From the human T2T-CHM13v2.0 reference genome, Homo sapiens: 64,000 nt of DNA. Every line of letters starts with the position of its first letter. The stretch's first letter is position 1. The DNA is taken from assembly GCF_009914755.1 (NCBI RefSeq), contig NC_060925.1, one strand, 5' to 3'. Under the pieces are notes generated by a model. That model was not told the DNA's origin. It saw only the letters and a program-made list of their open reading frames with translations, and did no database searches. The translations under genes and the position numbers were made by a program. Positions 1 to 64,000 of the stretch are shown here, in pieces.

Positions 1-1263
1 AAGCTCCAAAATGATCTCCTTTGACTCCAGGTCTCACATCCAGGTCATTCTGATGCAAGAAGTGAGTTCCCATGGTCTTGGGCAACTCTGTCCCTGTGAC
101 TTTGCAGGGTACAACCTCCTCCTGGCTGCTTTCATGGGCTGGCATTGGGTGTCTGTGGCTTTTCCAAGTGGACGGTGCAAGTTGTCAGTGGATCTACCAT
201 TCTGGGGTCTGGAGGATGGTGGCCTTCTCACAGCTTCACTAGGCAGTGCCCCAGTAGGGACTCTGTGTGGAGGCTCCAACCCCACATTTCCCTTCTGCAC
301 TATCCTTGCAGAGGTTCTCCATGAGGGCCCCACCCCTGCAACAAACTTTTGCCTGGGCATCCAGGAGTTTCCATACATCTCCAAAATCTAGGCGGAGGTT
401 CCCAAACCTCAATTCTTGACTTCTGTGCACCTGCAGGCTCAATACCGCATGGAAGCTGCCAAGGCTTAAGGCTTCCATCCACTGAAGCCACAGCCCGAGC
501 TCTGTATGTTGGCCCCTTTCAGCCATGGCTGGAGTGGCTGGGACACAGGGCACCAAGTCCCTAAGCTGCACACAGCACAGGGACCCTGGGCCCAGCCCAT
601 GAAACCGCTTTTTCCTCCTGGGCCACCAGGCCTGTAATGAGAGGGGCTGCTGGGAAGGTTTCTGACATGGCCTGGAGACATTTTCCACACATCTTGGGGA
701 TTAACATTAGGCTTCTTGCTACTTATGCAAATTTCTGCTGCTGGCTTAAATTTATCCTCAAAAAATGGGTTTTTCTTTTCTACTGCATTGTCAGGCTGCA
801 AATTTTCTGAACTTTTATGCTCTGTTTCCCTTTTAAAATGGAAGGCTTTTAACAGCACCCAAGTCACCTCTTGAATACTTTGCTGCTTAGAAATTTCTTC
901 CACCAGATACCTTAAATCATCTCTCTCAAGTTCAAAGTTCCATAGATCTCTAGGGCAGGGGCAAAATGCCACCAGTCTCTTTGCTAAAACATAACAAGAG
1001 TCACCTTTGCTCCAGTTCCCATCAAGTTCCTCATTTCCATCTGAGACCACCTCAGCTTGAATTTTATTGTGCATGTCGCTATCAGCATTTTGGGCAAAGC
1101 CATTCAACAAGTCTCTAGGAAGTTCCAAACTTTCCCACATTTTTCTTTTTTCTTCTGAGCCCTCCAAACTGTTCCAACCTCTGCCTATTACCCAGCTCCA
1201 AAGTCGCTTCCACATTTTTGGGTATCTTTTCAGCAATGCCCCACTCTACTGGTACCAATTTAC
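1..1263 (-). mobile_element. THE1 (MaLR) internal sequence, runs off the left edge of the window
   Basis: ORF 466-1236 contains typical THE1-int peptide (MWESLELPRDLLNGF...DLWNFELERDDL); directly abuts a THE1 LTR. Confidence 0.92.
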
Positions 1264-1614
1264 TGTATTAGTTTGTTTTCACACTGCTAATAAAGGTATA
1301 CCCATGACTGGAAAGAAAAAGAGGTTTAATTGAACTTACAGTTCCACATGGCTGGGGAGGCCTTAGAATTGTGGCAGGAGGTGAAAGGTACTTCTTACAT
1401 AGCGGTGGCAAGAGAATGAGGAAGAAGCAAAAGCGAAACCCCTGATAAACCCATCAGCTCTCATGAGACTTACTCACTATCACGAGAACAGCATAGGAAA
1501 GACAGGCTCTCATGATTCAGTTACCTCCCCTTGGGTCCCTCCCATAACACATGATAATTCTGGGAGACACAATTCAAGTTGAGATTTTGGTGGGGACATA
1601 GCCAAACCATATCA
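1264..1614 (-). mobile_element. THE1A-like LTR (5' LTR)
   Basis: Minus strand reads TGATATGGTTTGGCT...AAACTAATACA, 351 bp, TG..CA ends. Confidence 0.9.
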
Positions 1615-1898
1615 CACTACATCCAACAATATAATATACATTATTTTCAAGGGCACATAAATTGTTCACCAAGATAGACTATATGTTGGGCCACAAAATA
1701 TGTTTCAATAAATTTGAATAGACTGAAATTACACAAAGTAAGTTTTCTGACCCCAAGAGAATGAAATAAGAAATGAATAACAGTAAGATAATTTTAAAAT
1801 TCCCCCCAAATCTTTGGAAATTAAATAACATACTTCTATTAATCTATGGGTCAAAGAAGAAATCATAAGGAAAATTAAAAATATTTTGAACCAAATGA

Positions 1899-2596
<698 letters not shown>

Positions 2597-3019
2597 AAAG
2601 AAACTGGGGAAAAATTAGCAAATTAAATCTATAGTAAGTAGTTTCATTTAGGAAATAATGAAGAAAGCAAAGACAAAAGCAGAAGTCAATAACATAGAAA
2701 AATAAAACAATAGAGGAAATTAACAAAGCCAAAATTTGGTTCTTTGAAAAGATTTTGAAAAACCGGTAATCCTCTAGCTAAACTTACCAATAAAAAAGAG
2801 AAAACACAAACTAAAAATACCAGAAATGAAAGAGGGGAATCACCACAGATCCTACAACCATCAAAAGGACAATAAGGAAATATATGAGCAACCCTTATGC
2901 CTTTATACAGCTGACCCTTGAACAAGGATATCTTCATCTTTTTTGAACAACACGATTTCTTCATCTTTTGTCCCCCTTTTCTTCCTCCTCCTCCTCCACC
3001 TTCTTTCTTCTTCTTCTTC

Positions 3020-3065
<46 letters not shown>

Positions 3066-3185
3066 TTGGTAGAGACACGGTCTCCCTATGTTGCCCTGAC
3101 TAGTCTCAAACTCTTGGGGTCAACTGATCTTGCCTCAGTCTCTCTGAGTGCTAGGATTATAGGCGTAAGCCACTGATATGAGCCA
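3020..3185 (-). mobile_element. Alu monomer (FLAM/AluJ fragment) with (TTA)n microsatellite
   Basis: (TTA)n at ~3022-3065 followed by degenerate Alu left-arm sequence. Confidence 0.8.
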
Positions 3186-3212
3186 CAAATTTCTTTAAAA
3201 AGCAAAACTTGT

Positions 3213-3518
3213 CAGTGGGACATGTTGGCTCACACCTGTAATTCTAGCACTTTGGGAGGCTGAGGCCAGGAGACATCTCTTGAGGCCAGAAGTTCGAGAC
3301 CAGCCTGGGCAACATAGCAAGACCCCATCTGTATGAAAAATTTAACAATTACCTAGGCATGGTGGCACATGCCTGAAGTTCTAGCTACTCTGGTGGCTGA
3401 GGTGGAAAGATTGCATGAGCCCAGGAGTTCAAGGCTGCAGTGAGCTATGATTGTGCCACTGCATTCTCGCCTGGGCAACAGAGCAAGACCCTGTCTCTAA
3501 ATCAACAACAACAACAAA
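3213..3518 (+). mobile_element. AluJ
   Basis: GAGCCCAGGAGTTCAAGGCTGCAGTGAGCTATGAT right arm; (CAA)n tail. Confidence 0.9.
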
Positions 3519-3706
3519 CCTCCTAAAACCTCATCAAAACTGCCATATAAGTAAATAGAAAAATTGAATAGCCCTATATCTATCCAAGAAGTTAAATCCA
3601 TTATTAGAACAATAACAACAAAACTCCAGGCCCAGTTAGTGCCACTGGCGAGTTCCATAAAATCTTAAGAGTAGTAATGACATCAGCCTTAAAATAGGGG
3701 AGAAGA

Positions 3707-4183
<477 letters not shown>

Positions 4184-4310
4184 TCAAGTGTAGTTTATAT
4201 GAGAAATTCAAGTTAGTCTCTGTCATTTAAAAATCAATGAAATTCAACATATTAATAAAGGAGAAAAATCATTTGAACATCTCAATAAATACAGAAAAAG
4301 CATTTAATAA

Positions 4311-4603
4311 TTTTTTTTTTTTTGAGACAGACTCTCGGTCTGTCGCCCAGGCTGGAGTGCAGTGGCGCAATCTCAGCTTACTGCAACTTCCGCCTGCTAG
4401 GCTCAAGCAGTTCTCCTGCCTCAGCCTCCAAGTAGCTAGGGCTACAGGTGCCCGCCACCAGGACCAGCAAATTTTTGTATTTTTAGTAGAGACGGGGTTT
4501 CGCCATGTTGGCTAGGCCGATCTCAAACTCCTGATCTCAGGTGATCCACCCACCTCAGCCTCCCAAAGTGCTGGGGTTATAGGCATGAGCCACTACGCTC
4601 AGC
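4311..4603 (-). mobile_element. AluS
   Basis: Dimeric Alu with T tail. Confidence 0.95.
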
Positions 4604-4742
4604 TACATTTGATAAAATTTAACACCCATTAATAATAAAAATTTTCAGCAAACTAGAGCTATGGCCTCTATGAAAAACAAACAACTAAACATTATGTACA
4701 ATGGTAATATGTTGAATGCTTTCTTCTTAAGGTTGGGAATAA

Positions 4743-5068
<326 letters not shown>

Positions 5069-5720
5069 CACTTTTCTTTTAACATTGTAATGGAGTTTCT
5101 AGCCAAGGCAATAAAACAAGAAATAACAAGGCATAAAGATTTGAAAGAAAGAAATATACAAATCTTTATCCCTATTTGTAGATGAATTTAATTAATTAAA
5201 ATGTTAATTTAACAAGTTACAAAGATATAACATCAAAATATAAAAGTCAGTTTTATTTTACATACTAGCAGCAGTTACAAAATGAAGTACAAAAAACCAG
5301 TTCACTTTACAATACCATCAAATAACATAGACCCCTTAGTAAAAAAATTAACAAAATAAATGTGAGACCTCTGCCTACATTAAAAACTACTAAACATGCC
5401 TGAGGGAAATTAAGTAAGATCCAGATAAATAAAGAGGCATTCCACATTTATGGATTGGAAAACTCAATGTTTTTAAGATGTCAGTTCTCTCAAAATTGAC
5501 CAGTAGTTTCAATGCAATCCCAATCATCATCACAACAGACTTTTAAAATAAAAATTGACAAGCTGATCCTAAAAGTTATAGGAAAATGCAAAGGACCTAA
5601 TGGAGTCGAAACAATTTCAAAGAACAAAACTGGAAGAATTAAATTACCTGACTTTGTGACTCACTACAAAGCTACATTTATCAAAGGCAGTACAATATTG
5701 CCATAAGCATGTAAAGTTGA

Positions 5721-6124
<404 letters not shown>

Positions 6125-6433
6125 ATATACATATTAGATTTTCAAACAAAGGTCCCAAGTAAATGGAGAAAGATAAACATGTCAATAAATTAGTTTCTTG
6201 GAGGAAAAGTTGATTCCAGTGCTGGAGCAGGAATAGTAAAAGGAGCTCGTGGTGGTTCAATCTCAGTGTGTTCCAGGGGAGAGGTGGGGGTTATTGTCTC
6301 TTCCAGGGGCTGTGCCATACTCTGCCTCCTGGAGCATCAAAGCATCTCTGCTCTTTTCCCCAAGGCCCTCAGAGTCTCTTGAGAATACAACCTGGGTAGA
6401 GGTGAGGCTTTCTCTGTAGAATCCAGGCATGAA

Positions 6434-6878
6434 CCAACCAAATGCCCATCAGCGATAGACTGGATAAAGAAAATGTGCTATATATACATATATACTATGC
6501 AGCCATAAAAATGAATAAGATCATGTCCTTTGCAGGGACATGGATGAAGCGGGAAGCCATCATCCTCAGCAATCTAACAAAGGAACAGAAAACGAAACAC
6601 CACATGTTCTCATTCATAAGTGGGAGCTGAACAATGAGAACACATGGACACAGGGAGGGGAACAACACACACCAGGGCCTGTTGGGGGCTGGGGGTTGAG
6701 GGGAGGGAGAACATTAGGACAAATACCTAATAATGCACATGGGGCTTAAAACCTAGATGACAGGTTGATAGGTTCAGCAAACCACCATGGCACATGTATA
6801 CCTATGTAACAAACCTACACATTCTGCACATGTATCCCAGAACTTAAAATAAAATATTAAAAAACTAAAAAAAAAAAA
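6434..6878 (+). mobile_element. 5'-truncated primate L1PA 3' end
   Basis: ORF2 C-terminus (MSFAGTWMK..AIILS), G-rich 3'UTR and poly(A); perfect 16-bp TSD AGAATCCAGGCATGAA at 6418-6433 and 6879-6894. Confidence 0.95.
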
Positions 6879-7003
6879 AGAATCCAGGCATGAATCATAT
6901 GACATTCTGACAGACCATGACAAACCCTCTAGTCGCCTCCTAAACTCTCCCTTACCACCTTCATGCTCCTTTTGCATCAATTTTTTTTTTAAGTGTGGAA
7001 AAA

Positions 7004-7122
7004 CCAGGTGTGGTGGTACATACCTGTAGTCCCAGCTACTCAGGAGACTGAGGAAAGAGTATTGTTTGAGCCCAGGAGTTCAAGGCCAGCCCAGGCAACA
7101 TACTGAGGCCCCATTTCAAAAA
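7004..7122 (+). mobile_element. Alu monomer (FLAM-like)
   Basis: Single 7SL-derived arm. Confidence 0.8.
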
Positions 7123-7129
7123 ATATTGA

Positions 7130-8317
<1,188 letters not shown>

Positions 8318-8509
8318 TAGTTTTATATATTTTGATATTACACAAGTGAATGCATAAATACATCCTCATTATACAAATTTGAACAATAAGAATGTATGTA
8401 GGTAAAAGCAAAGTATCCCATTCATGTCCTCTGCCCCTAGCATGTCCACCTCTTTTTCCTCATTGCTCTGTAAGTTTGATTAAGTATATGGCTGCTGGTT
8501 GTTGAAATT

Positions 8510-8710
8510 CCAACTCTGCTGTTTATTCACTAGCTGTGAGATCTCAGGCACTTACTTAACCTCTCCTCATTAGTACCTACCTCACTGAATTGTAGGGACA
8601 GGAATAGTAGCTACCTTAGTGAGCTGTTATGATAATTAAATGAGTTAATTCCTGTAAAGAGATGAGAACAGTGCCAGGTGCATTGTTATGTACTCTATAA
8701 GGGTTGACTC
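8510..8710 (+). mobile_element. MIR
   Basis: MIR core motifs (TAGCTGTGAG..TTACTTAACCTCTC; GTTATGATAATTAAATGAGTTAAT; AGAACAGTGCCAGG). Confidence 0.75.
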
Positions 8711-10854
8711 TTAGGATCAGTTTGGCGTGTACCTTTTCAGAACTTTCCTATACCTTTACCTACATATGCATGCATTTGGAAACGGATCGTTTGTAAGTAT
8801 TTGACCAATGTTTTGCAGTCCTTCAGCACTCATTATACTCTGCTGTCCCTAACACACATGCAATCAGGTTGTGACACCTTGAGATCAAACTGATCCCTCC
8901 TGCATCTCTCAGATGCAGTTTCAGCAGAGGTTGCACCAACTTCTTTATATTACCCAAGTGGTAATTTTTTAGTAGCAAACAAAAATTTCAGGAAGACAGA
9001 GTTCTAGTGTCAGTTTTGCCACTAAATGTACCTTAAGGCCACAGTGACAGCTTCATTCCAACTCCAAAAGTCTTGAGGTTAATATACATCTTTATGGAAA
9101 CCCTTTCTGAGAGAGCAATAAAAGGCAAATCACACCTCACAACACACAAGAAAACTCCCTAAAGCTCTTCTTTGTCTATTGGCAAAGCCACATTTATTGG
9201 CAATGCTCGGACTCCCAAAGCTCTGGGTTATGGCTCTCTCCTCACTGCCCTGCCTCCAGGGCTTGTCTGGGGACTCTGTTGGCTTTTTATCCACATGGTA
9301 TAATCTAGTCTCTTTCAGTTCCCATCAGTTCTCACCTCCAGGCCCAGCAGTGATAAGGTCCAGTAGAGACAAGGAAAGGTGAGATGGTAAGGAAGGAAAA
9401 CACTTTGAATTTAATACATATTTTTATTTCTGACACAGACATAACTCCAAGCAAGCCACTTTCCCTCCTAGCCCACAATCTGCCCTCCCTGTCTTCTTCC
9501 CCTCCTGCCCCTTTTCTCCCCTTTGCAGGTCACTGTCATGTGAGGGCCCCTACAACCTCCACTCAATAATACCTCATCCCAAAACAAGTTTGAGAACTCC
9601 TGCCATAGCAATTCTGGGCCTTTCTTTCTCTTGAGAAGGAGATACTGTCTTGGGAGAATAACATATCTTTGAGATGCCAGTTATTACTTCATCCATTTCA
9701 GAGGGAAAAACTAAGAAATTACGAGCACTTTAGAAATCATTCATATTAAATATGCCCTTAACAGTACCTTTTTTTTTCTCAGCTGGCCTTAGGCCTAATC
9801 TTATTCTCGGTCTCCATGGAGAATCTGGCCTTCACAGATCCTTTATTTGTTACAATAAAAAGCAGAAGATTTCTCGAATATTTCAAATATTCGGGTTTTT
9901 TTTTTAGGTTCACATAGTCCCTGGAGGGTTTTTTATTTTTATTTTTTCGCATCTGTTAACTGTTACTTAAAGCTTTAGGGGAGGGAGATGGGAAGGATAG
10001 GAATGGAAGGGATTCTGTTGCAAACAGCTCTTTTTGGTTATGAGTATGCTGGAATATTTTTGTTTTCAAAAAGCAGTCCTTGGTCAAGTTATGCCCTTTC
10101 TGTTTGGAAGTAACAGCCCAACTTTCACCTAACCTATGGCATGGGAATCCTTGGTCTCCCATCAGTGAGTCACAATGAACACAGCATTGGCAAATTTCAG
10201 TGAGCTTCCCACTTCACTTTCAAACTGCTGTGACTGTGAAACTTTCAAATGCTGTGAAACTTCCTGAGGCTCCTAAGAGTTTATCAGAGGCATCTGCATT
10301 TATGGGTTAGCAAACTGAGCTACTACAAATTTGAGCCCACACAATTAGATGCTGAGCAGACCCTCATCTAACATTTCATGAAAAAAAAATCAAACAATTA
10401 TTTTCATATTATTTACTATTTACTTTATTAAAAATCTCCCCAAATTGCCAAATTGTCTTTAAACTTAGAGAGAAGGGCTTGCAATTTTAAATAAGGTGGT
10501 CATGGAAGGAAGACCTCATAGAAAAGGTGACATTTGAGTAAAGACTTGAAGAAGGGAGAAAGAAAGCCATGTAGAGATCCTGGGGAAAAACATTCAGAGC
10601 AAACGGAACAGCAAGGTACGGGCTCTGAGATAAGAATTAGTATGGAGACCAGGCCTGAAGAATCCCTGAGCAGACAAAGCCAGTTGGGCCTCATGAGTGA
10701 CCTTAACCTTGCTTAATTTGCAAACATGAGGGAAACCTAATTTGATCAATTTCTTGTAGACACCTGTATTAAGAAAAATGAAATTTAAAGGTAACCAATC
10801 AGAAGCTGCCAACTAACTTATTATAACTAGGGACTTTCCAGCAGGATAGACTAA

Positions 10855-11195
<341 letters not shown>

Positions 11196-11488
11196 TTTTT
11201 TTTCTTTTTCTTTTTTTTTTTTGAGACAGGGTCTCACTCTGTCACCCAGGCTGGAGTGCAGTGGGAGTACAGCCTCGACCTCCTGGGCTCAAGCCATCCT
11301 TTCACATCAGTCTCCCGAGCAGCTGGGACTACAGGCCCTATCCATCATACCCAGCTATTTTTTGTAGTTCTTGTAGAGACAGGGTTTTGCCATGTTGCCC
11401 AGGCTGGTCTTGAACCCCTGGGCTCAAGCAATCTGCCCACCTCGGCCTCCCTAAGTGGTAGGAGTACAGGTGTCAGCCACCATGCCAT
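11196..11488 (-). mobile_element. AluJ
   Basis: AluJ-type CTCCTGGGCTCAAGC arms. Confidence 0.9.
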
Positions 11489-11829
11489 CTCTTTGCTTAC
11501 TTCTGTGTTTGTCCTATAAAATATTTCCTTTTGCATTCCTTAGTGAGGGCTTAAACCACCTTTTGGTTTGGTGCTTCTTGATTCATGCATCCCTGTTTGC
11601 TCAAATAACCTTTTAAAAGTTTCTGTTACCTTTTAACAGAATATGTCTCGTATGTTTGAAGAGGAATATTCTGTGGCTAGAATGGCTGGACCAAAACAAG
11701 TAAGGGGAATTAATAGAAGAGAAGGCAGACAGAAGCCAGGGTGGAGGGTGGAGGCAGATCACGTAAAGACTTACGGATTGAGAATACGACGAAAGTAAGA
11801 ATAGAAAATCTATTAGAAGCCTATTGCAA

Positions 11830-12933
<1,104 letters not shown>

Positions 12934-13185
12934 ATGTGTGGTGTGGAAACATTGGACCAACAAACTCTTTGACACTTCACCTATCAACAGGTGGAGTCTA
13001 ACTCCCCTTCCATTGCATATGAGCTGGATTTAGTAACTTTTTATTTTCATCCTTGTAATTGTTTTTATTGAAATATAATTAACATAAAATTTACAATTTA
13101 AAACCGTACAATTGAGTGACTAGTTTTCCATATATTCATAATGATGTGCAACTATTACAAGTATCTAATGTCAGAACATTTCCTT

Positions 13186-13472
13186 TCTTTTTTGTGTGTG
13201 AAATGGAGTCTTGCTCTGTCGCCCAGGCTGGAGTGCAATGGCACAATCTCAGCTCAGTGCAACCTCTGCCTCCTGGGTTCAAGCGATTCTTCTGTCCCGA
13301 GTAGCTGGGACTACAGGTGCGCACCACCATACCCGGCTAATTTTTGTATTTTCAGTAGAGATGAGGTTTCACCATATTGGCCAGGCTGGTCTCGAACTCC
13401 TGACCTCATGATCCACCCACCTCGGCCTCCCAAAGTGCTGGGATTACAGGCGTGAGCCACCACGCCTGGGCC
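13186..13472 (-). mobile_element. AluS
   Basis: Dimeric Alu. Confidence 0.93.
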
Positions 13473-14410
13473 AGAACATTTCTTTAACACCAAAAAGAAA
13501 CTTTATACTGTTATCAGTCACTTCCAATTTCCTCCCATCTCCACCTCACTTCCCATTCCCTAGCAAACACTAATCTGCTTTCTGTCTATGGATTTGCCTA
13601 TTCTGGACATGTCATACATGGAATCATACAGTATCTGGCCTTTCATGTCCAGCTTCTTTCACTGAGCATAATGTTTTTAAGGTTCATCCACATTACAGCA
13701 TGCATCAATACTTGATTCCTTCTTATGGATATTATTTCATTGCACAGATACACCACAATTTGTTTACTCATTCACCATTTGATGTATATTGGGTTGTTTC
13801 CACTTTGGGGCTATTTTGAATAATGCTAGTATGAAAATTCATGTACAAATTTTTGTGTGAATAGGTTTTCATTTCTTCCTTTTTGAGGAACTGCCAAACT
13901 TTTCCAAAGTGGCTGCACTAATTTACAATCCCACCAGCAATATATGCAGGTTCCAATTTCTCCACATCCTTGGCAATATTTTTAGTGTCTGTCTTTTTTA
14001 TAAATCCATCCTAGTGGGTGTAAAGTATTTCTCATTGTGGTTTTGGCTTGTGTTTCCCTACTGACATGATGTTGAACATCTTTTAATGTGCTTATTGGCC
14101 ATTTGTATATCTTTTTTCGAGAAATGTCTATTCAAACTCCTTGCCTGTTTTAAAATTGGGTTATTTTTGAAGTGTAAGAGTTCTTTATATGTTCTGGACA
14201 CTAGATCCTTATCAGATATATCATTTGCAAACATTTTCTTCCATTCTGTAGATTGTTTTTTCACATTCTTGATAGTGTCTTTGGATGCAAAACTTTTAAT
14301 TTCGATGAAGTCCAATTACCTATTCTTTTGTTGTTTATGTTTTGCTGTCATACGTAAGAAACTGTTGCCTAAGTCTTAAACCCGAAAAACTTTACATTTG
14401 TTTCCCTTTA

Positions 14411-14632
<222 letters not shown>

Positions 14633-15119
14633 TTATTTTGAGTTAATTTTTCTATATGGTGTAAGATAGTGGTCCAAATTCATTCTTTTGCATTTTGTAC
14701 TAGGATAGCTAGTTATTCCTACGCCATTTGTTGAAAAGACTGTTCTTTGTCCATTGAATGGTCTTGGCACCCTTACTGAAAATCTATGTATGGGTTTCTT
14801 TGTGAAGTCTCAATTCTATTCCACGGATTTATGTCTATCCTTATGCCAGTACCACTCTGTGTTGATTGCTGCAGTAAGTTTTGAAATTGGGAACTGTGTG
14901 TCTCCAATTATGTTCTTTAAAAAAAACTGTTAGGCTATTCAGGGTTCCTTGCATTTCCATATACGTTTTAGAACCAGCTTTTCCATTTCTTCAAAAGAAA
15001 GCCATTGGAATTTTCATAGAGAATTGCATTGAATTTGTAGATCTATTTGGGGAGTTCTTTCATCTAAACAATATTTTCCAATCCAAGACACAGGATGTCT
15101 TTCCATTTATTTAGGTCTT

Positions 15120-15418
<299 letters not shown>

Positions 15419-16698
15419 GGTCTTTTTAATTTCTTTCAATGATGTGCTGTGGTTTTCAGTATATAAATCTTACACTTCTTTGGTTAAATTTATTATTAAG
15501 AATTTATGTTTGTTGGTGCTATTGTAAATGAAATTGTTTTCATTTCATTTTCTGATTTTTCATTGCTAATTTATAGAAATACAACTGATTTTTGTATATT
15601 AATCTCATATCCTGCAACTTTGCTGATACTAATTAGCTCTAATAGTTTTTTGTAGGTTTTTTAGGGCTTTCTACCTATATAAGATTATGTCATTTGCAAA
15701 TAGAGATTGTTTTACCTTTTTCTTCCCAATCAGGATGTCTTTTTCTTTTATTTTCTTCACTAATTGCCCTTCCAGTACAATATTGAATGGAAGCAGTGAG
15801 ACCAGACATCCTTGACTTGTTCCTAATCTTAGGGGGAAAGTGTTCAGTCTTTCACCATTAAATATGATGTTGACTGAGGGTTTTTCATAGATGCCCTTTA
15901 TCAAGTTGAGGAAGATCCCTTATATTTCTAGTTTGTTGAATGTTTTATCATGAAAGAATGCTGGATTTTGTCAAATGGTATTTCCTGCATCTATTGAGAT
16001 GTTACTCAATAGTAACAAATTTTACTCAATTCTATTAATATGGTGTGATATACTGATTTTCATATTTTGAATCAACTTTCCATTCCTGGGATAAATTCCA
16101 CTTGGTCATAGTGTGCAATCCTCTTTCTATACTGCTCAATTTGGTTTGTAAGTATTTTATTGAGGACTTTTGCATCTCTATTTACAAGGGATATTGGTCC
16201 GTAGTTTTCTTATGATGTCTGGCCTTGGTATCAATGTAATATTGGCCTCACAGAATGAGTTATGAAGCATTCCCTCCCCTTCCATTTTTTGGGAGAATTT
16301 GAGAAGAATTGGTGTCAAGTATTCTTTAAATGTTCAGGAGAATTCAATAGGGAAGCCATCTGATCCTCGACTTTTCTTTGTTGGAAGTGTTTCTTGATTA
16401 CTAATGCAATCTCTTCATTGTAGGTCTATTCATGTTTACTATTTTTCCTGAATCAGATTTGGTATTTTGTGTGTTTCTAGAAATTAATACAATTCATCTA
16501 GTTACCTAATATGTTGGCATACAATTATCTATTGGAATACAATAAGTATTCCCTTATACTCCTTTTTATCTGTAAGGCCAGCAGAAATGTTCCTTCTTTC
16601 ATTTCTGATTTTAGTAATTTGAGTCTACTCTCTTCCTTTCTTTGGTCTATCTAGAGATTTGTCAATTTTGTTGATTTTTTTTTTTTTTGAGGGAATGA

Positions 16699-17134
<436 letters not shown>

Positions 17135-20112
17135 CTATTATTGATTTCTAATTTCATTCCTTTGTTGTTGGAAAAAACACTGTGTATGATTTTAATTTTT
17201 TAAATTTTATTGAGGTTTGTTTATGGTCTAACACATGTTCTATCCTGAAGAATGTTCCATGTGCAGCTGAGAAGAATGTGTATTCTACTATTGTTGAGTA
17301 GAGTTTTCTTTAGATGTGTTAGGTCTAGATAGCTTATAATGTTGTTCAAGGCTTCTGTTTCCTTGCTGATCTTCTGCCTAGTTGTTTATGCATTACTGAA
17401 AGTGGGGTACTGAAGTTTCCAATTTTTGACATTTCTAAACTATTTCTCCATTCTGTCCGTTTGTGCTTCATGTATTTTGGGGTTCTGTTGTATACGTTAT
17501 ATATGCTTAGAATTGTCATATATTCTTGATGCCTTGATATTTCATCCTTCTTTGCCTCTAGTAACAACATTTGTTTTAACATTTATTGTGTCTCATATTA
17601 GTATCTCCACTCCAGCTTTTAGTTACCGTTTATATGGAATATCTTTTTCCATCCTTTTACTCCCAACCTATTTGTATATTTGATTCTAAAATGAGTCTCC
17701 TATACACGGCATATAAATGGATCATGTCTTTTTTTATCTATTCTGCTAAAAGCCTCCCTTTAGCATTTCTTGTAGGGAAAGTCTGATAGCAACATACTCT
17801 CTGTTTTGTTTATCTGGGAATATCTTAATTTCTCCTTCATTTTTGATGGCTAGTTTTGCTAGATATAGAATTTTTAGTTGATGACAGGTTTTTTTCTTTC
17901 AGTACTTTGACTAGGTAATCACATCACACTGCCTTCTGACCTCCATAGTTTCTGAGGATAAATCAGCTGTTAATCTTATAGCAGATCTCTTGTATGTGAT
18001 GAGTTGCTTTTGCTGCTTTCAAGATTTTTCTCTTTGGCTTTGGCTTTTGACAGTTTGATTATATGTCTAGGTATAAATCTCTTTGAGTTTATCCAACTTG
18101 GAGTTTGTTGAATTTTTTGGAAGTGTAGATTAAGTTTTTCATCAATTTTGGGCAACGATTGAGTATTAAATTCTCTAATATTCTTTCTGCCCTTTTCTTT
18201 CACTTCTCTCTCCTTCTAGAACTTCCACTATGCTTATATTGGTATGCTTTATGGTGTACCCCAGGTGTCTGAGACTATTTGCTTTTCTTAAATTTTTTTC
18301 TTTCTCAGTTTAGATAATCTCAGTTGATCTATTCTTTTTTAATCTGTTTCTGCTAACTCATATCTGTTATTGAGCACTTCTAGTAAATTTTTCATTTCAG
18401 TTATTGTACTTTTCAACTCCATCAATTTCTATTTGTTTTCTTTTTATAATTTCTATTTCTTTATTGATAGTCTCTATTTGTGAGACATCATTCTCATACT
18501 TTAGTTCTTTAAATGTGGTCTCCTCTGAATATATTCAAAATAGCTGATTTGAAGTTTTTGCCCAGAAAGTCCAACATCTGAGCCTCTTCTGGACATTTCC
18601 TACTGATTACTTTTATCCTGAGTGTGGGACATTCTTTCTTGTTTCTTTTTATGTCTTGTAAATTTTTGTTGAAACTGGGCATATTAAATAATATAATATG
18701 GCAAGTCAGGGAATCAGATTTTCTCACTTTCCTCAGGGTTCATTGTTGCTGATTATGGTAGTAGTTATTGTTTGGCAACTTTTCTGAACCAGTCCCATAA
18801 AGCTATATTCTCTGTTGTGTGATGTCACTGCAGTCTCTGTTTGGTTAATTGAGTGGTCAGCTAATAATTGCACTGAAATTTCCTTAAATGCCTTGAGCCA
18901 AAAAAATATCTGTCTTTGCTGAGGAGCTTCGTGTGTATGTTAGGGCACATCTTCAGCACTCAGGCAGGCAGTTGCAACTCTGCCTTAGCCTTCACTTTCT
19001 GCTTGTGCAGAGCTTCAAGGTCAGCCAGAGGTGATAGCCTAGGGCCTTCTTGGGGCTTTCCCGAGCATGCACAGAGCCCTATGCTATGTGTGTGGCCGTC
19101 TAGAGTCCAAGAAATATGTTGTTTTTCAAAGCCCATATGAACATCTTTCCCCAGCCTTTTCTCTCAAACTTTTTCATTAGTCTACTGTTTGCCCCAACTG
19201 TTATCCATCATCCCTGCCAGCAGCAACTGAAACATTTGCCTGTAAATGTTTCAATAAATGCCACTTGTGTGGCAGCTTTAGCACTGGACAAGTTCTGAGT
19301 CAACTTAAATAAAGAGAAGCCTTTCTGGCTGATCTTCCAGGAAGCCACCAGGCAGGTCAAGTAATTCTTTATGAATGAAACCCATTCTGCTCCCTCAGGT
19401 GCCTGGATTGTGGACTGTTATTTTTAAGGCAACTGCTGAGTTGGGGAGTGGGAATGGGAACAAGGTATGTTAAAATGCCACCAAGCTCACTGTTATTGCT
19501 GAGATTCAGCTGTTTTTCTTGAATAGGCATTCCTCAGCTTGCTTCAAGACTTTAGTTTATTTCTTGAGTTCTGAAAAAGTTGATTCAGACAGTTTTTGTC
19601 AGTTTTTACATTGCTTTTTTGGAGGGGTGAAATTTCAGAGTTTCTCATCTGACATCACTCCTTAGTGAAAAACTTTTAATGAATAGATGCAGCAGAAGTA
19701 ATGCTGAATGTCTTCCAAGGTTAGGTTGAAAAAGATGACGCAATTTCCACCTGGCTGTCTCTTGAAACACTTATCCTTGGAATAAGTGACAAATGGTGAC
19801 AGCCATCATTTTGGAAGAATGCCCAGAATATATGGATAGGCTACATGATTGTGTTTGAGACAACAGCCCAGCTACAGTCTAAGCTAATGGCCAGTATTAA
19901 TTACCAGACATGAGTGAATGAGCCTTCAGTGGATTCTAGTCCCTTTCCATTAAGTAGCCCTAGCTAAGTGGAGTAGGGATAAGTATACCCCTATCGAACC
20001 CTGCTCAAGTTGCAGTTTCATGGATAAACTCAATGTTATTGTTTTACACTATTAAGTTTTGGAGTGTTTTAAAATACAGCAATAGGTAAATAGGAAATTG
20101 GAATACAGTCAG

Positions 20113-20532
20113 CGTATTACTCAGGGTTCCCTAGAGGGACAGAACTAATATAGGAGCTTATTAAGTATTAACTTACACGATCACAAAGTCCCACAATAGG
20201 CCATCTGCAAGCTGAGGAGCAAGGAGAGCCAGTCCGAGTCTCAAAACTGAAGAACTTGGGAGTCCAATGTTTGAGGGCAGGAAGCATCTGGCACAGGAGA
20301 AAGATGTAGGCTGGGAGGCTAGGCCAGTATCTCCTTTTCACATTTTTCTGCCTGCTTTGTATTTGCTGGCAGCTGATTAGATTGTGCCCACAAGATTAAG
20401 GGTGGGTCTGCCTTCCCCAGCCCACTGACTCAAATGTTAATCTCCTTTGGCAACACCATCACAGACACACCCAGGATCAATACTTTGCATCCTTCCATAC
20501 AATCAAGTTGACCCTCAGTATTAGCCATCATT
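20113..20532 (-). mobile_element. MLT2A (HERV-L) solo LTR, MLT2A1-like
   Basis: CAGGGTTCCCTAGAGGGACAGAACTAAT...CAATCAAGTTGACCCTCAGTATTAGCCATC; 5-bp TSD GTCAG at 20108-20112 and 20533-20537. Confidence 0.9.
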
Positions 20533-22456
20533 GTCAGGTACCTGAAAGAGGTGTGCTGCTGTAACCCAAAATCTCAATTATAGGTACTGGCTTTGGGTGC
20601 AAGCTTGAAGGACCTCAAACGGATTGTTAATTAAAGTCAAAATGGTCTTAAAGATACTCTTAGCAGAAACTTGATGGCCCTCAAGGAGGCTGTTGGGATT
20701 ACAGGGATTACAGGAACTTGAAAAATGTTATTGGAAACTGGAGAGAAGGGGACCATTATTACATGGGAATGAAAGTTGAACTTCATTGTTTGTTTCAATA
20801 ACATGAAAACTAGGAAATTTACACAATGAATTGGATGTTCTAGCTAAGAAGATTTCCGGGCAAAATGTTCAGTTTCTTATTTAGGTCCTTTTGGCTGCTT
20901 ACAGTAAAAGCAAAAGAAGAAAGAAGTGCTGAAGAACGACTGTTAAATATAAACTAACAAGTGCTTGCTGGTTTGGAAAAGAAAACTGTCTCTCATTGCC
21001 AGCTTTTCCAGATGGCAAATGTTGCTAAAATTAAGAAATGGATTTGGGACAGAGTTCAAATCTAGGAGGGCTGTTAGGAAAACATGGTATATAATTGCAG
21101 TCCAACATATGACTGTAAGACTTTTGGTAAGACTTCAGAAAGATTTAAGATGGTGCCTCTTAAGAGTATGCCTTACAGATCCTCTCTATTAAACAATAGG
21201 GCTCCTAAGGATCTTATGGTTGTTGTCCCACAGAACCTTGTAGGAAGCCCAAGAAGAATAACTTACCTTGACAAGACTTGTGAGTGCAGCTTTTGTCTAA
21301 TGGATTGAATCTCGATAAGACTCATAGAAAACCAACAAAGTTTTTAAGAAAATTGTATCAGCAAACACTGCCAGCTTGAACTGAAAGAGACTGAGACACT
21401 ACAAAATGATAGGAAACTTTTGGCTCTCAAAACTACTAAGTTCAGGAAGCAGGCTGAGAAATGTACTTGGTAGCCTCATAGACCATTTCTTATGTGCAAG
21501 GCAGGATGACTCTCAAATTCAAGAAAAGATGACAAAAAGCCCAGAGGGAAGAGCCAAGAGCTGTAGGGAATCATTCCCAGGCAGTAGGACTAAGCACTAA
21601 TCAAGAAACTGGCAACATGTGCCCTGCCAGATTTTTAAAAGTCTATGGAGCAATAACTTCTGTGTACTTCATTTTCCACCTTTTTGAATGGATCTAAAGC
21701 AGTTTTCGTGCCCCACCATTGTATACTGAGGGAGGGGAGAGAAGATTTCTTTGTAGTTCACAGGTCTTCACATCAAGAACTGTACTTCAGGAGCTGTACT
21801 TAGGGAATCACATCCAAGGAGCCTCAGCTGCCTCTGGATCTGATTTAGATGGTGAAATCTTTGAACTTAAACCTGGTTCTGATACTGTTAAGAGTCTTCA
21901 GGGAGGTTTGAATATGTTCTGCATGAAGCAGGAATGTAAATAATGTGTGACAGACTGTGATTGCTATAAACATGTTTGCAAATTCTTTGACACTCTTCTT
22001 CTCCCCTTAAATATGGGCCAGCTTTAATGACTTGCTTTTAATGAATAGAATAAGATAGAATGTTGATGTATGACTTCAACTTCTGAGGCTAGATTTTAAA
22101 AGGTGATAGCATTTTTACTTAGTTCTCTCTCTTGGGATGCTTGCTCTTGGAATCTGGCCATGTTGAGAAGAATCCCAGGCTATACGGAGAGGCCATGTGC
22201 AAGTGTTTAGCTAACGACCCCAGTTATCATCCTAGCTGATGGCTAGCATCAACTGCCAGACAAATGAGTGAATGAGCTTTCAGATAATTCCAGCCCCAGC
22301 ATTTAAGTGACCTCAGCTAATGCCTAATGGAGCAGAGGTGAGCTGTCCCTCCTAAGGCCATACTAGTTTGCAAGTATGTTGGTAAAATAAATGTTGTCAT
22401 TGTTTTTAAACCACTATATTTGGAGCTGGTTTGTCACACAATAGATAATTGGAACA

Positions 22457-22710
22457 AAGTGGTGGTTTTAATTTGCATTGCCCTGATTAATGATATTGAA
22501 TATCTTTTCATATGACAATTGGCCACTTACATATCTTCTTTTACATATCTTCATTTGTTCAAATTTTTGCTTTTTTATTCCAGATACAAGTCTTTTTTAA
22601 AGAAATATATATTTGAAGACATGTATTCTCCCAGTCTGTGGCTTGCCTTTGCATTTTCTTAATGTTGACTTTAGAAGAGGTTTTAAATTTTTATAAATTT
22701 ATCATCTTTT
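22457..22710 (-). mobile_element. Old L1 (L1ME-like), part 2
   Basis: GTGGTTTTAATTTGCATTGCCCTG continues the L1 consensus interrupted at ~12933. Confidence 0.7.
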
Positions 22711-23140
22711 GAGTACCTACAATGATTTATGTACTTTCCCTATATTACGTTTAATCTTCACAACAACTTTCTTAAAAAGGGATTATCATTGCCATTTTGC
22801 ACATGATGAAACTGAAGGTAAGAGAGGATAATTTGAGAATAAGAAATGAAGTAACACAATAAGGAACAGTATCAGGCATCAGGCATCAAACCTAGGTATG
22901 CATGATGTCAAAGCATGGCTCTTTTCCTTCTACCATGCAATAAACCTCAGTAAAACTTACATCTGGAACATCCCTCTTTGGCTTACTAATTATGACCCTG
23001 GAGAAGTCACTAAACTTTTAGGAAGAGGCCTCGGTTTCTTTTTCTATAAGATCAAGAAAATGATACCCATGTCATAGAAGCCCTATGAGGATGGTTGTGT
23101 ATGAAAAAGCATTGTAAACTCTCAAGTCCCTCATAAATGC
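22710..23140. mobile_element. Two degenerate MIRs in opposite orientation
   Basis: ATTTTGCACATGATGAAACTGAAG (minus) and TGACCCTGGAGAAGTCACTAAAC..CCTCGGTTTC (plus). Confidence 0.6.
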
Positions 23141-24857
23141 TTATGTCTTGATCAAAACTATACTAAAGAATTGGTTTATCCCCATAGTACTTCCCCATAA
23201 TTTTGGGAAAATTTGATAGCTTCTCTTTCCCTTTTTACCCCATAAAAATTCTATAAATATATTATTTTGCCTCCCCCTTTATACATCAGATTACTCTTAA
23301 ATTTAATAAGGAAAAAAAGTCACATTTTTACTCAATATTCCTTCCAAAAGTCTGGCCTACTTTCCTCTTATGTTTACAACCAAAAAGTGCTCTATGGCCT
23401 TTTAAGATGTTAGTAAACAGACAGCTGGTCTCAAATGACCAAGAAACCATAAATGAGCACTGGCAGGTCTAACATGCCAACAGGCCCTCCTCAGACAGAG
23501 TTCACATCCCACCTGCACCTGGATGGGCCAGAGCAAGGCTGTCACAGCCAGATCCAACACCTGTTTGCTCACAGAAACACATTATCTCCCTTGCTATAGG
23601 GTGGTGGTGGACGGTGGGTGCTATCGCAGGTCAAGGTTATGCTGTGGGTGAGACTCCACAGCTTGAGGAGGTTCCATACCATGAGTGCAGGAAGACACTG
23701 ATACTCGCCAGCATGTGCCCCTTTTCTACAGTTATCTTCCTCTAGATTCTGAAAAATAGAACACACTGCTTGGTGTTAAATTTCTTTGAGATTAATACAA
23801 AAATGCTTGCTTAACTAAACTTGCTTTCTCTCTAAACCTGCTGTTTCCTTAAATCATCCCTGGGCATATGCAGTACTTTGGACCAAAAATCCGTAAGTAT
23901 TTAGGGTTAGTGAGTTGACTCTATCATTAAAAAATAATTTATTTTGGGTTATTGTTTTTCTAGCATTCACTTTTAGTAAGCCAAGGGATAATTTTAGTGT
24001 GCTTTTTACATATTTTATAAATCTACCTTGTTTCCAATAGTTTCTAGTTTAAATTGAACCATTTTCCATGAACATTTTTAGGTCAAAGATGGTTGAATAT
24101 CAGCAACTTCATATAATTTCACCTAATTACATTGTGAATAGGAAGTGATGTTCTCTCCTTAGATTAAAGGGTGTTGGTATAAACACCCAGTTTAGTTCTG
24201 TATTTCTACTTATCCTTTGATGCTTTTTCTTTAGTTCTCCCCAACATAATATTTAATTTTTATTAAGATCTCTGCGCCCCTTTCTCTGCCTCACCCCATC
24301 GTAGCTTAACAATTATTTCAATCTCTCCTAGAAATAGTTTATAAATACATTGGTTTTTAGTAGTTCAGAAATGTCACCAAATCACACCACCTTTCAAGCC
24401 TAAAAAAGCGGTATCCACCATTAGAAGCAAGCAGCTTTTCTTTCATTTCCTTCTTGATCATTGAGCTGAGATGTTTTAGAAGGTATCATTTATAAACTAA
24501 GATGACTTAGAACCAGCATCCACCTTTCAGAGGATATAAATACTCTTTCGTTCCACATATGGTCCCATCTGGTGGTTCTATACACAAACCATGCCTCTTG
24601 GTCTGGCTTCCATTTATAAAATTTGGCATATGAGAAATACAGAACTGTGGTTCCAGGTCTGGCTCTCCCAGTGTTTAGAAAACACATATCTACACCTCCA
24701 CACCCTGGCAGTGGCCCAGGCCTGACCATGCATTCAGAATTTGAGGGAAAGGGTTTGCCTTGGAAAACCTCTAGTGAGGCAGTCTTTTTTGTGATATGAT
24801 CTGACTCCTCTGTAGAGCTTCTTACTTCCTAACAGCGTCCACTAAAGATCTGCAGGG

Positions 24858-25160
<303 letters not shown>

Positions 25161-25842
25161 TCTACGGTGCATAAATGTCTCAGAGGAACAGAGGAACACC
25201 TAAGTTGTCAATATATCCCTTGCCATCAAGGAGAGCCATTGATTCCTTGTGTGTCAAATTCAAAGTTCATTGATCTGCAAGAAGATCCATCATCAGTCTC
25301 CATTACCAAAGCAGTAAGATTCCCTTAGTAACTCCTTTCATCCATATATGGAGTGCACAACTCTAGCTATCAAAAGTATCTTAGCAATTTTTTAGTACCA
25401 CAGAGGGTGGATTGTGCTGGGGATCTGCAGAAAGTCTTCCTGTGTGGCTTCAGAATAACATCATTCACGACTTTCTCTACCATTTTTCTTTTTATATCAG
25501 GGGAGAATCAAAATGTGATACTAAGGAGAATGATCAGGAGGCCCTCCGTATGTTTCATTGTTTCTTACTTGGGCAGCTGCAAAGGTTGAGATCTTAGTGT
25601 TGATTTAACTAAGATCTTTCCTCCTCCTCCTTCTTCCTGCCTTCTTCTACACTGTCATCTTGCCAGTGGCTCATGTCAACCAAGTCGGAACCAGCCAATG
25701 AATCTAATTCATTAGCTCACGGCAATGCAAAATAGCACTGTTAACTCAAAGCAATTAAGAAGACCGGGTCACACGGTTGTTAACTGTGTCAGAGAAAAAT
25801 TTCGTGAAGAAATAAATCTTGAGTATGACCTTGGATGTGCAG

Positions 25843-26145
25843 TGATATACTTTGGATATTTGTCCCTGACCAAACCTCATGTTGAAATGTAATCCCCAAT
25901 ATTGGAGGTGGGGCCTAGTGGTAGATGTCTGGGTCATGAGGGTGGATCATGACCCAGCAGGCACCAAGTGACATGGCTGCTCCTGCTTTGCCTTCCACCA
26001 TGGGAAAAGCTCCCTGAGGCCTCCCCAGAAGTCAGGCAGATGCTGGCACCATGCTTGTACAGCCCACAGAACTGAGAACCAATTAAACCTCTATTCTTTA
26101 TAAATTACCCAGTCTCAGGTATTTCTTCATAGCAATGCAAGTACA
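25843..26145 (+). mobile_element. MST (MaLR) solo LTR with internal deletion
   Basis: CTCATGTTGAAATGTAATCCCCAA...ATTAAACCTCT..ATAAATTACCCAGTCTCAGGTATTTC. Confidence 0.85.
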
Positions 26146-27276
26146 GAATGTACATGAAACTGGTAAAACTCATTGACTTAGAGATGTGTTCATCAACTGT
26201 AACTGAGCAGATTATTTACATTAAATAACTAGCTAAAAAAGAAATACCATCCAATCAGACAAACAGCAGCCTAACAACAAAACTGTATTAGGACAATGGT
26301 GATGTTTTATTTATCCTGGCAGATTCCATTATGCCTCACCACAGAAAGCATCTATTACCTACTTATTGAATAAACACAGTACTAATCATTGGTAGAGGGT
26401 CTGAGACTGAACAATGTTACCAGTGTTATTCAGCATTGTGTAGTGAGAAGGAAACAGATATTTAATAATCAGATGAATATTCAAAATTCAACATGTGTTA
26501 CTTGACATTGAACAGGTGATTTTAGCTCTCCAGAGCCTTTCCTGATTTGTAAAATGACATCTCTGAGGACTATTGTGAAGATGAATGAGTAAACATGTGC
26601 AAGTTCACTGTTAATGGGGATGAAGGTATAGTATTATTTTGAACACCATTATTAGTTTTGTATGAATATTAGCCATCTCATGATGGGAGTGACTATGTCC
26701 TGATAATCCATTGCTTTCTCTCCTAAGGTTTAGGGGAAGTTTTTGCAATTCCCAAATGGTTTTGTCTTTTAAATACAGAAAGCAGAAATTCATAAGTAAA
26801 TGTGAAGGCAACTAGAGGTTCCAGTTCTTACCCAGTATTTGATTTCTAGGCAGGAACACCAGCCATTTGGGCATTCAGGCACTGGAGAAGTTAATGCCTT
26901 TTGTTTCCTTTACATCAAGACTGAAGATATGAGAGATACATTTCCTGGAGTCACAGAGATACATGCAGGTCCAAGAATGAAGATAGGAGGTGGGCCATAA
27001 ACTGACATGTTAACTGAAAGTTCTACTCTTTCAAAAAATTGGCAAATAAATAATATCCTGTAATGGCTATGAAATGTTTCTAGTCGGGCTTTTATCGAAT
27101 GGTACGTAGTATTTCCCAATGTGTTGAGTTTTTAAACACCTAAATACTAAAATCCAAAATAGAACATCCAAATTATTTTACTTTGAAGGGTGGGCTTACT
27201 GCTTCTAAGAATCAGTTCTTCTGCTGACTGGTAAACTGATTTTCTGTTTATATCAACCAGAACTTTAAAGGCCTGA

Positions 27277-27640
<364 letters not shown>

Positions 27641-27771
27641 TTCACTTTTATAGTTTGTGACAACGTGGGAGGGAGAAGTTCTACTTGGTAATGACAGTGG
27701 TAGCTGTCACTGAGTGACAGTCAAAGTGATGATTCTGAACTTTGGTGTTCTATGTATACTTGACATAGGAC

Positions 27772-27983
27772 CACTGGTGTGCTGGAGCAATGAGAGGTGA
27801 GTGTGCACAATTCTTCCCAACTCTGCTTTTGGTGACATCATTTTGGTAGCTTGCAGTCAGCCACAGCGAGAGCATTTACATCATAGAAATTGGCAAATGC
27901 TACAAATTAGGTACCTGTGCACATAACCACCCCCAACCCTTGCCTGGAAAACCAGTTGTTAAACACTGACTGACACATCATTG
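27772..27983 (+). mobile_element. MER63A-like hAT DNA transposon (MITE)
   Basis: Termini CA(C)TGGTGTGCTGG / CACATCATTG; core AGAAATTGGCAAATGCTACAAAT; degenerate 8-bp TSD CATAGGAC/CATCGGAA. Confidence 0.8.
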
Positions 27984-27995
27984 CATCGGAATAAA

Positions 27996-28290
27996 TTTTT
28001 TTTTTTTGTTTTTTGAGACAGTGTCTCACTCTGTCACCCAGGCTGCAGTGGTGCAATCTCAGCTCACTGTAACCTCTGCCTCCGGGTTCAAGTGGTTCTC
28101 TTGCCTCAGCCTCCTGAGTAGCTGGGACTACAGGTGCACACCACCGTGCCTGGCTAATTTTTTTATTTTTAAGTAGAGACGGGGTTTTGCCATGTTGGCC
28201 AGGCTGGTCTCAAACTCCTGGCCTCAAGTGATCCACCCGCCTTGACCTCCTAAGTGTGGGGATTATAGGTGTGAGCCACTGCGCTCGGCC
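27996..28290 (-). mobile_element. Alu
   Basis: Dimeric Alu. Confidence 0.93.
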
Positions 28291-29662
28291 CAGACTAAAC
28301 TTCTTGAATGCTATTCTTACTGATATTGAGTCTATGATTCTTAAAGTCCAAGAGGGTACAGTTGTTAACAGGTTGTTTGAAGTCTTAAAATTTTAATCTA
28401 AAATACCACTAATATCTTCCTGGATCTGTATCAGCAGAAGTACTTCAATCTTAGGTATCCTAGTTCCCCAGAATCCCAGCCTTCACTGTAATATATTTGG
28501 TGCTGGTCTAATGCCCTAAGGTTCTCAGTCTCTAAGACAGTTTGACTCTTCTGGAAATCAAAGGCTGTTCTATAGAAAACAGACAGTTTGATTAAAAAAC
28601 ATTCTATTGATGCCAAATGTTTGTTTGAAAATTCTCTCCAGGAGAAGGCTCTTCCAGAAACTGTATACAGATCAGAGATGCCAATGAGACTCAGGCTCAT
28701 TTAAAAATTGTGTCAACTGACAAGGCTAAAAATGAAGACTCCCTTAGTATTCCAAGAGCACTGAGAAAATTTCCAGTTTAATTAGTTAAATGCTGTCATT
28801 ACATTGATACATACATATTGCTCTCTTATTTGTGTCATTATGTATTTTTGTGCTTCTATCTTGTTATTTGATGTTTGTACTGATCATTCTCCAGGTTCGG
28901 GATTCTCATTCTTGTGTAGCTCATCACATTTCTTACTACAGGGCTACCCATGTCACAGATAGACAATAAATGTTGTGGGAGATAGTAATGAGTTTTTAAA
29001 AGACTTCCATAGAATAAGATTCACTCGGTAACCCACTTCAGTTTACAAGATTGTTCCTCATTCCTTGCCCAAATCCCTCACACTGAGGCTTATATCCATT
29101 TATTGTTTGGAACGCAGGGGAGATAGAGAACAGCTGATCACCATCTTCCACATAATCGCCCTTCATATTTGTATCTGGGTGGAGCTTACATTCAAGACAG
29201 AAGCTTAGGGCCCAGTATGAGACTGGCTGAATAGGCTTTGTTCTTTAAAAATGTTAAAACTGCCATCACTCGGCCTACTGCTCTTTTAAATGAGTTTTCT
29301 TTTTTCCTACACCAGTTTCAGCGGTTTTCCAGGGTAGGAAGACCAAGTGACTAGACATCTGAATAAGCATTAATATGTTTTGCAGTCTTCATTCAGCTCA
29401 CAACCCTTCAATATCATTTTGTTCCACAATAATTCAGGTCAATTCTTGAAACACAGTATGAGACATGTTATCAATGCCTTTAGCCCTGAAGAAGTCCAGC
29501 TTAAGTAGGCTTTTCCCAAAATCGTGTATTGCTTCTTACCTTACTAGTCATATGCACCATTTTCACTCTGGTTTTTAATGAACAGTTTACCTGAAATAAA
29601 TTGGCAATAAAATTTATTAACATTTTTTGTTCTCGTATCATTTTGAACTTTGCTTTTCATTT

Positions 29663-31136
29663 TTTTTTTTTAATTTATTGATTGATTGATTTATTGATCA
29701 TTCTTGGGTGTTTCTCGCAGAGGGGGATTTGGCAGGGTCATAGGACAATAGTGGAGGGAAGGTCAGCAGATACACAAGTGAACAAAGGTCTCTGGTTTTC
29801 CTAGGCAGAGGACCCTGCGGCCTTCCGCAGTGTTTGTGTCCCTGGGTACTTGAGATTAGGGAGTGGTGATGACTCTTAAGGAGCATGCTGCCTTCAAGCA
29901 TCTGTTTAACAAAGCACATCTTGCACCGCCCTTAATCCATTTAACCCTGAGTGGACACAGCACATGTTTCAGAGAGCACAGGGTTGGGGGGTAAGGTCAC
30001 AGATCAACAGGATCCCAAGGCAGAATAATTTTTCTTAGTACAGAACAAAACGAAAAGTCTCCCATGTCTACTTCTTTCTACACAGACACGGCAACCATCC
30101 GATTTCTCAATCTTTTCCCCACCTTTCCCCCCTTTCTATTCCACAAAACCGCCATTGTCATCATGGCCCGTTCTCAATGAGCTGTTGGGTACACCTCCCA
30201 GACGGGGTGGCTGGCCAGGCAGAGGGGCTCCTCACTTCCCAGTAGGGGCGGCCGGGCAGAGGCGCCCCTCACCTCCCGGACGGGGTGGCTGGCCGGGCGG
30301 GGGGCTGACCCCCCCACCTCCCTCCCGGATGGGGCGGCTGGCCTCGCGGGGGCTGACCCCCCACCTCCCTCCCGGACGGGGTGGCTGCCGGGCGGAGACG
30401 CTCCTCACTTCCCAGATGGGGTGGCTGCCGGACGGAGGGGCTCCTCACTTCTCAGACGGGGTGGCTGCCAGGCAGAGGGTCTCCTCACTTCTCAGACGGG
30501 GCGGCTGGGCAGAGGCGCTCCTCACATCCCAGACGGGGCGGCGGGGCAGAGACGCTCCTTACTTCCTAGATGGGATGGGCGGCGGGGAAGAGGCGCTCCT
30601 CACTTCCCAGACTGGACAGCCAGGCAGAGGGGCTCCTCACATCCCAGACGATGGGCGGCCAGGCAGAGACGCTCCTCACTTCCCAGACAGGGTGGCGGCC
30701 GGGCAGAGACTGCAATCTCGGCTCTTTGGGAGGCCAAGGCAGGCGGCTGGGAGGTGGTTGTAGCGAGCCGAGATCACGCCACTGCACTCCAGCCTGGGCA
30801 CCATTGAGCACTGAGTGAACGAGGCTCCGTCTGCAATCCCGGCACCTCGGGAGGCCAAGGCTGGCGGATCACTCGCGGTTAGGAGCTGGAGACCAGCCTG
30901 GCCAACACAGGGACACCCCGTCTCCACCAAAAAAATAGGAAAACCAGTCAGGCATGGCGGCGTGCGCCTGCAATCGCAGGTACTCGGCAGGCTGAGGCAG
31001 GAGAATCAGGCAGGGGGGTTGCAGTGGGCCGAGATGGCAGCAGTACAGTCCAGCTTCGGCTAGGCATCAGAGGGAGACCGTGGAGAGGGAGAGGGGGAGA
31101 GGGAGGGGGAGGGGAGGGGAGGGGGAGGGGGAGGGG
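29663..31136 (-). mobile_element. Full-length SVA retrotransposon (C/D-like; subfamily uncertain)
   Basis: Minus-strand order: (CCC(T/C)CT)n hexamer ~31083-31136, Alu-like ~30700-31080, GC-rich VNTR ~30190-30700, SINE-R ~29690-30185, AATAAA (29690-29695), A tail. Confidence 0.97.
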
Positions 31137-31242
31137 ATATGTTTGATCTTATTCCTGCTATCTTATTGTATGTCTTCTTGTTGTTTCCAGAGAAGACAAT
31201 AGTGGGTAGGATGAAAAAGTAGAGCCAAGTTGAACAGTAATG

Positions 31243-31254
31243 CTGCTGCTGCTA

Positions 31255-31286
<32 letters not shown>
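31243..31286. repeat. (GCT)n-(GAT)n trinucleotide repeat
   Basis: GCTGCTGCTGCTAAT(GAT)n. Confidence 0.95.
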
Positions 31287-31288
<2 letters not shown>

Positions 31289-31289
31289 G

Positions 31290-31552
31290 GGGGATGGAGG
31301 AAAATAAAGAGGATAGAGGATTGAAAGATGATTCCTTGATATAAAGCTTGGTCAACTGATAAACGAAAGGAATAAAAGCCTTCTTTTGCTTGTTTTTGTA
31401 ATGGTAGAGATGATAAGTTTAGTTTAAGTCCTTTCAAGTCCTTATGGCATATAAGTAGAGACATGCCACAAAAGCAGTTGGATATCAAATCTGCAGCTTA
31501 TGAAAGTTTTCATCTACATATCCATGGTTCTACAGGAGAATCTGAATGTTGC
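31290..31552 (-). mobile_element. L2 fragment within the transduced segment
   Basis: GATGATAAGTTTAGTTT..AGTAGAGACATGCC..GCAGTTGGATAT matches L2 RT region; peptide ISNC..SLLICHKDLK resembles L2 ISNCLLDISTWMSHRHLK. Confidence 0.65.
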
Positions 31553-32566
31553 CTTTGCCATTCCAACTGAACTGGCATTCAACTCTGAGATCCCTTGGTT
31601 GGTCTTGTCTCCACATTCCCATATCCCGAAGTCAGCAGTTTTATATGCAGCTTCAATGTAAAACACAAGGTTCTGTATGAAATTGACTTCATCTAGGCTG
31701 TGGATGATATGGAGTCCTGAGGCAGTCATTTGGGCTAAGAAGAGCAGGTACACAGAGGTAGCATCCAACTGCAGGTGTCCCCATTGATCATCACCCACTA
31801 CAGTGGCACAGGTTTTGGTGTTGTACTTTGCATGGAGGCTATCCTTAGTACTCTGACTATATTTGAAGGATTCTACTTTATCCACCTGTCTGATCATGCA
31901 GTGCAGTAGTCCTCTCATCAGCTTCACTACACTCTGCTCCAATTCATAGGCCTTTGCCTTATCCTCATCCCGGTCTGCATTCTTCCGATAGGCCAGGCCC
32001 AAACCCCACACAGCCAAGATGCTGTACACATTATCTCGGACCCAAGCATCTTTCTGAACATAGCTGGCTGGAAGCAAGCCAGTCACTGGATTCTGATGGC
32101 ACAGGATGGCCTGTTGCACCAGTCGAGCGTAGCCGTCCAGCCGGACCCCGGAGTTACTCCGGCTCTTCATGGCGACATGTTACTAATTGTCCTCTGAGAA
32201 ATAGCCCGGGTGCCACCGGAGCCTTCGGTCCCTAAGGAACAAGTATCCAACGCTGCTCCACCCTCGTGGTGGGACGCCTGAACACCAGGCCCCGCAGAGC
32301 CCTCCCACCGCTCAGGCCTGGCGCCGCGGGTTCCGCGTAGCTCTCCGGACTCCGGCGGCCTCAGGGGCCCACCACGCGCCAGCGCTAGCACTGGCTTCCC
32401 GCGGTCTAGAGCCCCGCCGCAGCGCCCCAGTCGCCGCTCCTGCCCCCTTAGTCCAGTCCGGCCTCCACGTGTGACTCCTGCATCCTCCCCTCAACCCCGG
32501 GAGACCGCCGCGGCCCACAGCCTCCCGCCCGGCCGCCGCCAACAGGTCAACGACCGCTGCGCCGCC
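31514..32566 (-). pseudogene. PHKA1P1: Processed, 3'-truncated copy of phosphorylase kinase alpha-1 (5'UTR and codons 1-206) with an open 218-codon frame
   Basis: Intronless ORF 31514-32170 ([20 protein letters not shown]...[11 protein letters not shown]) nearly identical to the PHKA1 N-terminus; diverges at or just after K206. Confidence 0.95.
32120..32566. promoter_or_regulatory. CpG-rich island derived from the PHKA1 5'UTR
   Basis: GC- and CpG-dense stretch in an AT-rich background; E-box CACGTG near 32466 and GGGCGG (minus strand) near 32525-32530. Confidence 0.7.
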
Positions 32567-32613
32567 TGCTTTTCATTTATCAGACTATTTTCCTTCCTTT
32601 TTGAGTCTGTCGA

Positions 32614-32745
32614 GGCTGGGTGTGGTGGCTCATGCCTGCAATCCCAACGCGTTGGGAGGCTGAGGCAGGAGGATTGCTTGAGGCCAGGAGTTTGAGACCA
32701 GCCTGGGCAACATAGCAAGACCCCCATGTCTACAAAAAATAAATT
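32614..32745 (+). mobile_element. FLAM_C / Alu monomer
   Basis: Single left-arm monomer with short A-rich tail. Confidence 0.85.
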
Positions 32746-35700
32746 AGAAGAGTCTGCTGTCTAAAGAATGTTGCTTACATATCCTTTGTATTAATTGCAG
32801 CTCAGTTCTTAGCAAGGTTTTCTCATTTTATTTCAATAAAGGGTCATAGTTTTATAGAACTTGGTGAAGAAAATGATTATTTTTAATTTTATTCCAACTT
32901 CCATATCATGCTCCTTCTTTAGCATCTATTTTTATCAGAAAGAGTACCATAGACCACCAAAATTTTTTCTTAGTATTTACAGGGTTCTGTAAATTTAGGG
33001 TGCTTTTGAAATAAGAGATATCATCATCTCCTTCTTGCCCAACAGCCAACAAAATATTTAGCATTCTGAGGAATGCCAAAGAAGTACTAAAGAAAGAATA
33101 TTTTCCATTTAGGCAAATCATATCTTGCTCCTGAAGTGTAAAATATTTCCAAAATAATACAGAATATAAGACACCCAATAGACTCTATCTTAGAGACAGG
33201 ATGTGATTGCCTTTATTTTGAAACATGCCTGAAATCTCAGTTTAAAGTATAAACTAAGTTAAAACCTTAGAAATTTCTCCTGAGTAGTGCTCATTTGACA
33301 CACTCTTCCCAGAAGGTTCTGACAGAGAACAGACACTCTAATTTTTAGAACTCTCTGTTCAAACTCCTGTGTTTGGAAGGCCAGATTACCTAGTTAGAAA
33401 CAGTACTTTAGTTTTACTTAACTAAAAACAATGTTATTCTCTATTTTACCACATAAAGGATACATTTTGAAAGATATCTGGCTTCTCAATTTAAACTGAA
33501 ATTTGTAGTATTTTTTTTTTTTAAATTGTGGCTTCAATAAAGGAAAAAAGATCAGTGAATGTTTACAGGACTACCCAGAAGACAGTTGTTTTAATAATTT
33601 CCACAACAGAGTTTACAGAATATAAAATTAGGGTCATATTCAGCTTTTGTTATGAGAAGATGATGTGCTCATGGTTAAGCAAATTTGGTGCATCCCACTG
33701 GGTTATGTGTCATTCAGTGAGATGTGTTCTTAGTCTGGGGCCAGATGGTGGATGCAGAAGTCTTTTGCTAGAATACATCTCTATAGAGGAGGATGTCGCA
33801 TTGGACTTGGTGACCAGGCAGATACTGAATGCAACTCAGTCACGGTATTTAAATCACATTAAGACTGTCTTTTATTTATGGCTCTCCTTGTGATTTTGTC
33901 TGGCTTATGTCTAATTCGCTAGCCTCCATGTGGCAATATGATGTGCTACCAGTTCTGCTTTTTATGTTTACCAAAATGAACTCTGCATCCCTGTCAGAGG
34001 TATAGTTTCCAGAAAAAATTCATTGTTGCATAAACCTATTAAAATAAAGCATAAACTTAATTAAAACAACACCTTATTTTTACATGCTATTTTTCATCAT
34101 CTTCATACTGTTCAAACAAATTTTATTAGTGTAAGTGTGGATACTTTTCTGTTGTAATTATATAATTTTAGAGGTGGAAAAACAAGATCAGGTAGTCTTT
34201 CTAGTGATAAAGAACTAAATCAATTGTGAATTTAGGGTCTTGTACTGGATAAAGCAGGGCAAAACCCAGGCGCAGACATCAAGTTTTGATACCTGGGTTA
34301 GTATTCTTTCCACTACTACTCCCTAGCTTCGCTCTAACAACCACTACACTTAAACATTGCCTTCATCATCATCATTGTCATCATCATCTGACCACGGTAG
34401 GACATATCATTTGTTTCTTTTTTAAATCATGAAAAAAGGTCTTCTATTTGCATAATTTTATTCTTCCTATAGTCAGGGGGAAATTATATTTACTCAGTAA
34501 AGGAAAAAGCCAACTATGGTTTTATGATTTGGGTGTTTCTCAGTGTTGTAATATCAGAGACAGTAGCTGTGTGAAATCTGTGGCAATGACACATAGAGCT
34601 CTTCTCAAAACTGAAGCCTTCTTCCTGCCTTTATCAGTTTTAACGAATGTTTTCTGGAACACCTCCTTCTCCCTCAGCCCTCATCCATAGGAAGCAAAAT
34701 TTGTTTTTCTTTTCCTGGCTGGCACTTCCAGCATATCCACTGTGTTGAGTCTGAAATTGCTTTCATGGAAGTCTCCTTTCTAACACCCCCTAGTGCTAGT
34801 TCTAGAATCTCTGATGTTCTTTTAGAAATTAGATTATCTTTGACCTGTCCAGCTTATCAAATCTCTCATCATGTTCTTGTTCAATTTATCTTTTGTCCTC
34901 ACCCACACCACTGGCATCAACCTGAAGGACCTGTTATAAGATTAACATTTACCTTTTACAGACATAAAAAGCCCTTTCCTGTAGTAGGAGGTGGCATTAT
35001 CCAACACAGGTACAACTGTATTTATCACAGTAAGACCTTGGGTCACAGATTCTTAAATTACAATCTTGGTCTTCATAATCCTTGATAATATTGATTTTCT
35101 TTAAGCTATCAATATGAAAACGCTTTATTTACTAGAATTAGTTAGGCCAAAGCCCCAGGATAGATGTCTAGTAAAAGGAATCAACTCACTTAAAAGCATA
35201 TAGGATTTACAATTCTTAAGTCAAATCTCCCCAACAAAGTTATATATTTTCTTTAGAACCAAACAGATAAATGTTTCAGATATCACTCCTAAAGGACCAG
35301 TGGGGTTTGTTCATTAAGTTTAGGCCAGTTTGACAAAATCACTCAGCTTTATCTTTTTTTAAGAAATAAAACCTGCACAATGGAAAGTAATCACTTGGGA
35401 AATGGTTGGATTTTCATTCCATCATGGTAGTTTTGTAGGTCAATTCTTTTTTTAATTATTATTTTAGTAATTTCATATTAACATCAGTTCCTTTTGTAGA
35501 GACTGGACCTTTCAGTGTAAACTAATAACATTTCAACATTTTTGGGTACTGGAATGTAACTAAGACAAGTGGGGGTTCAGAAAGGTAGAACTGTAATGGG
35601 GTAAGGGGATAACAATATGGCTGAAAAAAACTTGCCTGCTCTTTATAATAGGAATTTTAAACTATCTCTGACAAGAGTTTAACTTTTAAGAATGAACAAC

Positions 35701-36769
35701 AAAAAAATCAAACAAAAACCAATAAATAACAAATACTAACAACTCCTCTCTAGGTATGGTAATAAACTCTACAATTTGACGCAGAAAAGGGTTAAGACAA
35801 TCATAGTAATCCCTTGCCAGTGACTGTTTAGGAAAGGGCATCTCTGCTGTGTCTGCCAATGACAATGTGGGAGAGGTCACCCAACGTTATTCTGATTTTT
35901 CCTTGCTCTTAAAACTTAAAAATTGATTTTGAGGATTTACTGTTTAAAATTTTCTAAATCAATAGTTACAAAACATACATGCTAAATGTTTAACTGAATT
36001 TCTTCCACTCCCAAAGGATAAATATAACAAAGAATATAATATAAGTACAAGAAAGGAGTGACAAATAAATAATGGATTACAGGCAATTATTTAAGAAAGA
36101 AGTTCCCTAGGGATATATCAGATTAAGGTCTATAGAAAACAACTCCAATTGAAGGGTTTTAAAATTATGTCATTGGTAGGGGGTAACCCTTTGATAGAAA
36201 GCACAGGTGCCTGATTAAAAAAACAAATATCTACCACCTATTGCCACCACAGATTCCAAAGTAGCAATTGCAGAAGCAGCAATTCAGACAAAGAAGTCTT
36301 GCTGGTTACCAATCTGATTTAGCTCCAGGATTCTTTCTGGACTAGAGATCAGGGTGAAGAGTCTTCTCTAGAACTTCTTTTCCTGGGACCCCACTCTGGT
36401 TCTTGTTTGGCCTACGATGTGGTAGGGATAGGATGAGGTAGAGCTTATGCTTTTATCGGAGACAGGCAGTGTTGAGCTGAACTTACAGGAGATGTAAGCG
36501 AGAAATGAAAAGCATAAAGAAACCAGAAAGCACTAAGGTTACAAGAGAGAAAGAACACTCAGCCTAGAAGCAATCACTTTTTAACTTTCTGATAACATGA
36601 AAAACTCCACCTTATAACAAACACAATGCCCAACAGCCAGGACCTATTAGCCCTGCTCCTCATAAGGAATGAGAACTGCAGTAGGGTATACTCGCTCTTG
36701 GGAGCTGGAGTGTACTGCTAGCTGCCTGCAGGAGAACTGACATTTAAAACACATTTTGCTTGAGATCCT

Positions 36770-36990
36770 AATAGTAAAGGGCATAGGCTCTGATGCCAGA
36801 CCACCTGGATTTTTAATTTCGCTTACTATTGATCAGTTACTGAGAAAGTTGGTCTTTATGCCTCATTTTTCTCATTGTAAAAATGCTATTTTCTACTTCA
36901 CTGGACTGCTGTGAGAATAAAGATTAATATATGTAAAATATTTAGAATGATGTCTGACACATAGCAAGTGCTCAATAAATATTACCTATA
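36770..36990 (+). mobile_element. MIR
   Basis: GCCTCATTTTTCTCATTGTAAAAATG..ATAGCAAGTGCTCAATAAAT. Confidence 0.8.
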
Positions 36991-37019
36991 ATTATAAATT
37001 TTATCTCTGTATCATAATG

Positions 37020-37930
37020 CTATCTGGTTATCGCAAGAAGTTTTGCTTTAAAAGGAAAAACAGAAATGACTGATAGCTGGAGAAGGCAGGGGTCAAAAAA
37101 AAGGTTTTTTGTTTTAAGATGGAGGAAAGTAAGTGTGGAGAATGGTTTAACTGGGGTTGGGATTTTGCCAAGAGAGCACAGAAAGTGAGACAGACAAGGG
37201 AAGAGTGATTATAAGAGAGTGATCTTGATGACAGACCGACGAATATAATTTGGGTAAGGAACTAAGGGAAAACATGGAGGGGGTGGATGGCAGCTGAGAG
37301 TCAGTGAAAAGGTGGTAACATCAATGGACTGTTAGGCCCTGGTGAGGTTGAAGAATTACTGGAGTCAGGGTTTAAGAGACAGTAAAATCAGAAGGATAAG
37401 AAGTGGTAGTTCAGAGAGTAGGAATATTGAAACTGAGAAAAAATAGGCTGCAGTTTCATGAAGACAGACAAGGTTTAGAGCATCATGATGAGAGTATGAG
37501 GCCAAGAAAGGGTGAAGGCTAAGTTTGTTAGAGACATCCTATGATCTTACATTTCTTACAATGACACAGAGGCCCTACATGACCAGCTCCAAATTACTTC
37601 TCTGACTCTATCTCCCACTTTTCCACTTGTTTCTCTCCAGCCACGGTGGCCTTCTTCCGGTTCCTTCAGAACACCAACCATGCTCCTTTGCACTTATCCT
37701 TCCTAGAGCCCAATACTTTTCCCCAAGACAATTATACTGCTAATTACATCACCTTCTTTGGTAACTTGCTTTAATGGCACTTTCTCTTGGACGATAAAAT
37801 CTCAAGATTTAGAATGGGGTAGTGTTGTAGAGAGTAACCGGGAGCTAAAAATGTTCAAGGCTTTGGTATACTGGGGAATTGTCAGTGGTATAGCCTGGAA
37901 GCATGAGCTTCAAAGCTGAGGATTTTTAAA
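37020..37930. mobile_element. Degenerate L2 fragments
   Basis: Purine-rich L2-minus motifs with a plus-oriented L2 piece at ~37550-37790 (GGCCCTACATGAC..CTCCAGCCAC..GGCCTTCTT). Confidence 0.55.
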
Positions 37931-38150
37931 GAAGACGAAGAAGAGTTTAGAAATAACAATGAAGAATAAATACTATCAGAACTTTCCTCCCTCTCGTATG
38001 AATTAAATTAAATTTACTGTTGTGTCAGCATTACCATTTAGAACCCTTTGGTTTTAGCAGTAACTGCATAAGAAAGTGATTTCCTTTTAAACTGTGTGGG
38101 CCCAACACCACACAGCAGACTGTATACTAATGTTCCCAATCACCAATTCA

Positions 38151-38490
<340 letters not shown>

Positions 38491-41400
38491 GAAGGGAGGG
38501 AGGTAGAAGGGCAAGGACAAGGGCATTTGCCTGCCCTATCAGAAGAGAAAATATGACACTACCAGATGTCTAACAGAAATAGTAGACCTTTAACGTTATA
38601 CATGAGCGAATATAAGTTCCATCTTCCTAGTGAATGGCCCTAAGTCTTCATTGTATTGGCCTCCTAAGTGAGAAGAGGGCCCATGAAGCTATGATCTATG
38701 ATGTACAGACTTAAACATATTATACGAAATATTAGGAGGGTCTGCAAAAACCATGTTCACATGATATCATTCACCTTTGGTAAGTAATGTTTTAGTTCTG
38801 AAATGGTACCATAACAAGTATTCCAAATTAGCAGCTTGGTTACCACCTTAAGCAAAGAGAAATGAATAGCAGTAAACATCACCTTCTAAAAACAAACAAA
38901 AAAAGCAGAATGCAGAATATACAACTTAAATCACAGGGTAAAAAATGTGTTCATTTAAATCACTTTATGTTTTAGGTTAACATATTACAAAAATACTTTT
39001 CCTCCTTGTCTTTTTCTACGTATCTCATAAAAAATACATATCCAGTGGTTGTAGAGAGTAGAAAGACAGCATTGTTGTGATAATCTGAAAGGACTTAAAA
39101 AAGTTAGGCACAGAAAAAAAAATAGAGGATTTGAGGCAGCTGAAAAAGAACACTTTTGAAGCATAACTACCATGCCTTAGACTTGACTTTACAGTGGTTT
39201 AGGGAAATAATGTATCACTCATATTTACATGAACAATTCTTCAATCAATTAAAAAAAGAGACTATACTGCAGGATCCTCTAATCCCTAAAAACTGACATA
39301 AAGAAAAAATTTAAATCTGTAACAGGGTTGGGGGAAAAATAGCATATTTTGGTTAATAAAAAATTGTAATAACTGAAGAAACAGAAGGCAAAAGAAATCT
39401 AATAAAATGAGGAAATTAACCCAAACGATACATGGGAAGATTGCTACAACAGGTGGTAAAGGCTCTGGAGGCTGGGGTTCTCTTAGTTCAGATGTGGCAA
39501 GGCTATGACATTGCTCTACAATACCAAAAACAGAAACAGCCTCCATTTCTAGAAAACTCAATATTTATATGTTGTACTCTTTCCCTACAATCACCAGAAA
39601 CAGGCTGAATTAATATAACGTTTGCAGAAAGGCTAGCAAGGAACCTAAAACATAAGATGAGCAAACAAGCACGAATCACCAAATATGTGAGGAAAACCTA
39701 ACCCCAAGAAAACATTCAATAGAGTAAAGAGACTTAAAAATATATATAATTCCTGAGGGCCAAGAGGAAATCATATCCACAAAACAAAATGGATCCTTAA
39801 GAAGAACAATTAAAGATCTTAGATATAGGAAGTGTTGAGTGCCAATAAACAAACAAACCAAAATATCAAACCCCAAAACAACTCATCAGATAGCTGATGA
39901 GCAGAATGCACAGAGCTTTAAAGTCAACCTGTGATGGAAGACTGAGCTAAGGAATTCTCCCACAGGACAGTGCAATAAAAAACTAAGAGAGACATGGAGG
40001 ATAGATTTATAAGTCCTAATATACACCCAGAAAGAAGTGCCACCAAGGACAGAACAGAAATAATTAAGGGAAACAAGAAATGATAAAAATAAGTATCCCA
40101 GAACTGAAAACAGACATTGGTCCTCAAATTGAGAATGCCTACAAAGTATTGATCAGGATGAAGGAAAAATGACACATCTTGGTGAACTTTCAGAACATTA
40201 AGGATAAAAAGATAATCTTACAACTTTCATGGGGGAGGGTAGGAGATTGACAAAGAAATTAGACCAGATTGGCACCAGACTAACCACAATACTAGATATA
40301 AGACAATGGAACAATCTTCAGAGGCCCAGAGGAAAATCTATTCTACCCCTAGACAAACTGGAAGTACATTTTCAGATGTACAAAGATTCAGAGAGCATAC
40401 CACCCATAAGGTTACAGCCCTTTGTGAAAAAAAGCTCCTTGAGGTTGTATTCTAACTAATCTAAGAGTAAAACATGTATAAAAAACCATGGAAGGTGAAC
40501 TTAAGAATTAAATTACAAAATACTGATTAAAAAATAATACGGAAGTACAACAGGTAAACCCACCGAGACAAAATAGACTGGTGGTTGCCAGTGGTTGGGG
40601 GTAAGGGAAGATGGGGAGCAAGTGCTTCCTATGTACAGGGTTTCTTCTTGGGGTAATGAAAACATTTTGGAACTAGGTAGAGGTGGCTGTTGGACAACAG
40701 TGTGAATGCACTAAATGTCACTAAATTTTTTACTTTAAAATGGTTAATTCTGTTATATCAAGTTTACCACAATCTGCAAAAATGTTCCATAAAAATAGTA
40801 ACTAGTTCAGCTTGGAACTCAAACTGCATATAATTTTCTTTGAGGCAACCACTACACTTCAGTATGCAGCAGAAATGCTTTATGCATTTTTCCCATTTCT
40901 TCACACAGAATATTAAGTAATAAAGGGTCAAGACTTAAAATTAATAAATTAAAAAAATATGGAAGCCAAATTTCAAGTGATCAAAAGGAAAAAAAAAGTT
41001 GCTGAACATGAGGGAAGTAAAGCATACTAAAGTTCTTGTGTTGCTGGAGAAAAAAGATAAAATGCATGGGTGATTTCAATACAGGTTCCCTTTCCTCTAC
41101 TCTTCTCCTAAGCCAGATGGTGACTGGGACTTGTAGTAGCTGGTGTAGATGTGTATGAGGCTTGGCACTCTGCTGGGGTCCTATTAGAGAAAAGAGAACC
41201 AATATGCAACTTTCTTCTTCAAGTGTTGGAAGCTCAGTGTGGAGGACCAGAAGATGCACCTTGGGAGAGACTGAATATCAGGAATATGTAGGCTCCAGGG
41301 AAGAAGGTCAATTCTGGCCCACAAGTAAGTGTACTATGTATTTTTGAAAGAGTAAGTGGACTGAGTCCCCCTTATCTTGAGACCCAGAGATTATCTCCCA

Positions 41401-41743
41401 GAGAGCTCAGGGTGATAAGGGACCAGACACATCCTTCAGGTACTTCAGCAGGAACTGCCACTTCACTATCTACTGCTTGGTGGATTACTAACATGTAGGA
41501 CACCACAACAAACAGGCCAGAATTCAATGAGCTGAAAAACAAAAATAACCCATTTAAGGAGGCCCAGCAATAAGAGGAAAATGAGCAGAGTAATCAGAAT
41601 ACACCTTTAGTAAAACAGAAATACTAGAGAAGATGAAAACATGAATAAAAATAAGAGCATTTAAGGTGATTCACGTGCAGCACATACACATACACGCACA
41701 ACTTCCAAAAGTTTAGTAACATTATTTTTTAAATAGATTTTTA

Positions 41744-42010
<267 letters not shown>

Positions 42011-43387
42011 TTAAAGAATGGATCAAAGAAATCTAACATACAATGGGAGTTCTAGAAGGAGACAAAGGAATAAATGAAAAAAATAAAATTATTCAGCAGG
42101 TAATAGTAGAAAATTTTACCTGAGTTAGAGAAAGACTGAAATCTACTCAGTAAGTCCCAAGCTGTACATTTAGACATGGTTGGTAAAGTTCCTGAACTCT
42201 AAACAGAAGATCTTATAAACATCCAGGCAGAAAGAACAAGTTACTTATAAGGAAAGAGGTTACACTGGCAATGAAAGAGCCAGTCTATCCACCCTGAGAC
42301 AAACAGCATCTATCCACCCTGAGAGAATGGACTGCCTCCAGTGATCCTTTACCTGGCCAATTAATTATTCATCTTTCAGGGCAAAAGAAAAGTAACTAGA
42401 AAAGAGGCCTCAAGATGGAATTAGAGAATAGGAAACACTGGTTACTCATGTAAATTTAAATTTAATTGGGGAGGGATAGATTTCTTAGGATTATGACAAT
42501 AAGGACGCAAAATTTAGAAGAGAAGGGTAGCAAAATCATTCTGAAGTTCTCACTGTGACAGCAGTGAAGGAGGTAAGTATATTCTCAAGAAGGACAGGGA
42601 ACTGTTCTGCCATTATTAGAATATAGTATTAACTCTGCAATCAAATAAATATGGTATTGATTAAGAAAAAGACAAAAAGAATAGTTGAACAGAATAGAGA
42701 TTCCAGATGCAGATCCTAGGTTACACAAGAATTTGATATGTGACAAAGTTGTTTAATTCTGTTAGACAAAGAAAAACTGTTCAGTAAGTGGTGTTGATAT
42801 CCATTTTTGGTATAAGAAATGGACTCCTATATAATACTGTAAAAGCCAAAGTAAATTCCAGATGGGTTAAAAACAATTTTTTAAAAAATATCTAGAAAAC
42901 TACATGTATTATCTAAGAAAAGAGGTATTTCTCTCTGTCCTATATTATTCTATACAAATATATGCATAAAAATTAACCAAAAACTCCTCAATCAATCCAA
43001 TAAAAGTTGGAAAAGGAATCCTTAAGAAAGCACAATACATAGAAACCATAATATGTTAAGAGTAAGTGTAAACATATGCACAAAAATATGAATCGTTGTA
43101 TTTACCTACTCATCTTAACTTGGGTGAAATAATAAGAAAATCTAGCTCTACATCCAAAATAAACTGACATTAGGAAAGAAGGAAAAAAGATATCCCTCCT
43201 TTTTTTTTTGTATTTGAAAAACTGAACAATCTACCAAGTAGATATAATAGCAACGAACCTCTATATACTTAAAAACAAGGTTAAAAAATAAACTGAGGTT
43301 TAGCAGAAACAGATACAAAACAATCACACTGAGATCCTAAACTATCTTTCATAGAATCTGACAAATTATATAGAAAATAGATGAGTA

Positions 43388-43732
<345 letters not shown>

Positions 43733-44640
43733 TCATTTAAATCCAGACTATATATATGATATAAATTATATTTTAAAATATATGTAAATAAACGATATAT
43801 CACGAATATATAAAATTCTATACCAAAAAAAGATTATACATTATTTTCAAACACATTAAACACTACCAACAAGTAATTACAGATCTTAGACCACAGAAAA
43901 AATTTCAACAAATTCCCAAAAGTTCTGTAGAAATTGGTTAAAAAGTAAATCAAAGTTGAAATATAATGTAAAAAGTAAATAACAATAGCTCTAGTATATC
44001 TACACCTGTGGGATATCAAATTGACATGGACAGAAAAACATGTAGCCTTACATGTAATTACTAGAAAACCAGAAAGGTGGGAAATAAAATTTAGGTTGGA
44101 AGGTAGAAGAGTTAATAAATAAAATACCAAGAGTAAGTTCTTGTAAAGACTGAAAAACAAACACCCCAGAAAAAACCTTCAGTAAGTTTAATTAAGGAAA
44201 AAGAGAATAAAACATCAGTAAATGAGGAAATGACAGAGATTAAATAACTTTTAAGAGGATATTATCTAGAAGTTACTCCAAAATTTTGGAAAATCTAGGA
44301 TAAATAGATACTCTTCTAGGAACGTATAACCAAAATTGGCTCAAAAAGAAGAAAAAAACCCTAACAATCTATGATTATAGAAGAAACAGTAAACTTCTCC
44401 AAAATATTGATCTCTCAAAAGGTAACAGGCTCAGATGAGTTTATGGATGAGTACCATCAAATCTTTAAGAAAGCAATATTGTCCATGATATGAAAACCCT
44501 GTCAAAGCATAGACAAATTTAAATTTCCTAACTCATTTTCTTAGGCTAGCCCAACTTAGATTCCAGACAAGTAAGGCAGAAGAAAGGTACAGGCCAATAT
44601 TACTAATAAACATATATGAAAAAAATTCCTCAATGAAATA

Positions 44641-45080
44641 TGGATTGAGTATCCCTTATCTGAAATGCTTAAGAACAGAAGTGTTTCAGATTTTGGATTT
44701 CTTTAGGTTTTGAAATATTTACATATATTAGATTTATGCAAATATTCTATATTAGATATGCAAATATTTCAAAACCCAAAGAAATTATTAGGTTATATAC
44801 ATAATCCTTATATTATTTACATAACATATTGGGGATGTGATCCAAGTATAAACACAACATTCATTTGTTTCATATACACCTTATACACAGTCTGAAGGTA
44901 ATTTTATACAGTATTCTAAATAATTTTGTGCATGAAACAAAGTTTTGACTGTTTTAACTGTGACTTGTCACATGAGGTCAGGTGTGGAATTTTCCATTTG
45001 TGGCATCATGTCAACACTCAAGGGAGTGACTCAAGGATTTTGGAGCATTTTGGATTTTCAGATTAGGGATACTCAACCTG
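44641..45080 (+). mobile_element. Tigger4b-like (MER46 family) DNA transposon
   Basis: TIRs (T)GGATTGAGTATCCCTTATC / GATTAGGGATACTCAACCTG. Confidence 0.88.
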
Positions 45081-45921
45081 CAGAAACAAATCAATTGTAC
45101 AGTATTAACCAACACATCATGATTATAAAAAGGCATTTTAGGATGACTTAATGTTTAAAAGCCTATTAATATATTTTATTAGTATCAACCGATTAAAGAA
45201 GAAAAAAATCACATGGCAATCTCAACAAAAGTTAATACTTATTAAAATCGATGTTTCCTTTGTTATTTGAAACAAAAACATGCAAAAACCCTTATCCAAC
45301 AAGAAATAAACTCTTTTCAACTCAAACTGTTTACAAGAAACTTTCAGCAAAATTACATTCAATAATGACAGCAGTATCCTTGTTATAATCTGAAGCAAGA
45401 GAGAAATACCTGCTAATATATTGCTAATACTGTACTGGGGATCCTTCATAATATAAGAACACAAGAAAAAGAATAGGAATAAAATTGGAAAGCAAGAGAT
45501 GATTTTTTTGAGATGATTGGCTACTTAGAAATTTCAAGATAACTTACAGAAAAAATATTAGAATATGAGTTCAGCATGATAGGATTGAATGGATTCCTTT
45601 GTATCAATATTGAATTAGAAAATTCTGGTATAAAAACCCCTCTTTCACTAGCAACAAAAACAAAAACTAAGATACATAAAAATACATTTTAAAAGAAATG
45701 TGCAGTTCTCTATAAAGAAAACTATAGGACTTTCCCATAGGACATAAAATACAAAGATAAATGGAAAAACATATCATGTTCCTAAGAGGGAAGACTTATA
45801 TTTTCCCGTTTTCCACAAATTACAGTGTAGTTCTAAGCCAAATCTCAGGATGTTCCCAAATTTGACAAACTAATTCTAAAATATACGTGGAAGAAAAAAA
45901 CGCAATGCTTTAAAATAGCTA

Positions 45922-46272
<351 letters not shown>

Positions 46273-48274
46273 CTATATACCAGTACTCTTCTAGAATAGA
46301 AGTGAACAAAACATACAACATGCCCAATCTCAGAAAATTTATAATGATTTATTAAAATGTTGGATTAATAAAAACAAAAACTTCATATAGGCATCAAAGA
46401 ACTAATATGACAGTGAAGGATTACTGAGCCAAAAATCCGAAAGATACTTCTCCGCAGAGTTCACAGAAAAAAAAAAAATCTTAAGACAAGAAACTCAGTG
46501 AGGCCATCCAGCAGGGATACATTTTAGTTTTGCCCAGGGGGAAATGTCCGATCTGAATAAATAGCTATAAAACTAAATTGCACTTTCAATGGCCTCATGG
46601 GGCTAGAAGAACAAAACTATACCCACAGGGCAAAAGGTGAACCAGTTGTAAAACCAGCCTTCCCATGAGATAGCTCTTATAGCCTGACTTTGGGTCATCT
46701 TAGTAGGCCAGGTAAATGCAAGACATGAACTTGGATTAGGGTGTTCTGAACTAGTAGCACCCCTAGACACCTGGCAGAAGTAAATGAAAATCCTATGGGA
46801 GAAGATACTGTCCTAGGCCTGAAAATAGTTCTATAATACATTTCAAATACAATGTCCACCACATAGTCAAACATATGGGCATATAAGAAAACAAGACGCC
46901 ATGAACAAGCAGAAAAAATCAACTACTAACAGAATCTGACCCACATTTTGGAGTCCCAGAACTATCAAACACAGAATGTAAAAATAACTATTTGCACCAT
47001 ATTCAAAGAAATAAAAGCCAACCTAGGGTACTAAAAACAATAAAAAGTATATCTGAAAAAGAGCCAATGGAAATTCTAGATCTGAATAATAGTATAACTG
47101 AAGTAACAGTCGCTGAGAAAATCAGGGGAAGAAACTAGAATGCAGCACAGAGAGACAAAGAGAAAGAAAACAGAGAAGACAAAAAATCTAGAAAGCACAG
47201 TGAGAAGGATTTAACTTATATTTAGAGTCCCAAAAGAACCAGAGAGAGAAAATGGGGCAGAAAAAACAGTTGAGAGATAAATAACAGCCAGGAAATTTCC
47301 AGAATCCCAGCAGAGATCTCAAACTTGACAACAACAAAAAAATTCCCACAGACATATTAGAGGAAAACTTTAAAAACTCGAGATTAATATAAATGTCTAA
47401 AAATCAGCCAGAAAATAGAGAACAGATTATTTTAAGATGAGCAACAACTGAACTTCCAAGAACAAGGCAGAAAATGATGGAATAGCCTCAATCTGTGAGG
47501 AAAAAATAACTATCAATATAGAATTCCATACCCAGTAAAAATATCATTCTAGAATTAAGTGAATATCCATACTAACTAAAACATCAAATAAACCCTAAAC
47601 AGTGAAAAAAAAAATTAACCAAATAAAGGCATCACCAGACATACAAAAGCCAAGAACATGTGCCATAAAATGACTAAAAAATTTAAAAGGATTTATTGGA
47701 AGTCACCATAAAGCAAGTGAAAAGTACAGTCACAAAGTAGAGGATATCTGCAACACATACAACCTAAGGATTAATGGAATTGCTAAGAGTCAATATGGAA
47801 AAAGACAGACACCCCAATAGAAAAAAATGGGCGATCAGTAAAAACATTTTTCAAAAGAGAAACATAGGTGGCCAATAAACCTAAGAAAGAATAATCAGCC
47901 TTATAGTAATCAGGGAAATATAAATTAAGTTCACAATGAAATATCATTTATATGCACTAATGAGTAAAAATTTAAAAGTCTGACTGTATTAGTGAGAATA
48001 CAGAGGAATAAGAACTCTGACACAGTCCTTCTGGGAGTAAAAACATGCACAATCATTTTTTAGAAAAGTTTGGCTTTATCTAAGAACCATAAACTATATA
48101 GTCTATGACTAAAAAATCCCACTCCTTGGCATGTACCTTAAGAGAAACCCACAGATGTTCATCATGGGACATAATAAAAGTGTTCATAGCTCCACAGCTT
48201 TTAAAAGCCATAAGCTGAAAACAACTCAAATGTCTATCAAGAACAAAAATGGATAATTAAATGTGTCATATCTA

Positions 48275-48597
<323 letters not shown>

Positions 48598-50271
48598 TAC
48601 AACAATGAAAATGAATAAACTATAGTTACTAACAAAAACAGAGATGAACTTCAAAGACGGTATTAAGCAAAAGCAACAGGTCACAAAAGAGGACACGCAG
48701 TGTAATTCCATTTCTATGAGGACAAAGCAGACTGCATGCTTTCTAAGAGGTCAAACTATTAAGAATGGTAAACAAATGATTATTAGAAAAGTCAGAATAA
48801 TGGTAAACAGAAGAAAGAGAATTTAATTGGGGATGCTGGCAATGTTCTACATCTTGTCTTTAGGGTAATTAAGGTTATTTCTTTAAATATCAGAGTAACA
48901 TATTTACGTACTTTATCTCACAATAAAGCCAATTTGGTAAGTGGCAATTTGTTCATACTTTAAACATTTTGAGTATTTATAATATTTAAGAATTATCTGG
49001 TCTATTAGCCTAACAGTTCAGCCTCCTAAATCCAATCTAAAAATGTGTAAATGAGTAATCAACATGGACTTGTACTAATCATTTTAAAGTAGAAATCTTA
49101 TTAAGTTATCTGAGGCATTGAAATAGCCAAGATAATTCAAGGTTCTACATATTAAGACTAATTTGTTCTATTTATAAAAGATACTTATGTACTTGAAAAG
49201 GTTTTAAATCAGGGAACAGAGGTTCTTGAAATAGAAACTGAATATACTGAATTTAGAAATGCACTTTTAAATGTTTTTAAAATTCTACTAAGGTTGTAAA
49301 TGTGACTACACATTATCTAAAAGCTCCTTACTTCAAAGTATTTGCTGAAATTTGCTAAACTCATCAATAGAAAAAAACAAACAAAAAACCACGAGTTTGA
49401 CCTTAGAAACTTAAGAAAGAACTAAATCTCTGGATTTATATCCTTAAGAAATCATCTTTTTAGAGCAAACTTCTAAATAATATTTGTCTACCAACTTGTT
49501 CAGAAGACACAAAACAATTCACATTTAATGCTATTTTTCACATTATATAAAAGCAAACGAAAAAACCTATGCCAGAAGTTTTTTTTTAATTCCCAAACAC
49601 CAATTTATATGCCGGAAGATTTTGAGGGTTAATTTTAATTAAAATTTGTCTAGGATTATACTCAAAAACACAAAACACTTGACAGTTGATATGGTGACAT
49701 ATGCTACTTTCAAAGAAGTTACTGTTTACTTTTTTGGGGGTAGGTGGGGGTCACAGAGCAATTAAGTGCTATGGAGCTCCCAGAAAAATGTATAGACACA
49801 CCACATAATACAATAGTCAAAGATCTCTTGAAAAAGACTACAGGTTAAGGACACTTAAAACTCTCCATTATCCTGGTGGCCAATTATGAAATCAGAGCTT
49901 AAGTTATTTTAGACATATTATCCAGCAAAATATAATTGTATGTATTATGTTATTATATATAATTATATTCATTTTAAATCAGAAAGGTAATGTCTTTAAG
50001 AACAAAAGTTCACATATTTTGTTTTCATTTACCAGTTAAAAATGAACACAATACCACTTTTTACATACTAAATAAGCAAAGTTTTGTTTCGTTTAGAATA
50101 TACTGGCAAGGATGAGAGGAACTGAAACCAGTCTCCATACATTGAAGTTAGGAGAATATAGTTATATAACCTTTCTGAATAGTAATTTGGAAATGTATAC
50201 ATAAAGCCTCAACTGAGGAATATTCAACTCTTGATTAACTCTACTACTAGAAATTTATTCTAAGGAAATAA

Positions 50272-50652
<381 letters not shown>

Positions 50653-51541
50653 TGAGTAATAATGGAGGAGTAAATAATGTATAGGATAATGGAAAATTGT
50701 AAAAAATTTAAGTATATTTAAGATGAATATTTAGTGGCATGAAAATGCTCATGGATCTACTGCTAATAGAATAAAGGGTCAATTTCTACATAGCAAATTC
50801 TTTTTTTTTTTTTTTAAAGGAAAAATTCTACAAACAGAAAAAAAAGACTAGGGGGCATATGATGAATTTTTAATGTGGGGAATTATAAGTATTTTTTTCT
50901 TTTTCTTATCTAAAATTTTAACAAGAAATAAATCAATAATTTATTAGATTATATGCACTCTTTGTTCACCTTGACTTCTGGTCTAATCTAAGAACCATGC
51001 AGTATGAAGAATCAATTCTGTAAATTTTATTTATTATTACAGTTGTCGTTTGCCTAAACTATTACAGGTATTATTCAATAATTTGTGATAAGAAAAACCA
51101 AGGTTGTAGTAAAGGTATGGCTACTGATGAAAGATCTATAATTGAATGTGGCTGGCCCTCAAAATAAGAAAACAAGTTCCCATTGTTGAAATAAATATGA
51201 TAGCTATCTTCTGCAGTGGGGATGAAAAGTGATTCTAGTCTGTCATTTGAAATATCACAGATGGGGACTGGCTTCTGTCACATTCAAGGGTTAACATATA
51301 TTTATGTGGTATTCAAAGGTTAATCTATACAATACAGCACCTGAATTTAAAATTAATGGTAAAACAAGATACGTTATAATACATTCTGATCATAATTATA
51401 TTGAAATAGTAAGATAGATAAAAGAAATAAATATATCAAGCTATTTAAAAGTAGGTATCTTTGAGTGATACTATCACAGGTGATTTCCCCAATTTTTATT
51501 TTTTTGTTTTTCTAATATTTTTTAAATGGGCATAGATTACA

Positions 51542-51833
51542 TTTTTTTTTTTAAGAGACTGGGCCTCACTCTGTTGCCCAGTATGGAGGGCAGTGGCATG
51601 GTCATAGCTCACTGTGTTCACCTTGAACTCCTGGGCTCAAGCAATCCTCCCACCTCAGCCTCCTGAGTAGCTGGGACTACTGGTGCACACCACCATGCCT
51701 TTTTTTTTAATTCTTTCAGAGATGGGGTCTTACTATGTTGCTCAGGCTGATTTTGAACTCCTGGGCTCAAGTGATCCTTCTACCTCAGCCTGCAAAAGTG
51801 CTGGGATTACAGGCGTGAGCTACTGTGCCTGGT
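51542..51833 (-). mobile_element. AluJ
   Basis: AluJ-type arms; flanking ATTACATTTT repeat. Confidence 0.9.
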
Positions 51834-52122
51834 CTATTACATTTTCTTAGTGAGGAAAAACCCAGAGTGATCCTTTGGACTTTGTATTCTAATTGGACAG
51901 TCCTTGAGAAGTTATGTATATGTCCTTTAAAAAAGTTTGTCTAGTAAATTACTGAGAAATCATTATCTCCCCAACCCATAATTAAATAAGTAAAATCTAA
52001 AATACAGATATGAGTTATGCCACAGTTCTAATATACTCTAAAGAAGTATAGTGGAAAATAATACATAGAAGTTAACCTTTTTGTCTTGAAGCCATTAAAT
52101 AAATCAACACTGCAGCCTGGAA

Positions 52123-52420
52123 TTTTTTTTTTTTTTTGAGACGGAGTCTTGCTCTGTCACCCAGGCTGTAGTGCAGTGGCACCATCTTGGCTCACTGCAA
52201 GCTCCACCTCCCAGGTTCATGCCATTCTCCTGCCTCAGCCTCCCCAGCAGCTGGGACTAGAGGCGCACGCAGCAACGCCTGCTAATTTTTTTGTATTTTT
52301 AGTAGAGACGGGGTTTCACTGTGTTAGCCAGGATGGTCTCGATCTCCCGACTTCGCGATCCGCCCGCCTCGGCCTCCCAAAGTGCTGGGATTACAGGCGT
52401 GAGCCACTGCGCCTGGCCCA
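52123..52420 (-). mobile_element. AluY
   Basis: CTGCAAGCTCC..TTCATGCCATTC, GTGTTAGCCAGGATGG diagnostics; TSD CTGGAATTTTTT. Confidence 0.93.
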
Positions 52421-52956
52421 GACTGGAATTTTTTAAAGCCCTAATTTAGCATTAGAAGCTTGCATATCTCAGGCAATGGTAAAAGAATTAAAAGAAAATT
52501 AGTCAATACTGAATGATAAATCAGGCCATATGCTGACATAAAAATCTATCATGTAAATTGAGACAATATTTTATACTTTTCTTCTAGTGGGAACCAAATG
52601 AAAACATATTATTAATTTTCTAGTTGCCAAATAAAAGACGAATTTTGAATGCTTCCTAAAGAATTCTTTAAATTTTGTAACCCAAATATCTTTACTATGA
52701 AAAATGCTCTTTGCTTAATTTACTTTTCAGGAGTCACTCTAGTCTACTGTTTCTGATGTGAAATATTTTATTCTGATGACTGAATTCTTTATATAACTAG
52801 AAGGAGAAATAATTGTTTACATATAGTTCAACATATTTTAAAATTAAATGTAGTTTTGATTCCGAAACTTGTGGTCAAACTAATTCTTCTACTTGTATTC
52901 ACACATGTTGATATTTGGCCTGATAAGACAAAATCATAGAAGTGTAAGAATTAGGA

Positions 52957-53256
52957 GGCCAGGTGTGGTGGCTCATGCCTGTAATCTCAACACTTTGAGA
53001 GGCGGAGGCGGAAGGATCTCTTGAGCCCAGGAGTTCAAGCACAGCCTGGGCAACATGGTAAAACTCTGTCTCTACGAAAAATACAAAAACTAGCCAAGAG
53101 TGATGACATGTGCTTTTAATTCCAGCTACTTGGGAGGCTGAAGTGGGAGGATCACTTGAGTCCTGAGAGGTTGAGTCTGCAGTGAGATATGATCACACCA
53201 TTGCACTCCAGCCTGGGTGACAGAGTAAAACTCTGTCTTTAAAGAAAAAAAAAAAG
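52957..53256 (+). mobile_element. AluJ
   Basis: AluJ-type arms; TSD AAGAATTAG. Confidence 0.9.
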
Positions 53257-53859
53257 AATTAGAGTGGAAAGGGGCTCTAGTGATTACTAGCCTTCCCACA
53301 AGATTCCTATGATTTTTGTTTGTTTGTTTGGTTTTTACTTCTGGACTCCACTTGCTATGTAGTATGTCTTCCAATTTAAAAATATATATTCAAAGACATA
53401 TAACTATCAACGAAACTTGTTCAGTAAGAGATAACCAATATACACAGACTTGGTATATTTTCAGTCAAAAGTAAAGAAATGGGATGTTTTAGTTAGTTTT
53501 GTCACTATAGACAAATACATAGTTTTTATCGGGACTTTTGTAAAATTGAAAATAACTTACAAGTACTATTCCCTTATCTATTAACCTAAGGATCAGGAGA
53601 CCCTTGGTTGGGAATGATCCAACTAGTCCAACCTTCTAATTTTGCATATAAGATGGCTCTGAATTTAGAGGTTTGATTAATCATGAAAGGGGGAAAATGA
53701 TTTTTCTCACATACATTATATTGACCAATGAGGTGATTCTAGAAAAACTATGCTCTGTGATCCAAGTAACCTGGCAAGGATAAACAATTTAAATCCAATG
53801 AAACACAACCTGAAGTGAACTATTACCACCAATGATAAAAATAAGAAATGTTTCACATT

Positions 53860-55357
53860 TTAATTTTCTTTAAACCTTTTTTTATTTAGAGATTTTTCTG
53901 GTAAGGAGATATACCATAGGAAAGCAATTTCACTGGCAGTGAGGTATGTATATACTCTACCAAAATACTCCTTATTTTAACTGTTTTTAACTTTATTTAC
54001 ATACGAAGCAAAGAATCAATGCATATCCTTGGTTCAACTATAGTATTAGCCATACTACATGAAATAAAATGGTGCTTGCATACAAAAACTTGTTGTTTGT
54101 AAAGGAATCTGATTTCAGATTAAAATACCTAATTGTTTTTGGAAAAAATTTTTAAAAAGAATCACAATTTATCATGACCAAGACACCTGCACCATATTTT
54201 CCATTCCTCACAGCACATTTATTTCAGTAATTCTGTTATGTCGGTTCTTAGCATGAGCATAGTGTTACACGATTTTCGTACATATAATCACATCCAAAAC
54301 AAGTTCTAAAATTTAAATTGTAAACATTCTCATATGTAGAAATATTTTAATTGGTGTATTAAGTTTTGCTAACTGATCAAATTTGGAAGATAATATAAAT
54401 GAGAACGTCTATTCTAAACTGTGTAGTGAGCATTGTTTATTAATTACATTTCTACAATGTTAAATAAAGTAAGAGGCAAACCTGTCCTGTAAGCATGTCA
54501 AATTTTAGGTAAAACATTAAAAAGAAACAAACCTGTTAACAAAAGAATGTCTTGCAATAAAGAACATTAGATTTTTAAAATCTATTATGATACAAAAATG
54601 TAAAGGGTAAATAGCATCTTTGTTGACAAAGTAGGAGGTAGCATGGATGCACCACTTTATTGTCTGAGAAATGCAACTGGAGTAAAGAATATTTCCTTAC
54701 CACAAATAATTTCCAGAACTATGTACATATTTCTTTTAGAAATACTTGTTTAAACAAATCTCCCTCCACTTTTTAGTATAAAAAAAACCGTTCCATGTGA
54801 TTTTAAAAAAAACACTTACACATCTAGATAGAATAGTACTCTGCCCTATTTGAGTGAACAGTCTCAAACTATGAAGTACATGATATTTAATGCCCTAATT
54901 TGAGTAAATTTAGTCAGCGGTTCTTGGTATTATACAAAACACTAAATACATACAAACAAAATATAATATCTTATTTTTCTATGCAAGTCTTGTGGGGAAT
55001 AAACAGAGCCTTGATTCTGGTAACACTGCAAAAAACATAATTGTCCAATAAGTCTGTCTATAAGTATCCATGTGCAACAGTTTATTAATGGCTGCTTACA
55101 TGTACTGCTCTTTTACTGAGTGAACACAGTTAACCAACAAAACTTCATAAACCTTAAAAACACATCTTCCACCCTATATAAAATATATAGACTACTTACT
55201 GTTTTAAGTATTCAATTTGCTCTGATGTCACTGTAATTCACTTTCCCCCCATTTTCCTGCTTTAGTATTTATAAACAGATAATTTAATGTGGCTTAAAAA
55301 AAAAGAATTTCAAATTTACATCCAATTCAAACTGGCTATTTAAAAGGTTTCCTGGTT
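53860..55357 (-). other. ZNF644: ZNF644 3'UTR (about 1.5 kb; 3' end approximate)
   Basis: Repeat-free AU-rich sequence after the stop codon, ending near AATAAA signals. Confidence 0.75.
53881..53886 (-). terminator. ZNF644: Candidate distal polyadenylation signal AATAAA (another at 53992-53997)
   Basis: TTTATT on the plus strand; U-rich sequence downstream on the minus strand. Confidence 0.6.
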
Positions 55358-55550
55358 CTATGAAGCTGCTTCGGCCATTAGTAGAGAAAATGAAGTTTCT
55401 GTAATGGAGGCAGGCTTTTTAAGTAGTGACGTGACTTCCACCATGCCAGCTCCAGTCCGTGGAAGATTAGCGTTTACAATATGTCGTTGTAAGTGCTTAA
55501 TCCAGTCTTCCTGAACAGACAAGGGTCCTCGAAAGACTAGGCCACAAAAC
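55358..55550 (-). CDS. ZNF644: ZNF644 last coding exon (C-terminal WIZ-type zinc finger)
   Basis: Acceptor ctttctgtag|G; 193 nt encoding (R)[23 protein letters not shown]...LLMAEAAS*. Confidence 0.95.
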
Positions 55551-55883
55551 CTACAGAAAGATAACAATTCTCTTAACATGACCAATTCTCTTTCTTTAAA
55601 ACTAATTCACACAAAATCCTAAAACATAAGGAATAAACTTTATCATATTTTAAAGACAGCAATTGATAAAGTTTCTAAAGTCAAATGATTTAATAAAACA
55701 TCAAAACTCCCAATTCATATGTTTATTAACAGCTATAATAAACTCCAGTAATCTTTGTATAGGTGGGAGCATTATTATTTTAAAATTAACATCTACACAT
55801 CTTAATTCACTTGAAACAACAACTATTACTCCAAAATATGTCATTCTTTAGAAAAGACCCTTCCCCAGTTTAGCATTCCTTAA

Positions 55884-56427
<544 letters not shown>

Positions 56428-56611
56428 TAGTTGTTGAAGTACGGATATTGTGAGCTGAATTAAGATTTTAAGCCTATCTCCAAAAGTTCATTTATAACTT
56501 GATTGTTGAGAATGCACTCTGCCACAAATTAAAAATCCCAAATGAAATAGCTAATATGTTTCAAAGCAAAGTATGAAGAAACTGATCAGATTTGGCAATA
56601 TAGGCATATAC

Positions 56612-56714
56612 CTGCATCGGAGAATGTAAACCTCGTCAGCACCATGAGGTAATGTTAGCATTTTCTTCTTGCTTCCAGATCTTGACCTTGATTTCTTTTG
56701 CTTACAATCTAAGG
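56612..56714 (-). CDS. ZNF644: ZNF644 penultimate coding exon
   Basis: cccctttttag|CC...TGCAG|gtatat; 103 nt encoding [33 protein letters not shown](R); phase joins the last exon to give CRFC. Confidence 0.93.
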
Positions 56715-59700
56715 CTAAAAAGGGGAAGAGAAAGACTTAACATTCCTTATATATTTCAAAATATACATACACACATATTTTTCTAGAGAGGTCAGACAGA
56801 CCATCTAAATCAGTTAGAAAAAGTCCGCATTCATTTCCCTATTCCCTGAAGCATGCATTCAACTTGCTGATTCTGTAATAGCAGTAATATTATCTGTACT
56901 GTACAGCGGTATTATCTGTACTGAAGAATACTATCTGTATTCTTCCTATACTGCCTTTTCAAATAATGCTTTACCACACCAAACTAGAACTGAGAAAATG
57001 TAACTAAATAACTTGAAAGTACTAAATTGGTCAATTATTACAATAATGGTAATCTTTACTTTTATAATCATACATAATTTTAATATCTGGTTTAATCTTA
57101 TTTCCAGAAAAGTAGAACCTTTTATTTGAGATCATTAAATTAAGTTTGCATTTGATTACTGCTCCATTAAGTAGGTCTTCTATACTTGGAAAACTTCGTA
57201 AGGGAATATGGATAATGTAATTAAAAGCTCAAGGAAAAATCAATTTTCATAGTGATTCACCATGAATTTTATAATAAATAGCTCTTAAAATTGTATGCTG
57301 GCCCTACATTTGAAAGGACAAAAAAAGCTCAACTTTCATTTTTGAACTTAATTTGTATTGCATATACAATAATCAATTATGCAATCATATAAGTTTTATT
57401 TTACTAGAAAATAAATATAAATCCATATTATCTCACGTAAGTTTACAATTGGATCTGATGTTTAATGCTAACTATTCTTTACATATTTTTCATTTTACAT
57501 TTTCTCCAACTGCTTATTTTAAAATGTGATTTGAAAAGGTAAAAAAAAAAATTAAAATAGACCAAAATTTTATGTGAACTGTTCTTGAAATTTTTCCATT
57601 AATTGACTTTTCCTTTATTTATTCTAAAACAACCTGATTTTAAAAAGAAAAAAAGGTATTTTTTATAGGTAGCAATAGATAGCACATAACATTTTATAGG
57701 TCTTTGAATACAGCTACACCATTTCTTTGGACAAAGGGATGATAGCAATCCAGGGTGCTGCTGGTCAATTAGCAGGAAGAGAAGGTAAGAATTTATCTGT
57801 AGGGATCCAAGGGGGGAGGGATACAAATGTAACAGAAGAGTTACCCAAATGGCTTTTCTTCCATTATCCTGCCATGTGAAAAATTCCCTGGAAAAATTCT
57901 AAGTAAGAGAGAAGGAACTGGCTGTTCAATGACTCTGTGAAACGAATTGTTCAAAGTCCAGATTCCAAAAGAATAGATGCTACTATTACAAAACCAGTAA
58001 ACATAGTTCCTTAGTCAAATGGCAATGATAACAGAAATGTCATATAGAAAATTCAAAACCACAAGAAACCTAAATCTCATTGAAGCCACTGGTTTCAGCT
58101 TCCTGTCACCTGCCTATTCAAAAGTAAAATCTAGGACACAGTCTTTTTCTGTTTATCCTTAGAAGAAGAGTCTAATAAGTAAAGAACTACTAGAAGTCAA
58201 GTTAGGTATTAAAGAATGGGTAATTCAAAGCTAAACAACCAAACTCTGGAATAGAAAAATCTTATAAGGATCTTATTAGTTATCTCAGTCAAGAGCCTCG
58301 CATGTAGTAGGAACTCAACAAATACTTCTGGAGTAAAAATAAAGCAAAACTCAGTAATTTAACCATTGATATTTAGACAGCCTATGAATGAAAATGTTTT
58401 ACTCCTATTTAATACAGGTAATATTCCTGTACAACATTGTGCATCATTTGTTTAAATATGTTGCTGCAGTCACACATACTTCATTATCCTAGATATAAAT
58501 CACTGACCAGCCAGCTTATGTACAGAAACTAGGTTATTCACAACAACTACAAGAGTGAAATACCTTATGCTTTGTACCCAGTAGGAAAAACCTTTTTCCT
58601 AATCGCTTTGGTGAGCAATCTGAATTTAAGTGGGTTATGAGTGATTCATACACTAGAAATAGAGTTCAGGGAACTCAAAGAGTAAGTGCTACTAGATGTC
58701 AGCTATTCTTTCCATCTGTAAAGATGGATCCTTGTCTGTGTTAGGCAGAATAGAGCAGGCATTTGGTGTATCATAAGATTACAGGTAGAATCTTACTTTG
58801 ATGAGCTTGCTGGTTGTCAAAATTGCCACACTGTATTCAAACTCCTTTTAAAATGCAAATAAATTACTGTAGGATACAAATAGAATACATTATAACAACC
58901 CTTAAAAATTTGTTCACAGAATGTTAATGTTAGGGGTGTAAAGCAAATTGAGGAAGAAGGGCAGGAGGATGGTAGGGAAATATGCAAAAGAACATTTTAT
59001 CAGTTACAAAAGCATTTAAATTTACATGTTGTTAATATTTTAAAAATGGAACTGGAAATGTTTATTCTAAAATACAGAAATATTTTTGGCTTTTTCTTTA
59101 ATAGGGAAAAAAGAATTATTTTATGGCTTTTGATGCTTTATGGACTGTGGAAACTCTTAAGTTTAGGCTGTTTTATGAATGATCAGATCTAAACTTGAAA
59201 TGAGAATGCCATCATTTTTGTAGCAATGAGTATTTGAAGGTATTATAACCTTGGAAAGCAGGACAACTCTGCCAGCTTATGACTGATCAATCATCTCTAG
59301 AACCCAGGGCTCCAAAGTTAAGGTTACAGAATCTCATGCACTGAGAATCCCTAGAAACTTATTCACAAAGTTAAAATATTAAAAATCTGGGAACTTTGGA
59401 AATTGAAATCTAAATGCCTCAGTGTTTTAATATCTTCATCAATTCTAGATTTATTATCTCCTGAAATGTTATATTTTTGAGCAGGTGAAACATGAACATA
59501 TTTTACAATAGTTTTTCTAATGCCAATATCCAAACCCACTCCTGTGATACTGCCCATACCTTTGGGAAAATCTGTTTAAAATTGAGTATTTAACATATTA
59601 AAACTGCACAAAAAGGGGACATCTATATAGGATCCTCTACATAAAAGGATGATTTACACAGAAAATTTCAATAAATGAAAAGGATGAGGTAGAAACATGT

Positions 59701-61145
59701 CTGTTATACCAATATTCTCACTTAAGAGATTTTATTATATCTAGAGGGAAAAGTAGTTTTGTTCTGGACTGTACCAGGAGCCACTAGAACATTAAATACA
59801 GATCACTAACACATTCAGTTTTAATATAATGCAGCTCATCAGTATCTGTGATAAACAGCCAAAGCTTTAACAGAGTTGTTTATATGAATAATCTGCCAAA
59901 TAGATAACTGTTACACAAAGCCTTTTTTTGTAATAGGATTTTATTTGCACTTGTTAGTGACCAAAAAACTCCAAGGAACTTAAAAACAAAAAACCCACAC
60001 ACTCTTTTCTCTTTACAAAGTATTTTAAATCTAACATTGTTTCTATACTTTAAATATATTAAAAAATTATTTTTAGAAAGTATTAATTTTCTTCTCAAGC
60101 ATAAGCTTCTATAGAAAGAAACAAATCCAGTCATCCAAACCTTCCTAAGATTACTATTCGGTGGGCAGAAACTGTTTAAGTGATCAATTTCAACCAAAAG
60201 ACTGTTATCTTTCAAGTTACCTGATTTATAAAAGATCTAAATTGCTACTGAGAATATTTTACTCATACGGAGAATAAATTGAGCTGTAAGGTCAAATGCA
60301 AAAAAAAAAAATAGAATATACCTTTCAGTAAGATATTTGTCTTGGTCAAATACAAATATGAAAGAGAAATACAATAAACTCATGAGTCCTCAAAAAGAAC
60401 ACCACACTGCTATGCTATGAATACGACGACCAATGACCATGACGACAACAACATGCCAAAGCACTAAACCAGATTGGTGCAAAGCAAATAAATAGATAAC
60501 ACAACACATAAAAATTCAAGTCTGTTTTCTGAGCCATTATTTAGTTTTATACAAAGAAGATTAAGAATTTACTTTTGACTTTGACATTAAAATCTTTTGC
60601 TCTTTCCACCTTTCTGCCCATTTTATACAATAATTGCTTCAATGAGTTTCATTTTCTTTTTCCTTCACGATATAAATGACCCAAGAGAATGAGATTTCAT
60701 AAAAACATCTGGAACTTCTTTGATAAAGCACACCATAACTAAATTAACATTCGCCACCGAAGTATTTTTATTTGTAATCATTCTCACCTGCCCAATAACT
60801 TAAAAGTCTTGTTTAATCCATTTCTTTTCTAATTGGTTGCTGGTATCTCTAGGACAAAGTGAAACAACTGGGGTATCTATACCCAAAGTAAGAGGCACAG
60901 TATACCCCTACGAGAGGGAAGAAAATTTCTTCTCTAAGTGGTTGGCCTGTGTTAAGTTTGGTGGACAATATTAGCTATGAGCTCATTCAGAACTACAGTA
61001 GGAATAAACATGACACGAACAGGTAAATCATCATTCTATCACTATTAAAAAGTTGGTGCTGGAGGTCGTGCTGGCAGTGGTGAGGTGGGAAGAGGATGCA
61101 CACATGCCAAAGGATACACAAGTGTAAGAAAAATAAACTCAACTC

Positions 61146-61421
61146 TTTTTTTTAAACCTTTATTTTAACTTCAGGGGTACACGTGCAGGTTTGTTATATA
61201 GGTAAATTGTCACGGGAGTTGGTGTACAGACTATTTCATCACCCAGGCAATAAGCACAGTACCTGATAGGTAGTTTTTTTTATTATCTCCCTCCTCCTAC
61301 CCTCCACCCTTAAGGTAGGCCCCAGTCTGTTGCTCCCTTCTTTGTGTCCATGTGTTCTCGTTGTTTAGCCCCTACTTATAAGTGAAAACATTCAGTATTG
61401 GTTTTCTGTTCCTGTGTTAGT
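61146..61421 (-). mobile_element. 5'-truncated older L1PA 3' end
   Basis: CAGGGGTACACGTGCAGGTTTGTTA..; degenerate TSD AATAAA(C/T)TCAA. Confidence 0.85.
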
Positions 61422-61676
61422 AATAAATTCAATTATAACTGTTGTCACTAATCCTTCAAGGTTCATAAGCCCCAAGCATATAAAAAGACTGCAAATATAA
61501 TTTTCTTTCCTTTGGCCTCAAATGAAAAAGAATCAGGGCCTTTTTTTAGAAAACAACAACAACAACAAAAACATGCTAGCTTGTGTAAAACAGGAATGGG
61601 GTAGAGAAAGCCAATTGCTGAGAAGCCAAAGTTTCATTTATTCAGCTTTTATCTTTCTTTCTGTACAAAGTGCCTA

Positions 61677-61833
61677 GGAGACCAGCTTCATGGGTGTCCA
61701 ACTTACACAGTCACATAGGGAGAGCCCCACACTCAGTTTAATGCTCTACTGTTGCAGCCTTGAAACTATTAATTTTTGAACGAGGTCTACCACATAACTC
61801 ATTTTGCATTGGACTTTGCAAATAGCAGCCCTG
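61677..61833 (+). mobile_element. MER91A-like DNA transposon
   Basis: GCTTCATGGGTGT..TTTAATGCTCTACTGTTGC..CATTTTGCATTGG. Confidence 0.7.
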
Positions 61834-63649
61834 GGACCTGAGTATCTACTATCATAAATGAGAAAGGCTGCATTCAGTTCCACCCCTCAATCTCTCGGCC
61901 CATTCAAAAAAGGAAAAAAAAAGGCTGAGAAAAATTGTTAAATCCCCACTCTACACAGTATTAAAATTGAAAAGGACTCCCCTACTCCTATCAACATCAG
62001 TTCTTTGCTCCTAGCTATACCACTTCATTATTCCCAAGATGAGTAGTTTACATTATAAAAAGCAATGTTTCCCTTACAGTCAGGCATGAAGTATAAAGAT
62101 ACACATTTGGTCACCTCAAAAGTATTTATTTTCATCAACATTTTCCCTTGATATTTTCACTCTAAAATTGGGTAATTTTTTAGTACCCTAAATAACTTTC
62201 ATTAATTTTTAGAGTTTCCACTCCCAATGACTGAAAAAAAGATAAGTAACTCAATCACACAGCAATCAGTGGCAAAGTTAACTAGTTCCTGCTTGTTTTA
62301 ATAATTTACCTGGAAGAGGATGAAATGCAAAATACCTGGAAAGCAGATTTCCTTTGCTTTAAGAATTAGGTTTGTGGTTTTACAATTATTAGTCCACAAG
62401 GACTGGTTGCTTGAGTTTGTCCTACAAAGTAGGAAGTTAAATTAAGTATAGTCAACAGCCTTATAGTTCAGAGAAAGAGTTAAAGGAAATGGAAGTAGCC
62501 TTTTATTTAAACTTGAATGGATTCAGTTAAAGAAAAAGTACAATTTGTAGAAGACTCCACTATTTCAAAGTAGAGGGGATGATTACTAAAGGGTATTTTG
62601 AGCAAGTATTCTCTATGTAAATAAAGGGAAAAGCTGGACATAAATATGATACTTCATCACACATTTTTATAAACAGGAATTAGAGGCAGGCTAGTTTTAT
62701 CAGCTTACCCAAAGCTAAAAAAGCTAACAATATCACAACTACAAGTGGCTTACTGGTCAGCTGAGTTGATAGGATAGCAAACGTATTACTTCTTTGTGGT
62801 GACAGGTAAGAAAATAACATTTAAAAATTTCTTTTCAAGTAAGTTGGACTTGTATGCCGTTTTATTAAGCAAAATAGGCATTAGCCATCAACATCAACCA
62901 CTTTTGTAAGACACATCTGAAATTAGAATAAACATTAAAGTACATAATGACAATCTGCTTTAAGTCACTTTTGTTGAGAATTACAAACAAAATAATCACA
63001 GTCCCTGCCCTCTAAAATCTCCGTATTTCTGATATATCATTTCAGATGTAGTAACAATAATTAAATTGTTCTTGATCATAAAATTAGCTAAGAAAACCAC
63101 CTAACTTTAAAATTTCCTTTAAATTATTTTCAATACAATCATATTTACCTTAAATTAGATAGGACTCACAACAATATATTAGTAAATCTAAATGGCACAA
63201 ATCCATGGTCGCAATGGATCTGATTTGGCTTTTTATAGTTCTCAAGAGCCTTACACGTGTAATTCCAGCCAAAATTCAAACTATAACCAAACATGGTATT
63301 GATCAGATATTTTCTGTTTTAGCCAACTTCCAGCTAAGCTACAATTAAATACATAAACCTTGGATAACAAGAATTAACCTCATTCTTCAAACCCTAGGCA
63401 TACCAAAAAAAAAAGTAAATTCTACTTTTCTACTTTTTTCTACTTCTGCAGTAAGTGAGGAACTACCTACCAATAAGCCATCCTTTTGCCCTAACCTCCA
63501 ATAGAGAAAGTCTGAGTGTTATTTTATTATTTCCGTAAAGTCAATTAAAACATTACCTAAAATTTAGCTCTGGCCAACCACATGCCTTGTTATATTATAA
63601 GGGCTAATTCTATCTTAATCCAGATTACAAACCGCATTCAAGAAATTCA

Positions 63650-64000
63650 TGTTAGAGAGAAGGAAAGCAGCTCAGCAGTCAGCTATGCACAGTATGCAAG
63701 ATTTACCAGGCCCAGAAAGACTGGAGTAGGGGACTTCAGTCACTTGACTCTCATGCCCCCCACTGGGGGGAGGGCAATTGTTTAAACTAGGCATTCATTA
63801 TGTTCCTGACCTGATGCCTCACCCATTATTTTTATGTTCCTGAAATCTGTGATACAAAGAACAATGTATAGCCAATCGATAGCTTACGTTATCTTAATGT
63901 AAATTCTTGGTAAATAAACATAGAAACCGCTTTTTTTCTTAAAAATTCACTTGTAACTGCTGCTAATCACAGTGTATATCCAGGGCAACTTGAACCTATG
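63650..64000 (+). mobile_element. ERV LTR (family uncertain, LTR47-like), runs off the right edge
   Basis: Starts TGTTAG; AGCCAATC and CTTGTAACTGCTGCTAATC..CAGGGCAACTTGAA LTR motifs. Confidence 0.65.

What the first reader, a model, noticed from the sequence alone, without database searches (positions are those of the whole stretch)
29651..32578. PHKA1 pseudogene and SVA are one insertion: SVA 5'-transduction of spliced PHKA1 exons
Seen: TGCTTTTCATTT occurs at 29651-29662, next to the SVA poly(A), and again at 32567-32578, immediately beyond the PHKA1 5'UTR. The SVA has no matching TSD at its own hexamer end, and the pseudogene has no poly(A) of its own. The nick site reads 5'-ATTT/AT, close to the L1 endonuclease consensus TTTT/AA. 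Established: SVAs use L1 machinery and can carry upstream host exons (5' transduction). Inference: a PHKA1-promoter-driven, spliced mRNA ending in an intronic SVA was retroposed as one 2904-bp unit. This would explain why the pseudogene is 3'- rather than 5'-truncated and would date it to hominids. Standard annotation would list the two parts separately. I cannot tell whether published SVA transduction surveys already list this case.
Basis: partly seen in the sequence, partly recalled or inferred. Interest (0 to 1): 0.88.

Follow-up and report, generated by a model that had tools for sequence, protein, structure and literature searches.

The report
SVA carrying spliced PHKA1 exons
The PHKA1 pseudogene and the SVA repeat beside it are one human-specific retrotransposed unit, an SVA that carried six spliced PHKA1 exons with it; this is a real but ordinary event that is already listed in print.

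Summary

- **One insertion.** Window 29663-32566 (2,904 bp, minus strand) lies between exact 12-bp target-site duplications at 29651-29662 and 32567-32578.
- **Order, 5' to 3'.** PHKA1 exons 1-6 precisely spliced (32566-31553). Then 416 bp of PHKA1 intron 6, entered through an AG acceptor 112 nt into the intron (31552-31137). Then a full-length SVA: hexamer, antisense Alu-like region, VNTR, SINE-R, AATAAA and a 9-nt poly(A).
- **Why the parts belong together.** The PHKA1 part has no poly(A). Neither part alone has a duplication.
- **Parent match.** The chrX-derived 1,430 bp differs from the parent by 11 substitutions (0.77%). It occurs nowhere else in this genome, so there are no sibling copies.
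- **Caveat.** The PHKA1 intron-6 site on chrX in this assembly is empty, and there is no SVA within 20 kb downstream. The source SVA is therefore inferred as lost or polymorphic. A template-switch chimera remains a minor rival.
- **Already in print.** Mori et al. 2016 list the whole block (2,861 bp in GRCh37) as a human-specific retrocopy. Pugacheva et al. 2016 list PHKA1 among promoters trapped by SVAs.

Known kind, known case, low interest.

The parts
32567..32578 (-). 5' target-site duplication (AAATGAAAAGCA on the element's strand). Its last base is also the base before the match in chrX, so there is 1 nt of ambiguity.
32093..32566 (-). PHKA1 exon 1 (474 bp). The 5'UTR is 32171-32566 and the ATG is at 32168-32170. 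GC 69%, CpG o/e 0.87. 7 substitutions against chrX.
31934..32092 (-). PHKA1 exon 2 (159 bp; 1 substitution)
31886..31933 (-). PHKA1 exon 3 (48 bp; 0 substitutions)
31717..31885 (-). PHKA1 exon 4 (169 bp; 0 substitutions)
31634..31716 (-). PHKA1 exon 5 (83 bp; 0 substitutions)
31553..31633 (-). PHKA1 exon 6 (81 bp; 1 substitution, at a CpG)
31137..31552 (-). 416 bp of PHKA1 intron 6 (chrX:71108464-71108877 in this assembly). It is entered at an AG acceptor 112 nt into the intron and ends with no GT donor directly at the SVA hexamer (2-nt CC overlap). 2 substitutions, a 5-bp deletion and a 9-bp (ATC)3 gain against chrX. Unannotated in RefSeq.
31085..31136 (-). SVA 5' hexamer-type repeat (about 9 degenerate C/T-rich units)
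30711..31084 (-). SVA Alu-like region. It matches Alus elsewhere in the window and is antisense to the neighbouring Alu-type repeat at about 32612-32745.
30267..30710 (-). SVA VNTR (GC-rich units of 37-47 bp, about 8-9 copies)
29672..30200 (-). SVA SINE-R region with two AATAAA (29690-29695 and 29674-29679) in a TCAA-interrupted tail
29663..29671 (-). poly(A) tail, 9 nt
29651..29662 (-). 3' target-site duplication. The first-strand nick is 5'-ATTT/AT on the + strand.

Best explanation
This is a single L1-mediated (target-primed reverse transcription) insertion of one chimeric RNA, an SVA 5' transduction. Inferred steps: a sense-oriented SVA once sat in intron 6 of PHKA1 on the X chromosome. 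A transcript started at the PHKA1 promoter and spliced exons 1-6 normally. It then used an AG acceptor 112 nt into intron 6 to open a terminal exon, which ran 416 nt through intron sequence into the SVA and was polyadenylated at the SVA's own signal. L1 proteins copied that RNA into chr1 at an ATTT/AT nick, making a 12-bp duplication. Shown: the anatomy, the splice junctions, the chrX origin, the duplication, the lack of sibling copies, and the empty chrX site in this assembly. Inferred: that the source SVA existed at that site and was later lost or is polymorphic.
For: (1) The 12-bp duplication brackets the composite at exact register (P about 1e-7). Neither part alone has a duplication, and the PHKA1 part has no A-tract.
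(2) The non-SVA 1,430 bp maps to seven collinear pieces of one chrX gene on one strand. These are six exons joined at the parent's GT-AG boundaries plus a piece of intron 6.
(3) The intron piece begins just after an AG preceded by a T-rich tract. It ends at the hexamer with no GT, so the join to the SVA is collinear read-through and not splicing.
(4) The 218-aa open frame equals residues 1-207 of the solved human PHKA1 chain with 4 replacements and hits Pfam Glyco_hydro_15.
(5) The 3' block has the SVA layout described in PMC12593883: hexamer, antisense Alu-like region, VNTR and SINE-R. Its SINE-R has 2,350 first-look candidates in this genome, and 40 of 40 scored are 97-100% identical.
(6) Divergence from the parent is 11 substitutions in about 1,421 aligned bp (0.77%, 3 at CpG). 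That fits the human-specific status in Mori et al. 2016.
(7) The same mechanism (canonical splicing, then read-through of intron into an SVA) is documented for LINC02916 and UQCRC1. In that survey sources were found for 34 of 67 singleton transductions, so missing sources are common (PMC12593883, passages).
(8) PHKA1 is named among SVA promoter-trapping events (PMC5007689).
Against: The source element was not found. In this assembly the intron-6 site reads straight through. The SVA query found no VNTR or SINE-R match in the 20 kb downstream, only Alu-type hits. Only one haploid genome was examined. The source's own duplication cannot be identified inside the transduced piece; an EN-like T/AAGA 14-16 nt before the junction is only compatible. 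An AATAAA about 68 nt downstream of the junction in the native intron means that a natural short PHKA1 isoform using the same acceptor could exist without any SVA. That removes one argument against the template-switch rival.
Confidence: 0.8

Rival explanations
1. Template-switch chimera. L1 reverse transcriptase copied an SVA RNA from another locus to its 5' end, then jumped to an internal position of a PHKA1 transcript (exons 1-6 plus a natural alternative terminal exon in intron 6) and copied that to its cap. This gives the same layout without any SVA ever being in PHKA1.
For: No SVA lies at or within 20 kb downstream of the chrX site in this assembly. There is a 2-nt microhomology (CC) at the junction. 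A native AATAAA about 68 nt past the junction could define a natural terminal exon. SVA copies with the same unusual TCAA-type tail exist elsewhere and could be donors, the closest being chr10:121.11 Mb at 98.5% over 527 bp. Template switching between an mRNA and an SVA RNA has been proposed once, for CKS1BP (PMC12593883).
Against: It needs the SVA RNA to be copied exactly to the start of its hexamer and then a jump into the middle of a rare isoform. In the 2025 survey this mechanism was invoked for one case, against many ordinary transductions with or without a recovered source. Collinear intron sequence abutting the hexamer is the standard signature of read-in from a flanking locus.
Confidence: 0.14
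2. Two independent events: a PHKA1 processed pseudogene and a separate SVA insertion happen to lie side by side, as the annotation implies.
For: RefSeq lists PHKA1P1 (31548-32567) and a masked repeat (29644-31139) separately, with 31140-31547 unassigned (hub annotation).
Against: The pseudogene has no poly(A) and no 3' exons. The SVA has no duplication of its own. The only duplication brackets both. The gap between them is PHKA1 intron 6 continuing the same transcript. Mori et al. report the whole 2,861-bp block as one human-specific insertion.
Confidence: 0.01
3. DNA-level duplication or transposition of a chrX segment next to an SVA.
For: None beyond the chrX homology.
Against: About 38 kb of introns are removed exactly at GT-AG boundaries. 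The unit ends in AATAAA plus poly(A) and has a 12-bp duplication at an L1-type nick site.
Confidence: 0.01

Closest known systems
SVA 5' transductions made by canonical splicing of upstream exons followed by read-through of intron into the SVA (LINC02916 and UQCRC1 cases; PMC12593883, passages seen)
   Same: Host promoter, exons joined at normal splice sites, then intron sequence collinear with the SVA 5' end, termination at the SVA poly(A) signal, and one duplication around the whole unit.
   Different: Here six exons are carried, not two. The intron is entered through an internal AG acceptor and not by plain read-through of the donor. The source SVA is absent from the assembly. The insertion is not a recent polymorphism: it is 0.77% diverged from the parent and present in both GRCh37 and this assembly.
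SVA_F1 (MAST2 exon 1 spliced into an SVA; Damert 2009, Hancks 2009, Bantysh and Buzdin 2009. These three were not held and are known to me only through citing papers.)
   Same: A CpG-rich first exon of a host gene is placed at the 5' end of an SVA by transcription from the host promoter. Pugacheva et al. group PHKA1 with it as 'promoter trapping'.
   Different: In F1 the exon splices into an acceptor inside the Alu-like region and replaces the hexamer. Here the SVA is complete, hexamer included. F1 founded a subfamily. This unit has no sibling: only the window and the chrX parent match.
Classical L1-mediated processed pseudogene
   Same: Intronless copy of an mRNA, full length at the 5' end, with a target-site duplication and an L1-type nick site.
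   Different: It lacks the gene's 3' exons, 3'UTR and own poly(A). The tail is supplied by the SVA. It contains 416 bp of intron.
Pathogenic SVA exon-trapping alleles (FKTN, CLN7; named in PMC10681720 introduction)
   Same: A sense intronic SVA activates a cryptic splice site, and the transcript ends in or near the SVA. The inferred source allele in PHKA1 would have behaved this way.
   Different: Those are living disease alleles at the host gene. Here only the retrotransposed RNA copy survives, and the host-gene allele is not seen.

Membership tests
SVA composite retrotransposon | 5' hexamer-type C/T-rich repeat | tested here: met
   TRF: period 6, 9 copies, 31085-31136. The units are degenerate.
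SVA composite retrotransposon | Alu-like region in antisense orientation | tested here: met
   22 hits to Alus elsewhere in the window. The SVA sense strand aligns in minus orientation to the neighbouring + strand Alu-type repeat that carries its A-rich tail on the + strand.
SVA composite retrotransposon | GC-rich VNTR of roughly 35-50-bp units | tested here: met
   TRF periods of 37, 40 and 47 over 30267-30710.
SVA composite retrotransposon | SINE-R 3' module shared with thousands of dispersed copies, ending in AATAAA and poly(A) | tested here: met
   2,350 first-look candidates, and 40 of 40 scored at 97-100% identity on many chromosomes. AATAAA plus A9. The HERV-K origin of SINE-R was not tested. 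No repeat library was available, so the family name rests on the layout as described in PMC12593883. The subfamily (D, E or F) was not determined.
SVA 5' transduction | Non-SVA sequence lies between the 5' duplication and the SVA 5' end, inside one pair of duplications | tested here: met
   1,430 bp at 31137-32566.
SVA 5' transduction | The transduced sequence maps uniquely to another locus, in the SVA's orientation | tested here: met
   chrX PHKA1, seven collinear pieces on one strand.
SVA 5' transduction | A source SVA lies immediately downstream of the transduction's origin (confirmatory; the literature accepts cases without it) | tested here: inconclusive
   Absent at the site and for 20 kb downstream in this one haploid assembly. 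Other haplotypes and apes could not be searched. In PMC12593883 sources were found for only 34 of 67 singleton transductions.
SVA 5' transduction | The source element's duplication is recognisable at the 3' end of the transduced piece | tested here: inconclusive
   An EN-like T/AAGA lies 14-16 nt before the junction, but without the source it cannot be verified.
L1-mediated (TPRT) insertion | Target-site duplication of 7-20 bp, a poly(A) tail, and a nick site resembling TTTT/AA (consensus recalled) | tested here: met
   12-bp duplication, A9 tail, ATTT/AT nick.
Classical processed pseudogene | The 3' end of the parental mRNA with its own poly(A) | tested here: not met
   The copy stops after exon 6 plus the intron piece. 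The longest T-run on the + strand within 64 nt of that end is 3.

The most novel reading that the evidence does not exclude
The unit is a molecular fossil of an extinct X-linked PHKA1 allele. On this reading, a sense SVA in intron 6 trapped PHKA1 transcripts through a cryptic acceptor and truncated the protein after residue 207, as pathogenic SVA exon-trapping alleles do today. That allele vanished from the population, possibly by selection in hemizygous males. Only the retrotransposed copy of its aberrant mRNA survives on chr1.
Probability: 0.3. Interest if true: 0.4.

Novelty: already known. Interest (0 to 1): 0.22.

Why it matters
The result shows that a RefSeq pseudogene, an unannotated 408-bp gap (31140-31547) and a masked repeat are one event, and it explains the gap as PHKA1 intron 6. 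It gives a clean, fully resolved example of exon shuffling by an SVA: six spliced exons and a CpG-island 5'UTR moved from X to chr1. It also records a source element that no longer exists in the reference. Beyond better annotation and a possible record of an old exon-trapping allele, it changes nothing about how SVAs are understood to work.

Tried and rejected
- **Sibling copies.** I searched this genome with the intron piece and the exon part. Only the window and the chrX parent matched, plus two 80-81% hits at chrX:18.5 Mb, which I take from recall to be the paralog PHKA2.
- **Source SVA.** I read the chrX site and compared the SVA with 20 kb downstream. There were no VNTR or SINE-R hits.
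- **Donor lineage through the odd TCAA tail.** A pattern search at up to 2 mismatches found 4 places, one of them the window itself. The closest SINE-R, on chr10, is 98.5% identical over 527 bp. That is related but not close enough to name a donor or to separate the two mechanisms.
- **Separate duplications.** I tested for duplications around the SVA alone and the pseudogene alone and found none.
- **Literature not reached.** Damert 2009 (PMC2775593), Hancks 2009 (PMC2775590) and Hancks and Kazazian 2010 (PMC2945828) are not held. I therefore could not see Table S3 of Pugacheva et al., the 2009 transduction tables, or polymorphic-SVA call sets that might list an SVA in PHKA1 intron 6.
- **Earlier scan findings.** These were closed.
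- **Not attempted.** The SVA subfamily was not determined because no repeat library was available. Primate orthologous sites could not be aligned because no primate genomes are held. The human-specific status rests on Mori et al. 2016.
Full report
**Observation.** The 12-mer TGCTTTTCATTT is exact on the + strand at 29651-29662 and 32567-32578.
- At up to 1 mismatch the window holds 5 matches. Three are exact, the third on the - strand at 36503. The shuffle mean was 1.49, and 1 of 100 shuffles reached 5.
- A repeated 12-mer is not remarkable in itself. The window has 677 direct exact 12-mer pairs 2-4 kb apart, 180 of them from words seen at most three times.
- The register is what matters. One copy touches the end of the T-run that is the element's poly(A). 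The other touches the last base with homology to chrX. At fixed register the chance is about 1.2e-7.
- Comparing 40-nt flanks, only the composite has a duplication. The SVA alone and the pseudogene alone share no word of 6 or more. The pseudogene's 3' end has no T-run longer than 3.

**Anatomy.** The element lies on the - strand. A search of the window's own genome with 31540-32590 gave 9 matches. These were the window itself, six collinear pieces of one chrX gene at 71.11-71.15 Mb (98-100% identity), and two 80-81% hits at chrX:18.5 Mb, which I take from recall to be the paralog PHKA2.

Alignment to the fetched loci places the pieces as follows:

| Piece | Window coordinates |
|---|---|
| Exon 1 | 32566-32093 |
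| Exon 2 | 32092-31934 |
| Exon 3 | 31933-31886 |
| Exon 4 | 31885-31717 |
| Exon 5 | 31716-31634 |
| Exon 6 | 31633-31553 |

Each boundary falls at a GT-AG intron of the parent.

The open frame from the ATG at 32170 is 218 aa.
- Residues 1-207 equal the solved human phosphorylase kinase alpha (skeletal muscle) chain with 4 replacements, followed by 11 new residues.
- Pfam gives Glyco_hydro_15.

**The unassigned stretch.** The stretch 31137-31552 is not annotated by RefSeq.
- It has exactly two genomic matches: itself and chrX:71108464-71108877. That is PHKA1 intron 6.
- In the parent it begins right after an AG that follows a T-rich tract, 112 nt downstream of exon 6.
- At its far end the parent continues with unrelated intron sequence and no GT. 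The window continues with the SVA hexamer after a shared CC.
- The join to exon 6 is therefore a splice. The join to the SVA is collinear read-through.

**The SVA.** From the junction the element has these parts:
- a degenerate hexamer repeat at 31085-31136;
- an Alu-like region that matches Alus in the window (22 hits) and is antisense to the neighbouring Alu-type repeat;
- a VNTR of 37-47-bp GC-rich units at 30267-30710;
- a SINE-R block with 2,350 first-look candidates in this genome, of which 40 of 40 scored are 97-100% identical;
- two AATAAA in a TCAA-interrupted tail, then A9.

This is the layout given for SVA in PMC12593883 (passage seen). No repeat library was at hand, so the subfamily is not assigned.

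**Age.** Against the chrX parent there are 11 substitutions in about 1,421 aligned bases, or 0.77%.
- They fall as 7 in exon 1, 1 in exon 2, 1 in exon 6 and 2 in the intron piece. Three are at CpG sites.
- An apparent twelfth mismatch at 31551 is an artefact of aligning across the splice junction.
- There is also a 5-bp deletion and a gain of three ATC units.
- All 4 coding changes alter the protein relative to the solved chain, as expected without constraint.
- Scaled to a recalled human-chimpanzee divergence of about 1.2%, this suggests a few million years, with wide Poisson error.
- Mori et al. 2016 (PMC5010893; outline and sections 5 and 7 read) list PHKA1P1 at GRCh37 chr1:91356714-91359574, 2,861 bp, among 16 retrocopies absent from chimpanzee, gorilla and orangutan.
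- The distance from that interval to ZNF644 matches this window. That length can only be the whole block including the SVA, although their text never says that an SVA is part of it.
- All 12 retrocopies they could assay were transcribed. PHKA1P1 was not among the 4 excluded.

**Mechanism.** The best reading is an SVA 5' transduction. A sense SVA sat in PHKA1 intron 6. A PHKA1-promoter transcript spliced exons 1-6 and opened a terminal exon at the internal AG. It then ran into the SVA and used its poly(A) signal. L1 machinery inserted the RNA at an ATTT/AT nick on chr1.

The same route (canonical splicing, then read-through of intron into the SVA) is described for LINC02916 and UQCRC1 in PMC12593883.

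**Evidence against this reading.** These points should be weighed fully.
- The chrX site in this assembly is empty.
- The SVA query finds only Alu-type hits, and no VNTR or SINE-R, in the 20 kb downstream.
- Only one haploid genome was examined.
- In PMC12593883 a source was found for 34 of 67 singleton transductions. The authors accept that sources may be lost or rare. For an insertion millions of years old, a lost polymorphic source is unsurprising.
- An AATAAA about 68 nt beyond the junction in the native intron means the terminal exon could exist naturally.
- That point keeps alive the rival in which reverse transcriptase switched from the 5' end of an SVA RNA onto such a PHKA1 transcript. 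A template switch has been proposed once for an SVA (CKS1BP).

I put the transduction at about 0.8 and the template switch at about 0.14. Side-by-side independent insertions and DNA-level duplication are excluded.

**Relatives of the SVA part.** A pattern search for the unusual tail found 4 places at up to 2 mismatches, one being the window. The best SINE-R match, on chr10, is 98.5% identical over 527 bp. A small lineage with interrupted tails exists, but it names no donor.

**Is it known?**
- Searches of the held library gave 4 papers for PHKA1+SVA+transduction, 2 for PHKA1P1, 11 for PHKA1+SVA as whole words and 7 for PHKA1+retrotranspos.
- Two are relevant. One is Mori et al. 2016, above.
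- The other is Pugacheva et al. 2016 (PMC5007689, passages of section 10). [quoted passage not shown]
- PHKA1 exon 1 has only the parent and this copy in the genome, so this must be the locus they mean.
- No held main text gives the exon-and-intron anatomy or notes the missing source.
The case may be catalogued there too.

**Verdict.** This is a known kind of event and a known case. The new detail is the anatomy (six exons plus a 416-bp intron-6 exon), the lack of siblings, and the absence of the source in this assembly. Interest is low.

Noticed in passing
window 29622-30351: The RefSeq 'enhancer' feature in the hub table covers the 3' duplication, the poly(A), the SINE-R and the first VNTR units of this SVA. 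The annotated regulatory element is therefore SVA sequence.
   Followed up: no
L002 about 1400-1497 (chrX intron 6, minus strand, just past the junction): A native AATAAA lies about 68 nt downstream of the point where the SVA joins, followed by a GT-rich stretch. PHKA1 may have a natural short isoform ending in intron 6 that uses the same acceptor.
   Followed up: partly
window 29663-32566 against GRCh37 chr1:91356714-91359574: The insertion is 2,904 bp in this assembly but 2,861 bp in the table of Mori et al. 2016. The difference is about one VNTR unit, which suggests length polymorphism of the element among humans.
   Followed up: no
window 31255-31286: The (ATG)n microsatellite inside the transduced intron piece is three units longer than in the chrX parent. 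A 5-bp TTATA-type indel also separates the two copies.
   Followed up: yes
L013/L019 (chr10:121.11 Mb), L014 and L015 (chr11:89.78 and 89.90 Mb, opposite strands), L022 (chr3:75.33 Mb), L023 (chr7:113.87 Mb): A small group of SVA copies shares AATAAA tails interrupted by TCAA or TAAA units, like the one here. The two chr11 copies made identical changes from the window's copy in the aligned SINE-R and flank and lie 122 kb apart in inverted orientation, which looks like a segmental duplication.
   Followed up: partly
window 32612-32745: A short Alu-type repeat (monomer-sized, with its A-rich tail on the + strand) lies 35 bp from the insertion's 5' duplication. It is outside the duplications, so it belongs to the chr1 target flank and not to the inserted unit.
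   Followed up: no
window 36503-36514 (- strand): This is a third exact copy of the 12-mer. It is in the opposite orientation and 4 kb away, consistent with chance in AT-rich sequence.
   Followed up: no
PMC5010893 against PMC5007689: The two papers differ on what drives transcription. Mori et al. state that none of their retrocopies is transcribed from its 5' CpG island. [quoted passage not shown]
   Followed up: no
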